Origin: Candidatus Enterousia sp.
Lineage (GTDB): Bacteria > Pseudomonadota > Alphaproteobacteria > Rs-D84
Direction: 5' to 3'
NCBI GenBank assembly: GCA_045606425.1
Contig: JAZURV010000001.1
Location: 6,904 to 70,903 of the forward strand
DNA: 64,000 nt
Shown here piece by piece: positions 1-64,000 of this stretch (positions within the stretch are counted from its first letter, which is position 1; each line of letters opens with the position of its first letter). The translations under genes were made by a program, and so were the position numbers. The notes under the pieces were generated by a model, which did not search any database, had not been told where the DNA came from, and saw only the letters and a list, made by a program, of their open reading frames with translations.

Positions 1-348
1 AAAGAAGATTTAACTTTTGATTCTTTGGACAAAGTTGAATTTATGCTGAACACAGAATATATTTTTGGCGAATGGGCGCGAAACGAAGATGAAACAAAAA
101 TCAATACTGTTGGCGACATTATAAAACTTATTTATGAAAGAAAAAAGGAAGAGAATGAAAAACAAAAAAAATACGAAAATGAAACAGTGCAGGATAATAT
201 AAAACAACTTTTTGATTTTGCAAACGGGATTCAAAATCTTGAAGTGCGTAAAGAATATCTAAGAAATTTGCGCAAAATTGAATTTGTAATCAAAGAATTG
301 ACAACACCATCGATTCTTGCCAAAATACAGAAATATAAAACAAAGTAG
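1..348 (+). CDS. Acyl-carrier-protein-like domain protein, 5' end cut by the window edge, with a Lys/Glu-rich C-terminal extension
   Basis: Frame 1 is open from base 1. The translation KEDLTFDSLDKVEFMLNTEYIFG contains a carrier-protein-type D-S-L-D phosphopantetheine-attachment motif. Confidence 0.45.
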   Translation, partial: KEDLTFDSLDKVEFMLNTEYIFGEWARNEDETKINTVGDIIKLIYERKKEENEKQKKYENETVQDNIKQLFDFANGIQNLEVRKEYLRNLRKIEFVIKELTTPSILAKIQKYKTK

Positions 349-354
349 GAAGAT

Positions 355-1110
355 ATGGCTGACAAAAACCAAACATTTTCATCAGAAAAGGAATTTTTGG
401 CAAATTATGATGCGTCCGCATTTGACCGACCATCTGTCACAGCAGACGTGTTGATATTTTCTGTGTCAAACAGCGCGGCTGAAAATTGGCGTCGTACCGA
501 CAAGAAATCTTTCAGTGTATTATTGGTTCGACGCGATGATTATCCTGAAATAGGTAAATGGAATTTACCTGGCGGTTTTGTTGGAATCAAAGAAACTGCA
601 TTGGATGCTGCACACAGAATTTTGTGTTCTGAAACTGGGGCCGTCGGCGATATTTACTTGGAACAATTATATACATTTGATGCGCCAAATCGCGATCCGC
701 GAACACGCGTTTTTTCTGTTGCTCATATGGCTTTGGTAAACAAAGATAATCTTCATTATTCGGGGGCACGCGATGCCAAATGGTTTGATATAGAATTTGA
801 TAAAGATAAACTTGTTTTGCGCACTAGCGATTTGATTTTAACCGATAAAGATTTGGCATTTGATCACGCGACAATTATCCGCACTGGCATTGAACGTCTG
901 CGCAATAAAATTGAATACACAGATATAGTATTTGATATGATGCCACGCGAATTTACACTGGGCGAATTGCAACAGGTGTATGAAATAATCTTGGGACGTA
1001 AATTGTTGCCTGCGGCATTTCGCAGAACAATCGCAAACAAAGTTGTTGCGACAGACAAAATGCGTACTGGATCTGGTCATCGTCCATCGGTATTATTTAA
1101 GAAAAAATAA
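355..1110 (+). CDS. NrtR-like Nudix-related transcriptional regulator (Nudix domain plus C-terminal winged helix)
   Basis: Degenerate Nudix box GGFVGIKETALDAAHRILCSETG. The C-terminal FTLGELQQVYEIILGRKLLPAAFRR...GHRPSVLF matches the NrtR-type wHTH tail. Confidence 0.7.
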   Translation: MADKNQTFSSEKEFLANYDASAFDRPSVTADVLIFSVSNSAAENWRRTDKKSFSVLLVRRDDYPEIGKWNLPGGFVGIKETALDAAHRILCSETGAVGDIYLEQLYTFDAPNRDPRTRVFSVAHMALVNKDNLHYSGARDAKWFDIEFDKDKLVLRTSDLILTDKDLAFDHATIIRTGIERLRNKIEYTDIVFDMMPREFTLGELQQVYEIILGRKLLPAAFRRTIANKVVATDKMRTGSGHRPSVLFKKK

Positions 1111-1139
1111 TATATATTTTTCGCTTTGTATTTAATCAA

Positions 1140-1375
1140 TTCAAACCATGTGTGCTGAGAACAGGGGGCCAAGAATTCGTGTTCCTGATGTTTTTTGATC
1201 GTCTAAACCACTTTTGTGTGTGGCCGGTGTGTAAACCGTGTGTAGCAAGGACAACGGAATGGCATAACGGTATTTTGCGGGGTTGAAAAAGTGGTGTAAA
1301 CTGTGTGTAAACACGTTCTGTGTAAACCAAGTGTAAAAAGTTACTCAGAGTAAAACCATATGTGGATAGATTGTT
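1140..1375. repeat. Iteron-like cluster of 6-7 TAAACC-n-TGTGT / GTGTAAAC motifs in an intergenic region
   Basis: Direct reading shows caaaccatgtgtg, ctaaaccacttttgtgtgtgg, gtgtaaaccgtgtgtag, gtgtaaactgtgtgtaaacacg, tgtgtaaaccaagtgtaaaa and gtaaaaccatatgtggata. No convincing coding frame. Confidence 0.6.
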
Positions 1376-1470
1376 AGCGTAAACGGTCAAATTTCTTTTC
1401 TTAATAAGCAGCGGTTATTAGCGCATTTTTTTCAGATAGAGAGTAATGTGGAGGGAACCCTTTGGCGCCG

Positions 1471-1508
1471 TTAACAGTCTGTTGTTCTGCCGACTGAACT
1501 ATGCCCGA
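1471..1508 (-). pseudogene. tRNA-Asn(GUU)-like 5' half (acceptor strand, D-arm and anticodon loop only)
   Basis: The reverse complement TCGGGCATAGTTCAGTCGGCAGAACAACAGACTGTTAA matches the tRNA-Asn D-arm and CTGTTAA anticodon loop. The 3' anticodon-stem strand, T-arm and 3' acceptor strand are absent. Confidence 0.4.
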
Positions 1509-1652
1509 ATAACGCGACATATAATAACCATAAAATCCGCATAAATTAAAAGTATAAATTCGAACAAAATGGTTTTTGCTACAAAAGCTGGCTTGACTTG
1601 CCGTTGGGCGATGAATTATAATTTTACCATTGTATAAAGAAAGGAGTACAAC

Positions 1653-2675
1653 ATGAAATGGGCAGTTTTAATTGTAATTATCTTGGTTTTAGGCGTGTTG
1701 GGGATTTTCTATGTTCCGTCCAACAGATGGGATAATGTGTTTCCGCAAAATCCCAATGTCGTCACACAAAAAGTGCATTTTCACAATCGCTATGGCATTG
1801 AATTGACTGGCGATTTATATATGCCGAAAAATAAAAGCGCAGAAAAATTGCCAGCGATAGCTGTTTCGGGCCCGTTTGGCGCAGTCAAAGAACAATCGTC
1901 GGGTCTGTATGCCCAAGAAATGGCGTCGCGTGGTTTTATAACATTGGCTTTTGACCCATCTTTTACTGGGGAAAGTGGGGGGCGGGTTCGTAATGTTGCG
2001 TCCCCTGATATAAACACCGAAGATTTTTCGGCGGCTGTTGATTACCTGAGCAATCGCAACGATGTTGATTCTGACAAGATAGGTATAATTGGAATTTGCG
2101 GTTGGGGCGGTATGGCGATAAATGCTGCTGCTATGGATACGCGAATCAAGGCCACAGTGGCATCGACTATGTATGACATGACGCGTGTGACTGCCAACGG
2201 ATATTTTGACGCAGATAATAATCCTGATGCGCGTTTTGCGACCAAAAAGGCATTAAACGAACAACGCACCGTCGATTATAAAAATGGCAAATATAAACTG
2301 GCAGGTGGCGTGGTTGACCCGTTGCCAGATGATGCACCACAATTTGTCAAAGACTATTATGCCTATTATAAAACACCGCGTGGGTATCACAAACGTTCGT
2401 TAAATTCGAACAACGGTTGGAACACAACCAGTGCTTTATCATTCATCAACATGCCAATATTGCAACGCAGTGATGAAATCCGCAGTGCTGTGATGGTTGT
2501 GCATGGCGAAAAGGCGCATTCCAGATACTTTGGCGAAGACGCGTTTAAAAAATTGAAGGGCACAAACAAAGAATTGGTAATCGTACCAGGTGCAAATCAT
2601 GTCGATTTGTATGATAATATGGAAAAAATACCGTTTGATAAAATCGAAAAATTTTTCCAGACAAATTTGAAATAA
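1653..2675 (+). CDS. Alpha/beta-fold hydrolase (dienelactone-hydrolase-like, Cys nucleophile) with an N-terminal membrane anchor
   Basis: N-terminal TM helix, nucleophile elbow GICGWGG and a C-terminal HGEKAH...NHVDLYD histidine region. A good RBS (aaaggag) lies upstream. Confidence 0.65.
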   Translation: MKWAVLIVIILVLGVLGIFYVPSNRWDNVFPQNPNVVTQKVHFHNRYGIELTGDLYMPKNKSAEKLPAIAVSGPFGAVKEQSSGLYAQEMASRGFITLAFDPSFTGESGGRVRNVASPDINTEDFSAAVDYLSNRNDVDSDKIGIIGICGWGGMAINAAAMDTRIKATVASTMYDMTRVTANGYFDADNNPDARFATKKALNEQRTVDYKNGKYKLAGGVVDPLPDDAPQFVKDYYAYYKTPRGYHKRSLNSNNGWNTTSALSFINMPILQRSDEIRSAVMVVHGEKAHSRYFGEDAFKKLKGTNKELVIVPGANHVDLYDNMEKIPFDKIEKFFQTNLK

Positions 2676-2700
2676 TTTGCAACGGTTCTATGGTTAAAAA

Positions 2701-2728
2701 AACACCGCGTTGGCGGTGTTTTATTTTG
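2701..2728. terminator. Bidirectional intrinsic terminator between convergent genes
   Basis: Hairpin aacaccgc-gttg-gcggtgtt, flanked by an A-run upstream and a T-run downstream. Confidence 0.6.
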
Positions 2729-2730
2729 GT

Positions 2731-2973
2731 TTATTTCGAAAGGTCATCGTTGCTGATGTATTTGAAAAAGTCCTGGGGCGCGGCATTCGTCGCGTTCAGT
2801 ATTTTTGAAATTGTTTCAGTTGATGGCCAACGGGGCTGACCAAACACGGATGCGCGTTTGCTTTTGTTAAAAGTGGTTGGGTCCAGACCGCTGCGCTTTG
2901 CCAGTGCAGAACACGACATGCCGTGGTCTTGGGCGAACAGTTCAATTGCATGCCAAATTTGATAGTGATTCAT
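2731..2973 (-). CDS. XRE/Cro-type helix-turn-helix transcriptional regulator
   Basis: MNHYQIWHAIELFAQDHGMSCSALAKRSGLDPTTFNKSKR is an HTH_3-like motif. The start was moved to the ATG preceded by aggaaggaaaaa. Confidence 0.6.
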   Translation of the reverse strand: MNHYQIWHAIELFAQDHGMSCSALAKRSGLDPTTFNKSKRASVFGQPRWPSTETISKILNATNAAPQDFFKYISNDDLSK

Positions 2974-3164
2974 GATGTTTTTCCTTCCTTTTTTTGTTGT
3001 GTCTTCCAATCCATGTGGGTATTTTATCATCGTACGATAACATAATCAACAAAAACAACTATAACTAGAAAAGATTCCTGTGTTTTTACGAAATATAAAA
3101 ATATATTGCTATTATTTTTGTATTGTTTCAAAATGTAGATATATGAAAAGAAAAGGGGAAGTCC

Positions 3165-4403
3165 ATGAATAAATATATTTCTGTAATTGCTGTATTGGTT
3201 GTGGCTGGTTGTGCCGGTGGTGGTTCTGGTCCAGATGGACGTTTTCAGGTTTCGTCTGCGTCCCGATATGTCCAGGCAACCGAAGCGGCGGCAGAAAGTA
3301 ATAAAGAATTGACCGGGATGAATTCTGAAATTGTTATTTGCGATGGTGCATGCCCGTCGCATTTGCGTACAATTGGAACGCCGTCACGCGCGCGCAGTTC
3401 TTCGGTTCAACAGGGCGGTGTAAACCTGACTGTATATGATTTGTCTGATGTTAAATTCGATTTTGCCGAAGAGGGCTTTGGTGACACATTCACATTTGTT
3501 GTTGATTCAGATAAAAAGATTGTCGCAATCGATATGAATATCCCAGAAGACGAAATAAACACTGACAATGTTGATGGGTATACTGCGGACTATAATATAA
3601 CCAAGAAAAACGGAAAAATATATTTCAATCGTAATGACGATAATACTTTTTCGGGATTCTTTAATGACAATCGTTATGCAGAAAACGAAAACAACAATCA
3701 GGAAAACAACAACCAAGTAAATAATAATCAAGAAAACAATAACGAACAGGAAATTGACGGTTCTAATTGGGAATTGGCGAAATATACCTATGCGTCAAAG
3801 GGTGGTGACATGGGGTTAAAATATTCTGATTTTGGAAATATTGGAATACACGAAAATAAAAACACAACGAATACTGATGATTCGCGATTGGTTTTTATTG
3901 GTGGATATGATGATGCGAAAAAACTGGATTCTGTGAATCAAGATATAACCCAATCCGATAAATTCGAAGGTTTTGCCACAGGAAATGTGACCGCGATAAA
4001 GAATGGCGAAGGCAGCGGAAAATCACTGAATATTGACGGGGCGGCACAGTTGACATTTGATAAAACAACCAAAGAAACAACCATCAGTGCCCAGTTCGGC
4101 AATTGGTACGATGTTGTTTATACAGAAGATGCCGATACCAAGAAAATAGAATTATCTAATTATCAGGGGTCGGACGATTTCAAAATGTTGACGGCTGAAA
4201 ATGATGGTACGGTGACGATAACAGATACGGGCATAGATTCTGATATTCGTTATTTTGGTGATAACGACAAACCATCAGAAGCAGTCGGTTTAATCCAGGT
4301 CCGCGATTGTAATGGCGCAGAATGCACAAACGATTACGGAACAGCAGATGACCCAAATAAAGAAGTTCGTATGAATATTGGTTTTGGTGTCAAAGATAAC
4401 TAA
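3165..4403 (+). CDS. Surface lipoprotein, putative Slam substrate (TbpB/fHbp-like C-terminal barrel) with an Asn-rich low-complexity linker
   Basis: Signal peptide with lipobox VVAGC, a NENNNQENNNQVNNNQENNNEQE linker and a beta-rich C-terminus ending IGFGVKDN. It sits immediately upstream of a DUF560/Slam gene. Confidence 0.55.
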   Translation: MNKYISVIAVLVVAGCAGGGSGPDGRFQVSSASRYVQATEAAAESNKELTGMNSEIVICDGACPSHLRTIGTPSRARSSSVQQGGVNLTVYDLSDVKFDFAEEGFGDTFTFVVDSDKKIVAIDMNIPEDEINTDNVDGYTADYNITKKNGKIYFNRNDDNTFSGFFNDNRYAENENNNQENNNQVNNNQENNNEQEIDGSNWELAKYTYASKGGDMGLKYSDFGNIGIHENKNTTNTDDSRLVFIGGYDDAKKLDSVNQDITQSDKFEGFATGNVTAIKNGEGSGKSLNIDGAAQLTFDKTTKETTISAQFGNWYDVVYTEDADTKKIELSNYQGSDDFKMLTAENDGTVTITDTGIDSDIRYFGDNDKPSEAVGLIQVRDCNGAECTNDYGTADDPNKEVRMNIGFGVKDN

Positions 4404-4410
4404 ATAATCT

Positions 4411-5766
4411 GTGCAGAAAGTTTTTGTAATTTTATTGACTATTCTGGTGCCGACGATTGTGTCGGCCCAGGTTTCTGTTGAAAAAAAAGGCGATAAAACA
4501 GAAGTCACAATGTCTGCCATAGACGCTGTTAAATTGGCCGGAAACTTAATCGAACATGGCGATATAGAACATGCCCAACAGATATTGACCAAAATGCCCC
4601 AGACAAACAGTCTGCCAGTGGAAATAGAGCGCTGGTTTCTATTGGCGCAAATTGCCCAGCGTCAGGGCGATTATGAAAACGCGATAAAAATATATCGAAA
4701 AATTCTGGATGACCAACCTGATTTAGCGCGTATCCGTTTTGAATTGGCGCTGTGTTATATGCACACGCACCAGTGGTATCGTGCAGACTATCATTTGCGA
4801 CTGGCGATGGCAGGCAAAGATTTGTCGCCCCAGGTAAAACAGATGATGGCTTATTATCGTTATGTAATTCGTCAGAATAAGCGTTGGAACATATGGTTTA
4901 ATTTTGGTGCCGCCCCAGACAGTAATATAAATAACGGCAATGGTGGTGAAGAATGTATCGTGAACGGCTGGGGACGCTTTTGCCGCAATTTGCGCGAACC
5001 AGAATCTGTGGTTGGAACAAATTTGACACTGGGCGGAAATTATGAATTTGTATTGTCTGACCATTGGCGTTGGAAAAGTGATGCGAACATTTATTCAAAC
5101 ACTTACAATAATCATGATTATGATGATTTGTATTTGTCTGCGTCAACTGGTCCGCGTTATATTTGGTCGCGTGGGGATGTATGGTTGGCGGCAATTGGTG
5201 CGCGTCGGTGGTATGGCGGCGAAAAATATAATTATTCATACGGAACAAAATTGGATACCAATTATGATTTTACGCGCAAATTATCTGGCGGATTGTCGTT
5301 GCGATATATGGAAAACAAATATGATGAATATGGGTCTTTCCTGAATGGGAATACATATAATGGTGCATTACGATTTACATATTCACTAAATGCGCGGCTT
5401 TATACTGTTTTCAGGACAGGATTGACCCGCGAAGTGGCTGTAAATCCAATGTATTCATATTGGCAACCAAATTTTGCAATTGGTTTGGGAATTGAAATGC
5501 CGTATGGTTTTCATATTTATGCAGAACCATCATTTTATGCATCTAAATACGACAAACCACAATGGGTTGTCAAAGACGATTCATACACGCAAATCACAGA
5601 ACGCGATTTTGTGCAAAGATACGCACTATCTGTATCAAATAATAAATTTGATGTGTGGGGTTTTGTGCCGACATTTACAATATCTTATACAAAGCGTGAT
5701 TCTAATATTTGGCAAAGAGAATACCATAAAACAACATTGGAATTCACGATGCAGCAACGGTTTTAA
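4411..5766 (+). CDS. Surface lipoprotein assembly modifier (Slam; N-terminal TPR plus DUF560 outer-membrane barrel)
   Basis: GTG start, signal peptide, TPR-like region (QRQGDYENAIKIYRKILDDQPD), then a Tyr/Gly-rich beta-barrel with WNIWFNFGAAPDSNINNG and a terminal Phe. Confidence 0.7.
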   Translation: MQKVFVILLTILVPTIVSAQVSVEKKGDKTEVTMSAIDAVKLAGNLIEHGDIEHAQQILTKMPQTNSLPVEIERWFLLAQIAQRQGDYENAIKIYRKILDDQPDLARIRFELALCYMHTHQWYRADYHLRLAMAGKDLSPQVKQMMAYYRYVIRQNKRWNIWFNFGAAPDSNINNGNGGEECIVNGWGRFCRNLREPESVVGTNLTLGGNYEFVLSDHWRWKSDANIYSNTYNNHDYDDLYLSASTGPRYIWSRGDVWLAAIGARRWYGGEKYNYSYGTKLDTNYDFTRKLSGGLSLRYMENKYDEYGSFLNGNTYNGALRFTYSLNARLYTVFRTGLTREVAVNPMYSYWQPNFAIGLGIEMPYGFHIYAEPSFYASKYDKPQWVVKDDSYTQITERDFVQRYALSVSNNKFDVWGFVPTFTISYTKRDSNIWQREYHKTTLEFTMQQRF

Positions 5767-5843
5767 TCTGTCAGTTTTTTTATTGAAAAAAAATCCCATT
5801 TTTGCTAGGATAATTCTCATAGGATAAAATGTAGGAAAATCAT

Positions 5844-7187
5844 ATGAAATTCAAATTTGCAACAGTTGCGCTGGTTCTGCCGTCAATCGCGTTTGGGGGC
5901 GATGATTGTGCGACCATGCGTCGCGTTCCAGACGGTGTTCAATCTTTGCAAGATGTTATAAATCTGGGGCTGTGTCGAAACCCACAAACGGCGGCTGCAT
6001 ATGCGGCATTGCGTTCCAGTCATTTCAACAAAAATGCGGGCTATGCAAGTTATTTGCCAAATGTTTCTTTGTCTGCCAGTGCCAGCAAGAATTTTGCACA
6101 AAGCGTCGACACAAAAAATCCGAATTATGATTGGGGTTATGGTGCGTCGATTTCTGCATCGTATTTAATTTTTGATTTTGGAAAGCGTTCTTCTGATTTT
6201 GCACAGACTTTGGCGATGTATCGTGCCGCAGGATTTGATTATGATGAAACTGTCCAGAATTTTGTTTATGGTATGGTTGGTTCGTATTATGAATTACTAA
6301 ACGCTGACGCAGATGTAAAATCCGCAGAATCCGCGTTAAAAGTTGCACAAACAGCGAAAGATACTGCCGATAAAAAATTCAAGGCGGGTTCTGTGGCCAA
6401 GGCCGATGTGTACAAGGCTGAAACCACCCTGGCGTCGTCACAGTTGACAATGGAACGGGCAAAAAACAACCGCGAAATAGCCAAGGGTACATTACTGACC
6501 AAATTATCTTTCCCGGCAGACCAGGAAATTGTTATTGCCGATATGTCGTCAACTTTTGGCAGCGAAGCGGAAAACGAAAGCATAGATGAACTGATAAAAA
6601 TCGCGCGTGAAAAAAGACCTGATTTGTTAAAGGCGACGGCAAATAAAGATGCCGCCTGGCACAAACGCAACAGTGCGTTTTTGAAAAATCTGCCGTCAAT
6701 TTCTGCCAATGGCAGCGTGGGTTGGAACGATGACAGATTTCAAGATGTTGTTGCACCAGAAACAAACAAAATGAACGGTTCGATTGGCATTCGTGCGTCG
6801 ATGCCGTTGTTTGCGGGCTTTGCGAATTTGTACGGTTTGCGCGCAGCAGAGGCTGACTATGACCGTGCGAAATATAACGAACAACAAACAAATAACGCCG
6901 CGATGATGGATGTGTTCACCGCATACCAAAATTACAAAACCGCCCAGACGGTTTTAAAACACAGCGAAGCATTATTGAAATCTGCAACAGAAAGCGAACG
7001 CGTCACCGCCGGCATGTATAAAGTAGGCCGCGCAACAATGTTGGATTGGCAGACTGCGCAATCAGAACTGATAAACGCGCAAAAACAAAACAATGCGGCG
7101 AAATACGATTTGTTCGTGAAACGCGCAGCGGTTGCATTGGCAATCGGCGATATTAAATCTGAAATCGAAGGATTGAAAAATGAATAA
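5844..7187 (+). CDS. TolC-family outer-membrane efflux protein
   Basis: Signal peptide and two OEP repeats with typical LN.AD..v..AE..l..A coiled-coil segments. It overlaps the downstream adaptor gene. Confidence 0.85.
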   Translation: MKFKFATVALVLPSIAFGGDDCATMRRVPDGVQSLQDVINLGLCRNPQTAAAYAALRSSHFNKNAGYASYLPNVSLSASASKNFAQSVDTKNPNYDWGYGASISASYLIFDFGKRSSDFAQTLAMYRAAGFDYDETVQNFVYGMVGSYYELLNADADVKSAESALKVAQTAKDTADKKFKAGSVAKADVYKAETTLASSQLTMERAKNNREIAKGTLLTKLSFPADQEIVIADMSSTFGSEAENESIDELIKIAREKRPDLLKATANKDAAWHKRNSAFLKNLPSISANGSVGWNDDRFQDVVAPETNKMNGSIGIRASMPLFAGFANLYGLRAAEADYDRAKYNEQQTNNAAMMDVFTAYQNYKTAQTVLKHSEALLKSATESERVTAGMYKVGRATMLDWQTAQSELINAQKQNNAAKYDLFVKRAAVALAIGDIKSEIEGLKNE

Positions 7188-8364
7188 GAAAAAGAATTGG
7201 ATTTTGCGTCATAAATGGTGGTTTGTTCTGGCGATTGCGCTGTTTGTTGCGGTTTGGGGCATTGGGTTGAATACTAAAAAGGCAACACAAAAGAAATTTG
7301 TCACCATGGACATAACGCGTGGCGATATTTCGCAGACCGTGACTGCGACGGGTGAAATTATGCCGGTAAATACAGTGAATGTTGGGTCCCAGGTATCTGG
7401 CACAATCGAAGAAATTTTTGTTGATTATAATTCGACTGTGAAAAAGGGCGATAAATTATTGACCATTGAACCGTCGGTATTACAGGCATCGGTTGATGAG
7501 GCTAAGGCATCTTTGGACAGCGCGGTTTCGCAACGCAATTATGCAAAAAACGAATACAATCGTAACAAAACACTTTATAACGAAGGCTTTATTGCGCGTT
7601 CTGAAATGGAACAATCACAGATGCAGTACGAACAGGCAGAATCGTCGGTTATTCGTGCGCAATCGCAATATGACAAAGCGGTGACCAATCTGGGATACGC
7701 AACAATTGTGTCGCCGGTTGATGGTACGGTTGTTTCACGCAAAGTGGACAAGGGTCAAACTGTTGCGGCATCTTTCCAGACACCTGATTTGTTTGAAATC
7801 GCCGAAGATTTAACAAAAATGCAGATTGAAACAGCGGTATCAGAGGCGGACATTGGTGTCATAAAGCAGGGTCAACCGGTGACTTTCACAGTTGACGCGT
7901 ATTCGTCTGAAAAATTTATTGGTTCTGTGCGCCAGGTGCGCCTGTCCCCGACAATGACATCGAATGTTGTGGTTTACACAGTTGTAATAGATGTTGATAA
8001 TTCTGATTTGAAACTGATGCCGGGAATGACTGCGTTTGTGACCATTACTGTCAATTCTGCCAAAGACACATGGAAAGCGCAAAATTCCGCATTCTTAGTT
8101 CGCAGTTTTAATGGTATTATCGATGTGTCTGACGAAGCAATAAATCCAAAAAATCACCTGGCGATACAGCGCGACGGGGAAATTATTTTGGTACCATATA
8201 CCAGGGGAATCGCAACCGCCACAGAAACACAAATTATATCTGATGAAATAGAAGAGGGCGATAAAATTGTCATCGGCTATATCGGCCAGGAATCCAAAAA
8301 CAAAAATTCAGGTACCAATAATCGTGGCGGAATGATGGGCGGTCCTGGCGGCGGACCACGCTAA
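7180..8364 (+). CDS. HlyD/MacA-family periplasmic adaptor (membrane fusion protein)
   Basis: N-terminal TM, TATGEIMPVNTVNVGSQVSGTI lipoyl-like motif, coiled-coil hairpin, YATIVSPVDGTVV and a Gly-rich tail. Confidence 0.85.
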   Translation: MNKKKNWILRHKWWFVLAIALFVAVWGIGLNTKKATQKKFVTMDITRGDISQTVTATGEIMPVNTVNVGSQVSGTIEEIFVDYNSTVKKGDKLLTIEPSVLQASVDEAKASLDSAVSQRNYAKNEYNRNKTLYNEGFIARSEMEQSQMQYEQAESSVIRAQSQYDKAVTNLGYATIVSPVDGTVVSRKVDKGQTVAASFQTPDLFEIAEDLTKMQIETAVSEADIGVIKQGQPVTFTVDAYSSEKFIGSVRQVRLSPTMTSNVVVYTVVIDVDNSDLKLMPGMTAFVTITVNSAKDTWKAQNSAFLVRSFNGIIDVSDEAINPKNHLAIQRDGEIILVPYTRGIATATETQIISDEIEEGDKIVIGYIGQESKNKNSGTNNRGGMMGGPGGGPR

Positions 8365-8379
8365 GGCAAAGGTGTCACG

Positions 8380-9126
8380 ATGAAAAGCGCGCCTGTTATA
8401 TCTATGAAAAAAATCTGTAAAAGTTTTCCGCTGGAAATCGGCGGTGCGCAACAGGTTCTGTTCGATATAACTTTTACGATTAAATCGGGTGAATTTGTTG
8501 CAATAATGGGACCATCTGGTTCAGGAAAATCGACCTGTATGAATATTATCGGTGCCCTGGACAGTGCCAGCAGTGGTATTTACGAATTATACGGCAAAGA
8601 TATCACAACACTGACCCCAGATGAATTGGCGACGGTTCGAAACGAATATATTGGATTTGTTTTCCAGAACTTTAATTTATTGCCGAAACGAAATATATTG
8701 GACAATGTGATGTTGCCGCTGATGTATCGTGGCCTGCCGATGAGTGAGCGTTTATCGCGTGCGCGCGAAATGTTGAAATTGGTTGGGTTGGAAAAATTTG
8801 AAACATATTTGCCAACACAATTATCGGGCGGAATGAAACAGCGTGTCGCGATCGCGCGTGCATTGGCGGGAAATCCAAAACTGATTCTGGCAGACGAACC
8901 GACCGGCGCACTGGATTCCAAAATGGGGAATGAAATATTAAAGTTTTTCAAGAAACTAAATAAAGAATTGGGTATAACCATAATAATGATAACCCATGAA
9001 TTTGAAATTGCGCAATATGCGAATCGTGTAATTCATATTTACGATGGGCGCATTACATTTGACGGTCCGATTCCGCGCAACGAATCTGTATTGTTGAAAT
9101 CTGAAAAAAGGGCGCACAAAAAATGA
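8380..9126 (+). CDS. MacB/LolD-type ABC transporter ATP-binding protein
   Basis: Walker A GPSGSGKST, signature LSGGMKQRVAIARAL and Walker B LILADEPTGALD. Confidence 0.9.
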   Translation: MKSAPVISMKKICKSFPLEIGGAQQVLFDITFTIKSGEFVAIMGPSGSGKSTCMNIIGALDSASSGIYELYGKDITTLTPDELATVRNEYIGFVFQNFNLLPKRNILDNVMLPLMYRGLPMSERLSRAREMLKLVGLEKFETYLPTQLSGGMKQRVAIARALAGNPKLILADEPTGALDSKMGNEILKFFKKLNKELGITIIMITHEFEIAQYANRVIHIYDGRITFDGPIPRNESVLLKSEKRAHKK

Positions 9127-10340
9127 CATTCTATGATATAGCACATGAATCCTGGCTGTCGATAAGTGGCAACAAAATGCGTTCATTTTTGACGGTGCTG
9201 GGCATAGTTATTGGTATTATGGCGGTTGTGGTAATGGTTGCGGTTGGTGAAACTGTGCAACAGTCTATCACAGACCAATTTTCATCACTTGGCACAAACA
9301 CAATTATGATTCGCGCAGGCGCAGCGCAAAGCGGTGGTGTGCGGTCTGGGAATCGTATGACATTGACCATGGACGATGTTAAATATATTGCCCAATTGCC
9401 CGATGTCGCGGCGGCCAGCCCAGTCGAAAACAGCGCAGCCCAGGTTGTCTATGGAAATAAAAACTGGGCAACATCTATGGTTGGTGTGTATCCAGGCTAT
9501 GCAATTGTTCAAAACATAGAAATGGAATACGGTTCGTTTATAGATGAATCTGCGATTCGCAACGCGGCGACCTATGTTGTGATTGGGCCGGACACAGCCG
9601 AAGAATTGGGTATGCCCAAAAATCCAGTTGGTGAAATTATTCGTGTCCGCAATACACCATTGACCGTGATAGGTGTGACCAAGGCAAAGGGCGATTCTGC
9701 GATGGGGTCCCAGGACGACATGCTGATTGTGCCGATTACCACATTGAAAAAGCGCATAAACGGTTCGCGTTTTCCAAATTCTGTGAATATGGTTGCGCTG
9801 AAATTGTACCAGGACGCAGACAACAATATTGCCACAGACCAAATCACATCACTTTTGCGCCAGCGTCATAAACTGAAAGACGGCGACGCGGACGATTTTC
9901 AAATCACAGACATGAAACAGGTTATGGAAACAATGTCAACGGTGACAGGCTATCTGACTTTGTTGTTGATTGCGATTGCCGCTGTTTCTTTGTTAGTGGG
10001 GTCAATCGGTATTATGAATATGATGTTGGTGTCTGTGGCGGAAAGAACGCGCGAAATCGGTATTCGAAAGGCTATTGGTGCCCAAGAATCCACAATTGTC
10101 ACCCAGTTTTTATCTGAATCGATTTTGATATCGTTTATTGGTTCTATGTTTGGGCTTGTGCTGGGGGTTGGGTTGTCCCAGGGGGTTGGGCGTTTTATTA
10201 TGCACTATAATGTACCATTTTCAATTTGGCCGGTGGTGGTATCTATATCGGTTGCGATTGTTGTTGGATTGGTTTCTGGGGTAATGCCTGCGATAAAGGC
10301 GGCAAAATTAAACCCAATTGACAGTTTAAGATACGAATAA
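9123..10340 (+). CDS. MacB-type ABC transporter permease (MacB periplasmic domain plus FtsX)
   Basis: N-terminal TM, a large periplasmic domain and a C-terminal FtsX module (ERTREIGIRKAIGA). It overlaps the ATPase stop codon. Confidence 0.85.
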   Translation: MTFYDIAHESWLSISGNKMRSFLTVLGIVIGIMAVVVMVAVGETVQQSITDQFSSLGTNTIMIRAGAAQSGGVRSGNRMTLTMDDVKYIAQLPDVAAASPVENSAAQVVYGNKNWATSMVGVYPGYAIVQNIEMEYGSFIDESAIRNAATYVVIGPDTAEELGMPKNPVGEIIRVRNTPLTVIGVTKAKGDSAMGSQDDMLIVPITTLKKRINGSRFPNSVNMVALKLYQDADNNIATDQITSLLRQRHKLKDGDADDFQITDMKQVMETMSTVTGYLTLLLIAIAAVSLLVGSIGIMNMMLVSVAERTREIGIRKAIGAQESTIVTQFLSESILISFIGSMFGLVLGVGLSQGVGRFIMHYNVPFSIWPVVVSISVAIVVGLVSGVMPAIKAAKLNPIDSLRYE

Positions 10341-10401
10341 AAAACGGTGTCAAAAAATGTGGGGTTTTGCCCGGAATTCCGTGGGGTTGCGGTGTATCAA
10401 A

Positions 10402-10413
10402 AAACCTAGGTTT
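10402..10413. promoter_or_regulatory. Perfect 12-bp palindrome AAACCTAGGTTT (copy 1), a candidate operator
   Basis: Seen directly. An identical copy lies ~106 bp downstream, and both are upstream of the Cys-rich secreted protein gene. Confidence 0.35.
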
Positions 10414-10507
10414 ATGGACCACCCTGTTTGGTGAAAAATGAAAAATAAAAAATCCCAGAAATCTGGGGAAAAATTTTTTGAATTTTTTGAAAAATAATGG
10501 TTGCAAT

Positions 10508-10519
10508 AAACCTAGGTTT
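10508..10519. promoter_or_regulatory. Perfect 12-bp palindrome AAACCTAGGTTT (copy 2), a candidate operator
   Basis: Seen directly, about 50 bp upstream of the ATG at 10572. Confidence 0.35.
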
Positions 10520-10571
10520 TTGGTACAGTTCAAACATAGGAATTTTTAACCAGAAAAAGGAAAGGGAAACC

Positions 10572-11627
10572 ATGAAAAAAATCACATTTTTAACATCGAT
10601 GGTTGCATTGACATTTGCAGTACCTGCAATGGCTGTGCCATCGAATACTTCAAGCACATTTCCATCAAACGGAATTATGGAAGAAGACTATACATACCAA
10701 AATCAGGCAACGGTCACAAACCTGAAAGTATCGTCGGGAACCGCAACAACAACCGCGAATTATGCGAACTGTCCGACGGCGTTCCCGAATTCTGACGAAG
10801 GCGCAACCAGTACCGATGAATGTTATACCGCATGTACAGTTTCCGATTTCCCTGCAAATTCGCATATTGCAAGCGTGACTGGTAAAAACTATTCCGGCGC
10901 AAATGTGACCGACACCTGTGCAATCGCATCATGCGACACGGGTTATCATTTGAATCCTGGCAACCCAGACCTGACCACAATAATCGGCGTGACAGAGGCC
11001 GGCACAGCACACGGATACATAAACCACAGCGGTACATACGACGGCGAAGGTTCAACAACGCAACAAACATACGGTATAACAGCGGCAGATACATGGGGAG
11101 TAGATTACGGCAGTGGCAAAGGCCGTATAACAGGACGGGCATTGTGTAGCACACAAGTGGGTGATAACCAGAATTGGAGCTGGACCAACCCAACAACAAA
11201 TACAACAATGACACCTGAATTTGGTGTAGATGGCGCCCAATACTGTTATTGTCAATTGGACAGTTATACATCGCCCAGTGGTGCCAGCCAAAGCTTGTCT
11301 GCCCCTTGGGTGTTCAACTACAACCTCGGTGACGCGGACAATTGCGCGGACGACTGTGCGGGCAACTGTGCGTACACCCTGCGGGACGATTACTCGGACT
11401 TCCTCGCTTTCCGCGCTGCGGTGTTCGGTTCGCTTGGCGCCTCGGTTGCATCATGTGAAGCGAATGAAATCAGCATCACATGGGCGGACGCGTCTGCGGA
11501 AGATATCGCGGCAAACGACGCAGGTTCTGTCACATACGGTGGCGATATCAGAACGCCAAAGAAAGCAGTCCATAAACCAGGTAAAATCTTTACCGGCTGG
11601 ACATTCAACATACCAAGCGGGAATTAA
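10572..11627 (+). CDS. Secreted Cys-rich protein, paralog 1 (Cys-rich modules plus a C-terminal Listeria-Bacteroides-type repeat)
   Basis: Signal peptide MKKITFLTSMVALTFAVPAMA and RBS aaggaaaggg. The C-terminus YGGDIRTPKKAVHKPGKIFTGWTFN resembles the GYTFTGW repeat. It shares modules with 58096-58842 and 63557-64000. Confidence 0.6.
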   Translation: MKKITFLTSMVALTFAVPAMAVPSNTSSTFPSNGIMEEDYTYQNQATVTNLKVSSGTATTTANYANCPTAFPNSDEGATSTDECYTACTVSDFPANSHIASVTGKNYSGANVTDTCAIASCDTGYHLNPGNPDLTTIIGVTEAGTAHGYINHSGTYDGEGSTTQQTYGITAADTWGVDYGSGKGRITGRALCSTQVGDNQNWSWTNPTTNTTMTPEFGVDGAQYCYCQLDSYTSPSGASQSLSAPWVFNYNLGDADNCADDCAGNCAYTLRDDYSDFLAFRAAVFGSLGASVASCEANEISITWADASAEDIAANDAGSVTYGGDIRTPKKAVHKPGKIFTGWTFNIPSGN

Positions 11628-11636
11628 AAAAACCAC

Positions 11637-11860
11637 AAAAACACCGCCCATTCGGGCGGTTGTTTTTTTGCGCATATACCGTAATGATTTTGCTGTACTT
11701 CGTTTCCAAAACCTTGCTTGTATTCCCCGCCCGGGGCGGGGGGACCACGAAGTGGTGGGGAGGGTTGAAAAAAACGAACAATCTGGGGAACAAAAGACCA
11801 CCCCGTCGCTTCGCGCCACCCCTCCACAGGAGGGGAACTTGCTTTCCCGGGTTCTTTTTT
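11637..11860 (+). repeat. ~225-bp GC-rich composite repeat, copy 1 (terminator hairpin, CCCCGCCC-N-GGGCGGGG / CCACGAAGTGG module, TIR-type end)
   Basis: By eye about 90% identical to the reverse complement of 63311-63535. It ends with AAAAGACCACCCCG...CCCCTCCACAGGAGGGGAACTTG, the same end as the right TIR of the queA insertion. Confidence 0.8.
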
Positions 11861-11883
11861 TAGGTCGTCTTAGGAACACTGCA

Positions 11884-12135
11884 GATTCCCCTCCGCCGGA
11901 GGGGAGGGCCCGCAGGGCGGGGAGGGGTCAAATTAAATTCAGTTTATTAAATCTAACAGATTGCCAGTGCGACGATTTGTGCGTGCCAGATTTTTAAGTT
12001 TTTTATTATATGGATTTATCATATTTTCATCTTATTTATGAAAAATAATGAATTCAATAATAAATTTTTATTTGACCCCTCCCCGTCTTGTCGTCACTGC
12101 GTTCCGCCAATCCACCCCTCCGCCGGAGGGGAATT
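11884..12135. mobile_element. MITE-like non-coding element: two inverted GC-rich ends of the CCCCTCC-N3-GGAGGGG family flanking ~135 bp of AT-rich DNA
   Basis: The left end GATTCCCCTCCGCCGGAGGGGAGGGCCCGCAGGGCGGGGAGGGGTCAAAT and the right end ATTTGACCCCTCCCC...CCACCCCTCCGCCGGAGGGGAAT are inverted. There is no ORF inside. Confidence 0.5.
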
Positions 12136-12159
12136 TAGACTGTGCCAAGAACGGTGCAG

Positions 12160-12232
12160 ATTCCCCGCCCCGGGCGGGGGGGACCACGAAGTGGTGGGGA
12201 GGGTTGAAAAAACGAACAATCTGGAATTGTTG
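12160..12232 (+). repeat. Partial copy of the GC-rich repeat (CCCCGCCCCGGGCGGGGGGGACCACGAAGTGGTGGGGAGGGTTGAAAAAACGAACAATCTGG module)
   Basis: Nearly identical to 11724-11787 and to the reverse complement of 63380-63446. Confidence 0.75.
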
Positions 12233-12292
12233 TATATTCTCGTATTCGCCATGCGCTTCGCTCTGGCGTATCCTTCTGGGCGTTTTCACAAC

Positions 12293-12348
12293 ATAAATTA
12301 AAAACCGGCAAAAGCCGGTTTTGAATTTATGGCGCGCCCAGAAGGATT
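12293..12348 (-). repeat. 56-bp duplicate of the tRNA-Arg 3' end (19 nt) plus its downstream terminator
   Basis: ataaattaaaaaccggcaaaagccggttttgaatttatggcgcgcccagaaggatt is identical to 12466-12521. Confidence 0.85.
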
Positions 12349-12502
12349 GTTTCGCTTCGCTTCACTCCCTTGGCTCATTCGCTGTCGCTCACCGGCATAC
12401 TGCCGTCTGCCTTTCGCCTGCGGGTCGAACCCTCTTGTCGGGTTCTCATCCTTTGGTTGCACCAGATAAATTAAAAACCGGCAAAAGCCGGTTTTGAATT
12501 TA

Positions 12503-12579
12503 TGGCGCGCCCAGAAGGATTCGAACCCTCAACCTTCTGATCCGTAGTCAGATGCTCTATCCAATTGAGCCATGGGCGC
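12503..12579 (-). tRNA. tRNA-Arg(ACG)
   Basis: The reverse complement GCGCCCATGGCTCAATTGGATAGAGCATCTGACTACGGATCAGAAGGTTGAGGGTTCGAATCCTTCTGGGCGCGCCA folds as a cloverleaf with anticodon loop CTACGGA. CCA is encoded. Confidence 0.9.
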
Positions 12580-12623
12580 ATATCGGGGTATATTTTATCC
12601 CTTTTTATCGCGATTGCAAGTTT

Positions 12624-13229
12624 TTATTTCGTTTTTTCTAAATTTTTATTAAATAAATTCGCCATCGGATTGTCGTACAGCATGTGAAAATGTTTGCGAC
12701 ATACAGATTTATATTGCGATGCGCCAACTTCGACCTGGGCGCCGTGGCGAATTATATTTCCATTCGCGTCAAATCTGATGTGGTGCGACGCCATCGTACA
12801 GCAGCGCGGAATTTCACACACAGTTTCCATTGGGTGCAATTCGTCGGCTTCTGCCAATAATTTCGCCGCCGCCGGGAACAGATTTCCATTACTGTCCACC
12901 TTTAGCCCATAGCAAAATATTGTGATTTTTGTGGTGTCTGCAATCTGAACCAGTTTATCTATATCGCGCGGGGAAAAGAATTGTACTTCGTCCACCAACA
13001 AAAACTGAATTCCGGATTTAGGCGTATAATTGCCCAGGTTTTTCAGTGCGATTGCCTTTGTTTTTATTCCTATGCGCGAAACGATGTCTGTATCAGAATC
13101 ACGGTTGTCTGTGGCTGGTTTGATTGCCGCCCATTTATTGTCGGTTCGTGTGAAATTGAATGCGTTTATGCCCAACAAAGCCGATTTAGATGATGCCATC
13201 ACGCCATAATAGAAATGCAATTTTGCCAT
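12624..13229 (-). CDS. tdk: Thymidine kinase
   Basis: MAKLHFYYGVMASSKSALL parallels E. coli Tdk LYFYYSAMNAGKST. VDEVQFF, YGLKVDSNGNLFP and the Cys-rich C-terminal ...SVCRKHF are also present. Confidence 0.8.
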   Translation of the reverse strand: MAKLHFYYGVMASSKSALLGINAFNFTRTDNKWAAIKPATDNRDSDTDIVSRIGIKTKAIALKNLGNYTPKSGIQFLLVDEVQFFSPRDIDKLVQIADTTKITIFCYGLKVDSNGNLFPAAAKLLAEADELHPMETVCEIPRCCTMASHHIRFDANGNIIRHGAQVEVGASQYKSVCRKHFHMLYDNPMANLFNKNLEKTK

Positions 13230-13297
13230 GTTTCTTCCTTTCGTTGTTCTCTCTCGCATTTCCTGTGGTACATATAACCAGATTTCCCCCACATCGG

Positions 13298-13669
13298 TCA
13301 AGATTTCTTTTTATGAAATTTAACAGAAAAACTGCCGTTGTTGATTGGGGCAAAAGAAACAATGAACGGGCTAAGCACACTGTCGGTTGCCCATTGTTGA
13401 AATTTGGTTTTCAATATCCCGCTGGCACCCGTAATAACGGTTGCAGAACGCGTGCCGGACGCGGCAACTTGTTCCAGCATTTGCCAGGCTTCTTCTTCGG
13501 TATGATTGTGAAAGTCTATTGTTGTGTGTTCTGGCGTTGGGGCGTTTGGTTTTGGTATGCGTTTTGACAGTTGTAATTCGTTTCGGACCTGTTTTTTTGT
13601 TGTAATATCATCGGGGACGAAATCGTCCCCAATCATATTTGCGATATCAAAATCATTTAATTGTTTCAT
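13298..13669 (-). CDS. Smr-domain protein
   Basis: IDFHNHTEEEAWQMLEQ...ATVITGASGILK matches the Smr pattern (hDLHG.t..EA ... hIHGkG.G.L). Confidence 0.6.
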   Translation of the reverse strand: MKQLNDFDIANMIGDDFVPDDITTKKQVRNELQLSKRIPKPNAPTPEHTTIDFHNHTEEEAWQMLEQVAASGTRSATVITGASGILKTKFQQWATDSVLSPFIVSFAPINNGSFSVKFHKKKS

Positions 13670-13673
13670 TAAA

Positions 13674-15752
13674 TTATTCTGCCAATGTTCCGACAGACAT
13701 TGTTATACGACGAATGCCAGAACTGATGGATTTTTCTTTGTTGATGCGCGCCTTGATAATTTCGCCAGTATGATAAATGTGTGTTCCGCCACACAATTCG
13801 CACGAAACATCGCCTGCGGTAATGACACGAACCGTGTCGCCGTATTTTTCGCCAAACAGTGCCATCGCACCGCGCTTTTTTGCAGATTCTATATCCATTT
13901 CTTCGTGCGCGACAGGCATATCAGCGTTTATCCATTGGTTGACCAAATCTTCGACAGCCTGTTTTTCTTCTGCGGTCATGGCGCGCCCAAATGAAAAGTC
14001 AAAACGCACAGAATCAGGTGCAACCTTGGAACCGCGTTGTTCAACATCTTCGTTTAACACTTTGCGCAGGGCGGCCTGCAACAAATGCGTTGCAGTGTGT
14101 GCGCGTGCGGTTTGCTGGCGCACATTTTGATTTATTTCAGGCATAATTTCGTCGCCCACAGAAATCGGGGCAACCAGGGTTCCTTTGTGAATAACAACAT
14201 TACCAACACGATTTGTTTCGGCAACATTCATGATTACATCGTCGCCGTGTTTGAATACGCCACTGTCGCCAACCTGACCACCCTGGGTGCCATAGAAAGG
14301 TGTGTGGTCCAGTGCGATTTCAACAGTGTCACCAGCATTTGCCGATTTAATAAATTCTTCACCACGCAAAATTGCCAAAACTTTTGCAGGTGTGTTGGTT
14401 TTTGTTTCATATTTTTCGACATCGATTGTATCAGGCAAATCATTTTGCGATTCCCACAATACGCGTGTTCCACGTGTGTCGGCGCGCGAACGTTCTTTTT
14501 GTTCGTGCATACACTTTTCAAACGCATCAACATCAACGCTGATATTTTTATCGCGCAAAATCATTTGAGTCAAATCAAGTGGAAAACCATAGGTATCAAA
14601 CAGTTTAAACGCAACATCGCCTGGCAAGACATTGTTGTTTACCTTTGGCAATTCAGTTTCCAACAATTTCATACCGTTTTGCAACATGTCTGCGAAAGAG
14701 TTTTCTTCGTTTTTGATAATTTCGACAACGTGTGCGGATTGCGTTTTTAATTCTGGGTATGCATCGCCCATTTCGCGAACTAATGCTGGATACAATGCGG
14801 ATAACAAAGCGCCACGATGTCCCAGAATTTGCCCATGGCGCATCGCACGCCGCAATATTCTGCGAATCACATAGCCGCGGTCAGCATTACTTGGGATAAC
14901 ACCGTCTGCGATGGCAAAACCAACAGCGCGCAAATGGTCTGTGATAACTTTGAAACTTGGTTTGTTATCTTCGGTTTCTTTGACGCCTGTTAAATCGGAC
15001 ACGGCAGATTTCAGATTCACAAACAAATCAGTATCATAATTATCCAATTTGTTCTGCATTATGGACGCGAATCTTTCCAGGCCTGCACCCGTATCAACAT
15101 TTTGCTTTGGCAGTGGCGTCAAAACACCATTTGCGTCGCGGTCATATTGCATAAACACATCGTTCCAGATTTCAACGAAACGACCGCCGTCTTCATCTTT
15201 GCTTCCTGGTAATCCACCCGGAATATCCGGTCCAAAATCATAGTGCATTTCTGTACATGGACCACACGGACCCGTTTCACCCGCAGACCACCAATTATCT
15301 TTATCCAGGCGAATGGCATCTTTGCCTGTAATCTTTTTCCAGATTGCGGTTGCTTCATCATCGCTGACATGAGTTGTAACAACGATTCTGTTCGGGTCCA
15401 GACCAAACACCTTGGTCAGCATTTCCCAAGACATTTCGATTGCGCCTTCTTTGAAATAATCACCAAAAGACCAATTTCCCAACATTTCGAAAAATGTATG
15501 ATGGCGACCATCAAAACCGACATCTTCCAGGTCGTTGTGTTTACCGCCGGCGCGAATACATTTTTGAACATCGGCGACGCGTGGCGCGAACGCAGGTTCT
15601 GTGCCCTGTAAAATACCCTTCCATGGCACCATGCCCGCCACAGTGAATAACAGAGTAGGGTCGTTCGGTATCAGTGACGCAGATGGGACAATTTTGTGTC
15701 CCTTGGATTCAAAATAGTCTAAAAATTGTTTTCTTATTTCATTATAGGTCAT
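13674..15752 (-). CDS. alaS: Alanine--tRNA ligase, short form lacking the C-Ala/DHHA1-type C-terminal domain
   Basis: MTYNEIRKQFLDYFESKGHKIVPSASLIP, FTVAGM, and the editing-domain motifs HTATHLL and CGGTH. The protein ends ~35 aa after CGGTH. Confidence 0.9.
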   Translation of the reverse strand: MTYNEIRKQFLDYFESKGHKIVPSASLIPNDPTLLFTVAGMVPWKGILQGTEPAFAPRVADVQKCIRAGGKHNDLEDVGFDGRHHTFFEMLGNWSFGDYFKEGAIEMSWEMLTKVFGLDPNRIVVTTHVSDDEATAIWKKITGKDAIRLDKDNWWSAGETGPCGPCTEMHYDFGPDIPGGLPGSKDEDGGRFVEIWNDVFMQYDRDANGVLTPLPKQNVDTGAGLERFASIMQNKLDNYDTDLFVNLKSAVSDLTGVKETEDNKPSFKVITDHLRAVGFAIADGVIPSNADRGYVIRRILRRAMRHGQILGHRGALLSALYPALVREMGDAYPELKTQSAHVVEIIKNEENSFADMLQNGMKLLETELPKVNNNVLPGDVAFKLFDTYGFPLDLTQMILRDKNISVDVDAFEKCMHEQKERSRADTRGTRVLWESQNDLPDTIDVEKYETKTNTPAKVLAILRGEEFIKSANAGDTVEIALDHTPFYGTQGGQVGDSGVFKHGDDVIMNVAETNRVGNVVIHKGTLVAPISVGDEIMPEINQNVRQQTARAHTATHLLQAALRKVLNEDVEQRGSKVAPDSVRFDFSFGRAMTAEEKQAVEDLVNQWINADMPVAHEEMDIESAKKRGAMALFGEKYGDTVRVITAGDVSCELCGGTHIYHTGEIIKARINKEKSISSGIRRITMSVGTLAE

Positions 15753-15850
15753 AATAAATTCCTTTTGTCGTTCAATAATAAAATTAAAACAGAACATATT
15801 CAACGATAAAATTACACAAACGGTATTTTTTATGATATAATAATATTGTT

Positions 15851-16345
15851 ATGAATAAAAAACCAGGCTTGCTTTTTACAGTATCGTTATTGGCGATAAT
15901 AATTGTCGCGGCGTCTTTTGATATGAATCTTGGGGGTAATGCACCGATTCGATTGCCAGCGGGCGTAAATCCAGACAGTGTTTTATATGTTTGCCCAATT
16001 GGTGATGGTGCCTGGGTTCAGTTTTCATCTGCGTTGCATATGGTCGGCAGATATGTTTCTTTGTTTTTTGCCTTTATGGTTATTATTTTGGTTTTCAGTT
16101 GGGGCTGGGGGTTGTATCAAAATTTATTAAAGGATAAATTCAGTGCGGACGCCTATAAAAACCCATGGTCTTTAACAAAAATAGTGTTTTGGATGGCGGT
16201 AATATTTTTTGTTTTATTTAAAACACCAGATTATTTCAGAAGTGTCGAAGTCCGCGGACATGGCACAAATTGGACACTTTGTGAAAATACATCTGCCGGC
16301 GCGCGTGCCATCAGACCTAAAAATGTGTCGGCATCAGGAAAATAA
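15851..16345 (+). CDS. Hypothetical integral membrane protein
   Basis: Several hydrophobic helices. No recognisable motif. Confidence 0.45.
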   Translation: MNKKPGLLFTVSLLAIIIVAASFDMNLGGNAPIRLPAGVNPDSVLYVCPIGDGAWVQFSSALHMVGRYVSLFFAFMVIILVFSWGWGLYQNLLKDKFSADAYKNPWSLTKIVFWMAVIFFVLFKTPDYFRSVEVRGHGTNWTLCENTSAGARAIRPKNVSASGK

Positions 16346-16390
16346 AATTTGTCAAGTTTTGCGGTTTTTTGCGCCTTTGAAAGATTTGTC

Positions 16391-16419
16391 TTGACTTAAA
16401 TCGCAGATTTCTCTACGAT
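16391..16419 (+). promoter_or_regulatory. Sigma-70-like promoter upstream of the HU gene (TTGACT-17-TACGAT)
   Basis: Hexamers read directly with 17-nt spacing. This implies a ~115-nt 5' UTR. Confidence 0.4.
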
Positions 16420-16541
16420 TCGGCTAAGCAGTGGAGGCAATGTCTTTGGAAATAAATATTTTCATGGGTATTGTTCCAAGGGCGTTGCCTTTGAAAACTG
16501 CCGGACAACCTTAAAAAACTCTATTATGAAAGGAGATACAC

Positions 16542-16814
16542 ATGAACAAACAAGAATTGATTGAAGCAATTGCAAATGAAGTTGAAGTTACAAAAGCAAC
16601 TGCAGCTGGTTGTTTGGATGCGTTCATCAACACAGTCACAAAAGTATTAAAGAAAAAAGGCGAAGTTCGCTTGGTAGGCTTTGGTACATTTGCAACTGCA
16701 AAACGCAAAGCAACAACAGGCCGCAACCCACAAACAGGTGCTCCAATTAAAATTGCTGCTTCTGTACAACCAAAGTTCCGTCCAGGAAAATCCTTGAAGG
16801 ATGCTTTGAACTAA
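16542..16814 (+). CDS. hupB: DNA-binding protein HU
   Basis: MNKQELIEAIA...GFGTFATAKRKATTGRNPQTGAPIKIAAS..PKFRPGK is the canonical HU/IHF signature. RBS aaaggag. Confidence 0.9.
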   Translation: MNKQELIEAIANEVEVTKATAAGCLDAFINTVTKVLKKKGEVRLVGFGTFATAKRKATTGRNPQTGAPIKIAASVQPKFRPGKSLKDALN

Positions 16815-16838
16815 ATTGTAGTTTGTTTACAAAGGTTA

Positions 16839-16870
16839 AAAACACCTGCATATTTGCGGGTGTTTTTTTT
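16839..16870 (+). terminator. Intrinsic terminator after the HU gene
   Basis: Hairpin aaacacctgc-atat-ttgcgggtgttt followed by a T-run. Confidence 0.7.
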
Positions 16871-16946
16871 GGAAAATTTTCCACTGGCATTTTGATTTTT
16901 TATTGCTAATATTCACATGTGTAATAAAAAACAAAAGGAAGGTATT

Positions 16947-17375
16947 ATGCCAACAAAAAAAACAAACACAAAAAAAACAACAGTTAAAACAACCCCAGTG
17001 ATGGAACATAAATGCGAATGTGGCGAAAACTGCAAATGCCATTGTCACGGGGGCGCACATTGGGTTAAACATGTAATTGTTTGGGCAATTATATTTGCAT
17101 TGGGTATGGTTTGCGGAAAAATGATGAATTGCGGTCATGGCGCAAAACACATGATGAAAAGTCATCCTGTATTTGTGAATGGTTGTTTGGATATGCAATC
17201 CATAAAAAATCCAAAATTGGTTGAAAAATTGGCGGCGGCAGATGTTGACGGGAACGAATGTATTTCTATGGCAGAATACCGTGCTGTAAAAAAAGCGATG
17301 AAGCCAGCACACAAGGGTATGCGTCCGGAACCACAACCAGCACCAGAAGCACCAGAGGCACCTGTCGCAGAATAA
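16947..17375 (+). CDS. Hypothetical membrane protein with a Cys/His-rich N-terminal motif and an EF-hand-like loop
   Basis: HKCECGENCKCHCHGGAHW, one TM helix, the EF-hand-like loop DVDGNECISMAEY and a Pro/Ala/Glu tail. RBS aaaaggaagg. Confidence 0.5.
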   Translation: MPTKKTNTKKTTVKTTPVMEHKCECGENCKCHCHGGAHWVKHVIVWAIIFALGMVCGKMMNCGHGAKHMMKSHPVFVNGCLDMQSIKNPKLVEKLAAADVDGNECISMAEYRAVKKAMKPAHKGMRPEPQPAPEAPEAPVAE

Positions 17376-17397
17376 TAAAAAAATAGCGCAATAAAAA

Positions 17398-17425
17398 CGC
17401 CCCGCAACCGCGGGGTGTTCTTTTA
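17398..17425. terminator. Bidirectional intrinsic terminator
   Basis: Hairpin cgccccgc-aacc-gcggggtg with flanking A and T runs, between convergent genes. Confidence 0.6.
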
Positions 17426-19045
17426 TTTTTCCGGTGTTGTTTGTATCGTGTTCAAATGTTTTCTTTTCACAATCTTTTTTACAACCTGGTTGATTGCGTT
17501 TTTAATCTTTTGTGTTTTCGAATTTTGGGAAAGAAATCTTTCTGCTACAGCTTTGAATTTTTCTGGTAATTTAACAGTCGTCAAAGAACGCGGAAATCCC
17601 AAAAAGTTACCTCCTATTTCAGTGACATTTGGTAAATTTAAATATGTTAAATTATCGTTATGTGATAAAAACCCAAATCCGATTTTTTCAACATTTGGCA
17701 AATCCAATGATGTTAATTGTTCGTTTTGCTTTAAAAAATGTTCTCCTATTTCTTTAACTTTTGGTAAACTTAAAGAGGTTAAATCGGCACAATTATAAAG
17801 GAAATACCCGCCAATTGACACAATTTCTGGTAATTTTATTTCTGTTAACGAACAATTGCTAAATAAAAAATAATCGCGTACTTTCCTAAGTTTTGGCATT
17901 TTAACAGATGTTAACACACGATTATTGGGCATAAAATTATAACCTATATATGTAACATTCGGCAGATTTATGGATTTTAACGTTTTGTTTGAACGCAAAA
18001 AACGACCGGAGATTTTTTCTGCGTTCGGTAACTCTATTCGTGTTAAGCAAGTGTTATTTCCCAGGAAATCTTCTCCTATTTCTTTGATATTTGGTAATTC
18101 CAGTTCAACAATTATCCCATCCTTAATCACAACACGATTGCCGTCATTAGTGGTTATAATTATTTTATCTTTTTCTGTGGTTCTGGTTATTGTTTTTCCG
18201 TTAAATGCTTCACAAAAAACATTATAAGTATCATCATGAATTGGTGATATTATCTTTTTTTCTTTTTCATCCAAAATCAGATAATCCATCATCACCTGAT
18301 AAGCTGTATTTATTTTTGTAATTTTATCGCCAGTAAAATAATAGTTAGGTCCAAAATAAACATTGTCTATTTCATAATTGTATTTTACAAATTGATCTTC
18401 AATCAATCGATAGTTATCTGGTATTTCGACAGTCAAAACATTAAATTGTACACCAAAAAACTTTTGTAATGAATTGGTCAAACCAATAATTATATTATCA
18501 GGATTGTTATTAAATGTTGCATCTGGATTGTTAACACTATGATTATAACGGTTTTTTATAGATATTGCGCCGCCTGTTTTTGGAATCTGAATAGATATAA
18601 CCGATGTTCCATATTCGTCTTGGCGTTCTGGGGAAATGGCGGGTTTTATTTTGTCTGCACCCCGTTTTATCGCATGAATTATATAGTAGTCTTTATATCT
18701 AGTTTCATCGTTAAAAGTGCACAATTCTTCGTCGGGTCGAAAATATTTTTTTATTGAATTTTGTTGTTTAAAATTTGTAACGACAAAGGCATCGTATCCT
18801 GCGCGGTCCAGCAATTCTAGTGGGTCCAATTTTGTGTCATATAATGATGCGGATATTATTTTGTATTGTGACCGAAGCGCATGGACTAATTTTTTGATAT
18901 CTTCGGGGTCGTGTCCCGCGAATTCCAGTATATGTTCAATGTTTGGTATATCCAGCAACTGATTATCACGAATTAGCTTTGCAACGGCTTCCCCATTATG
19001 TTTCTTTAAATTTTTAAAGACCGCGTTCGTATCTATTTGTGCCAT
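17423..19045 (-). CDS. Leucine-rich-repeat protein (about nine 23-aa LRRs at the C-terminus; ~320-aa N-terminal domain of unknown function)
   Basis: Repeats of the type LPNxxxIGxxFLxxNxxLTxhxLP (LPNIKEIGEDFLGNNTCLTRIELPNAEKISGRFL...). Confidence 0.7.
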   Translation of the reverse strand: MAQIDTNAVFKNLKKHNGEAVAKLIRDNQLLDIPNIEHILEFAGHDPEDIKKLVHALRSQYKIISASLYDTKLDPLELLDRAGYDAFVVTNFKQQNSIKKYFRPDEELCTFNDETRYKDYYIIHAIKRGADKIKPAISPERQDEYGTSVISIQIPKTGGAISIKNRYNHSVNNPDATFNNNPDNIIIGLTNSLQKFFGVQFNVLTVEIPDNYRLIEDQFVKYNYEIDNVYFGPNYYFTGDKITKINTAYQVMMDYLILDEKEKKIISPIHDDTYNVFCEAFNGKTITRTTEKDKIIITTNDGNRVVIKDGIIVELELPNIKEIGEDFLGNNTCLTRIELPNAEKISGRFLRSNKTLKSINLPNVTYIGYNFMPNNRVLTSVKMPKLRKVRDYFLFSNCSLTEIKLPEIVSIGGYFLYNCADLTSLSLPKVKEIGEHFLKQNEQLTSLDLPNVEKIGFGFLSHNDNLTYLNLPNVTEIGGNFLGFPRSLTTVKLPEKFKAVAERFLSQNSKTQKIKNAINQVVKKIVKRKHLNTIQTTPEK

Positions 19046-19077
19046 GAATAATCCCTTTCCTTGAAATTAAAGAAAAA

Positions 19078-19581
19078 CTAACCCTTCATAAGTCTTGATT
19101 TACTGCGTTCCCATTCGCGTTGTTTGATGGTTTCGCGTTTATCAACTTTGTTTTTACCGTAACCAATACCCAATAATACTTTTAGTTTCCCGCGGTTGTT
19201 AAAATACATTTTTAACGGGACAATGGTTGCGCCTTTTTCCTGTAATTTTCCAATCATTCGATTGATTTGATTGCGGTGTAACAACAATTGGCGTTGACGG
19301 CGTTCGTCAAAATTTACTATACGATTTGCAGTTGGTAATTTCTGAATTTCAACACCTGCTAGAAACAAGTTGTTTCCGCGTCTTTGTACAAAACCATCAG
19401 CGATGGAAACCAGACCATACCGTACAGATTTGATTTCTGCGCCGGTCAATGAAATGCCGGCCTCTATCGTGTCTTCGATAGAGTACGCAAATCGCGCCTT
19501 GCGATTTTCATTCACCATTCCAGATTTTATAATTTGTCGTACCATGTTGACGATTTTATATGATATTTTCCAATTTGCCAA
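19078..19581 (-). CDS. smpB: SsrA-binding protein SmpB
   Basis: NRKARFAYSIEDTIEAGISLTGAEIKS, LLLHRNQI and the C-terminal basic tail. The exact start is uncertain. Confidence 0.85.
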   Translation of the reverse strand: MANWKISYKIVNMVRQIIKSGMVNENRKARFAYSIEDTIEAGISLTGAEIKSVRYGLVSIADGFVQRRGNNLFLAGVEIQKLPTANRIVNFDERRQRQLLLHRNQINRMIGKLQEKGATIVPLKMYFNNRGKLKVLLGIGYGKNKVDKRETIKQREWERSKSRLMKG

Positions 19582-19590
19582 GGTTTTTTA

Positions 19591-19619
19591 TTGAAAATGC
19601 GCAATCTTGTTGCTATAAT
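19591..19619 (+). promoter_or_regulatory. Strong sigma-70-like promoter (TTGAAA-17-TATAAT)
   Basis: Hexamers read directly. It is divergent from smpB. Confidence 0.55.
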
Positions 19620-19625
19620 TTCATA

Positions 19626-19800
19626 TTGAAAGGAACGGTTGTTCCTTTTTGGGTCAAACAACCCATATCGTACGTGTCAGAGATGACATAAAATATCCCA
19701 ACCACTCTGGTTGGGGATCCGTGAATATATTGAATAAACGGAGCAATACGTATGAATTGTTGTTTGTCCCCAACCGCTTTTTTCTCCGCGGTTGTTTTTT
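19626..19800 (+). ncRNA. Candidate ~175-nt structured RNA or cis-regulatory leader, class unassigned
   Basis: It lies between the promoter above and a terminator (CAACCGC-N10-GCGGTTG plus T6). A long-range stem GGGTCAAACAAC/GTTGTTTGTCCC and the internal hairpins AAAGGAAC/GTTCCTTT and CCCAACC/GGTTGGG are visible. Confidence 0.35.
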
Positions 19801-19831
19801 ATTAAAAAAAGTGCAAAAAGGTGGTGATAAA

Positions 19832-20137
19832 ATGCAGTTTTCGAATATTTCAGAATTGGAATTGGCAAATATATTTGTCCATGCAAAGAAAGAAAAAATA
19901 GAAAAACTGTTGGGTGTCAAAAATTTGAACACCCATATCGCCACCGAAATGGTTTATCGTTTTTTAAGGAAACAATCACCAGATTTCTGGAACGATTATC
20001 AAAACAAATATACTGCGTTATTTGACGAAGTATTCTTTTATATGATTGTGGACGAATTACAAACGCGACAAAATTGTGGTAAAAAATTAGATAGCAATTT
20101 TCGATTTGTTGAACCAAATATCGCCTATGTTTCATAA
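19832..20137 (+). CDS. Hypothetical protein (101 aa)
   Basis: The ATG is preceded by aaaaaggtggtg. The longer ORF-track start would run through the terminator. Confidence 0.45.
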   Translation: MQFSNISELELANIFVHAKKEKIEKLLGVKNLNTHIATEMVYRFLRKQSPDFWNDYQNKYTALFDEVFFYMIVDELQTRQNCGKKLDSNFRFVEPNIAYVS

Positions 20138-20884
20138 TTTTATTCGCGGATAAAGTTTTTTAGTGTTTTCCAACAAAATATTTTCCAAATATTCAATTCG
20201 CAGATTTTTGATTTGTGCCAAAACCCGTGCGGTTTCAATCATCATCGATGGTTCGCAAGTTTTGCCGCGGTATGGTATCGGTGCGCAATAGGGTGCATCC
20301 GTTTCAATCACAATGCGGTCAATTGGAATTTTAGCAAATGTTTCGCGCACAGATTCGCTGTTTTTAAAAGTTAAAATACCACTGGCAGAAAAATAAAAAC
20401 CGCGGTCCAACATTACCCTGGCTAAATCCCAAGAAGATGTAAAACAATGCATAACGCCATGATTTTTGTCGGTTAAAATTGCGGCAGTATCATCTTCTGC
20501 TTCGCGTGTATGTATTGCGACCGGTAAATTGTGCGCCTGTGCGATTCCCAGTTGTTTTTCAAATAATTCGATTTGGGCGTCGCGTGTCTGTGGTTCATAG
20601 TGGTAATCCAGTCCGATTTCGCCCACACCGATAACCAACGGATTGTCTAATATTGCATCTGTTAAATATTCGTATGGGTCTGTGCCGGCGTAATCAGGGT
20701 GAATCCCAGTCGTCACAAAAATATTTTCATGATTTTGTGCGATGTTCAATGCAGATTTTATATCCTTTGGGTCTGCAGTTGCGCAAACCATCGCACCAAT
20801 ACCAGAATTTTTTGCGCGTTCAACAACGGCGTCAACGCCACCGTCGTATTCGTCCGTTAAATGGCAGTGTGTGTCTATAAACAT
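20132..20884 (-). CDS. tatD: TatD-family metal-dependent hydrolase
   Basis: MFIDTHCHL, GEIGLDY, AIHTREA and ETDAPY motifs. Confidence 0.85.
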   Translation of the reverse strand: MFIDTHCHLTDEYDGGVDAVVERAKNSGIGAMVCATADPKDIKSALNIAQNHENIFVTTGIHPDYAGTDPYEYLTDAILDNPLVIGVGEIGLDYHYEPQTRDAQIELFEKQLGIAQAHNLPVAIHTREAEDDTAAILTDKNHGVMHCFTSSWDLARVMLDRGFYFSASGILTFKNSESVRETFAKIPIDRIVIETDAPYCAPIPYRGKTCEPSMMIETARVLAQIKNLRIEYLENILLENTKKLYPRIKL

Positions 20885-21777
20885 TTTTTGATATCGTTGA
20901 TTATTTTGAATATTGTTATATCTGGTTTCAGATTCAATTTGTTTATATCGGCTATCGCACGGTTTGCATCGGGATAAATGTCTGCCAATCCCAAATATGC
21001 AATCGCGTCCAACACAATCCCGTAAAGGGCAGGCGAAATGGCTATGTTTTCTGCAACAGCCATCATATCGCTGGCGTTAGAGTGTTTGTCTTGCAGAACA
21101 TTTAATAAATTTTCGTAAATGATATCGCCACCGGTTGCTTTCAAATTTGCGATTTTACCGAAACTGCCGTTTGATAATTTCAGAATATCTGTGCTTATTT
21201 CTTCATCGCACATAAAACGCACACACAATTCGCGCAATTCAGACATTGTCAACGGGTGCATTTTTTCAACACGTGCGCGTGAACGCACAGTTGGTAATAC
21301 TGCAGACAACTGGTGGGTCACCAATAAAAACAAAGTCTGTTGTGGTGGTTCTTCTAATAATTTCAATATGGCGTTTTCTGCTGCCACAGATAATTCATCA
21401 ACTGCGTCAATTAAAACAACACGCCATTGACCGGACATAGATGACATTTGCATACGGTCAATCATGTGCCGCACAGTGTTGACCGATATCTGTTTTGCAT
21501 CGGATTTAATGTTGCCTTTGTCGTCCAGATTATGCGCCAAATCGATAATAAAGAAATCGCCGACATTTCCGTAAACCTGTTTCGCGATTTTATACGCCAG
21601 TGTTGCTTTCCCGATACCGCGTGGACCGCATAACATCCACACAGGATGAATCGGGTGTGTTTCGCGATTGTCCCATGCGTCCATAAACGTCTTTAATGTG
21701 TCTTGGTGTCCAACCAAGCAATCATTATCCATTGGGTTGGGAAAATCGAACAAGACTTCCTTTTTGCGTGCTGCCAT
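20875..21777 (-). CDS. holB: DNA polymerase III delta' subunit
   Basis: HPVWMLCGPRGIGKATLAYKIAKQV, LLKLLEEPP and SRA(R) sensor motifs. Confidence 0.75.
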   Translation of the reverse strand: MAARKKEVLFDFPNPMDNDCLVGHQDTLKTFMDAWDNRETHPIHPVWMLCGPRGIGKATLAYKIAKQVYGNVGDFFIIDLAHNLDDKGNIKSDAKQISVNTVRHMIDRMQMSSMSGQWRVVLIDAVDELSVAAENAILKLLEEPPQQTLFLLVTHQLSAVLPTVRSRARVEKMHPLTMSELRELCVRFMCDEEISTDILKLSNGSFGKIANLKATGGDIIYENLLNVLQDKHSNASDMMAVAENIAISPALYGIVLDAIAYLGLADIYPDANRAIADINKLNLKPDITIFKIINDIKKCL

Positions 21778-21778
21778 A

Positions 21779-22957
21779 TTATTTGCCCCCCAACGCCACG
21801 GATATATTTTTAATCAAACGACCAAAGAACAATATTTTACGAACTTTGTTTTTTGCAACCAACGGAATGCGTTTTATGACATCGCCATTTTTTTCGATAA
21901 CAACTTCGCCGATTTTCTGCCCAGCGCGTACAGGGGCACTGATTGGTTCGTTATAACGCGCCAAAACACGAATGTTTTTTAATGATTCTTCGCGGGGCAA
22001 AGTAATCGCGACATTTTCATCAACTGTGGCTTCGACTGTTTGTTTTACACCATACCACACAGGAACCGAAACCAACACATCGCTCGGTTTATAGAATACT
22101 TTTGTTTGGGTGTTTTTATAACCATGGTTTAACAATTTTTTCATTTCTTCGGCCAATGCGTCATGCCCGCGCCCACGAAAACCGTTTATAACACCAATCA
22201 GCCGCCGTCCCCCGACCCGTGCACTGGCAACCATTCCGTACCCACCGTCATCAGTGTGTCCTGTTTTTAATCCGTCAGCACCAGGCATTGAAAATAATAA
22301 TTTGTTATAATTCAGTGTATGTGTGCGTGTCCATTCTCCGCACCATTCGGTTTTTGAATCGCCAAATTCAAATCGTTTTGTTGCAAACATTGGATATATA
22401 TCAGGATATTCATCTATAATATATTTTGCCAATATTCCCAATTCTTTCGATGTCATTAAATTGTTTTCGTGGGGCAGGCCACTGGCATTGCCGAATGTAG
22501 ATTTTTCCATACCGATTTCGCGTGCTTTTTTAGTCATTAAATCTGTAAATTTAGATTCGTCACCGGCAAAATGTTCTGCCACAACCACAGATGCGTCACC
22601 TGCAGATAATACGATTATACCCAAAATTGCATCGCGCACAGTGATTTTCTGTCCGTTTACCAGGCACAATTTGCTGGCGGGATACCACAATGGGTTTTTA
22701 TAATCTGCGTTTTCAGATGCAGTCAGTAAATCGTCCATATTCAATTTCCCAGATTTTATCGCGTCAAATAAAACGGTCAGTGTCATCAGTTTCAACATGG
22801 ACGAAGGCGCCATCAGGTTATCTGCATTTTTAGATACAATTTCCATGCCGCTGTCGTAATCCAATAAATAGGCAGATTTAGCGTTTGTCTGAAATTCTGT
22901 GGCATTTGTTGCGCCACAAATCAAACACGATAATAAAATCAGGAACTTTTTAATCAT
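21779..22957 (-). CDS. D-alanyl-D-alanine carboxypeptidase (PBP5/6 family, S11)
   Basis: Signal peptide, SxxK (PSSMLKLMT), KTGHT and a C-terminal PBP5_C-like domain. Confidence 0.8.
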   Translation of the reverse strand: MIKKFLILLSCLICGATNATEFQTNAKSAYLLDYDSGMEIVSKNADNLMAPSSMLKLMTLTVLFDAIKSGKLNMDDLLTASENADYKNPLWYPASKLCLVNGQKITVRDAILGIIVLSAGDASVVVAEHFAGDESKFTDLMTKKAREIGMEKSTFGNASGLPHENNLMTSKELGILAKYIIDEYPDIYPMFATKRFEFGDSKTEWCGEWTRTHTLNYNKLLFSMPGADGLKTGHTDDGGYGMVASARVGGRRLIGVINGFRGRGHDALAEEMKKLLNHGYKNTQTKVFYKPSDVLVSVPVWYGVKQTVEATVDENVAITLPREESLKNIRVLARYNEPISAPVRAGQKIGEVVIEKNGDVIKRIPLVAKNKVRKILFFGRLIKNISVALGGK

Positions 22958-23056
22958 AATGCCAAAATCATAGCAATAATAATGTCCTTTTCCAACAATT
23001 TTTTATAAAAAAATACGCGGTGTTAAAAACCGCGTATTTACAACGAAAAAAGACAA

Positions 23057-23647
23057 CTAGCGTGTTTTTTGATTTTCGGTTGGTAAAACAAAGGCGGCAC
23101 CTTCGTTCTTTACACACAATAACACTTTTTGCAAAAATTCTGGATTTTTTTCCGCATGTTTTTTGATAACTGCCAAAATACCCTTTTCTGCATGTTTTTT
23201 GACTTCTTCTAAATCAATATTGTGGATGTCGTCCATGATTTTCAAAATTTGATTTTGTTCTTCTTTGCTTAAATCGTTGCAAATGATGGCAGCAATTTTC
23301 TGTAATTGTTTTGGGTCATTCAAAACAGGTCTGAATGTTTTCAATTCAGGATAACGCGAAAACACATTTTGCAGATATTTTTGTGTCAAAGAATTTACTT
23401 TTTTATTGACTGTTTTTGGAAAATATACAGTGCAAAAACCAGCCATCAGCGCAGACACAACAATAACCAACATGCAAAGTGTGTGTGTAAAATAGCCGTT
23501 TTCAACAATTTGTTTGTTCTGGTGATTTTCTTGTACTAATTTTGCTTCTTTGATGGCGTAATTTGCTGCAATACCACCCAATCCCAGAAACATGACGCCC
23601 CCGGCATAAGATGTTGCCAAATATTTGTTTAATAATTTATTTTTCAT
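23057..23647 (-). CDS. Hypothetical two-TM membrane protein, tandem paralog A
   Basis: Shares architecture and motifs with 23662-24279 (KYLQNVFSRYPELKTF versus KYIKQFMTKHPDLKIF). Confidence 0.5.
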   Translation of the reverse strand: MKNKLLNKYLATSYAGGVMFLGLGGIAANYAIKEAKLVQENHQNKQIVENGYFTHTLCMLVIVVSALMAGFCTVYFPKTVNKKVNSLTQKYLQNVFSRYPELKTFRPVLNDPKQLQKIAAIICNDLSKEEQNQILKIMDDIHNIDLEEVKKHAEKGILAVIKKHAEKNPEFLQKVLLCVKNEGAAFVLPTENQKTR

Positions 23648-23661
23648 TTTTTATCCTTTTT

Positions 23662-24279
23662 TTATCTAGTGTGTTGTTGAATTGTATTTTGTGGCACATA
23701 AATCATATCCGCATGCGCAATAACAGAATATAAATTGCCGGCGAATTCTGGGTGCAGCGCAACATGGTTGTTTATGATTTTCAAAATCTGTTTTTGTGCG
23801 ATGGAAATTTGCTTTGTTGTAATGCTGTGAATTGCCGCATCGTGCAAATCGTATTTTTCATACACGCGTAATTTTCTTTGCAGATTGTGCACAATATTTA
23901 AAACCTGCTTTTGTTCAGATTCGCGCAGGCTGGTTGCCAAAAATTTTGCTACATCGTTCATGGCTTTTTTGTTATAAAGCACTTTTTCAAAAATTTTTAA
24001 ATCGGGGTGCTTCGTCATAAATTGCTTTATGTATTTGCTGGTGATACGGTCAGAAAACTTTTTGCTGTTGTTATATACGGCCACGCCCCATATCGCCCAT
24101 ATAATCATTGTTACAGACGCTATGGCCAACAATGCGATGTTGCTGGGGCTGACTTTTTCTGATTTTATGTCATGGGCCGCTTCATATGATAAAGGTACCC
24201 CAAACAGAAAAACAACAGCAATCAGTGCCGGCATGGTTTTTTGTAAAACAAATGTATTCAAAATTTTGTTCGATTGCAT
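23662..24279 (-). CDS. Hypothetical two-TM membrane protein, tandem paralog B
   Basis: Paralogous to 23057-23647. Confidence 0.5.
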   Translation of the reverse strand: MQSNKILNTFVLQKTMPALIAVVFLFGVPLSYEAAHDIKSEKVSPSNIALLAIASVTMIIWAIWGVAVYNNSKKFSDRITSKYIKQFMTKHPDLKIFEKVLYNKKAMNDVAKFLATSLRESEQKQVLNIVHNLQRKLRVYEKYDLHDAAIHSITTKQISIAQKQILKIINNHVALHPEFAGNLYSVIAHADMIYVPQNTIQQHTR

Positions 24280-24372
24280 ATATGCATCCTTTTATTATCG
24301 GAAAGATTTTAGACTAATAAAAACATTTGTCAAGCGTTATTTGCTGTGTCATAAAATGATTTATTGTCAAAC

Positions 24373-24466
24373 CATGCAACTTTGTTGCTCTGACCCATCC
24401 CTTCATCCCGCCCGTTAAAACCAAAAACCCACCAAAAGGCGGGTTTTAAAGTTTTAATCTGGCGGA
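24373..24466 (-). repeat. Direct-repeat copy R1a: a copy of the ~90 bp flanking the 3' end of tRNA-Ser, including the first 7 nt of the tRNA 3' end
   Basis: catgcaactttgttgctctgacccatcccttcatcccgcc...aaaaggcgggttttaaagttttaatctggcgga differs at only a few positions from 38828-38923. Confidence 0.85.
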
Positions 24467-24495
24467 CCAAAATTCTGTTGCACAAATTTCCATAC

Positions 24496-25101
24496 CTAAA
24501 TATGCGAATTTTGCTGGATGATGCTTTGCAATACAAAACCATATTTTACGACAGGTGTTTCATTAGACGCAGCCAGAAAATCGTTTTTTGTAATATCGAT
24601 ATCTGTTGATTTATCGGCTGTAATTTTTATTGCATGTACAGAAGTATATTTATCCATTAATAAATCAAGACAATCTTTTGCATTTATACGAACCAATCCG
24701 GCAACTTCGTCAGGTTGAAAATGGAAATCTGTAAATCCGGTCGGTAATTTATTTGCATAAATATGCGCAAATGCACGATCATGCCAATTTTTTTGTGGTT
24801 TGTCTTGCCGCCAAAATACGATATCTAATGCGACAGCATTTGATGCATCGGTGTTAATACCGATTTCTTCGAATATTTCGCGACGGAAAGCATCGCGCAC
24901 TGTTTCCCCCGCCAATACATGCCCAGATGCGGTAGTATATAGCTTACCAGAATCTGCACGAATTTGAAAATATATATTCCCATCATCGTCATACATCCAA
25001 CAATGTACGGTCTTATGCCATAATCCGTTGCGATGAACAGTATCACGAGATTCTGTTCCGATTTTATTCATGTATTCATCATAAATATCAAGATATTCCA
25101 T
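24496..25101 (-). CDS. NUDIX hydrolase
   Basis: Canonical Nudix box GHVLAGETVRDAFRREIFEEIG. Confidence 0.8.
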   Translation of the reverse strand: MEYLDIYDEYMNKIGTESRDTVHRNGLWHKTVHCWMYDDDGNIYFQIRADSGKLYTTASGHVLAGETVRDAFRREIFEEIGINTDASNAVALDIVFWRQDKPQKNWHDRAFAHIYANKLPTGFTDFHFQPDEVAGLVRINAKDCLDLLMDKYTSVHAIKITADKSTDIDITKNDFLAASNETPVVKYGFVLQSIIQQNSHI

Positions 25102-25183
25102 AAAATCTCCTTTGCCTGGTATATGATAATAAAACAGAAAGAAAAATGAAATAAAAAAACACCCTTGGCAATTTTTTTTAAAT

Positions 25184-25222
25184 TTTAATCTGGCGGGTCA
25201 GAAGATATTCGAAAGGTCGGAT
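25184..25222 (-). repeat. Degenerate junction copy: ttttaatctggcgg followed by a tRNA-3'-end-like T-loop fragment
   Basis: The reverse complement cgacctTTCGAATatCTTCtgacccGCCA parallels the tRNA-Ser 3' end caagggTTCGAATccCTTCatctccGCCA. It lies where the AT-rich cluster begins. Confidence 0.45.
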
Positions 25223-25438
25223 TTTTTTGCCACGTGTGCGAATTTCTTCTTTTTATACAAAGTGTATTGCCATGATATTTTTTAACCCCACAAAAGCCAA
25301 AATTTCGAATGTTTCCAGGGATTGTTTTTATAAAAAATATGTTGTACAAATATTGGTGTCTTATAAAAACGTGCATATCGTTTGGCATATAAACAAGAAC
25401 GTCGAAAAGGTAGAATATAGAGCAGTTTTGTTACCGGA

Positions 25439-26281
25439 TTAACAAGATGGTAAAAACAACCAATTATATTCTGGAAATGTTATAGGTTTATCGTATCCCA
25501 AATCACGCAATATTTGTATAACTTCTTCTGCATGACAGGGCAAGTAGTCGTGACAATATGCAGGAAAACTTTCTATGAAGATAGCGGGTTTGTATTTTTT
25601 TATCGTATTTATCATTCCTTTCAAAACTTCCGTTTCAAAGCCCTCAACATCTATTTTAACGAAATCTATCTTTTTCAAATTTAATTTAAAGCTATCCAAA
25701 GATACTATTTTAAAACTAAATTTATTTTTTGTGTTCGATGTTTTTATACTTGTTCCGCCAATATTATCAGATGCCATAAAATCAATTTCTCCGTTCCCGC
25801 AATCGTGCCCCAGACCGACATTATATGTGGTCACAATTTTATCAAGATTATTTATTTTAATGTTGTTTCTCAGCATTCTGAAAGTTTCCTGAACCGGTTC
25901 AAAAGCAATTACACGCTTTGCACCGCCGATTGTTGCAAAAAACACCGAATGATTACCGATATTTGCGCCGATGTCCAATATGGTGGCGTTTTTTGGTAAA
26001 TATTTCAACAGAGTGTAAAGGATGTCTTGCTCAAAAAATTTAGATGTGTTCACGATAGTGCGTTGTATTACGTCCCACGGATACAAAGGGCAATACATTT
26101 TTACAGAATTTGGCATCGTAAAAACATCACCGTTTTGTATCAAAGACATTTTTCTGCAAATCGTATCCGTATCAGAAAAGACAGGAATATATTTTGGTAA
26201 TATACTGTGCTTCCGTTGGAATTTGCGGCGTTTGTCTTTTGATATAATAAAAAAAGATATTGTTTTCAGTATGCCTTTCAT
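25439..26281 (-). CDS. FkbM-family methyltransferase
   Basis: ILDIGANIGNHSVFFA...AFEP...IDFVKIDVEGFE motifs. Confidence 0.75.
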   Translation of the reverse strand: MKGILKTISFFIISKDKRRKFQRKHSILPKYIPVFSDTDTICRKMSLIQNGDVFTMPNSVKMYCPLYPWDVIQRTIVNTSKFFEQDILYTLLKYLPKNATILDIGANIGNHSVFFATIGGAKRVIAFEPVQETFRMLRNNIKINNLDKIVTTYNVGLGHDCGNGEIDFMASDNIGGTSIKTSNTKNKFSFKIVSLDSFKLNLKKIDFVKIDVEGFETEVLKGMINTIKKYKPAIFIESFPAYCHDYLPCHAEEVIQILRDLGYDKPITFPEYNWLFLPSC

Positions 26282-26299
26282 GGTGTCTCCATATTGTGT

Positions 26300-26953
26300 T
26301 TAATATATTTCTATTTTTTTATCCCAATCAATGTCGTGCTTTACAATTTTTGCAGGATTTCCCGCAACAACTGTATTTGTTTCATAGAATGCCTTTGATA
26401 CAACAGCAGAATTTGCGACAACCGAGTTGTTTGGAATTTTTGCCCGTTTTGTCAAGATGGCATTTGCGCCAATCCAACAATGATCGCCGATGGTCAAAGA
26501 ATCCCGTGGAATATTTATAACCTGTTTTGTTTTTTTATCAATCAGCGCATGAAAATCAGACGCCCATATTTGAACGCCACTTGAAATCAAACATTCTTTG
26601 CCAATATTACATTTTGCACCGGAGGATATATAGATGTGTATTTCTTGGATATATGTGTTGTCATCAATACAAAGATAATTACCGTTTCCACGTTCCATCA
26701 ATATATCTGTATCGTTAAACATACAATTTTTGCCCAATTTTATAACATTATCATCGGATAATATCGTGATGTTTATATTTGCGGGGTTTAACGGAAGCCC
26801 CACATAAATTCTGTTATTATTCCCATGTATTTTGATTTTTCCCAATTTGCGAATTTCTTGGCGGCCCAACTTAAAAAGTTTGTCGTCTACAACAGCAGCG
26901 ATAATGTTGTTTTTACCATTGATATCAAATTTATTAAAACCGAATATTGACAT
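26300..26953 (-). CDS. Hexapeptide-repeat (LbH) acetyltransferase
   Basis: IGDHCWIGANAILTKRAKIPNNSVVANSAVVSK...VVAGNPAKIV. Confidence 0.75.
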   Translation of the reverse strand: MSIFGFNKFDINGKNNIIAAVVDDKLFKLGRQEIRKLGKIKIHGNNNRIYVGLPLNPANINITILSDDNVIKLGKNCMFNDTDILMERGNGNYLCIDDNTYIQEIHIYISSGAKCNIGKECLISSGVQIWASDFHALIDKKTKQVINIPRDSLTIGDHCWIGANAILTKRAKIPNNSVVANSAVVSKAFYETNTVVAGNPAKIVKHDIDWDKKIEIY

Positions 26954-27049
26954 ATTGTATTGTATTGTAATTTATGGTGTCGGTTTTTCAAGCTTTTTCT
27001 TGATATTTGATACTTTGTGTACAATCATAATAAAAAAAGAGGTTTTGCA

Positions 27050-27811
27050 ATGATCCCAAAAATTTCCGTTTTTATGCCCGCGTATAATTCAGAAGCATTT
27101 ATAGCAGAGGCCATAGAAAGTATTTTAAATCAAACTTTCAAAGATTTTGAGTTTATAATAATAAATGATGGTTCCACAGATAATACGTGGAATATAATAC
27201 AAAAATATGCAAAACAAGATGACAGAATTCGTGCGTATTCCAGATGTAAAAACAAAGGAATTGTTTGTACGGCAAATGAAGGTTTTGACCTGGCTAGGGG
27301 TGAATATATTGCCCGCATGGACAGCGATGATGTGTCTTTGCCAGAACGTTTTGAAAAACAGATAACATATATGGATGAACATCCGGATGTCGGGCTGCTT
27401 GGGGCATGGACACAATATTTTCCGGGATTTGATATTTCCAAACGGCCAGAGAATATAGATTTGTTTTATCTGTTAAAAGATTGTCCGGTGGACCAACCTG
27501 TTGTAATGATAAGAAAATCAGTCATAGATAAATATAATTTACGATATGATGGAGATTATTTGGCATGTGAAGATCAAGAATTATGGTTCAGATTGATCAA
27601 GGTTTCCAAAATAGCAAACTTGCAAGAATTGTTATTGAAGCACAGATGGCATGGAAATAATATATCAATCAAAATGGGCGATGTTCAACAACAAAATATT
27701 CAAAAAATTCGAAAACAGATTTTAAATTTCATAACAACATCCCCAGAACAGCAAGATGCTATAGCTAAGATTATACCAGAAATGTTTGAGCCCTTGGTAT
27801 TAAAATCTTGA
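27050..27811 (+). CDS. Family 2 glycosyltransferase
   Basis: ISVFMPAYNSEAFIAEAIESILNQTFKDFEFIIINDGSTD and ARMDSDD motifs. Confidence 0.85.
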   Translation: MIPKISVFMPAYNSEAFIAEAIESILNQTFKDFEFIIINDGSTDNTWNIIQKYAKQDDRIRAYSRCKNKGIVCTANEGFDLARGEYIARMDSDDVSLPERFEKQITYMDEHPDVGLLGAWTQYFPGFDISKRPENIDLFYLLKDCPVDQPVVMIRKSVIDKYNLRYDGDYLACEDQELWFRLIKVSKIANLQELLLKHRWHGNNISIKMGDVQQQNIQKIRKQILNFITTSPEQQDAIAKIIPEMFEPLVLKS

Positions 27812-27857
27812 CAACTATATATTTTGTGCTATATGTATAAAAACAAATGGCAAGAAC

Positions 27858-29309
27858 ATGAAATTTGAAGATGGCACCACTTTGATACAATTATCTGATA
27901 ATGTGTACTGTTTAAATAATGCTTATCGTCAGTCGCAAATTTTTGGTGACCGCACATTAAAAGCTGTTTTTGAAAATTTATCCAAAAATAATTATGTAAA
28001 TTCTGATAGTTACAATATACTGTTACATAATAATTTTTTAACAAATCAAAGACCAGATGTATACAAGCAAAAATTATTGCAAGATTCTGTTAAATATAGT
28101 ATACAACCAAAATTTAATTTGTTGCGAATTTTGCTGACTGATGTTTGTAATTTAAATTGTGATTATTGCAAAGTTATAAAATTAATAGATGCGCCGTCGG
28201 CGAAACCAACACAACCAGAACGTTTAGAAAAGGCTATAAAGTTTTTCTTTGAAAATTCTACTGCGGCAGAACCAAAAATAATTCATATTACTGGTGGTGA
28301 ACCCACGTTATTTTTTGACAGTATAAGACAAATAATACAATTCAAAAATACTTATGCACGTCCAAATGAAAATTGTTGGATTGTTGTTGGAACAAACGCG
28401 ATTGCTATAACTCCGGAAAAAGCACGTTTTTTCGCTGATAATAACATGAAATGTATTGTGTCAATGGACGGACCAGAACAAGTACATAATATTTTACGAA
28501 AAAATCATGCTGGTCAGGGAACATGGTCACAGGTCGATAAAAATATTAAATTGTTGCAATCTTTTGGTGTAGAAATATCTATTTCTGCTGTGATGGGAAA
28601 ACATACAATTTATCAGGCCGATGAAAATATCTCTTTTTTGATAAATGAATATAATCCAACTGGCCTAGGTATTAACTTTATGAAGCCACCGACTACAAAT
28701 TCTAGCGATTATAAATATTTAATTGATGAAAAATTATACGCAGAAACAATGTATAGATTACATCAAAAATATCGTACGCGTGGCGTGTTTTTTGAGCTTA
28801 TTTTCAGACACTTAGAGCCTTTTGTAAAACAAAATTTCAGATTTCATGATTGTGGGGCAGCGGCCAGCCAAAATTTGAATATAGATGCCAAGGGCAATAT
28901 CGGACCCTGTAAGTCATTTTTGTTGTGGAACAAGATGGCAATGAAAGATATAAATATCCAAGAATATAGCAATATTGTATCTGAAAATTGGGAAAGACGC
29001 TCACCAATTCATTTCGAACCATGTCAAAATTGTTCATGTATTGGTATATGTGGAAATGGGTGTGCATATGATGCTTTTATCAATAACCGAGATATGTTGG
29101 CCATAGATACCAGGGGCTGTAAATATGTAAAATGTTTTTATGATTTGTTTTTAAAAGATTTATATGAAATATCGTGCAAAACACATGAGGGGCAAAATAT
29201 TTTTGTGCCATCTCAAGCGGACAGACAACAAATGTTAGGAAATGTAAAGGAAATTCAAAATTCTTTAAGTTATTCAATTGGACACCAAACGAAACATTTT
29301 CAAAAATGA
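27858..29309 (+). CDS. Radical SAM/SPASM-domain enzyme with a ~95-aa N-terminal extension (possible PqqD-like peptide-recognition element)
   Basis: CNLNCDYC (CX3CX2C at residues 97-104), ITGGEPTL, and the SPASM-type Cys clusters CGAAASQNLNIDAKGNIGPC and CQNCSCIGICGNGCAYDA. The N-terminal YCLNNAYRQSQIFGDRTLKAVFENL resembles an RRE. Confidence 0.75.
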   Translation: MKFEDGTTLIQLSDNVYCLNNAYRQSQIFGDRTLKAVFENLSKNNYVNSDSYNILLHNNFLTNQRPDVYKQKLLQDSVKYSIQPKFNLLRILLTDVCNLNCDYCKVIKLIDAPSAKPTQPERLEKAIKFFFENSTAAEPKIIHITGGEPTLFFDSIRQIIQFKNTYARPNENCWIVVGTNAIAITPEKARFFADNNMKCIVSMDGPEQVHNILRKNHAGQGTWSQVDKNIKLLQSFGVEISISAVMGKHTIYQADENISFLINEYNPTGLGINFMKPPTTNSSDYKYLIDEKLYAETMYRLHQKYRTRGVFFELIFRHLEPFVKQNFRFHDCGAAASQNLNIDAKGNIGPCKSFLLWNKMAMKDINIQEYSNIVSENWERRSPIHFEPCQNCSCIGICGNGCAYDAFINNRDMLAIDTRGCKYVKCFYDLFLKDLYEISCKTHEGQNIFVPSQADRQQMLGNVKEIQNSLSYSIGHQTKHFQK

Positions 29310-29908
29310 TAAAAAGAAGTACTTTGTTTTCTGTTTTAATAACTGGATACAGTATTTTAAATCGACGCAAAAACTTTGTGCATAATTTTAGCCATAGTAA
29401 ACGTGTTTTTTATAATAATATATGTATTTTGGGGGTGCGTGCGATTCCTTTCCTTCGCGTTTTATTATTGACTTCGATATGGCATGATGTTGGACAAAGT
29501 GATTTTAAACAACAGGCTAAATATCATCATATATATTCTGCCAGATTATTCAAATATTTTACCAAAGAAAATAAATACACAGATATCGTTGTGAATATAA
29601 TTTTATGTCACAGAAATCGTGGTGCAAATGCGCAATATTGCCCAAAAACATTATTACAACAGGCCTTTTTTGATGCTGATAAATTGGACGTGTTAAATAT
29701 ACCACGGTCAAAAAAATTGATAAAAATGTATTCGCGTGGTTTTTCATGTGGTGAATTTAATATCAAAGATACAATTCGTTTTTGGGAAGATTTTATCACA
29801 AATGGTGAAAATATTTTATTTTTAGAAAAATCTAAGAAATTATTCTGTCAAAGAAAAAATGCTTTCGTAAAATTTATATCCGAAATCAAAGGAAAATATA
29901 ATGTCTGA
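29306..29908 (+). CDS. HD-domain phosphohydrolase
   Basis: An H...HD...H...D pattern (IWHDVGQ, YHHIYSA, ILCHRNRG, FFDADKLD). ATGA overlap with the radical SAM gene. Confidence 0.55.
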   Translation: MIKRSTLFSVLITGYSILNRRKNFVHNFSHSKRVFYNNICILGVRAIPFLRVLLLTSIWHDVGQSDFKQQAKYHHIYSARLFKYFTKENKYTDIVVNIILCHRNRGANAQYCPKTLLQQAFFDADKLDVLNIPRSKKLIKMYSRGFSCGEFNIKDTIRFWEDFITNGENILFLEKSKKLFCQRKNAFVKFISEIKGKYNV

Positions 29909-31268
29909 TATGGAGAAAGTAGAAATTACAAATATGGATGTTTTTTTTGATTATATTAAAAAACATTTTTTTACCGGCATCATAGATCAGCACTATTTAT
30001 TAAACAACACGCCGAACGGTGTATTGAATTCCATTTTAGAATCGTTAAAACAAGAGTTGTCGCCTGATAATGTAAAACAAATAAAAAATATATTGTTTTA
30101 CAAATGGATTTATACAAATGGTATGAAATCTTTGTTGCTGGACCAACAATCAGATTATATTGTAAAAACGGATGCAGGATATGAATTTGTGCCAAGGCAA
30201 GAACTTTACGGACATTTATTACAAATCAAAGATTATTTTGATTATATGATAGATTTTTATATTAAAAAAAATATGTCTTATAAATTGAAATTGGCCCTGT
30301 TTACATCGGAAACATTTGAATCTGCGTTTCGCAAGGCCAATATTGAATTTGAAAAACGGGTAAAAAGAAATTCTGCGTTGGGCATAGATAATGAAAAAAA
30401 TATTTTAATGCATCTTGATAATGAATATAAGCTTGTAAAATTAAACACAGTGTATGATTTGGATTATGAAGGGTTATGTATCGGGCACTGTATTGGCGAG
30501 GGTATCTTGGACAAAGAAATAAATGATAAAAAATCAACAATAACAGTTTGTTCTTTGCGTAAAGATATGTTGATGAAAGAACGCATATCTGGAAAAAACA
30601 TAATTCGGTCAATACCTTTTGCTTCAATTGTCATAGATCGTTTTGAAAAACGTCTAAACGGAAAATTATATGGCAATGTAATTTCCATTGAAGGACATAT
30701 CGCAGGCACAGTAAGATATTATCTTAAAAACAAATTGGAAAAACAAGATGCATGGAAAGGCAGATTTCCACCATACGTTCATGCCACGCCAATATCAAAC
30801 GAAGAAATTATATTTCGTGATACAGAATTACAACAAACACTGATAAATTTATTTATGCAAAACGAATTGGTAATATGTGGCGAAAGAAAATATACGCCAT
30901 GTTTGACCAAAGATTATAATATTGGTATGCCAACAACATATTCTGTACGCGTTAAAAACCAAGATGATTTAATTCGCGTCGCCAGTCACGGATTTCATCA
31001 TATTGTTGTCCCGTCATATGATATTTTTGTGTCAACAATTCAACCGATTAAGGTGGAAACTTTTGATAACAAAAATACAATAGATATAACAAAAGCTGGA
31101 ACATACGATTTAACAGAATTGCAAAATTTAAATACAATAAATGTTTTTGCGAATTGTGTGACAATATATTGTTATAATTGTAATAATTTACAACGTGTGA
31201 ATCGTTCGCCGGATACAAATGTGTTGATGGAGCGTAATAAATATAATATTATACAAAATATTCGTTAA
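29901..31268 (+). CDS. Hypothetical protein with a PcfJ-like central motif
   Basis: LDYEGLCIGHCIGEGIL ... ITVCSLR resembles the EG..M.HCV ... I.SiR core of PcfJ-like (PF14284) proteins, from memory. It overlaps the HD gene by 8 nt. Confidence 0.35.
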   Translation: MSDMEKVEITNMDVFFDYIKKHFFTGIIDQHYLLNNTPNGVLNSILESLKQELSPDNVKQIKNILFYKWIYTNGMKSLLLDQQSDYIVKTDAGYEFVPRQELYGHLLQIKDYFDYMIDFYIKKNMSYKLKLALFTSETFESAFRKANIEFEKRVKRNSALGIDNEKNILMHLDNEYKLVKLNTVYDLDYEGLCIGHCIGEGILDKEINDKKSTITVCSLRKDMLMKERISGKNIIRSIPFASIVIDRFEKRLNGKLYGNVISIEGHIAGTVRYYLKNKLEKQDAWKGRFPPYVHATPISNEEIIFRDTELQQTLINLFMQNELVICGERKYTPCLTKDYNIGMPTTYSVRVKNQDDLIRVASHGFHHIVVPSYDIFVSTIQPIKVETFDNKNTIDITKAGTYDLTELQNLNTINVFANCVTIYCYNCNNLQRVNRSPDTNVLMERNKYNIIQNIR

Positions 31269-31279
31269 GGGATGTTTCA

Positions 31280-32149
31280 ATGAAAATATACAAAGATGGA
31301 TGGTTAAAAACCGACGGCAAACACAAGATTTATTATATGCAATTGGGCAATCCAAATGGGATTCCGGTTTTGTCTTTTCATGCTGGTCCTGGTGATTGTT
31401 CATGGGCGGGATTTTATGATTTTTTGGACGAAACAAAGTATAATATTATAACATTCGATCAGCGTGGTTGTGGAAAATCTGAACCGTTCGGTGAAATCGC
31501 GGATAATACAACCGACAAAATTTTGACCGATGCAAAGGAGTTGTTGGATTTTATAGGGATTCGCGAAAAATGTATTTTATTCGGTGGATCATGGGGCTCT
31601 GCATTGGCGTTGTCTTTTGGCGCCAGATATCCAGACACAACAAAATCATTGGTGTTGTCAAATGTTCTGTTGGGGCGTCATCACGATTTAAAAAAACTTA
31701 TGTGTGATTTAAAAATTTTTAAGCCATTATCAAATTACAATGTTGATGAAAGTAATATATTTTTGAAAATAAAACATGCAATACAAAATAATGACATTGA
31801 ATTTATATCAAAATACAATGATTATGAAATATACAAATACACTTTTCATAAAAATAACGGATTAAAAACAAATTTAGCTGGTAAAGATTTTTTGCAAAAA
31901 CGTCTATATTGTCATTTTTTATGTAATAATTTATTTTTGCCGGATAATGGTATTGTGGATGAATTGACCGCGCTATCGGGAAAGCCGATTTATTTGGTGC
32001 ACAATAAATACGACCCAATATGTAATATAGAACAGGCGCATCTTTTAAAAAAACTGTTGCCACAAACCGAATTGGTCGTGTTAAATAAACGTGGACATGG
32101 GGGCGATTTTCAAATTGACACAATTAAAAAATTCTTTAAAAAAGCTTAA
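31280..32149 (+). CDS. Prolyl aminopeptidase-type alpha/beta hydrolase (S33)
   Basis: FHAGPG, FDQRGCGKSEP and GGSWGSALAL motifs. Confidence 0.75.
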   Translation: MKIYKDGWLKTDGKHKIYYMQLGNPNGIPVLSFHAGPGDCSWAGFYDFLDETKYNIITFDQRGCGKSEPFGEIADNTTDKILTDAKELLDFIGIREKCILFGGSWGSALALSFGARYPDTTKSLVLSNVLLGRHHDLKKLMCDLKIFKPLSNYNVDESNIFLKIKHAIQNNDIEFISKYNDYEIYKYTFHKNNGLKTNLAGKDFLQKRLYCHFLCNNLFLPDNGIVDELTALSGKPIYLVHNKYDPICNIEQAHLLKKLLPQTELVVLNKRGHGGDFQIDTIKKFFKKA

Positions 32150-33341
32150 TATATGCCTGGTTTACCCTGGATATCCACCATACGAACGGGAGTCTGGGGG
32201 AATTGCATCTTATGTCCAAGAAAATGTAAGGTTTTTAACCGCCATGGGGCATAATGTTGTTGTTATTTCGCGTGCACCGGATATATCGCATGTTATAGAA
32301 ACAAATACCGATAAAACAAAAATAATATATTTGCCTCATTTTCTGCCGCGCATCTGCAAATTTTTTACCCCGCTAAAATTTAATAAATATGGTGCATATT
32401 TTTATTCATACAAAGCATATAAACAATTAAAAAAAATAGAAAAAGAAAATCATATTCACTTTGATGTCATCGAAACCAGCGATTGGGGCGGCGAAGGTTA
32501 TTTCTTTGTAAAAAAATTCCAAGACAGGACAATTATAAAATGTGACACCCCCAGTTTTATATCGGAATCATACAACCCCAACAATCCAGCGTATCTAAGT
32601 TCTTTTGTAAAGAAATTGGAACAAAGAACATTATTGAATGCGAAAAACATTGTCACAAACAGCAAAATTTTGATGCAAAAAATCTGTGCTGTGTTGCACA
32701 AAGATTTACCATTCACATTGGTACAATTGTCAATAAAAACAACACCAATTAAAAAAACAAAATACACCAATAAATTTTCAAAAAACAATCCAATGAAAAT
32801 AATATTTTCTGGTCGCATAGAAGAACGCAAAGGGATTTTTGGTTTAATAGATGCTATAAAACAACTTCGAAAAAAAGGATTGTATATAGAACTTCATTGC
32901 TTTGGTGCGACAACGCCAATGAAACATACGGACAGTATAACACTATTAAAAAACGAGGGGTATAGTTGGCTCCATTTTTATGGACAAATTCCCAGAGACC
33001 AAATAATGAAAGAATATAAAAATTACGATTTGTGTGTTGTGCCGTCAGTGTTTGATAGTTTTTGTCTGACAGCATTAGAAGCGATATTTTCAAAAATTCC
33101 AACTATAGTTTCCGATACAACAGGCATTTCAGATTTAATATCGGATAAATTTCTTGTCTTCTCTTTTCCCATAGATATTATATCAAAAATAAATGATGTG
33201 TATTTTAATTACGCATCCTATGCAAGAAAGACAGATTTGGTATTGAATGATTTACTTTGTAAAACCGATAGGGCAAATATCGATCGTATGACATATTATT
33301 TTAAAATCGCCAAACAAAATAATTTAAAATCAAAGTGTTAA
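32091..33341 (+). CDS. GT4-family (GT-B) glycosyltransferase; start uncertain
   Basis: ICLVYPGYPP...GGIASYV N-terminus and C-terminal PSVFDSFCLTALEAIFSKIPTIVSD. The ORF start overlaps the preceding gene. Confidence 0.7.
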   Translation: MDMGAIFKLTQLKNSLKKLNICLVYPGYPPYERESGGIASYVQENVRFLTAMGHNVVVISRAPDISHVIETNTDKTKIIYLPHFLPRICKFFTPLKFNKYGAYFYSYKAYKQLKKIEKENHIHFDVIETSDWGGEGYFFVKKFQDRTIIKCDTPSFISESYNPNNPAYLSSFVKKLEQRTLLNAKNIVTNSKILMQKICAVLHKDLPFTLVQLSIKTTPIKKTKYTNKFSKNNPMKIIFSGRIEERKGIFGLIDAIKQLRKKGLYIELHCFGATTPMKHTDSITLLKNEGYSWLHFYGQIPRDQIMKEYKNYDLCVVPSVFDSFCLTALEAIFSKIPTIVSDTTGISDLISDKFLVFSFPIDIISKINDVYFNYASYARKTDLVLNDLLCKTDRANIDRMTYYFKIAKQNNLKSKC

Positions 33342-33605
33342 CCATAACTTGTTTGATAAAAGCACAAAAACCTGTCTGTGTTTAAAAATCGAAAATATGC
33401 CAATTATTTCTATCTTAAGATATTTGTTTCAATATCTTATGCTTTAACATATTTGTATCACTCATATATAATCTTTTAGTTGCCGAACCCTAAAAAAAAC
33501 ATATCTATTCAGGAGAAAACCGGCATTGGGATTTTGGGCAAGGTATATAAATTGCGAGAATTTGGGTTGGTTGGGTGCAAGTGGCGATATACATTGGAAA
33601 CATCA

Positions 33606-33688
33606 TGGGTAAAATCTGCCAGAAACGGGGCGAAAAAGAACATCCCGCGGAATTACCACGGGATGTCTAAACTTAGTGGCGGAGATGA
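33606..33688. repeat. 83-bp perfect direct repeat, copy A (contains tRNA-Ser 3'-end sequence on the minus strand; tRNA identity continues to ~33697)
   Basis: tgggtaaaatctgccagaaacggggcgaaaaagaacatcccgcggaattaccacgggatgtctaaacttagtggcggagatga is identical to 38651-38733. Confidence 0.9.
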
Positions 33689-33900
33689 AGGGATTCCATC
33701 GGCTTTCGCCTACGGGGCAACCGTAACGACTATGAGTAAACGAAAACGAGTGTTTACGAAGTTTGAGTGCTAACGAATGCCGCGTAGGACAAAGTCCGAG
33801 GGATTTTGGTGCGTTTGCACTTCCAAAATCTACTTGTTGTCGAACCCTGCAACTGCGTTGCAAACGATTCAAATCTGCCAATATCTCCGCCAAAAATTAG
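33689..33900. other. ~210-bp non-coding segment bounded by inverted copies of the tRNA-Ser 3' core (TGGCGGAGAT ... ATCTCCGCCA), with several local hairpins
   Basis: Hairpins GTAAAC/GTTTAC, GATTTTGG/CCAAAATC and GCAAC/GTTGC, followed by the terminator-like ccccgcaaaagcgggg at 33901-33916. Confidence 0.4.
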
Positions 33901-34160
33901 CCCCGCAAAAGCGGGGTAAATTCCTGGCGGAGTTGTAAGAAAGAACGGTATTAGATATGATAACTACAGGGTATTTACAGGGAATTTTTACGAAAAACAA
34001 CCAGTTTTACCATAAGTCGTGCTGCTGTAACGCTGTAAAATCGCCACTTTTACAAAAAATTCCCTACTTAAAAAGCAGGGAATTACTTCGCATTAACAGG
34101 GAATTTTGTTTTGCAATTTTGTAAAAATCACAGTTTTGTAAAATGTGTTTAACAAAAATG

Positions 34161-34189
34161 TTGATTTTGTTGTTTTTGTAAAGTATAAT
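34161..34189 (+). promoter_or_regulatory. Sigma-70-like promoter of the ATPase-protease operon (TTGATT-17-TATAAT)
   Basis: Hexamers read directly. RBS aaaaagggg follows, then the ATG at 34215. Confidence 0.5.
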
Positions 34190-34214
34190 GTTATTAAACA
34201 AAAAGGGGCTTTAT

Positions 34215-35564
34215 ATGGCATCTGAAACACTTATATCACGTCCAGAATATACAAACAAGCTGAAAAACTGGCTTGGTCAAACCGACCTTGTAAAAATAGT
34301 TACAGGGGTTCGTCGTTGTGGAAAATCTAAATTATTAGAATTGTTTGGTTTGGATCTTTTGTTTGGTAACGTTGCCACTAGTGACCATATACTATCTATA
34401 AACTTGGAAGATCCAGTTTTGACAGGCAAAATAGGTTTGAAACTGAATTCTGATGGTTTGCTGCAAGATTATCAAACGTTATTGGATTATATATTATCAA
34501 AAGTCAAAGATGATAAAACATACTATGTTTTCATAGACGAAGTTCAACTTGTAGAAAATTGGCAGGTAGTAGCTAATGGATTACGTATGCGTGGCAACAT
34601 AGATGTATATTTAACTGGATCTAATGCATATATGTTTTCCGGCGATATAGCAAATTCTTTTGGTGGACGTTATGTTGAAATAAAAATGCAACCGCTATCT
34701 TTTGCAGAATATTTCAGCTTTTATAGTCAGAGTTTTAATCATCAAATAAAGAAACGTGAAGATTTAGAAAAACATCGTAATCCTTACGCTATATATGAAG
34801 ATTATATCCATGAAAGTGGCTTTCCACAGGTGCAAAAGTTGGTGCACATGGATGATAAACAGGTTATAACAGATTATCTGATGGATACCGTGTTCCGAAA
34901 TGCTATACAGAAAGACATAGTAAAACGTTTTAATATAGCTAGCGACAATAAATTAGATGTCGTGACAAGATATTTGTTTGATAATATAGGGCGTGATACT
35001 TCTGTGCGTAATATAGAACGCTGTTTAAAAGATGCGGGTTATAATATATCTGCACCAACAATAGACACATACATAAAAGGATTATTGGATAGTTTCTTGA
35101 TGTATAAATGCGAAAGATACGATGTCAAAGGTAAAAAAATATTAAGTGGTGATGCAAAATATTATGTGGTCGATGCAGGTTTGCGTTACGCATTATTGGG
35201 CGACAAAGATACAGATGCTGGTCGTATACTGGAAAATGTTGTGTATCTTGAATTGATACGTCGTGGATATAACGTGTCTGTGGGTAAAATACAAACACAA
35301 GTAAGAAACGAAGAAGGCAAGGCTGAACGCAAAACAATAGAAGTCGATTTCGTGGCAACCAAGCCAGGTGGACAGGTAGAATATTATCAAGTTGCGTGGG
35401 GTGTTTTGAATAATGAAGATGTTGCAAAACGCGAATATGCATCATTGGAACAAATAAAAGATAATTATCCAAAATACTTGTTAACTATGGATTATGGTTC
35501 TGGCGAACAAAACGGCATAAAACGTCTAAATGTTTTGGAATGGTTGTTAAATATGGAACATTAA
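34215..35564 (+). CDS. AAA-family ATPase (AAA_14 plus DUF4143 architecture)
   Basis: Walker A GVRRCGKS and Walker B YVFIDEVQ. The C-terminal IEVDFVATKPGG.VEYYQVAW resembles the nuclease-fold-like DUF4143 tail. Confidence 0.7.
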   Translation: MASETLISRPEYTNKLKNWLGQTDLVKIVTGVRRCGKSKLLELFGLDLLFGNVATSDHILSINLEDPVLTGKIGLKLNSDGLLQDYQTLLDYILSKVKDDKTYYVFIDEVQLVENWQVVANGLRMRGNIDVYLTGSNAYMFSGDIANSFGGRYVEIKMQPLSFAEYFSFYSQSFNHQIKKREDLEKHRNPYAIYEDYIHESGFPQVQKLVHMDDKQVITDYLMDTVFRNAIQKDIVKRFNIASDNKLDVVTRYLFDNIGRDTSVRNIERCLKDAGYNISAPTIDTYIKGLLDSFLMYKCERYDVKGKKILSGDAKYYVVDAGLRYALLGDKDTDAGRILENVVYLELIRRGYNVSVGKIQTQVRNEEGKAERKTIEVDFVATKPGGQVEYYQVAWGVLNNEDVAKREYASLEQIKDNYPKYLLTMDYGSGEQNGIKRLNVLEWLLNMEH

Positions 35565-36530
35565 ATGTCTGAAGGATTAATTTACTGTATAAGCCCTGTA
35601 TTATACCATGATGTATCTACTGAATATTCTTATAGAAGAGGAACGGCTTTTTATACGCAGTATTCAGAACGATTGTTTGCCATAACGGCCAGTCATTGTA
35701 TAGAGAAAAATGATATTAATAATTTGTTTTTAGGTTTAAATCCAAGTAAAAGACGGAATTATAAAATTCCATTAAACAAACAGATTAATGTTAATTACAC
35801 AGATGGTGCAGAAATTGATTCTGATATCAGAATATTTGAGATAGATCAAATATCTATTATGAAAAATTTAGCAGAAAGAACCCAAATTAGATCATATGAT
35901 GACATGGTTAAAGAAATTAGATGTACTCCTTTAGCAAAACGATTATTAAAAAAATATAAAAATCAACCAGAAAAATTTCGTGAAGCATTGATGAAAACAA
36001 CAATGTTTAAAACTATACACGGAAGACAACTTGATGAAATTGAAGATTCGCTTGAAAAAGCTGACACGTCTTTGGCGGATATAAAAACATTGGAATTAAC
36101 AAAAGATATTATTCTACAACCAGGAGATCCTTTTGCTGCTGTTGGTTTTCCAACGGAGCCATCTGGGGACAAACTTAAAATGACAGATGATGGAAAAATT
36201 ACGGGTTGGCATTTTTCATATGCGGAATGTGATCTTACATATATTGAAACACATCAAAAATGTGGTGATTATGTTTTTTCTTACGATAAATCTTTAGATT
36301 TAAATGGTTTTAGCGGTGGACCAGTAGTAGGCGCAAATAATAAAGTTATAGGTGTTTTAAGTTGGGGAGAAAAAGAGAAAGGGCTGGTATATGTTACGCC
36401 AAGTGTGAATGTAATAAAAGCTATTGATAGTATAGTCAAAAATACGCCAGATGAATTTTCTTTATGCACAGATATACCATCTGGTATAGAACAAGAATTG
36501 TTAAAATTGATTTATAAAAAAATTGATTAG
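35565..36530 (+). CDS. Trypsin-like (S1/chymotrypsin-fold) serine protease with a ~100-aa helical insertion
   Basis: His motif ITASHC, Asp candidate SDIRIFEID and Ser motif GFSGGPV. The start codon abuts the ATPase stop (TAAATG). Confidence 0.65.
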   Translation: MSEGLIYCISPVLYHDVSTEYSYRRGTAFYTQYSERLFAITASHCIEKNDINNLFLGLNPSKRRNYKIPLNKQINVNYTDGAEIDSDIRIFEIDQISIMKNLAERTQIRSYDDMVKEIRCTPLAKRLLKKYKNQPEKFREALMKTTMFKTIHGRQLDEIEDSLEKADTSLADIKTLELTKDIILQPGDPFAAVGFPTEPSGDKLKMTDDGKITGWHFSYAECDLTYIETHQKCGDYVFSYDKSLDLNGFSGGPVVGANNKVIGVLSWGEKEKGLVYVTPSVNVIKAIDSIVKNTPDEFSLCTDIPSGIEQELLKLIYKKID

Positions 36531-36644
36531 CAGACAGTACACGTTTTCTGCGGCAAAATCATTTTCAACAAAAAAATGAATATAAAAAATATTTTTGTAC
36601 TTTCTTGCACCGAATCGTGATTTTTGCTATTTTTATTACAAAGG

Positions 36645-36680
36645 AAAGGAAGATTGCTAAACAAAGCGCTTCCTTTTTTG
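36645..36680 (+). terminator. Intrinsic terminator after the protease gene
   Basis: Hairpin gaaaggaag-N16-cttccttt followed by a T-run. Confidence 0.5.
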
Positions 36681-36742
36681 TTTAATAAGTTTAACACGGA
36701 GAGATAACAAAAGGGGGGAGAAAGAAGGAAAGGAGGTGTACA

Positions 36743-38062
36743 ATGAGTGCACTAGTATTTGAAAATTTAAAAGTTGCGGATGTTCATGGTTATGAACATA
36801 ACGCAAAAACACATCCTGAATCTCAGGTACAACAGATTATATCTTCTATAACCAAATTTGGTTTTAATAATCCAATATTAATCGATGAAAACAATGAAAT
36901 TATCGCGGGCCATGGTCGTTTTTTGGCTGCTCAGGCAATGAATCTGGAAACTGTTCCAACGATAAAGCTTTCACATTTAACGGATGCGCAAAAACGCGCT
37001 TATAGATTGGCAGATAATAAGATTGCCGAAAATGGCGGCTGGAATAAAGAATTGCTAAGCCTTGAAATCAAAGATTTAGAAAAAATATGCCTGGACGATA
37101 ACTTTGTAATTCAAGATATCGGATTTAATGATGCGGAATTAGATTCAATCATTAACTTCACAGATGCAAAACCAATCAATCAGAAAACCAATGCTGTGCC
37201 ATTTATCCCAGAAGATGAAATCATATCCAAACCTGGTGATATATGGCAATTGGGCAAACATCGCATTATTTGTGGCGATAGTTTAAACTCAGATACATTT
37301 GTGAAACTGTTTGATGGTAAAAAGGCAGATATGGTTCTGCAAGATCCACCATATAATGTGAAAATTGATGGGCACGTCTGCGGTTCAGGTACGGTAAAGC
37401 ATAAAGAATTCGCAATGGCATCGGGGGAAATGACCACAAATGAATTCACAAAGTTTTTGGAAACCAATTTCAATCTATGTAAACAGTATTCCAATGATGG
37501 TTCTTTGCACTATAACTTTATGGATTGGCGTCATGTTTTGGAAATCACAACCGCGGGTAAGAATGTATTTGATAAATTCATCAATATGTGCGTATGGGTA
37601 AAAACATCTGGTGGTATGGGCAGTTTATACAGAAGCCAACACGAACTATGTTTTATATTCCAAAATGGCAAACAATCACATAATAACAACGTCCAATTGG
37701 GTAAATATGGCAGATACAGAACCAATGTATGGCAATACCCAGGCGTAAATGCGTTTGGCAAACACAAAGACGAAATACAAATGCATCCAACGGTTAAACC
37801 CGTAGAAATGATGAAAGATGCGATATTGGATGTATCCAAACGTGGCGATATTGTGTTAGATTGTTTCCTTGGTTCAGGTAGCACTTTAATTGCCTGCCAA
37901 CAATCTGGGCGTATTTGTTATGGCATAGAATATGAACCGCTTTATATAGATACAACAATACGGCGCTTTCAGAATTTATTCGGCATAGATGCGATAAATT
38001 TATCCGTCAACAAAACATACAACGAATTATTGAAAGAATACAAAGGGGGAAATAATGTCTGA
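36743..38062 (+). CDS. ParB-like nuclease domain fused to a beta-class DNA methyltransferase (N6-A or N4-C)
   Basis: ParBc N-terminus (NPILIDENNEIIAGHGRFLAA...RAYRLADNKI), DPPYN (motif IV), then the later DCFLGSGST (motif I). Confidence 0.8.
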   Translation: MSALVFENLKVADVHGYEHNAKTHPESQVQQIISSITKFGFNNPILIDENNEIIAGHGRFLAAQAMNLETVPTIKLSHLTDAQKRAYRLADNKIAENGGWNKELLSLEIKDLEKICLDDNFVIQDIGFNDAELDSIINFTDAKPINQKTNAVPFIPEDEIISKPGDIWQLGKHRIICGDSLNSDTFVKLFDGKKADMVLQDPPYNVKIDGHVCGSGTVKHKEFAMASGEMTTNEFTKFLETNFNLCKQYSNDGSLHYNFMDWRHVLEITTAGKNVFDKFINMCVWVKTSGGMGSLYRSQHELCFIFQNGKQSHNNNVQLGKYGRYRTNVWQYPGVNAFGKHKDEIQMHPTVKPVEMMKDAILDVSKRGDIVLDCFLGSGSTLIACQQSGRICYGIEYEPLYIDTTIRRFQNLFGIDAINLSVNKTYNELLKEYKGGNNV

Positions 38063-38459
38063 TTATGAAATAGGATATGGTCGCCCACCAAAATCAACAC
38101 GGTTTAAACTAGGTCAATCTGGTAATCCAAAGGGTCGTAAAAAAGGTTCTATGAATCTTGATACGATTTTGATGAAGGCTTTGGATGCGAAAATAACCGT
38201 TGAAACACCAGCCGGTACAAAGCGTATTACTAAAAAAGAAGCGATAGCTATGAGATTGGTAAACAAAGCGGCTATGGGCGATCCTAAATCAATACAAACA
38301 CTGTTGCCTTGGATGTCTAAAGTAGAAGAACGCAACAAATTAATCGCGCAAAAGTTAGAAGATGTAACCGAACAAGATGATATGATAATAAAAGGTTTTA
38401 TAGATGGTATCAGGACGAATAACGCCGCAACGTCAACTGCAAGCAATATTGAGGAATAA
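38055..38459 (+). CDS. DUF5681-type phage protein (small-terminase-like)
   Basis: GYGRPPKSTRFKLGQSGNPKGRKKG is the hallmark N-terminus of this family. It precedes a large-terminase fragment. Confidence 0.6.
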   Translation: MSDYEIGYGRPPKSTRFKLGQSGNPKGRKKGSMNLDTILMKALDAKITVETPAGTKRITKKEAIAMRLVNKAAMGDPKSIQTLLPWMSKVEERNKLIAQKLEDVTEQDDMIIKGFIDGIRTNNAATSTASNIEE

Positions 38460-38715
38460 CTTTAAAAGTTTTGTTATCAAGGTATTTCAAACAGTATCGA
38501 ATGATACATACCTTGATAACTGGCATATAGACGTTGTGTGTAATGAAATAGAACAAATGATATCTGGTAAAAATACAAGATTGATTGTTAATTTGCCACC
38601 ACGTAATATGAAATCCATTATTTGTTCTGTTGCATTACCTGCGTATTTGTTGGGTAAAATCTGCCAGAAACGGGGCGAAAAAGAACATCCCGCGGAATTA
38701 CCACGGGATGTCTAA
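38404..38715 (+). pseudogene. Phage terminase large subunit, N-terminal fragment truncated at the 83-bp direct repeat
   Basis: DNWHIDVVCNEIEQMISGKNTRLIVNLPPRNMKSIICSVALPAYLLGK is a terminase N-terminal ATPase motif. The frame then runs into repeat copy B and stops. Confidence 0.6.
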
Positions 38716-38733
38716 ACTTAGTGGCGGAGATGA
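38651..38733. repeat. 83-bp perfect direct repeat, copy B
   Basis: Identical to 33606-33688. Confidence 0.9.
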
Positions 38734-38827
38734 TTTTTTCTTGATAAACAATAATAAAAATCTATAAAAACTCGTATTAAAAAACTCCGTTTTTATGATT
38801 TTTCTAATTGTTCATCTGCGGATTGGT

Positions 38828-38923
38828 CATGCGCAACTTTGTTGCTCTGACCCATCCCTTCATCCCGCCTGTTAAAACCAAAAACCCGCCAAAAGGCGGG
38901 TTTTAAAGTTTTAATGTGGCGGA
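38828..38923 (-). repeat. Direct-repeat copy R1b (native 3' flank of tRNA-Ser, including its terminator)
   Basis: Near-identical to 24373-24466. It contains the hairpin aaaacccgcc-aaaa-ggcgggtttt. Confidence 0.85.
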
Positions 38924-39007
38924 GATGAAGGGATTCGAACCCTTGATACCGTTGCCGGTATACCACATTTCCAATGTGGCGCACTAGACCAACTATGCGA
39001 CATCTCC
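38917..39007 (-). tRNA. tRNA-Ser(GGA)
   Basis: The reverse complement GGAGATGTCGCATAGTTGGTCTAGTGCGCCACATTGGAAATGTGGTATACCGGCAACGGTATCAAGGGTTCGAATCCCTTCATCTCCGCCA has a long variable arm and anticodon loop TTGGAAA. Confidence 0.9.
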
Positions 39008-39015
39008 GGATTTTT

Positions 39016-39399
39016 TTATTCTTCGTCTTCTGATGCGTCTGGGGTATCGTCTTCGGCGGCGGCATCTGCTGCATCTGCATCGTCCATTAACGAATTTTCC
39101 AATTCAGCATCTATTTCGCGCAACATAGGGTCTTCGCTGGCAATTTCCAATGAAGAATCTGCTTCGATTGCGGTCGGTGTATCTTTATAAGACTGTACAA
39201 ATTCGTGACGAACCTGATTGACATCTAATTTTCCACTGGCGATTTCGCGCAGGGCAACAACTGTCAATTTATCATTGGTTTTTTCAACGACTGGTGTTGC
39301 GCCACCATTCAAATCGCGAACGCGCTGAGATGCCAGCATTCCCAGTTCATAACGGCTTTCTACAAACGGTAAAGTGTCAGAATTTGTTACACGTGCCAT
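39016..39399 (-). CDS. rpoZ: DNA-directed RNA polymerase omega subunit
   Basis: MARVTNSD...SRYELGMLASQRVRDL plus an acidic C-terminal tail. Confidence 0.8.
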   Translation of the reverse strand: MARVTNSDTLPFVESRYELGMLASQRVRDLNGGATPVVEKTNDKLTVVALREIASGKLDVNQVRHEFVQSYKDTPTAIEADSSLEIASEDPMLREIDAELENSLMDDADAADAAAEDDTPDASEDEE

Positions 39400-39472
39400 A
39401 ATAAAATCCTTTGTTGAAATATTTTATATCCACGATATAATGACCCAAAGGCGTACAAAAATCAAGAAAAAA

Positions 39473-40705
39473 ATGAATATCAGAACATTATCTTTTGGTT
39501 GTCGTTTGAATGCGATAGAATGTGAAAAGATTTCGACAATGTTGTCGGGCGTTGTTGACAATGCGATTGTTGTGAATACTTGTTCTGTCACAGCAGAGGC
39601 AGAACGTCAGTGTGCGCAAACCGTGCGGCGTATTTCGCGTGAAAACCCAAATGCAGTAATTTTTGTGTCGGGGTGTGGCGCGACGCGCAATCCAGGATTG
39701 TTTTCTGAAATACAACGCGTAATTGTGATAGACAACAAAGACAAAATGAATTTACAGGTGTATATTGCCGCGTTAAAAAATGCTGATATAGACCCAAAAA
39801 CATCACATATAGACATTTTTAAATCAAACGAAGACAAATTATCAAAGAAATTTATCAGGGTTCAAAATGGTTGTAATCACGATTGCACATATTGTATAAC
39901 GCGATTTTTGCGCGGGCCGAATATTTCATACCCATATGCTGAAATTTTATCGGACGCGCGTGTTGCGGTTGCAAACGGCTTTTATGAATTGGTTCTGACC
40001 GGGGTCGATACTGCATCATATTTAACGCGCGATGAAAACGGTGAAATATTTATGTTGGATGATTTGTGTGCGTCACTGTTGCGCGATGTGCCAGAAATGA
40101 AACATTTGCGCCTGTCGTCCATAGACCCTGCGTCGCCGACTGTCCCGCGCATTATTGAAATTATGAAACAGGATTCGCGATTTATGCCACATCTGCATTT
40201 GTCGATGCAGTCTGGGTGTGATACGATATTGCGGGCGATGCGTCGCCGGCATGATGCAACCAAATTGCGCGAATTGGTGCGCCTGGTGGACGGTGTGGTT
40301 TCGTTCAGCGCGGATATAATCTGTGGTTTCCCGGGCGAAACAGACGAATTATTTAATGAAACCGCGGAATTGGTTCGCGAAATAGGGCTGATAAATGTAC
40401 ATGCGTTTCCGTTTTCGCCGCGTCCTGGAACCGTTGCGGCAGATATGCCAAACCAGATAAATCATGCGATATCTAAAAAACGCGTAAAAATTATTTACGA
40501 TATTGTCGCGCAGAACAGATTGCAATTTATGACGAAACAAATCGGAAAAACAGTGTCTGTCTTAATCGAAGAAAATAACACCGGTCGCACGCCTGACGAT
40601 ATAGATGTAAAAATATCAGGTGCCAAAATCGCAAATAAAACAATATGTAATGTTAAATTGACAGGTATTGAAAACGAATCTTTCGTTGGGGTAATATCTG
40701 CCTAG
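39473..40705 (+). CDS. MiaB/MtaB-family radical SAM methylthiotransferase (MtaB-like)
   Basis: UPF0004 N-terminus LSFGCRLN, CNHDCTYC, and a TRAM-like C-terminus. Confidence 0.8.
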   Translation: MNIRTLSFGCRLNAIECEKISTMLSGVVDNAIVVNTCSVTAEAERQCAQTVRRISRENPNAVIFVSGCGATRNPGLFSEIQRVIVIDNKDKMNLQVYIAALKNADIDPKTSHIDIFKSNEDKLSKKFIRVQNGCNHDCTYCITRFLRGPNISYPYAEILSDARVAVANGFYELVLTGVDTASYLTRDENGEIFMLDDLCASLLRDVPEMKHLRLSSIDPASPTVPRIIEIMKQDSRFMPHLHLSMQSGCDTILRAMRRRHDATKLRELVRLVDGVVSFSADIICGFPGETDELFNETAELVREIGLINVHAFPFSPRPGTVAADMPNQINHAISKKRVKIIYDIVAQNRLQFMTKQIGKTVSVLIEENNTGRTPDDIDVKISGAKIANKTICNVKLTGIENESFVGVISA

Positions 40706-41238
40706 TCTGAATCGACATCGGATTGTGTTGCGATGATTATATGTTCGATAATATCAGAATCTTTGTCGTGTATGTTGACTTTTTTTGATGGTTTTACATC
40801 TTTGTTTTCCAATTCATCGAATATGTTGTTCAATTTTTGTATAGAACTGTTTGCGCAACCGCGGCCGCGCCATGATAATATTTCATTATTGTTTGTTCTG
40901 TCGATTATTGAAACATTGAAATTCCACCACCAAAACCCATTAAAGGCGCACCAAATCGGACGCAGTATTTCGTTGCGTTCTTTTACATTGACTGCATATT
41001 TTGCATTATTCGGAATGCTATAGGCTTCTTTACCAGATAACTCGGACACGCGAATCAGTTTGCCAACGCTTACATTGTATCCGCGTTTTTCCATTACTTC
41101 TTTGACAGAGCGCGCCATAGAATAGCCTGCGCGTGGTGCATAAATCAGTTCACGTGTATCCAGTGTATGTGGTTTATAATATACACTGTTGCAACCCGAA
41201 ACGACAAAACACAATAAAACAATAACAAATGTGCGCAT
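40702..41238 (-). CDS. Hypothetical lipoprotein
   Basis: MRTFVIVLLCFVVSGC lipobox. Confidence 0.5.
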   Translation of the reverse strand: MRTFVIVLLCFVVSGCNSVYYKPHTLDTRELIYAPRAGYSMARSVKEVMEKRGYNVSVGKLIRVSELSGKEAYSIPNNAKYAVNVKERNEILRPIWCAFNGFWWWNFNVSIIDRTNNNEILSWRGRGCANSSIQKLNNIFDELENKDVKPSKKVNIHDKDSDIIEHIIIATQSDVDSD

Positions 41239-41337
41239 GAATAAATTCCTTTTTTGGGATTCTAGCCCATTGTGGAAATTTAAATCAAGCATAAAAAAAC
41301 CGCCGTGCAGGCGGTTTCGTTTGATTTGTTGTGCGCA

Positions 41338-42243
41338 TTAAATACTGTCTGCGTTGACCCATTTGCCGGCCTTTAACAGACCTGGTGCCATACCTTTTTC
41401 GCTGCGCAAAGAATCTATTACGCGGCGCGCATTTGCTGCGTCCAAATCTATAATACGAACCTTGTACATGTCACCTTCGCGAACAACAGTTGCATTTCCG
41501 TATGGTGCCAATTCGCGTGCCAGTGCGTTTGCGTTATCTTCGCTGTAAACTGCGGCAACCTGTACACTGTAATCGCCGGCTGCTGCAAGTGGTGCAGGTG
41601 CCGTGGCTGGTGCTGTTTCAACAACGGTTGCTGTTTCAACTGTCACTGGTGCCGCTGCAACCGGGGCAGGTTCTGTTTTTGCGACTTCGCCCAATGTTGC
41701 GTTTTTCACAGTGGTTGATTCATTTGGCAATACCTGAATTTGAACCTTTGCAGTGCCATTCATACCGATTTGTTGTGCCGCTGCTGTGGATAAATCCATA
41801 ATACGAGTATTTACGAATGGACCACGGTTGTTTACACGCACAACCACGGAATTTCCATTGTCCAAATTGGTCACCTTTACAATAGATGGCAAAGGCAAAG
41901 TTTTACTGGTTGCGACCAATTGGTTTGAATCGAATGTTTCGCCATCGCTGGTCTTAGAACCATTCAGTTCCACCGGAACGATACCTGCGATACCTGTTTG
42001 ATTATATGTCAAATCTTCGCCTGGGATATATTGTACATCTTCGATTTTATATGGGCTGCCGATGTAGTATTTGGGTGCTGCTGCCATCAAATAGGCATCG
42101 GTATTCAAATTATTTTGTGCTGGCGCCAATTGTTCTTCTTCGAATCCTGCGTCGCCGTATTGCGCGTTATTACCAGAAGAATTTAAATCCATACAGCCCG
42201 CGACCAGGGCGGTCAAAACTGTCAAAGATACGATTTTTTTCAT
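41338..42243 (-). CDS. rlpA: Septal ring lytic transglycosylase RlpA (DPBB domain plus C-terminal SPOR domain)
   Basis: Lipobox LVAGC, NGSKTSDGETFDSNQLVATSKTLPLPSIVKVTNLDNGNSVVVRVNNRGPF, and SPOR-like YSVQVAAVYSEDNA. Confidence 0.85.
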   Translation of the reverse strand: MKKIVSLTVLTALVAGCMDLNSSGNNAQYGDAGFEEEQLAPAQNNLNTDAYLMAAAPKYYIGSPYKIEDVQYIPGEDLTYNQTGIAGIVPVELNGSKTSDGETFDSNQLVATSKTLPLPSIVKVTNLDNGNSVVVRVNNRGPFVNTRIMDLSTAAAQQIGMNGTAKVQIQVLPNESTTVKNATLGEVAKTEPAPVAAAPVTVETATVVETAPATAPAPLAAAGDYSVQVAAVYSEDNANALARELAPYGNATVVREGDMYKVRIIDLDAANARRVIDSLRSEKGMAPGLLKAGKWVNADSI

Positions 42244-42349
42244 ATTCTCACTCCTTGTTGTGGGATAATTGTTTTTATCTCATAATAGCATTCTATCATA
42301 AAAAAGGGGTGTTTGCAAATTTTATTTTGTGTTTCCCTGGCAGAATTGT

Positions 42350-42832
42350 TTATCTGACATGCAATAGAGATTTTTTCTGCAAAGACGATATAAGTGTTTT
42401 AATTTCTGGTATAGCCGTATCATCAAAAGACGGTACAATTATCGAACGCAACCGTGTATCAGAAAATCTTATTGAATACGTGGGATTAACAGGGTCGTTA
42501 TGTGATATGTGTAACACAAACAGCGTTGGGACCATAAAAAAAGTTGTTTTATCTTTGTTATGGTATATTTTTTTATGGTTGTATTTATTAACAATAGACG
42601 TCAGGTCATCAACAAGAATACCTACTGTTTTATCAAGACTAGGCCAATCTTTAGTTTGGGGTACCGTAAAAAGACCGTAATGTCCGTTGTTTTCCCAAAT
42701 AACAGGGTGACCGTTGTTTAAGGTATAGGCGCCAACAACAGGATTGTAAGTTAGCATAAAATGAAAATAGTTGTATGTTTCGTACACCATTTTATCAATC
42801 GGCATATCTAACAATTGTTTTGGTATAGGCAT
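42350..42832 (-). CDS. Hypothetical protein
   Basis: An ORF with plausible composition. No motif recognised. Confidence 0.4.
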   Translation of the reverse strand: MPIPKQLLDMPIDKMVYETYNYFHFMLTYNPVVGAYTLNNGHPVIWENNGHYGLFTVPQTKDWPSLDKTVGILVDDLTSIVNKYNHKKIYHNKDKTTFFMVPTLFVLHISHNDPVNPTYSIRFSDTRLRSIIVPSFDDTAIPEIKTLISSLQKKSLLHVR

Positions 42833-42933
42833 CGCGCTACCTTGCTCTAAGATGTTTTTCTTGCTTATACTAACAAAACTTGTTTAAAAGTCAAGTTGGT
42901 TCAGATTTCTTTACCAAGAAAGTTTTATCGCTT

Positions 42934-44400
42934 TTATTTTATTAAAAACCTGTCGATTATGAAAACGGTTGGCAAATACAGCAATCCAAACACCGCAATC
43001 GCGATCCCCAGTACAAACACATTCGAAATGTTTATCATGCTAAGCCCGTACCCCAACACGGTTGCAATCAGGACAAACACGAACATTGCCAATATAGTTT
43101 TTGAATTCGTTTTCACCAATCCGCGTTTGCGACACACGCGTCCCAAAAGGTAATTTTTCACATACCCACTGACCACCACACCAACAGGAATTGACAGGTA
43201 CCCAATTATTGGGAATAACGCCAGATAAATCACTGTTGCCACGCCCAGTGAAATAATGCTGGTACGGACGGGGGTGTTTACATCTTGGGACGCATAAAGG
43301 GTTTTGCTGTAAATCTGGCTTATCAACATTGCGGGCAACACTAAACATTGAATCTTTATCGCGTTGGCGACCGCGATGGTTGAATCGTGGGTCCATGCAC
43401 CGTGTTGGAACAAAATGCGAATAATTGGTTCTGCCAAAACAAACAACCCAACCATGCACGGTATAATCAGCATCATAGACCGGCGCATAGAAGAATTTTG
43501 TTGCAGATATACACTGCGCATATTGCCATCGGTCAATGCTTTCGAAATGGAAGAAATCAAGACAGTCCCAACCGCCAACCCAATCATCGCAAATGGTAAT
43601 TGTACCATGCGGTCTGAATAATACAGCCACGATACAGCGCCTGATTGCCAACTGGCGACCAATGTTCCAACTATGATAGTTATTTGATAGAATCCGGAAC
43701 CGACCAAACTGACACCAAATCTTTTAAACATGCTTTTAATCTGGGCGTTCCAGTGCGGTATAATTAAACGCAATCCAAAATGTTTGGCGCGTATTCGTTG
43801 CCACATGACCAGGAACTGTATAATTCCGGACAAAACGACTGTTGCCGCCATGACATAAATAATATACTGATTTCCGTATAACACAGATGCGCCCAGCGCA
43901 CATATCAACATAACATTTAATAACACAGGCATAAACGCAGCCAATAAAAAGCGTGAATGCGCATTAAGGACAGCGGACAAAAACGCTGCGCCACAAATAA
44001 ATATAACATAAAAGAACATTATTCGCGCAATCGTGACGGTCAGTTGCATCTTGCCAGGGTCTTCTGAAAAACCGGGCGCCAATATCCATACAACCAGTGG
44101 CATAAATATTTCAAATACTATGGTCAAACCTAGCAATATAACCATCAGCCATGAAAACACATTTTTTGCGAACCCCTGGTCTTTCTTCATGTCGGTGTAC
44201 ATTGGGATAAATATAGCGGACAGCGCGCCTTCGCCCAGTAAATCGCGAAACAGGTTTGGCAATTTGAACGCCGCAAAGAAGATGTCAGACATGCGTCCTG
44301 CGCCCAGGAATCGTGCAATCAACATGTCGCGAATAAAACCAAAAATACGACTGATACCCGTCATAGCGCCAACACCGAATATATTTTTTCCTAATTTCAT
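42934..44400 (-). CDS. murJ: Lipid II flippase MurJ
   Basis: SRIFGFIRDMLIARFLGAG..SDIFFAAFKLPNLFRDLLGEGALSAIFIP. Confidence 0.9.
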   Translation of the reverse strand: MKLGKNIFGVGAMTGISRIFGFIRDMLIARFLGAGRMSDIFFAAFKLPNLFRDLLGEGALSAIFIPMYTDMKKDQGFAKNVFSWLMVILLGLTIVFEIFMPLVVWILAPGFSEDPGKMQLTVTIARIMFFYVIFICGAAFLSAVLNAHSRFLLAAFMPVLLNVMLICALGASVLYGNQYIIYVMAATVVLSGIIQFLVMWQRIRAKHFGLRLIIPHWNAQIKSMFKRFGVSLVGSGFYQITIIVGTLVASWQSGAVSWLYYSDRMVQLPFAMIGLAVGTVLISSISKALTDGNMRSVYLQQNSSMRRSMMLIIPCMVGLFVLAEPIIRILFQHGAWTHDSTIAVANAIKIQCLVLPAMLISQIYSKTLYASQDVNTPVRTSIISLGVATVIYLALFPIIGYLSIPVGVVVSGYVKNYLLGRVCRKRGLVKTNSKTILAMFVFVLIATVLGYGLSMINISNVFVLGIAIAVFGLLYLPTVFIIDRFLIK

Positions 44401-44472
44401 AACAAAACCTATTTTTTACTTTTATTTTTATATGTCTTTCATTATACTGCGAATACAAAAGGAATTTCAAGC

Positions 44473-45192
44473 ATGAAAAAAATTGCAGTGTTATTGTGTT
44501 GTTTGCCGTTGTTGTATGCGTGTGGTGGCGGGGAAGAAATCAAACCAGAACGCCCATTGGAAGATATCTATGCAGATGCGTACAAAGAATTCAATAAAAA
44601 GCACTATGAAGAAGCGGCAGATTTATTTCAAACTGCGGAATCTCAGTATCCGTCTAACCCCTGGTCTGCAGATGCGCTGGTTATGATGGCGTATTCGCGT
44701 TATATGGACAATGATTTTGCAGGCGCAATTCTGGCGATTGACAGATATATGCGATTTCACCCTGGACATAAAGATGTGCCATATATGATGTATTTGCGCG
44801 GTATGTGTTATTATCGCCAGGTCAGTGATGTTCGCCGTGACCCTGAAATGTCTGCGTTTGCCCTGCAACAGTTTCAGCAATTGGTCCAGCGGTTCCCGCA
44901 CAGTGAATATGCTAAAAACGCAGAAAACAAAATAATTATCCTAAAAAACTATATCGCAGGCAAGGTTATGTATGCTGCGCGTAACGATATGGATAACGAA
45001 AATTGGACATCGGCGATAACGCGTCTGCAATCTGTTGTGGCAACTGCCCAGGAAACAGTCATGACACCCGAAGCGATGTTCCGGTTGACAGAATGTTATA
45101 CTGCAATCGGGTTGCCAGAACAGGCGGCGGGTTTTGCAAAAATGTTGCGTAAAAATTTCCCAGATAATGAATGGACAAAAAAGTTAAAATAA
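44473..45192 (+). CDS. bamD: Outer membrane protein assembly factor BamD
   Basis: Lipobox LLYACGG. TPR-like repeats with PWSADALVMMAYSRYM and HPGHKDVPYMMYLRGMCYY. Confidence 0.85.
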   Translation: MKKIAVLLCCLPLLYACGGGEEIKPERPLEDIYADAYKEFNKKHYEEAADLFQTAESQYPSNPWSADALVMMAYSRYMDNDFAGAILAIDRYMRFHPGHKDVPYMMYLRGMCYYRQVSDVRRDPEMSAFALQQFQQLVQRFPHSEYAKNAENKIIILKNYIAGKVMYAARNDMDNENWTSAITRLQSVVATAQETVMTPEAMFRLTECYTAIGLPEQAAGFAKMLRKNFPDNEWTKKLK

Positions 45193-45195
45193 AAA

Positions 45196-45220
45196 AACCG
45201 CAAATTGCGGTTTTTTTTAT
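45196..45220. terminator. Bidirectional intrinsic terminator
   Basis: Hairpin aaccgcaaattgcggtt flanked by A7 and T8. Confidence 0.7.
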
Positions 45221-45960
45221 CTTTGTTTTTCAATCAGGTCTTTGATAAATAAATCAACAGGCACTGGTGCTGCTGGGGTTGGCCCGCTTTGTCCGTTATA
45301 ATGGCTTGCCTGGTTTTCGTTATACTGTTTGCGTTCACCACGGAATTCGTCGTAGTATATTTGACCAATACGCATATATGGGTAAACAACAGTTGGATGA
45401 AGGACGCGAATTTCCAACGTCCATGTTCCGCAGAATCCGTCATCACCACGACCTGCGGTATGGTGGTTTAATATAAAATTGCGACCTAAACTTGATTTCC
45501 CATCTATGTATGGGAACAGATTATAGGTTTCTGTATATTCAACAGTAGAAGCCAGATATCCAAATTGCGGGTTTAAAATCGCGCCAGTTTCAGGAATTTC
45601 GAATTCTATGGTTGCTTTTTCTTTTGTTGGATCGATTAAGAATTTAGGGTTACGAAAGTCGTATTCTGGATTTGCGTGTTCGCAACACATGTATGCGCCC
45701 CTACCATTATAGTCATCATAAAACCAATCACGCATAGAATATTCTTTGCCTGGCTTATATGGAATATAAGGGCGCATGCCGTTTGGAATGGTATCTTTGT
45801 AAACTTTAAATATTGGTGACAAATGCAAATCATAACTATTGGACCCTAAACACCTTTCGTCAAAAGGCTTTATGATAATATTGGGTCTGCCGTATTCACC
45901 GGGATTGGCAGGGTTATTTAATTTCATTTGTCTTAAAATTTCTGGACCGCTTAACTGCAT
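45217..45960 (-). CDS. dcd: dCTP deaminase family protein (long form with an internal insertion)
   Basis: DGKSSLGRNFILNHHTAGRGDDGFCGTWTLEI matches the G.SS.gR.G...H.tAg..DpGf.G..TLE core. Confidence 0.7.
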   Translation of the reverse strand: MQLSGPEILRQMKLNNPANPGEYGRPNIIIKPFDERCLGSNSYDLHLSPIFKVYKDTIPNGMRPYIPYKPGKEYSMRDWFYDDYNGRGAYMCCEHANPEYDFRNPKFLIDPTKEKATIEFEIPETGAILNPQFGYLASTVEYTETYNLFPYIDGKSSLGRNFILNHHTAGRGDDGFCGTWTLEIRVLHPTVVYPYMRIGQIYYDEFRGERKQYNENQASHYNGQSGPTPAAPVPVDLFIKDLIEKQR

Positions 45961-46072
45961 AGTTGTTTTTCCTTATCGGTTGGTCTCTCTCTGTCCCAGA
46001 AAACATAACACAGAAATGTTTCTTTGCAAGGTTTTTGTTGTGTTTTCAAAAACTTGTGCTATTCTTGCGGGT

Positions 46073-46963
46073 ATGACAAAGACTTATTCGGGTTTTATAG
46101 CAATTGTCGGTCCAACCAATGCCGGCAAATCTACACTTGTGAACCAAATTATGGGGCGCAAGGTTTCTATTGTGTCGCACAAAGTGCAAACAACCCGTAC
46201 GCGTTTGCGTGCAATAAAGATGGTTGGCGACCGTCAGTTGATATTTGTTGATACACCGGGCGTTTTTAAACCGTCGCGCAGATTGGACAGGGCGATGGTC
46301 GGTGCAGCGATGTCTGCACTGGACGATGCTGATGCGGTTTTGTTGGTTGTTGATGCCCAGAAAGGAATCACACAAACTGTTTGTGATTTGGTTGAAAAAA
46401 TTAAATCACATAAAAACCTGTTTGTTGCATTGAACAAGGTCGATTCAATCGGGAAATTGACGCTTTTGCCAATGGTGGATAAATTGTCAAAAATGGCAAG
46501 TTTCAACGACATATTTATGATTTCTGCACTAAAAGATGAAGGTGTTTCAGAAATGCTGAAATCGTTGGCAAATGTCATGCCAGAATCGCCATATTTGTTT
46601 GCGGAACATGATGCAATCGATGTTCCAGATATGCTTTATTTATCAGAATTGACGCGTGAAAAGATATACAAATATATTCACCAAGAATTGCCGTATCACA
46701 TAAATGTTGTGACTGAAAAAGTCGAACAAGATGACGAAGGTGTTCTGGAAATATATCAAAAAATAGTTGTTCAAAATGCCGCGCACAAAAAAATAGTTGT
46801 TGGTCGTGGTGGTGAACAGTTAAAGAAAATTGGGACTGCGGCGCGTCATGATATCCAGGACCAATGGGGGGTAAATGCGCGTCTGCATTTATTTGTTCGT
46901 GTTGAAGAAAACTGGGAAGATGTCGCAGAAAACTATACCGACCAAGGATTAGAGTTTAAATAG
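46073..46963 (+). CDS. era: GTPase Era
   Basis: GFIAIVGPTNAGKSTL (G1), DTPG (G3), NKVD (G4) and a KH-domain C-terminus with VVGRGGEQLKKIG. Confidence 0.9.
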   Translation: MTKTYSGFIAIVGPTNAGKSTLVNQIMGRKVSIVSHKVQTTRTRLRAIKMVGDRQLIFVDTPGVFKPSRRLDRAMVGAAMSALDDADAVLLVVDAQKGITQTVCDLVEKIKSHKNLFVALNKVDSIGKLTLLPMVDKLSKMASFNDIFMISALKDEGVSEMLKSLANVMPESPYLFAEHDAIDVPDMLYLSELTREKIYKYIHQELPYHINVVTEKVEQDDEGVLEIYQKIVVQNAAHKKIVVGRGGEQLKKIGTAARHDIQDQWGVNARLHLFVRVEENWEDVAENYTDQGLEFK

Positions 46964-46977
46964 AAAAAGGATACACA

Positions 46978-47214
46978 ATGAAATATACAGAAAAAGAAGT
47001 TAATGCAATCATTAATAAAACTATTCGTAAAGAACGCAGAATTGCATCGGCACTGATATTTTTGTCGGGAATAATGGGAATTTTGGCGGGCAAATGTTCT
47101 AATCCGGTTCCGAACCGCGAAGTTAAATCGGGCATTGTGTCGGCTGATTCCGCAAAGGGTTTTCAACCTGGGGATACAATAAAGGTTATTTTGATAAAAG
47201 AAAAACAAAGATAA
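46978..47214 (+). CDS. Small membrane-anchored protein, tandem paralog 1
   Basis: MKYTEKEVN...FQPGDTIKVILIKEKQR. It is part of a ~250-bp tandem duplication. Confidence 0.5.
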   Translation: MKYTEKEVNAIINKTIRKERRIASALIFLSGIMGILAGKCSNPVPNREVKSGIVSADSAKGFQPGDTIKVILIKEKQR

Positions 47215-47227
47215 AAAAGGATACACA

Positions 47228-47452
47228 ATGAAATATACAGAAAAAGAAGTTAATAAAACTATTCGTAAAGAACGCGGGATTGCGTCGATCTTGATGCTTT
47301 CTTGCTTTGCAATTGGTATGTTGGCAGAAAGGTGTTCCAATACAACTGCGAATAGAGATGTCAAATCTGGTGTTGTGGCTGCTGATTCTGCCAAAAGTTT
47401 TCAACCTGGCGATACAATTAAAGTTATTTTGATAAAAGAAAAACAAAGATAA
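47228..47452 (+). CDS. Small membrane-anchored protein, tandem paralog 2
   Basis: Near-identical N- and C-termini to 46978-47214. Confidence 0.5.
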   Translation: MKYTEKEVNKTIRKERGIASILMLSCFAIGMLAERCSNTTANRDVKSGVVAADSAKSFQPGDTIKVILIKEKQR

Positions 47453-47465
47453 AAAAGGAATCATA

Positions 47466-47855
47466 GTGAAAAAAATAAATTATAAATTGTTGGCACTGAT
47501 GCCAATGTTTGTTTTGACGGGCTGTGGCGAAAAGCATGTGCATAAAAATATTGTCATAGGCAAAGCGTCTGTTGGCAACGACAAGATTTTCTCTGTCAAA
47601 GACATCAAAACGCGCGAAGAAAGGGTTTTCAGAATAGGTACCGGTCTGAATGCCAGAAGTGATTTTGATTTCTTTAAAATTGGTGATACAATATCCATTT
47701 ATACGGGCGGCGTATATCGTTCTGAAAAATATTATCAGACAAATGCAGTTTTGAATTCTGGCGAATTTGGAATGTCTTATAATTCTGATTTGATTGCCGC
47801 CAGACGTAAACAGCAAAAAATTGGTATGATGAACCAAAACACAAAACAAAGATAA
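47466..47855 (+). CDS. Small lipoprotein, distantly related to the two preceding genes
   Basis: GTG start, lipobox VLTGC, a FKIGDTISIY motif and a KQR C-terminus. Confidence 0.5.
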   Translation: MKKINYKLLALMPMFVLTGCGEKHVHKNIVIGKASVGNDKIFSVKDIKTREERVFRIGTGLNARSDFDFFKIGDTISIYTGGVYRSEKYYQTNAVLNSGEFGMSYNSDLIAARRKQQKIGMMNQNTKQR

Positions 47856-47856
47856 A

Positions 47857-49344
47857 ATGCTGTGTACATCTGATTTTGATTTTGAATTGCCGGGCGAACT
47901 GATTGCGTCGCATCCATTGCATGACCGTGATGCGTCGCGTATGTTGGTTGTAAACGCCGGCAAAACAGATGATAAACATATTCGTGATATAGTTTCTTTT
48001 ATTAAACCTGGCGATGTGGTTGTTTTTAATAATTCGCGTGTTATACCTGCGCGTTTTGATGCGGGTGGGCATGAAATAACATTGCATACATCTGTCAATG
48101 ACAAAGACTGGTGGGGGCTGTGTAAAAAATTCAATAAAATCAACATTGGTGATACGCTGACAATGGTTGACGGGACGGCTTTGACTGTGTTGGATAAAGA
48201 TGACGAAAGTGGACTTTTGTTGCACTTTAATTGTGATAATGTTTTTGATTTGTTGAATAAATATGGGAAAATGCCATTGCCACCATATATGAAACGCGAA
48301 GAAGAAACCGAAGATAGAGAGCGTTATCAAACCGTATATGCTGACTCGTTGGGGTCTATGGCGGCGCCAACCGCAGGACTTCATTTTACAGATGATTTGT
48401 TAAAAGAAATCGAAAAAGCCGGCGCAAAGATTGTAAAAATTACATTACATGTTGGCGCGGGCACATGGATGCCGGTAAAAACCGAAAATCTGAACGAACA
48501 CAAAATGCACAGCGAATGGTGCTGTATTACACCAGAACAAGCGGAAATTATAAATAATGCAAAGCGTGTTATTGCGGTTGGCACAACATCTATGCGCACA
48601 TTGGAAAGCGCCCATCAATTAGTGTTGAAAAGTCAAGTTCCCCTCCTGCGGAGGGGTGCCCGCAGGGCGGGGTGGTCTTTTGAAAAAGGTAAGTTTGGGG
48701 TTAATTTTGATTTGCCTTTTAATAAAAATCTTGCAGAACGTGCAAAACAATTGCGAAAAGCAGGCAGTTTACCAGAAGCATTGTTATGGAAAGAATTAAA
48801 GGGAAAACAAATCAACGGTCTTGATTTCGACAGACAAAAAGTTATTGGAAATTATATCATAGATTTTTTCTGTGAAGAACTTGGTATAGTTATCGAAATA
48901 GACGATAAATCTCATGATATGAAAGAAAAGTATGACGAAAACAGAGACAAATATTTAAAAAATCTCGGTCTTGAAATAATTCATATATCGGCAAAAGATG
49001 TGTTAAAAGACCCGGTGGGGGTTGCAAACTGGTTAAAGACCACCCTGGCCGTTGGCCACCCCTCCGCAGGAGGGGAACTTGCATCGCTGCAGGAAAAAAT
49101 GTGTGTCCCACGTGTTCAACCAATATGCCAAACCACAGATATATTTATCACACCGGGCTATAAATTTGGTGCGGTTGATGTGTTGTTGACGAATTTCCAT
49201 TTGCCAAAATCGACATTATTCATGTTGGTATCTGCATTTGCAGGACTGGACGAAATGAAAGCCGCCTATAAACACGCGGTTTCGGAAAAATACAGATTTT
49301 TCAGTTATGGTGATTGTTGTTTGTTGTTCAAAAAGGATGAATAA
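47857..49344 (+). CDS. queA: S-adenosylmethionine:tRNA ribosyltransferase-isomerase (QueA) carrying a ~150-aa in-frame insertion
   Basis: SDFDFELPGELIASHPL..RDASRML at the N-terminus; VGTTSMRTLESA, TDIFITPGYKF, NFHLPKSTLFMLVSAF and YRFFSYGD in the C-terminal part. It is 495 aa, whereas E. coli QueA is 356 aa. Confidence 0.85.
   Translation: MLCTSDFDFELPGELIASHPLHDRDASRMLVVNAGKTDDKHIRDIVSFIKPGDVVVFNNSRVIPARFDAGGHEITLHTSVNDKDWWGLCKKFNKINIGDTLTMVDGTALTVLDKDDESGLLLHFNCDNVFDLLNKYGKMPLPPYMKREEETEDRERYQTVYADSLGSMAAPTAGLHFTDDLLKEIEKAGAKIVKITLHVGAGTWMPVKTENLNEHKMHSEWCCITPEQAEIINNAKRVIAVGTTSMRTLESAHQLVLKSQVPLLRRGARRAGWSFEKGKFGVNFDLPFNKNLAERAKQLRKAGSLPEALLWKELKGKQINGLDFDRQKVIGNYIIDFFCEELGIVIEIDDKSHDMKEKYDENRDKYLKNLGLEIIHISAKDVLKDPVGVANWLKTTLAVGHPSAGGELASLQEKMCVPRVQPICQTTDIFITPGYKFGAVDVLLTNFHLPKSTLFMLVSAFAGLDEMKAAYKHAVSEKYRFFSYGDCCLLFKKDE
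48634..49081 (+). mobile_element. TIR-bounded cassette encoding a DUF559 / Vsr-like endonuclease domain, inserted in-frame in queA
   Basis: Left end CAAGTTCCCCTCCTGCGGAGGGGTG... and right end ...CACCCCTCCGCAGGAGGGGAACTTG are inverted (25 nt perfect, ~47 nt imperfect). The interior encodes LPFNKNLAERAKQLRK..LPEALLWKELKGKQINGLDFDRQKVIGNYIIDFFCEELGIVIEIDDKSHD. Confidence 0.6.
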
Positions 49345-49346
49345 AC

Positions 49347-50615
49347 ATGAAATACGAACCAACTTCTCATAAACTTTCTAATGGTGTCACTGTTATATTA
49401 GACCCGATGGACATAGAAACTGTGGCTGTCAAAATACGTTTTGCAACAGGCAGTCGTGATGAAAAAACCGAAAATTACGGTATCACACACTTTTGTGAAC
49501 ATATGCTGGTCAAAGGAACCAAAAGATTTGCATCTCGCAAAGATTTGAAAGATTTTATAGACAACAAAGGCGGCCAATTTAACGCATCTACTTCTGATCG
49601 CTCTTTGCAATTACATGGTCGAATAATCGCGGAAAACACAAATGATTTACTAGAATTGTTTGCAGATATGTTGCAAAATTCTGTGTTTGATAATCAAAAA
49701 ATAGAAATTGAACGCGGTGTAATTTTAGACGAAAGACGCCAATCTGTGTGTTCCATTAAGCGCAAATTTTGGGATCTTGTAGATACAAGTTTGTTCAGTC
49801 ATTCTCATTTTCGAACTATTGGCAGTGAAGAGAACATAAAATCTTTTACTCGCGAACAAATGCTGAATTGGTTGAACGAACGTTTATCTGCGCAAAATTG
49901 TATAATATGTATATCTGGACGCATAAACGATAAAGAAAAACTTTTGGAAAAATTAGAAAGTTTGTACGGCTTTTTGCCAAATCGTCAAGTGTCAACAAAC
50001 AAAGAATTAAAATATACGCCGTGTGATAAATTTTCTTATGATTCAAGTTTAAAAAATGTACGGATATGTATTGCTTTTCCATATATTCGTCCTGATACAT
50101 ATGAAAATATATTTAAAGATATCGCAGAATCAAAGTTTCGTAAATATCTGTCCCAAGAATTAAACGAAGCACTTCGTCATCAAAACGGATTAGTGTACGG
50201 ACTTGGGGTGTCTAGTTATGGCAACGAAATAAATGGTGTGCGTGGCATAGAAACAGAAACTTCGCCAGAAAATTTGGAACGTGTGGTGGCTTTAATTGCA
50301 CGAACAGCATATCGTGTATATTACAAAGATAAAATAACCCAACAAGTAATTGACAGAATCACTAACAGTCATAAACTTGCAGATGCAGATTTTCTGGAAA
50401 ATGCATCGCAACGACGTGATCTTTTAATCGCAAATTGGGCAGATTTTGGCGTTTTATATGAATATAATCGTATCATAGAGATGGACAGAGCCACATGTGT
50501 CAAAGATGTAATAGAAGCGTCCACGGGCTTTTTTGATGGGCCTATGTCAATTATAAGTTTTGGTGCAGAACACAGTTTAGATTTACGTCAAATCTGGATT
50601 GATAATTTTAAATAA
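49347..50615 (+). CDS. M16-family (pitrilysin/insulinase-like) zinc peptidase
   Basis: HxxEH motif in GITHFCEHMLVKGT. Confidence 0.8.
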   Translation: MKYEPTSHKLSNGVTVILDPMDIETVAVKIRFATGSRDEKTENYGITHFCEHMLVKGTKRFASRKDLKDFIDNKGGQFNASTSDRSLQLHGRIIAENTNDLLELFADMLQNSVFDNQKIEIERGVILDERRQSVCSIKRKFWDLVDTSLFSHSHFRTIGSEENIKSFTREQMLNWLNERLSAQNCIICISGRINDKEKLLEKLESLYGFLPNRQVSTNKELKYTPCDKFSYDSSLKNVRICIAFPYIRPDTYENIFKDIAESKFRKYLSQELNEALRHQNGLVYGLGVSSYGNEINGVRGIETETSPENLERVVALIARTAYRVYYKDKITQQVIDRITNSHKLADADFLENASQRRDLLIANWADFGVLYEYNRIIEMDRATCVKDVIEASTGFFDGPMSIISFGAEHSLDLRQIWIDNFK

Positions 50616-50624
50616 GGAAATGTA

Positions 50625-52156
<1,532 letters not shown>

Positions 52157-52217
52157 AAATCACTTGAAAAGCACGCGAATATTTTTATAAGATAAACTTA
52201 AACCAAGGGGGAATCTT

Positions 52218-53204
52218 ATGCCAAAAAAACAAATCGAAGTTATTGACCGTGGCGGTGCCAAAACTGTCGCAAAGAAACCATCTGTTATAAAAATGACAAA
52301 GCGCACTTTTGCGATAGTGTCTGTGATATGGTTGTTGTTTGTTGCGTGGTTTCCATTGTATGTAAAGAATCATTATGCGGGTCCGATTAAAAAGTCAATG
52401 GTTGTATCCATGTTTTTTGATTTACAAAGAAATATTCAAGAGCAATATCAAAGATTGTTGGACGGAATAAAAGATTCTATAAATCTGGAAAAACCTGTCG
52501 CGATAGCAATAGAAAAAGTAAAAATTGTCGAAGGTGGCGTTGCAAAAGTGACCGATACAACGGCCAAAGCAAAAGAGCAGACAAACAAAGTTAAACAAGA
52601 AACAAAAAAAGTTTCTGCGATAACCGGTTTGGCGAATAAATTTGGGATTAAAACTGGCGAAATCGACAAAGCGGTAGAAGAAACAAACAAAGCCGTTGCT
52701 GTTGCAGATAAAAATATTGCAAAGGTTGATGCGGTTGCAGAACAAGTAAATAAAAAACTGGATTCTGTTAAAACCGAATTGGTAAAGGTTTCACAAATCG
52801 AAGTCGATAAAATGATTGACGAAGCCGTCAAAAAGCAATTGGATAAAAATACAGGTTTGGGAACAACATTGTTGACCAATTATGGCATCAAACATGTTTA
52901 TCCGTGGCGTCCGTCAAGTTGGCCTGTGGCAACCAAGATTTATAATGATTTGGAAAAATCAAATCTGGGTGTAGTGCAAATTCTGACCAATACGGTGAAC
53001 AAATACTTTAATTATGTTGCATGGGGTCTGGTGATTGCCGCGTGGGCATTGGGCGTCTTGATATGGGGTTTTGCATTTTCAAAGGTAAACCTGTTCTTGA
53101 AACCGTTCCTGGTGTGTCCGCGTTGTGGTCATACAATTGCAGATAAACGAACTGCGCTCGGCTTGTTGCGCGCGTTTCAACCTTGGAAATGGTTTGGAAT
53201 ATAA
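52218..53204 (+). CDS. Hypothetical membrane protein with a central coiled coil and a C-terminal CPRC motif
   Basis: N-terminal TM, a Lys/Ala/Val heptad-like region, two C-terminal TM helices and CPRCGH. Confidence 0.45.
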   Translation: MPKKQIEVIDRGGAKTVAKKPSVIKMTKRTFAIVSVIWLLFVAWFPLYVKNHYAGPIKKSMVVSMFFDLQRNIQEQYQRLLDGIKDSINLEKPVAIAIEKVKIVEGGVAKVTDTTAKAKEQTNKVKQETKKVSAITGLANKFGIKTGEIDKAVEETNKAVAVADKNIAKVDAVAEQVNKKLDSVKTELVKVSQIEVDKMIDEAVKKQLDKNTGLGTTLLTNYGIKHVYPWRPSSWPVATKIYNDLEKSNLGVVQILTNTVNKYFNYVAWGLVIAAWALGVLIWGFAFSKVNLFLKPFLVCPRCGHTIADKRTALGLLRAFQPWKWFGI

Positions 53205-53232
53205 TAAAACACCGCCCGTTCGGGCGGTTTTT
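53205..53232 (+). terminator. Intrinsic terminator
   Basis: Hairpin caccgccc-gttc-gggcggt followed by T5. Confidence 0.7.
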
Positions 53233-53249
53233 AATTTGGAATAGTTTTT

Positions 53250-53528
53250 TTATCTTGATTTTGTAACGCATTTTACAGCAATGTTTGTGAACAGTTCGCA
53301 TTTCTTTGTTATCAAATCTGAATTGTAAGATAAAGGGAACACGATGTCGACGACATCGGCGCCGTACTGATTTTTTGTTGCGGTTACGGTTATTTCTTTT
53401 TCGGCCGTCAAAGCGTTATATAAAGGGCATTCGGCCAATGGTTTAGAACAAAGTGCTGGACAGAGGTTGCCCATATTGCAACCAGTGACAGGATTCTTTG
53501 CGCGAAAGTTAATATATTTTGCCTTCAT
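53250..53528 (-). CDS. Hypothetical small Cys-containing protein
   Basis: ORF only. Confidence 0.35.
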   Translation of the reverse strand: MKAKYINFRAKNPVTGCNMGNLCPALCSKPLAECPLYNALTAEKEITVTATKNQYGADVVDIVFPLSYNSDLITKKCELFTNIAVKCVTKSR

Positions 53529-53586
53529 TTTTTTAATCTGCTTGTGTTCAAAGAAACATAAAACACCCTTTCGGGTGTTTAAATTC

Positions 53587-53663
53587 TGGTGCGAGCAAAG
53601 GGGCTCGAACCCTCGACCTCAACCTTGGCAAGGTTGCGCTCTAGCCAACTGAGCTACGCTCGC
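53587..53663 (-). tRNA. tRNA-Gly(GCC)
   Basis: The reverse complement GCGAGCGTAGCTCAGTTGGCTAGAGCGCAACCTTGCCAAGGTTGAGGTCGAGGGTTCGAGCCCCTTTGCTCGCACCA has anticodon loop TTGCCAA. Confidence 0.9.
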
Positions 53664-53711
53664 ATTGCCTGCACATTCTGACATACTTTTTTGTACAATG
53701 CAAGTATTTTT

Positions 53712-54167
53712 TTATTTTTGTTTTTCCATCGCTGCCCGCAGTGCTTTAATAAAAGGACTGACGCGCGGGTCGTTCAGGTCAAGAACACGACCGGCCTGTC
53801 TGAATTGAATGGATTCATAATCCGTCGTGCACATAATGATGGGTGCCTGAACAGGTTTGTTTTTTTGGTCTTTTCTGTTTGGGTTGACCGGTTTTTGTTG
53901 TTCTAGATATGCCACTATTGCACCAACGCGTCCGTCGTTTTCTATGGCATACCAATCTGCTTCGGATATGGCTATGTTAAATTTTTCTTCTAATTTCATG
54001 TGCGCTTCGACAGAATCCAATGAATCGAACCCCAGGTCTTTAAAGATATTATCTGTGCTTTTCAGGTTTGGATACGAATTAAAGTGTTTTATGTCAAACA
54101 AAACGCGTGCCACCATATCATGAATTTGTTGTTTTGATAAATATTTGTCATTTTGTTTTTTTTCCAT
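53712..54167 (-). CDS. Acyl-carrier-protein-like protein with a ~70-aa C-terminal extension
   Basis: FKDLGFDSLDSVEAHMKLEEKFNIAI is a canonical ACP Ser-attachment motif. The extension has no recognised motif. Confidence 0.6.
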   Translation of the reverse strand: MEKKQNDKYLSKQQIHDMVARVLFDIKHFNSYPNLKSTDNIFKDLGFDSLDSVEAHMKLEEKFNIAISEADWYAIENDGRVGAIVAYLEQQKPVNPNRKDQKNKPVQAPIIMCTTDYESIQFRQAGRVLDLNDPRVSPFIKALRAAMEKQK

Positions 54168-54424
54168 TTTTATACTCCGTGTGTGGGTTAAATCAGATTG
54201 TCTTTGCACTATATCAGCCCTAACAACTTTGTCAATTTTTTTGCCTGATAAAAAACAGTTGAAAAATTTGGATTTATATTATAAAATTGACCCAGAAAAA
54301 AACAGAAGCAGAACAATGTTAAACATAAAACGCTTTTTTGAATAATCAGGTGCGACCATAAACAAACAAATGTGGCGGGCGCACTTTATGTGTCCGTTTT
54401 TTTAAATAACCAAGGGAAAAAACA

Positions 54425-55891
54425 ATGTCAGAAAACGCAACTATATCAACAAACGAACTGCAGGCCCGCCTGCAAAAGGTTGAAAATATAAAACAGCGCG
54501 ACGGTGTCGTTTGGAAAGATAAATTTGATCGTACACATACCATTGAACAGGCGCGCGAATTGCCTGATGACACCCCGGTTGTGTTGTGTGGGCGTGTGAC
54601 GGCTTTGCGTTGGTTGGGCAAACTGATGTTTGGGCGCATTTATGATATCAACGGCGAAATTCAGTTTTCTATGTCCCGCGAAGAATTGGGTGAAGAAAAC
54701 TATAAATTTATGAAGGCGAATGTGGACCTGGGGGATTTTATAGGTATTACCGGCACGCTGTATCATACAACCGCAGGGGAATTGACCGTAAGGGTTTCAA
54801 AATATGAAATTTTGGCAAAGGCTTTGCGTCCACTGCCTGAAAAATATCATGGTTTGACAGATACCGAAACGCGTTATCGCCAAAGATATCTGGACATTAT
54901 TTCGAATCCAGATGCGCGCAACGCGTTGCTGGGACGTTTCAAGATGACGCAGTATTGGCGTGATTTTATGAATGCGAACGGTTTCTTAGAAATCGAAACA
55001 CCTGTTATGCAAAATATTGCATCTGGTGCGGCGGCAAAACCTTTTACAACACATCACAACGCCCTGGACGCAGATTTTCAGTTGCGTATTTCGCCTGAAT
55101 TATTCTTGAAACAGGCGATTGGTGCCGGTTTTGACCGTGTGTATGAGGTTGCCAAAGATTTCCGTAACGAAGGCATGGACGCGATGCACCTGCAGGAATT
55201 TACCATGGTTGAATGGTATGCCGCATATTGGGATTATAAAAAGAATATGCAATTCACATGGGATTTGATACAAAATCTGATTCAGAAATGCCGTGGTACA
55301 TTACAGATTGAATACCAGGGCACACCGCTGGATTTTTCGTCGTATGAAACAATGGATTATACTGCAAAGATGAACGAATTGTTTGGTTGCAATATTCTGG
55401 ATTTTGACGATGTAGATAAATTGCGTCAACAATTGGTTGATAATGGTATGTTCCCGGCGGGCGAATTGGACGATTTAAAATCTATACCGACATTGGTGGA
55501 TTATGTTTATAAACGCAAAATCCGCGGTGATATAATTAAACCTACATTCTTGTATAACTATCCGACATATATGGTGCCACTGGCGCGTCACAGTGACAGC
55601 GACGACAGATGTCTGGACATGTTCCAGTTGTTGGTGTGTGGTGCCGAAATATGCAAAGGCTATTCAGAATTGGTCAATCCAATTCAGCAATTGGCGGCGT
55701 TCGAAGAACAGGCAAAAAATATCGCCGGCGGTGACGAAGAAGCCTTTAACCCAGATAACGATTTTGTTCGTTCGATGGAACATGGTTTTCCACCGATTTC
55801 TGGTGTCGGTATGGGCGTGGACAGATTGGCGTCAATTATATTTGACCAACCAACACTGCGCGATGTCATATTGTTCCCGATAATGAAATAG
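54425..55891 (+). CDS. lysS: Lysine--tRNA ligase (class II)
   Basis: OB-fold N-terminus, RYRQRYLD, FLEIETP, FRNEG and the GMGVDRL motif 3 region. Confidence 0.9.
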   Translation: MSENATISTNELQARLQKVENIKQRDGVVWKDKFDRTHTIEQARELPDDTPVVLCGRVTALRWLGKLMFGRIYDINGEIQFSMSREELGEENYKFMKANVDLGDFIGITGTLYHTTAGELTVRVSKYEILAKALRPLPEKYHGLTDTETRYRQRYLDIISNPDARNALLGRFKMTQYWRDFMNANGFLEIETPVMQNIASGAAAKPFTTHHNALDADFQLRISPELFLKQAIGAGFDRVYEVAKDFRNEGMDAMHLQEFTMVEWYAAYWDYKKNMQFTWDLIQNLIQKCRGTLQIEYQGTPLDFSSYETMDYTAKMNELFGCNILDFDDVDKLRQQLVDNGMFPAGELDDLKSIPTLVDYVYKRKIRGDIIKPTFLYNYPTYMVPLARHSDSDDRCLDMFQLLVCGAEICKGYSELVNPIQQLAAFEEQAKNIAGGDEEAFNPDNDFVRSMEHGFPPISGVGMGVDRLASIIFDQPTLRDVILFPIMK

Positions 55892-55904
55892 GAAAGGATT
55901 TTTC

Positions 55905-57320
55905 ATGATAACATCTAATGAATCATCAGATGTGTTCAGTCTGGTTAAATCGCATGATGTAAAAAACCTGCGCGCGATTGACGAAGCGTTTGATTCGGGG
56001 CGTATAGACGCGGCAACCCGTGATTATTTGACGACATTGTACACTGATTCAATGGACAATTTCCGCGAAGTGTTTTTGTACATCGGAAAATGTTTTGGTG
56101 CGCCAAAGGCGGCGGTCCATGCGTACGATTATGAAACAGATTCTGTATTAAATAAACAAATCACAATTTCAGACATAAATCCGTTGGAACCTTATTTGGT
56201 GAATCATCGTCTGGACGAAGACCCAATGCGAAATCAGTTCTTTGCCACCACGCGTGGACATCAGATTGATTTGGCGGTTTCGTCAATAGTGACTGTTATA
56301 ATCGGTGCGCAAAAAAGCATTTCGCGCGCATTGGATAAAATAACTGGCAAATATTACACGGATTATGTCGACGAAGTTGCCCAGACTGCATACACTGTTA
56401 TCGGCCGCACAAAACCAATTGCATCTGCGCGTGCGATATCTGACAAAATTCACGAAAAATTCGGAAAGACCTTTATAACCGATGCGTCAACCAATGTATT
56501 GGCGATAATTGGTTCAGGACACGAAAAAATAGCCGCTGAATTGGTGCGTGCGTTGGATAAAATTCGTACACCGTACGCACGATTAGAAGATGTCTGGCGC
56601 GTTAAATGTTTGTTTGACCTGGTCCCCCAGGCGCGTACTTTTATCGAACGCATTTGCAACATGTGGCCGGACAAGATTATTGCTGTACGTGACAAATTTT
56701 TTGATATTACGAATCCGCGTGGATATCGTGATGCAAAACTGATATTGAATATTGGCACATCAGACCGTGTTATTCCGATGGAGATTATTTGTAATGTCCG
56801 AACATTTTTTGAATTTGAACACCAGACGCACGGTGTGTATGAAAAGGCCAGAAAGAAACAAAAATCTGATGACCCAAAGAAAATTGTCCCGGGAAAGTTC
56901 GAAAATATCACGGAAACCCTGCATCTGGAAGGAATCAAAAAATACAACGCGATAATATGCGACTGTGTCGAAGATTTATTTGACAGAATAGGTTGGAACA
57001 TTTTGTACAGTTTGGGACACGAAGACAAATTGTTCGAAGGATTTCCGCGCATATCGACAATTTATTATCCGAAAAAAATCACGGATATTATTATGGAAAA
57101 GGTTGATAATGCCGTTGAAAACGAGGTTTTTTACGTTGAAAATGCACCGGCAAAATTGACCAAAGACCAAGAAATCCGGATTTTCCGTTGGATGGCGCGG
57201 TTTATATTGGTGTCTGCGATGCCGTATTCCAATTCGAATTGGACAGTAAACACAGACACAATGGGCGGAAAATTCTTTAATTTTATTATGAAAGAAGTCC
57301 TGCGTTATTATAAAAAATAG
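55905..57320 (+). CDS. RelA/SpoT-fold (alarmone-synthetase-like nucleotidyltransferase) domain protein with unique N- and C-terminal regions
   Basis: QKSISRALDKITGK, EDVWRVKCLF, PRGYRDAKLILNI and PMEIICNVRTFFEFEHQTHGVYEKARK parallel the RSH motifs (K..SI..K, D..G.R, GY.S.H, vEIQIRT....WA..EH..YK). Confidence 0.5.
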   Translation: MITSNESSDVFSLVKSHDVKNLRAIDEAFDSGRIDAATRDYLTTLYTDSMDNFREVFLYIGKCFGAPKAAVHAYDYETDSVLNKQITISDINPLEPYLVNHRLDEDPMRNQFFATTRGHQIDLAVSSIVTVIIGAQKSISRALDKITGKYYTDYVDEVAQTAYTVIGRTKPIASARAISDKIHEKFGKTFITDASTNVLAIIGSGHEKIAAELVRALDKIRTPYARLEDVWRVKCLFDLVPQARTFIERICNMWPDKIIAVRDKFFDITNPRGYRDAKLILNIGTSDRVIPMEIICNVRTFFEFEHQTHGVYEKARKKQKSDDPKKIVPGKFENITETLHLEGIKKYNAIICDCVEDLFDRIGWNILYSLGHEDKLFEGFPRISTIYYPKKITDIIMEKVDNAVENEVFYVENAPAKLTKDQEIRIFRWMARFILVSAMPYSNSNWTVNTDTMGGKFFNFIMKEVLRYYKK

Positions 57321-57324
57321 TCGC

Positions 57325-57356
57325 CAGGGGACAGGATTTTGTCCCCTGTGTTTTTT
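57325..57356 (+). terminator. Intrinsic terminator after the RelA/SpoT-fold gene
   Basis: Hairpin caggggac-aggatttt-gtcccctg followed by a T-run. Confidence 0.7.
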
Positions 57357-57449
57357 CTTGCGTTTTGTTTTGATTTTAATGTAGAATGTAATCAGGTTGT
57401 TGATGGAACTTTTGCAACGACCATAACCCTGCATAAAAAGGATACAATT

Positions 57450-57791
57450 ATGCGTCAAGGAAAGGTAAAATGGTATAACGGCAAAAAATGTTTTGGTTTT
57501 ATTGCCCCAGACACCCCAAATGAAGACGGAAATACAGATGATGTGTTCGTGCATTCGTCTGCATTAAAGGCGGCAGATATTCGCTTTTTGAATGAAAACG
57601 ATATTGTTGAATTTGATGAAGAGGTTCGTAACGGAAAATTATCTGTGACGACTTTGAAACTGATTCAGCGCGACGAAGAATCTGCAAAAAGATTTCAGGA
57701 ACGCCGTGCAGAACGTCGTCGTGCACGCGAAGAACGCAAACACCACGAAGAAAAGAAAGAACGTCACGGTTTTGCATTCTGGAAAAAATAA
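57450..57791 (+). CDS. Cold-shock-domain protein with an Arg/Glu-rich C-terminal extension
   Basis: GKVKWYNGKKCFGFI (RNP1) and DVFVHSS (RNP2), then RFQERRAERRRAREERKHHEEKKER. Confidence 0.85.
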   Translation: MRQGKVKWYNGKKCFGFIAPDTPNEDGNTDDVFVHSSALKAADIRFLNENDIVEFDEEVRNGKLSVTTLKLIQRDEESAKRFQERRAERRRAREERKHHEEKKERHGFAFWKK

Positions 57792-57900
57792 TTTTGATTT
57801 TTACAGTTATAACCGCCCATTTGGGCGGTTTTTTGTTGCGCGTAAATATATTTCGTTTTTTTTGCTTTCTTTCATTGTTTAAATGTGGTAAAATATAACT

Positions 57901-58095
57901 GTCGGCAAGGATTTTGTCGATGGGACTACAAACCCGTTTCAGATGGCGTCCATGATGACGTAAAAAACTCCAACCAAGGATTGGGTTGGAGGGTCGCAAA
58001 ATATGTTGAATATGCGCGCAATTTCTATCTGAATTGTTTGTAGCCTCCAACCGCCTGAATTTTTCCGGTGGTTTTTTGTTCAAAAGGGGGATTTT
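57901..58095 (+). promoter_or_regulatory. ~195-nt 5' leader with mutually exclusive hairpins and a terminator (candidate riboswitch or attenuator) upstream of Cys-rich paralog 2
   Basis: An extended -10 (TGGTAAAAT) lies at 57886-57894. GGTTGGAG at ~57985 can pair with CTCCAACC at ~57966 or with CCTCCAACC at ~58037. The latter is part of the terminator AACCGCC-N11-GGTGGTT plus T6. Confidence 0.35.
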
Positions 58096-58842
58096 ATGCG
58101 ACGGATGTTTTTCGCAATATTTTGTTTGTTGGGGATATTTAATAATGGCGCATTTGCCGCCGTGTGTGATGCAGGATATTATAATGATAATGGTACATGC
58201 ACAGAATGTTCCGGATTTCGATATTGCCCTGGCGATGATATTGCACACGATTGCCCATCTGTGAAAGAGCACCAGCGTACAACATTCCCTGATGGTTATG
58301 ATGTTATAAAAACGCAAAATGTTTCTGGTGTAGGTGGTGGGAAAACTATTAACAAATGTAACGTTATTCATCATCTAGAAGACAGAAGGGGTTTTGTACT
58401 TGATTATGCTTCTTATAACGAATCCACACAAGAATATGACAAGACTTGGCTAACATTCTGGTATTCTGTAAACCCTGGTTATTATTTAAGCGAAAGGGGT
58501 TCGTGTGGTACATACGCATATTACAAACAGGTAAACAAATGCCCGGCAGGTTCGTATTGTCCTGGTAAATCAAAAGTTTATTGTGATTCCAGCAACCAGT
58601 CAGTCGTTCATACCACAACATTTGGTATCGAAGCATGCCCAGAAGGGTATTGGTCAAACGATGGTGCATCAGAATGCACCGGGAACACAATCCAGATAAA
58701 TTGGGATAACACGGAACAAAGTGATATCACGGCAAATGATGCAGGAACTGTGATATATGGTGGTGATATACGCACCCCGCGCGCCGCCAGACACATTTCT
58801 GGCAAGGTTTTTACAGGCTGGACATTCAATACACCGGAATAA
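58096..58842 (+). CDS. Secreted Cys-rich protein, paralog 2 (ephrin-receptor/VSP-like C..G.Y....C..C repeats plus a C-terminal Listeria-Bacteroides-type repeat)
   Basis: Signal peptide; CDAGYYNDNGTCTECSGFRYCPG, CPAGSYCPG and CPEGYWSNDGASEC; C-terminal YGGDIRTPRAARHISGKVFTGWTFN. Confidence 0.6.
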   Translation: MRRMFFAIFCLLGIFNNGAFAAVCDAGYYNDNGTCTECSGFRYCPGDDIAHDCPSVKEHQRTTFPDGYDVIKTQNVSGVGGGKTINKCNVIHHLEDRRGFVLDYASYNESTQEYDKTWLTFWYSVNPGYYLSERGSCGTYAYYKQVNKCPAGSYCPGKSKVYCDSSNQSVVHTTTFGIEACPEGYWSNDGASECTGNTIQINWDNTEQSDITANDAGTVIYGGDIRTPRAARHISGKVFTGWTFNTPE

Positions 58843-58904
58843 TATTAAATATTGTTGTTGACAAAATAAGAATCTGCACTATATTTGTCAACAAAGGATA
58901 TAAG

Positions 58905-59738
58905 ATGTTTGGCAAATTGGTAATTTCTTTCAAAATAACAAATTGGTGCAATTTAAATTGTGCGCATTGTTGTGAAAATTCTGGACCAAACAGCCCAAAA
59001 CGATTTATGTCGTTACATCAAATCGACGAATATTTGTGCGAATTCAATGAATTGCCGTATCGTCTGTCAGAAAATGTTGTTATCGGCGGTGGCGAAGGGC
59101 TAAGCCCTTATTTGTTTGGTAATTTTGATTACATCCCAGATGTTTTGTCGATGATAAATTCACAAAATGGCGTAACCACAATAAAAACAAATGGTGTATG
59201 GGCGGCGGATAAATCCCGTGCCAGAACGATATTGAAAAGTTTGGCCACCACTGCGCACAAGATGGGCAAACTGGTCGATTTGGACATATCAATAGACGAA
59301 TTTCATAATAATATACCGGCCGTTGCGAATTTGTTTTCAGAAATATTGTCTGATGAATATATTACTGTGGCGGTCAGACCGATTTTTGCGGGTTTCAAAA
59401 CGCTGGGGTCTGCGGTGGCTTTGGTTAAACTAAAAAAAGAATTAAATGCCCGCAAAATATTGGTTGAACAAAAATCAAATGGTGATTGGTGTGTGTACAA
59501 TGAATTTGGAACAGGCATTCATGTCCCGACAGATTATGATAATGAAATTTTCGACATTGGGCGTGCAAAAAATACAAATGTTTTCACATATCGCTATCAA
59601 GAACCAGGTCTGATAAGTGTCAACAGTCTTCAAATTGACGGTAACGATAATGCAATTTTGAATAATTTTTACAAAACAAAAATCAACGGTAGGCCACTGG
59701 AAAATGTGGTCAAAAGCCTGATTCAAAGGGCAAAATAA
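58905..59738 (+). CDS. Small radical SAM protein (no SPASM domain), function unknown
   Basis: NWCNLNCAHC (CX3CX2C near the N-terminus) and GGGEGL. Confidence 0.65.
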   Translation: MFGKLVISFKITNWCNLNCAHCCENSGPNSPKRFMSLHQIDEYLCEFNELPYRLSENVVIGGGEGLSPYLFGNFDYIPDVLSMINSQNGVTTIKTNGVWAADKSRARTILKSLATTAHKMGKLVDLDISIDEFHNNIPAVANLFSEILSDEYITVAVRPIFAGFKTLGSAVALVKLKKELNARKILVEQKSNGDWCVYNEFGTGIHVPTDYDNEIFDIGRAKNTNVFTYRYQEPGLISVNSLQIDGNDNAILNNFYKTKINGRPLENVVKSLIQRAK

Positions 59739-60659
59739 TTAGTTGTCATTGTTGTTTGCCATCGGGTGTGCATGATTATATACGTCCATAATTTCCGCCA
59801 TGTTTACTTTGGTATATAATTGCGTGGTGGAAAGTGACGAATGCCCCAATAATTCCTGTAATGCACGCAAATCTGCGCCGCCCGCCAATAATGCCGTCGC
59901 AAAAGTATGTCGCAACGCATGTGGCGTCACATAGTCTGGCAATTGTAAATAATGACGCAGATTTTCGATAACTTTTTCCGCCATGCGCGCAGACATCGGC
60001 AGACCGCGAACACTGCGAAACAGCGGTTCATCGCCACGCGTCCCAAAAGGATTTAATCGCGTATATTTTTCAATCGCAACATATACCGCTGGCAACACCG
60101 GCACAATGCGTTCTTTGTTGCCTTTGCCGACAATGCGCAGCGATTCAGGTCTGTTTACGACATCGATGTTTTTCAACGATAACACTTCGCTGATACGCAA
60201 ACCGCATCCGAATATCAACACCACCAACGCCCAATCGCGCGCCGCAATCCATGGTTCGTTCATATCGATTGCGCGAATTGCGTCGTGCATATCTGAAACA
60301 TCAGTGGTTTCGATTGCTTTGGATAATTTTCGTTCAACCTTTGGTGCAGATATTATTCCAATTGCGTCGTTTTGGATGTTCTTTTGTTTTGCTAACCATT
60401 TATAGAAAGTGCGCAGTGATGATAATGCGCGTGCTGTCGATTTGTGTGTCAATTCGCGTCGCGCACGGTCTGCCATCCATGAACGAAATGTAATCGTGTC
60501 GCACCTTGCGATATCGCTTAAATCTGTGCGCCCATCATTAAATCGTGCAAAAAATTTTATAAAATCATGAATGTCGTTTTCGTATGCCGTTGCAGTGTGC
60601 GTCGAATAATTTTTCGTATTCAACAAATATTCTACAAATTCAGCAATTACTTCGTTCAT
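59739..60659 (-). CDS. Tyrosine recombinase, XerC/XerD family
   Basis: HALRHTFATALLAGGADLRALQELLGHSSLSTTQLYTKV and an upstream ARDWALVVLIFGCGLRISE motif. Confidence 0.85.
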   Translation of the reverse strand: MNEVIAEFVEYLLNTKNYSTHTATAYENDIHDFIKFFARFNDGRTDLSDIARCDTITFRSWMADRARRELTHKSTARALSSLRTFYKWLAKQKNIQNDAIGIISAPKVERKLSKAIETTDVSDMHDAIRAIDMNEPWIAARDWALVVLIFGCGLRISEVLSLKNIDVVNRPESLRIVGKGNKERIVPVLPAVYVAIEKYTRLNPFGTRGDEPLFRSVRGLPMSARMAEKVIENLRHYLQLPDYVTPHALRHTFATALLAGGADLRALQELLGHSSLSTTQLYTKVNMAEIMDVYNHAHPMANNNDN

Positions 60660-61393
60660 TTTATTTCAAAAGTTGCGGATACCGTCACTGTTATTTCTGT
60701 GTCTTTGCCAACAATGCTGCCACCTGTATCAAAAGATTCAGCGGTTGCCAGCGCCATTTTTGCGCCCATTAAACGATAATTTGCCACGGGTCTTTCACCA
60801 TAAGAAACATTGTCATAAGATACAGACAACAATTTTCCCGCTTTTAATTTATCGCCAGAAACCAATGCGTCGGCGCGTGCGCGTGCGTCGTCCAGCGCCA
60901 CAGACAAACATTTATCCAACGCAGGTTTTAATGCTTCGCTGGATGTGAACATGCGCAGATTTTCTGTAAACACATCTGGTTGACCTGCAAATTTATTCAA
61001 CACAGATTCGATAATTTCAGGGTTGTTCGCAGAAACTTCGATTGCGATACGCGTTTCGATACCCAGGTTTTCAGATTTTTGTAATTCGTGATTCCATTCT
61101 GTTTTTTCATACGAATTAAATTCTGTGGTTTGCATTTTAACATCGATGGTTTTCAAATAATCTGTAATTTCAGCCATCTTGTCAGTTGCCATTTTCATAG
61201 ATTTTGCGGCGTTTTTATCCAAAGTTGTCACACGCAAAGTAATCGCAGTTCTGTCCTTTGCGACAGATGTTAAACATTCGCCACTTACATTTATTTTGCG
61301 AATTTCAACGGGCTTTTTCACAAAATCAAAAACCAGCGACACAACCGCGCCGAATCCAATGACAGACAAAATCCAGATAATATATTTTTTCAT
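60656..61393 (-). CDS. SIMPL-domain (DUF541 / BP26-like) periplasmic protein
   Basis: N-terminal anchor, with size and pattern (...ITVTVSATFEIK end) typical of SIMPL proteins. Confidence 0.6.
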   Translation of the reverse strand: MKKYIIWILSVIGFGAVVSLVFDFVKKPVEIRKINVSGECLTSVAKDRTAITLRVTTLDKNAAKSMKMATDKMAEITDYLKTIDVKMQTTEFNSYEKTEWNHELQKSENLGIETRIAIEVSANNPEIIESVLNKFAGQPDVFTENLRMFTSSEALKPALDKCLSVALDDARARADALVSGDKLKAGKLLSVSYDNVSYGERPVANYRLMGAKMALATAESFDTGGSIVGKDTEITVTVSATFEIK

Positions 61394-61414
61394 GTTCTCT
61401 CTCCTGTTGTTGTT

Positions 61415-62407
61415 TTAGCCTAACATTTTCTTTTTAACTTTTGCGATGGTTTTTGACGCGACAAATCCTGCGCGTTTTGCACCGTTAGCCAAAATTGCAT
61501 CTATTTCAGATTTGTTTGCCAACAATCTTTCGTATTCTGCGCGTGGTTTGGATAATACAGAATCCATCTTTTCAAACAAGATTGTTTTTGCTTCGCCGTA
61601 TCCCATGCCGCCGTCTAGAAACCGTTTGCGTAATGCTGCGATTTCTGTTTCGTTTGCAAAGAATCTATAAATCTGGAATATTGTAGATTCATCTGGATTT
61701 TTTGATTCTTCTGGTGTTTTGGAATCGGTAATAATCCGCATGACCTTTTTCTTTAATTCGTTGCTGGGACACAAAAGCGGTATTGTGTTATCATAAGATT
61801 TGCTCATTTTCCGTCCGTCCAGACCAGGAATAATACCGGCTGTTTCGCCAATTACTGGTTCGGGCAATTTGAATGTTTCGCCATAAATATTATTAAAATA
61901 TCCGGCGATATCACGCGCGAATTCGACATGTTGTTTTTGGTCTTTGCCGACCGGTACTATGTCCGAATTATACAGCAAAATATCCGCCGCCATCAAAATA
62001 GGGTATGTGTACAATCCCATATTGACCCCGGCATCAACATCTTCGCCAATTTCAGTATTCTTTTCAACGCGTGCCTTGTAAGAATGGGCGCGATTCATCA
62101 AACCCTTTGGCGTCACATTCATTAAAAATTCAGATAATTTATAAATTTCATCTATATCAGATTGGCGGAACAAAACGGTGTTTTCCAAATTCAGCCCCAT
62201 CGCAATCATCAACGCTGCGATTTCATAGGTATGTTGTTTTATGGCCTGCGCATCTTTTTCTGCATTTAACGCGTGCAAATCAGCAATAAACATAATTGTT
62301 TTATGGTTTTGTGATAAATCAATCAATGGCTTCAACGCCCCCAAATAGTTTCCGATGTGAGGGGTGCCTGTTGGTTTTATTCCAGTTAAAACAATTTTGT
62401 CGTCCAT
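61415..62407 (-). CDS. trpS: Tryptophan--tRNA ligase
   Basis: GIKPTGTPHIGNYLGA (HIGH) and KMSKS. Confidence 0.9.
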   Translation of the reverse strand: MDDKIVLTGIKPTGTPHIGNYLGALKPLIDLSQNHKTIMFIADLHALNAEKDAQAIKQHTYEIAALMIAMGLNLENTVLFRQSDIDEIYKLSEFLMNVTPKGLMNRAHSYKARVEKNTEIGEDVDAGVNMGLYTYPILMAADILLYNSDIVPVGKDQKQHVEFARDIAGYFNNIYGETFKLPEPVIGETAGIIPGLDGRKMSKSYDNTIPLLCPSNELKKKVMRIITDSKTPEESKNPDESTIFQIYRFFANETEIAALRKRFLDGGMGYGEAKTILFEKMDSVLSKPRAEYERLLANKSEIDAILANGAKRAGFVASKTIAKVKKKMLG

Positions 62408-62465
62408 TTTTCATAACCTTTTTCGTTGAATAAATTATAACAATATCTTGCGGGGAAAGCAATAA

Positions 62466-62491
62466 AAAATCCCGCGAATGTGCGGGATTTT
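62466..62491 (-). terminator. Intrinsic terminator downstream of rpsD
   Basis: Hairpin aatcccgc-gaatgt-gcgggatt with a T-run on the minus strand. Confidence 0.65.
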
Positions 62492-62509
62492 AAACCAACC
62501 ATATTCACA

Positions 62510-63142
62510 TTAGCGTGAATAGAATTCGACGACCAATTCCGGTTGCATTTGCACTGGATATGGAACATCGTCAAACGCAGGAACGCGTGTAAATGTTGCA
62601 GTGAAATTCGCACTGTCCACTGTGATATAGTCTGGGAAATTGCGTTCGCCAGATTCCAAAGCCAACACGACCAACGGCATTTGTTTTGCTTTTTCACTGA
62701 CAGTGATAACATCGCCTGGATTTACACGATACGAAGCAATTTTAACGCGTTTGCCATTGACATAGATGTGACCATGGCTGACCAATTGACGGGCAGAAAA
62801 CACTGTTGGTGCCAATTTTGAACGGTAAACAACTGCGTCCAAACGGCGTTCCAACAAACCAATAAGGTTTTCAGGTGCGTCACCACGCATATTTTCTGCT
62901 TCTGCATAATAGGCATGGAATTTCTTTTCGCCGATATTACCATAATAACCTTTCAGGGTCTGTTTTGCGCGCATCTGTTTTGCATAATCAGACGAAGATG
63001 CCCCACGGGAAGTTGGCCCATGTTGACCCGGTTTGTATTTGCGTTTATTAAACGGGGATTTAGCCTGGCCCCACAGGTTGACACCCAATGAACGACCAAT
63101 TTTTAATTTACGTGTGCTGCGTTTTGCACCAGCTCTTGCCAT
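62510..63142 (-). CDS. rpsD: 30S ribosomal protein S4
   Basis: [20 protein letters not shown]... and the S4-domain [14 protein letters not shown]...[13 protein letters not shown]. Confidence 0.9.
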
Positions 63143-63310
63143 AATTTTTTCCTTTTAGTTTTTGGTTTTTCGTATGCCGAACATTTCACAGAATCCTTAT
63201 CACAGACGGGACCAAAAGACACCGTTGTTTAATCAGTTCTGGTTATCCAGCGGTGCCTATGATATATTATTTTTTTCGCAAAATCAAGCGTTTTTGTTGG
63301 TTTTGGAATA

Positions 63311-63535
63311 AAAAAGAACCCGGGAAAGCAAGTTCCCCTCCTGCGGAGGAGTGGCGGAACGCCGGGGTGGTCTTTTGTTTTCCAGATTGTTCGTTTTTTT
63401 CAACCCTCCCCCCCACTTCGTGGTCCCCCCCCCGCCCTGGGCGGGGAATACAAGCAAGGTCTCGGAAACGAAGTACACCGAAACCGTTGCGGTATATGCG
63501 CAAAAAAACAACTGCCCGTGTGGGCGGTGTTTTTT
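63311..63535 (-). repeat. ~225-bp GC-rich composite repeat, copy 2 (inverted relative to 11637-11860)
   Basis: Its reverse complement aligns end to end with copy 1. It contains CAAGTTCCCCTCCTGCGGAGGAGTGGCGGAACGCCGGGGTGGTCTTTTG (TIR-type end) and a C9 run. Confidence 0.8.
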
Positions 63536-63556
63536 GCATTTGGTATTATGTTAATA

Positions 63557-64000
63557 TTACTGAATCGACCCGTACAGCCCCTCGCGCAGGGCGGAGCTGC
63601 CCTGGGCGTTGTTGCCGCAGCCGCCCGCACAAAGCCCGGCACATACGTCAGCCGAAGAGCTCGAGTAGCCGAACACCCAAGGCGATTGTGCAGATATTGG
63701 GTCACCATTTGTTGGTGTGAAATTATCCATACGACACCAACAATTTATACCCGTGCCAGATTCATCAGGGGCGCCAGTTGCACCCTGGGTTGTCCCCGCG
63801 GTCGATGAACACAGCGATGTTCCGGTTATTGTTCCATAATTGAATGTCACGCTCCATGATGTACCAGAGTCTGTATATGCGCTTCCGTTTGTATTGACAT
63901 TTTCCATCAACACAGCCAATGGATTTACAAATGTCCAACCGGTAAAGATTTTACCCGGTTTGTGAACCGCTTTCCGTGGCGTTCTGATATCGCCACCGTA
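63557..64000 (-). CDS. Secreted Cys-rich protein, paralog 3 (3' part; the frame is open to the window edge)
   Basis: The reverse strand reads YGGDIRTPRKAVHKPGKIFTGWTF..., then ...INCWCRMDNFTPTNGDPISAQSPWVFGYSSSSADVCAGLCAGGC, homologous to the CYCQLD...SAPWVFNY...CADDCAGNC module of paralog 1. Confidence 0.6.
   Translation of the reverse strand, partial: YGGDIRTPRKAVHKPGKIFTGWTFVNPLAVLMENVNTNGSAYTDSGTSWSVTFNYGTITGTSLCSSTAGTTQGATGAPDESGTGINCWCRMDNFTPTNGDPISAQSPWVFGYSSSSADVCAGLCAGGCGNNAQGSSALREGLYGSIQ

Follow-up and report, generated by a model that had tools for sequence, protein, structure and literature searches.

A DUF559 nuclease cassette between inverted two-hairpin modules, inserted in frame within queA of Candidatus Enterousia: a probable selfish mobile element

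The queA gene of a Candidatus Enterousia sp. contains a 447-nt cassette that encodes a predicted nuclease domain between two inverted, structured DNA modules and is read through in the queA frame. This cassette is a mobile insertion, polymorphic among near-identical queA alleles, and not an old fusion; it is probably a selfish mobile element, for which homing-like gene conversion with participation of the modules is the best explanation. It was studied in a window (the whole stretch of DNA analysed) of 64,000 nt, taken from assembly GCA_045606425.1, contig JAZURV010000001.1, positions 6,904-70,903; coordinates below are those of the window.

Host gene. The ORF list and Pfam agree on a single uninterrupted queA frame at 47857..49344 (+), encoding 495 aa, as the original prediction had it. 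Its 5′ part (47857..48633, +, aa 1-259) ends in ...VGTTSMRTLESAHQLVLKS, and its 3′ part (49081..49344, +) runs ASLQEKMCVPRVQPICQTTDIF...YGDCCLLFKKDE to the stop. Queuosine_synth (PF02547) is matched in two stretches, aa 4-256 and the C-terminus (E=1e-115, 387 bits), and alignments with the QueA structures 1YY3 and 1VKY cover aa 7-251 and 427-490 and skip the insert that lies between, the 5′ part corresponding to 1YY3 residues 10-266 and the 3′ part to residues 282-345. Canonical QueA sequence on either side of the insert, also predicted, is thus borne out by both Pfam and PDB alignments, and this QueA backbone is 91% identical to 340-aa orthologs. Relative to an empty allele the insertion measures 447 nt, exactly 149 codons (48634-49080), base 49081 belonging already to the next QueA codon; about 150 foreign codons had been expected. 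Also correct was that the cassette has neither a stop nor a start of its own and that its GC-rich ends are translated. When compared with other insert-bearing alleles, the 5′ part of queA shows dN/dS of 0.03-0.05 and the 3′ part 0.02-0.04, so insert-bearing QueA is still under purifying selection in both halves (0.02-0.05), which argues for retained QueA function. An exact-sequence look-up of the 495-aa protein gave no record.

Among QueA orthologs of at least 82% identity, 100 of 121 are empty at both of the queA sites that we recognize, the insertion site of the window (site B) and a second one (site A), while eight are filled at site B and four at site A. In a neighbor-joining tree the filled alleles are scattered singly among the empty ones, every filled leaf requiring its own change, and two of them (P0128 and P0129) are 98% identical outside the loop to empty alleles (P0147 and P0161). 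The exact empty site that was expected among close orthologs does exist, and the empty alleles rule out an ancient QueA-DUF559 fusion.

The loop residues beside the insert change with it. Filled alleles carry the flanks HQLVLxS...ASLQEKxxxP where their sisters have SKLAKENGFNG, and the empty allele L208 (HQLVLNQ|ASNEKVPRVM) supplies the matching empty site, the ASLQEK..VP flank fitting its loop; P0149 has kept SKLAKE on the left, which points to a variable conversion tract. How similar two inserts are shows no correlation with how similar their backbones are (r=-0.26). Since the flanking loop residues travel with the insert, transfer of the cassette from allele to allele takes place by homologous recombination and includes a short stretch of the adjoining loop. 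No target-site duplication was seen at filled versus empty queA junctions, and dS of the insert is as high as that of the backbone; nothing points to a recent sweep. Three DUF559 lineages share site B, and a single element lineage is present at both sites, its copies at A (P0020) and B (L017) being 95% identical in amino acids; comparison of the empty sites A and B showed no sequence similarity between them.

Nuclease domain. A linker at 48681..48726 (+), translated EKGKFGVNFDLPFNK..., leads from the left module into the domain; it has low pLDDT (AF2 residues 260-280), and its length and frame vary between element lineages. The DUF559/Vsr-like PD-(D/E)xK endonuclease domain itself lies at 48727..49038 (+), where PF04480 matches aa 291-394 with E=1e-25 (1e-26 with the insert alone) at 90-93 bits against a gathering cut-off of 20.6, over profile positions 2-105 of 109. 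MTES_1575 is the only other Pfam match in the insert. The domain matches 3HRL in sequence (E=1.7e-13), and its 115-aa core, modeled by AF2 with pLDDT 92.6, retrieves with Foldseek both 3HRL (E=5e-7, TM 0.84 on target) and 3R3P, the catalytic domain of I-Bth0305I (E=7.6e-4, TM 0.70 on target); profile search and fold therefore both uphold the proposed DUF559/Vsr-like identity. The window copy retains every one of the 24 residues that are invariant in a 30-sequence alignment of the DUF559 subfamily (E23, D39, D52, E63, D65, H69 and D76 among them), and with them the conserved acidic and His residues of the active site; an E..D...H-type motif reads IEIDDKSHD, and dN/dS of the insert is 0.06-0.15 at dS 0.76-1.6. 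By these sequence criteria the cassette ORF is an intact predicted nuclease under purifying selection.

In the AF2 model of the full-length protein DUF559 stands as a confidently predicted domain of its own (pLDDT 86-95), and the module-encoded linkers that attach it have low confidence; the QueA part is poor (pTM 0.47, shallow alignment). The model thus agrees with the separate insert domain that had been proposed and does not place it on a surface loop, an assignment that we draw instead from the variability of the loop and from the PDB sequence alignments.

Several searches around the cassette were negative. By tblastn there is no second DUF559 in the window beyond queA, and no internal promoter signal in the cassette rises above shuffle expectation. 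Among known defence-system models the sole PADLOC match of the insert is a weak one to mREase_II, a methyl-directed REase (E=0.0055, 14 bits). At the gathering score Rfam finds only three tRNAs in the whole window; neither the modules nor the insert correspond to any Rfam family, and 48500-49200 yields nothing meaningful at E up to 10, so a group I or group II intron or known structured RNA at the insert was rejected. As a side observation, hairpin 2 of the module (below) together with a T-run is weakly terminator-like.

Terminal modules. The left module (48634..48680, +, L orientation, translated QVPLLRRGARRAGWSF) reads CAAGTT-CCCCTCC-TGC-GGAGGGG-TG-CCCGC-AGG-GCGGG-GTGGTCTTT, and the right module (49035..49081, +, R orientation, translated KTTLAVGHPSAGGEL) is its reverse complement. 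As inverted-repeat arms they span 47 nt with 87% complementarity, the outer 25 nt being perfect, and each folds as DNA into two hairpins (-12.9 kcal/mol for the left and -11.5 kcal/mol for the right). The inverted repeat of about 47 bp with its perfect outer 25 nt stands as first described, as does the CCCCTCC-N3-GGAGGGG hairpin at each cassette end, but the division into a 25-nt core and an imperfect remainder is better replaced by a two-hairpin module. Hairpin 1 (CCCCTCC-N3-GGAGGGG) is conserved in sequence, while hairpin 2 is kept in structure only, through compensatory changes: it occurs as 81 distinct sequences, 95% of which fold, with double changes at four of five pairs, a level that 0 of 500 shuffles reached. 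Proteins of the DUF559 subfamily read the module in all three frames, three queA lineages included (PLLRRG / SPPLEGC / FPSxGGV). Three-frame reading and covariation of hairpin 2 together make the module a nucleic-acid element. Its DNA is conserved by selection, the left module being near-identical in the four copies of B1, the element lineage of the window insert (window, L033, L119 and L061), although pS is 0.48-0.66. Modules are open in all six frames more often than shuffles are (40% versus 15%); with few stops, Gly/Pro/Arg-rich peptides and low AF2 confidence, consistent with flexible linkers, in-frame insertion would be tolerable.

Copies without cargo. The core CCCCTCC-N3-GGAGGGG occurs six times in the window (11819, 11888, 12115, 48640, 49059, 63335) and not once in 100 shuffles. 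Outside queA these ends lack coding cargo, just as the original prediction stated, and form two solos and one doublet. Both solo modules, 11793..11841 (-) and 63329..63375 (+, one mismatch in hairpin 1), are intergenic and were found by the hairpin-core and GC-island scans. The doublet at 11885..12134 (+, hairpin-core scan) joins an L-like module (11885-11932) to an R-like one (12070-12134) across about 135 nt of AT-rich, non-coding DNA without DUF559 similarity by tblastn, and its termini are ATTCCCC rather than AAGTTCCCC. GC-island scan and DNA fold also revealed a sibling repeat family of the same two-hairpin plan, with CCCCGCC-N3-GGCGGGG as hairpin 1, at 11716..11773 (+), 12160-12212 (+) and 63398-63460 (-). 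Elsewhere, comparable cargo-less L-R doublets were found in L037, L062 and L035, and L209 has exactly AAGTTCCCCTCCATCGGAGGGGAACTT at queA site B, with the loop of a B2 element. One clade of eight alleles has a solo module at queA site A, and solo modules stand in frame in QueA of L026, the P0172 clade and P0230 and in other long ORFs, two of which, judged by eye only, we take to be MutS-like (L030) and Der/EngA-like (L055). More than 116 stretches of a species-representative genome collection contain the module core, the abundance elsewhere that the first reading had called for, and the majority of module copies lie more than 8 kb from any DUF559. Both the doublets without cargo and the solo hairpins in frame have the look of remnants left by decay of the cassette.

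Family beyond queA. DUF559 is a very large family: a search at E up to 1e-3 reaches 17,145 representative clusters. In metagenomic loci of the subfamily a module is found upstream of DUF559 in 54 of 70 and downstream in 57 of 70, at a modal spacing of 23 nt, and modules also flank DUF559 in Desulfonatronum and in one Planctomycetota MAG. Host proteins with a module-flanked, in-frame DUF559 include metabolic enzymes (Mur ligases, fumarase, iPGM, class-V aminotransferase) and nucleic-acid enzymes (PriA, RsmA, HsdR, HsdS, Type ISP/IIG enzymes and DNA methylases). The module-DUF559-module unit is therefore cross-phylum and in frame in many host proteins; the claim that the cassette is the coding member of a MITE/REPIN-like family holds, and in a broader form, given the flanking across phyla, the doublets and the in-frame solo hairpins. 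More distant DUF559 relatives (34-41% identity) have no modules. A free-standing, translationally coupled copy is syntenic in relatives between uvrB and tsaE; its 5′ module is degenerate and a 3′ module is absent. DUF559 copies number only 1-3 per locus or genome fragment and are strongly enriched in and beside restriction-modification genes. Viral contigs held only seven DUF559 loci, with modules in just one (L210, 54% identity), so phages are not the main carriers. In L038, DUF559 follows a TsaB-like start and the ORF ends inside the domain.

How the cassette spreads is inferred from sequence comparison. On the homing-like reading, a DUF559 ORF that lacks its own start, stop and promoter and sits between two inverted two-hairpin modules would be translated as an internal domain of QueA, in what is probably a variable surface loop. 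The predicted nuclease would cut a target that has no cassette, which may be the loop allele without an insert but is more attractively a module doublet lacking cargo, and repair from a filled copy would install the cassette, the modules serving as recognition site and as portable homology arms. Because hairpin 1 is palindromic, a 17-nt direct repeat is also common to the L and R modules, and if its two copies recombined the ORF could be deleted. What remained, the non-coding members of the family, would be either doublets or solo hairpins in frame, 27 nt (9 codons) or about 48 nt (16 codons) long. The sites themselves fit less well: one lineage at sites A and B, three lineages at B and the dissimilarity of the two sites do not suit a classical homing endonuclease with one enzyme for one site. 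The DUF559 domain has only about 110 aa, without (by Pfam) the NUMOD-type extra DNA-binding domains of characterized EDxHD enzymes. Counted against this reading, too, are that dS carries no signal of a recent sweep and that the reading gives no account of how modules arrive at new sites such as protein loops.

A rival reading is hairpin-directed transposition in the manner of REP/RAYT or IS200/IS605, which we consider unlikely. Here DUF559 would act as a structure-specific nuclease on extruded or single-stranded module hairpins, cassettes, doublets and solos would be excised or copied to new sites, and the in-frame copies would be the survivors of selection. A lone enzyme gene framed by inverted hairpin modules, in genomes that also contain many solos and doublets without coding content, is what such a system should look like, and the conservation of hairpin 2 in structure over sequence is expected of a structure-recognizing protein; one element lineage at two different sites, the many unrelated host genes hit and the absence of target-site duplication, which IS200/IS605 shares, also suit it. 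Against it, we know of no strand-transfer or ligation chemistry in PD-(D/E)xK/Vsr-type nucleases (TnsA of Tn7 cleaves only), the filled queA differs from its empty sisters in the flanking loop as well, a sign of recombinational replacement and not of an insertion into the loop already present, and only 1-3 DUF559 copies are found per locus or genome fragment. The predicted nuclease, our candidate for the mobilizing enzyme, could instead be a passenger: the modules would then be mobile or recombinogenic through host functions or another enzyme, DUF559 would be cargo kept for a host function (repair, restriction-like defence or an addiction-type effect), and it would have come to lie in queA by chance, through recombination mediated by the modules. 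The uvrB-tsaE copy with its module remnant, the restriction-modification enrichment, purifying selection across long divergence and the many module copies far from any DUF559 all lean that way. We still hold the passenger reading improbable, as the tightly fixed module-domain spacing and the two-sided inverted layout across phyla point to a co-evolving unit, the relatives without modules are the distant ones, and the PADLOC match is no convincing defence assignment.

Two further readings carry far less weight. If DUF559, as a nucleic-acid-binding domain, aided tRNA modification by QueA, a functional fusion would account for the intact frame and for purifying selection on both parts, but it is already contradicted by the empty alleles among close orthologs and the scatter of the filled ones; three DUF559 lineages at one site, use of a second site, the same cassette within unrelated enzymes and cassette ends that are inverted repeats make it very improbable. 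A chimeric join at GC-rich repeats, in assembly or binning, deserves thought because the source is probably metagenome-assembled and such repeats are hazardous for assembly. Yet identical in-frame junctions recur in numerous assemblies that are independent of each other and come from various studies and hosts (L033, L061, L119/L120, L128, P0128, P0129, P0200, P0207), and the copies are diverged (dS 0.8-1.6) and intact, so that the artefact raised in the original prediction is next to inconceivable.

Our searches of the literature on the DUF559 family, Vsr homing and palindromic repeats found no description of this element design, and it may be, at somewhat less than even chances, that the module-DUF559-module unit is a distinct, pan-bacterial class of mobile element that has yet to be described. 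If so, it would be a minimal promoter-less nuclease cassette of about 450 bp, living by translation within host proteins without splicing, whose two-hairpin module doubles as target or landing pad and as a sequence coding for flexible linkers, and whose decay leaves REPIN-like doublets scattered through genomes along with in-frame peptide insertions of RPE type. We know of no assigned biology for DUF559, among the larger nuclease families of 'unknown function'; such a class would give it a biological role, and in-frame palindromic repeats an enzyme-linked origin. With the fixed DUF559-module partnership and with in-frame, non-splicing life inside housekeeping as well as restriction-modification proteins, a selfish nuclease gene would have a new mode of persistence. 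Three phenomena that are commonly studied apart would be joined: REP/MITE-like repeats, homing endonucleases, and peptide insertions of the in-frame palindromic kind, RPEs being an example. The idea can be tested, for it predicts that modules or empty sites are cleaved and that gene conversion is biased. There is a systematic annotation problem as well, in that translated repeat DNA is what underlies both 'fusion' proteins and the Pro/Gly-rich extensions, N- or C-terminal, of DUF559 ORFs, and module linkers with a self-folding domain amount to a natural experiment on the tolerance of enzymes to domain insertion.

Among known systems, Rickettsia palindromic elements (RPEs), reportedly described by Ogata et al. 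in 2000, are in-frame palindromic repeats in protein-coding genes; they measure about 100-150 bp, and we know of no enzyme associated with them. The present modules are likewise GC-richer palindromic repeats of an AT-rich alphaproteobacterial genome, in frame in protein loops and translated, and with solo modules in frame in QueA and other long ORFs the comparison with RPEs that was first drawn is apt as an analogy. By description the two are set apart, the module being 27-48 nt long and having a coding partner in the DUF559 cassette. REP/RAYT systems (REPtrons) and REPINs share a single enzyme gene between inverted hairpins, with dispersed hairpins and inverted doublets; RAYTs, however, are related to HUH/Y1 transposases and REPs lie outside genes, whereas the cassette enzyme is PD-(D/E)xK/Vsr-like and the unit is often in frame inside genes. 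Terminal inverted repeats of 47 nt and cargo-less doublets recall TIR transposons and MITEs, although here the only ORF is DUF559, with no transposase of a known family and no target-site duplication. Like inteins, the cassette is an in-frame, probably selfish insertion with a predicted endonuclease domain in a conserved host protein, patchy among orthologs. Intein splicing uses Cys/Ser/Thr at position 1 and His-Asn followed by Cys/Ser/Thr at the C-junction; an intein was rejected on the lack of a Hint or splicing domain (Pfam) and of the required residues at the junctions KS|QVP and GEL|ASL, and the cassette presumably stays in mature QueA.

A close enzymatic parallel is with the EDxHD or Vsr-like homing endonucleases, the 'fractured genes' family of I-Bth0305I, which reside in group I introns or inteins or stand free beside split inteins and have N-terminal NUMOD/HTH regions (PMC3239194, PMC2677866). 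The cassette nuclease belongs to the same superfamily and fold, with an E..D...H-type motif, and the cassette would resemble their genes as a probable selfish gene that lies within a host gene and spreads much as by gene conversion, its flanks being converted along with it. Sporadic filled alleles, co-varying flanks and the incongruence of insert and backbone fit EDxHD homing, while one lineage at two sites does not. The cassette differs in having no intron, intein or NUMOD/HTH domain, in being translated within the host protein and in being bracketed by structured inverted repeats. For non-splicing life a close case is the ShiLan-type homing insertion in a phage DNA methylase, where an HNH endonuclease ORF lies in a different frame from the host with its own GTG start and stop, and where the insertion is predicted to protrude from the host protein as a loop (PMC11855218, 2025). 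That insertion, too, keeps the host frame open, lacks intein and intron features and behaves in a homing-like way, and methylases are among the hosts here as well. Unlike it, the present cassette encodes a DUF559 nuclease in the host frame without start or stop, and has conserved two-hairpin terminal modules and non-coding derivatives.

The queA gene of the window is a single open frame (47857-49344, + strand, 495 codons) with QueA sequence on either side of a foreign segment. A Pfam search of the 495-aa ORF finds Queuosine_synth in two stretches (aa 4-256 and the C-terminus, E=1e-115) and DUF559 at aa 291-394 (E=1e-25); the insert has all the DUF559 features tested, in line with the predicted DUF559/Vsr-like domain. 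Residues 7-251 and 427-490 align to the solved QueA structures 1YY3 and 1VKY, with no alignment between them. Comparison with an empty allele (one lacking the DUF559 cassette) puts the insertion at exactly 447 nt (149 codons; 48634-49080). Its inverted GC-rich arms (48634-48680 and 49035-49081) measure 47 nt and are 87% complementary, the outer 25 nt perfectly so. The CCCCTCC-N3-GGAGGGG core found at each end occurs six times in the window (0 in 100 shuffles), and arms recur without cargo at 11793-11841, at 63329-63375 and as a pair, or doublet, at 11885-11932 and 12070-12134. The L-like (left) and R-like (right, inverted) modules of the doublet, with termini ATTCCCC..., enclose ~135 nt of AT-rich DNA without DUF559 similarity; a tRNA gene lies nearby (12506-12579, - strand). 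No second DUF559 was found within the window. Every item of the original prediction's observation is confirmed.

Upstream of queA are two tandem paralogous ORFs (46978-47214 and 47228-47452; 78 and 74 aa; MKYTEKEVN...PGDTIKVILIKEKQR) and a lipoprotein-like ORF (47466-47855), and three small ORFs hold the corresponding place in relatives L117 and L119. Local synteny differs, since tgt directly follows queA in L117, L119 and L209, whereas the window has an ORF (49347-50615) that by eye we take to be M16 peptidase-like.

QueA without its insert was used as the query in an ortholog search and the matches were aligned, giving 121 QueA sequences of at least 82% identity (that of P0197, from Candidatus Enterousia, is 84% identical to the window's, whose source is a related alphaproteobacterium from the gut). 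Both insertion sites are empty in 100 of them. DUF559 fills site B, the window's position after TLESA, in eight and site A, near the N-terminus after SRMLVV, in four; eight have a solo (cargo-less) module at site A, and the remaining one has a short GC-rich stretch inserted at site B. When the insert-stripped proteins are placed on an NJ tree, each filled allele is a separate change (8 changes for 8 leaves at site B, 4 for 4 at site A), and filled P0128 and P0129 are 98% identical to empty P0147 and P0161 outside the loop. In some relatives (L026, L102) a single ORF is filled at both sites. The segment is thus an insertion polymorphism and no fusion: a nuclease joined functionally to QueA, or an ancient fusion common to all related queA genes, would not leave most close orthologs empty and the filled ones as independent changes, and we hold a functional fusion to be very improbable. 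An assembly artefact, another doubt raised by the original prediction, is excluded for practical purposes because the same queA-insert junctions recur in independent assemblies. Locus L026 also has a solo module at a third in-frame QueA position (SPLARGVPGGTRRGVA, between FDACLD and YEITLH), and at site A of L093 an array of two L modules flanks DUF559 on each side.

The cassette's 'TIR' is a conserved structured module with the plan AA(G/A)TT - CCCCTCC - N3 - GGAGGGG - TG - hairpin 2 - GGGGTGGTC. The sequence and length of hairpin 2 vary freely while its pairing is kept: 134 instances include 81 distinct sequences, 95% have a stem of at least 3 bp, and the mean energy is -5.7 kcal/mol, versus -2.1 for shuffles. 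Among 31 distinct equal-length modules, double compensatory changes occur in four of the five hairpin-2 pairs, 94% of cells are paired and the covariation score was reached by 0 of 500 shuffles; hairpin-1 invariance in this set is uninformative, as the search pattern fixes that sequence. Compensatory hairpin-1 variants do exist, CCCCTCT/AGAGGGG in L209 and L102 and CCCCGCC/GGCGGGG in a second GC-rich repeat family of the window. The latter family has the same two-hairpin plan (11716-11773, 12160-12212 and 63398-63460; hairpin 1 CCCCGCC-N3-GGCGGGG) and always adjoins a family-1 module there; 11700-11850 and 63320-63470 are reverse complements of each other and constitute a composite repeat of ~150 bp. 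Because all three frames are used to read the module across different elements, it acts at the level of DNA or RNA and not through a peptide. All six frames are open in 40% of modules (15% of shuffles), and the encoded peptides are Gly/Pro/Arg-rich. A search for Rfam families in the module gave no match. A simple scan flags 48659-48681 (left-module hairpin 2 plus GTGGTCTTTT) as terminator-like; it is presumably read through, since purifying selection acts on queA downstream.

An exact-pattern scan for the core (21 specified bases) matched more than 116 stretches, so the core is far from private to the window. The matches listed are mostly from gut Alphaproteobacteria; others come from Kiritimatiellales, Pontiellaceae, Verrucomicrobiota, Pseudanabaena, Cyclobacteriaceae, Muribaculaceae, Chitinispirillia and a Bacteroides fragilis bin. 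The arrangement is also seen around distant homologs: Desulfonatronum has R-L-DUF559-R between hsdR and hsdM, and a Planctomycetota MAG has L-DUF559-L-R. Among 70 metagenomic DUF559 loci of 52-91% identity with enough flank, 54 have a core within 260 nt upstream, 57 downstream and 46 on both sides, and a full L module is upstream in 52 (modal gap to the domain, 23 nt); in their far flanks, 126 kb contain only 30 cores. Modules were sought around more distant DUF559 genes (34-41% identity) and none was found, so that module association defines a DUF559 subfamily. The module-DUF559-module unit is cross-phylum, and the window cassette, predicted to be the coding member of a repeat family, is one case of a much larger pattern.

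An exhaustive HMMER search over 1.84 billion representatives yielded 17,145 DUF559 relatives (3,750 at E<=1e-10), and the best 150 include many long proteins that carry DUF559 internally. Hosts by Pfam are QueA, Mur ligases, class-II fumarase, iPGM, class-V aminotransferase, PriA, RhuM and RsmA/KsgA, together with the restriction-modification proteins HsdR, HsdS, Type ISP/IIG enzymes and N6/N4 methylases, and translated modules border the inserts (in fumarase, NSPPSEGW..GVV ... NHPALSGTPSKEGN). Long ORFs enclose 22 of the 80 copies from the metagenomic set. Restriction-modification proteins are strongly over-represented among the hosts of in-frame copies (P0248-P0363, L138-L207), and the copies in HsdR lie between HSDR_N and the ATPase; in-frame solo modules also occur in HsdR N-termini (…YAPDIAPEFPSDGGV…). 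Protein P0243 has three tandem DUF559 domains in one 377-aa ORF. At L038 (5724-6105), whose contig ends within the DUF559 domain, DUF559 with an L module is in frame after 31 TsaB-start-like residues (MILVIDTSSSGIGLALEG...); by appearance the clade has three tRNA-modification contexts: queA, the tsaE neighbour and this TsaB-like start.

Filled site-B alleles have the loop flanks HQLVLxS ... ASLQEKxxxP, and their nearest empty sisters SKLAKENGFNG; the matching empty site is in empty allele L208 (HQLVLNQ followed by ASNEKVPRVM). In P0149 the left flank is still SKLAKE, as a shorter conversion tract would give. No target-site duplication was found on comparing filled and empty junctions. Six alleles have the window's element type; across them the identity of the inserts does not correlate with that of the backbones (r=-0.26), and the most different inserts (79%) sit on the closest backbones (P0128/P0129, 93%). 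Together, these comparisons show that the cassette and short flanks have been transferred among queA alleles by homologous recombination; the nuclease probably drives this transfer. Site B is occupied by three different DUF559 lineages, with left modules read as QVPLLRRG, KFPSIGGV and SSPPLEGC, and a single lineage (95% aa identity) sits at site B of L017 and at site A of P0020, which disfavours a strict one-site homing enzyme.

The palindromic nature of hairpin 1 means that L and R modules have a direct repeat in common as well. Site B of L209 (P0230) holds exactly AAGTTCCCCTCCATCGGAGGGGAACTT, 27 nt or nine codons, within the loop of B2, another site-B lineage; this is what recombination between the direct repeats would leave. 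Eight alleles forming one clade have a 13-codon solo at site A. In L037 and L062 there are L-R doublets whose interiors span 30-46 nt, and L035 has repeated doublets. Among the matches listed (116 loci), only ~10 of 125 core occurrences adjoin DUF559 and ~20 lie inside long open frames.

All three parts are under selection. In four window-type copies (the window, L033, L119 and L061) dN/dS is 0.06-0.15 for the DUF559 coding part (dS 0.76-1.6) and 0.02-0.05 for the QueA parts, so selection maintains the nuclease as well as the host enzyme. The modules are near-identical despite almost saturated synonymous sites: left-module differences are confined to the hairpin-2 loop and the first base of the arm, and the right arm is also slightly variable. 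The window copy keeps 24 of 24 family-invariant residues, including acidic and His residues. The isolated DUF559 model (pLDDT 92.6) best matches 3HRL, a DUF559 protein, and the catalytic domain of homing endonuclease I-Bth0305I. Full-length modelling upheld the separate DUF559 domain (pLDDT 86-95) and modelled the QueA part poorly; the module-encoded segments (260-280 and 398-417, pLDDT <50) are as would be expected of flexible linkers. Foldseek also matches the DUF559 model to several Toxoplasma mitoribosomal large-subunit proteins (9i05, 9g6k), which suggests that a DUF559-like fold has been co-opted there for RNA binding.

The finding is real, and the original reading is supported. We think it probable that this is a selfish cassette, translated as an internal domain of its host protein, whose own nuclease would cut a presumed target and trigger homing-like gene conversion, the modules serving as recognition site and portable homology, and which would decay into solos and doublets. 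Movement may instead be hairpin-directed transposition in the REP/RAYT or IS200/IS605 manner, which we consider unlikely. That the nuclease is a passenger or domesticated, on modules that are autonomous, seems more doubtful still; it draws support from the closest free-standing homologs (L121-L124, about 2001-2558), conserved in relatives between uvrB and tsaE with overlapping stop/start codons. That copy has R-then-L modules translated at its N-terminus, the L module degenerate and the 3′ module absent, and looks long-resident and possibly domesticated.

Intein, intron, RAYT system and classical TIR transposon were each rejected, as a defining feature tested was absent, for the intron an Rfam match and for the transposon a target-site duplication. 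This design is not described in the full-text literature searched, a scope outside which subscription-only literature may hold an earlier description; a class of its own for the module-DUF559-module element is a tentative proposal, somewhat short of even odds. RPEs and REPINs behave as repeats much as the modules do, without the DUF559 enzyme. As a non-splicing insertion that leaves the host frame open, the cassette has its closest precedent in the ShiLan element of phage methylases; that element differs in having an out-of-frame HNH gene and no terminal modules, where the cassette has modules at both ends (PMC11855218). EDxHD enzymes have a fold in common with the cassette nuclease and a different architecture (PMC3239194). 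The cassette behaves most like a homing endonuclease gene, and it combines two known kinds of element, homing-type selfish nuclease genes and REP/MITE-like repeats.
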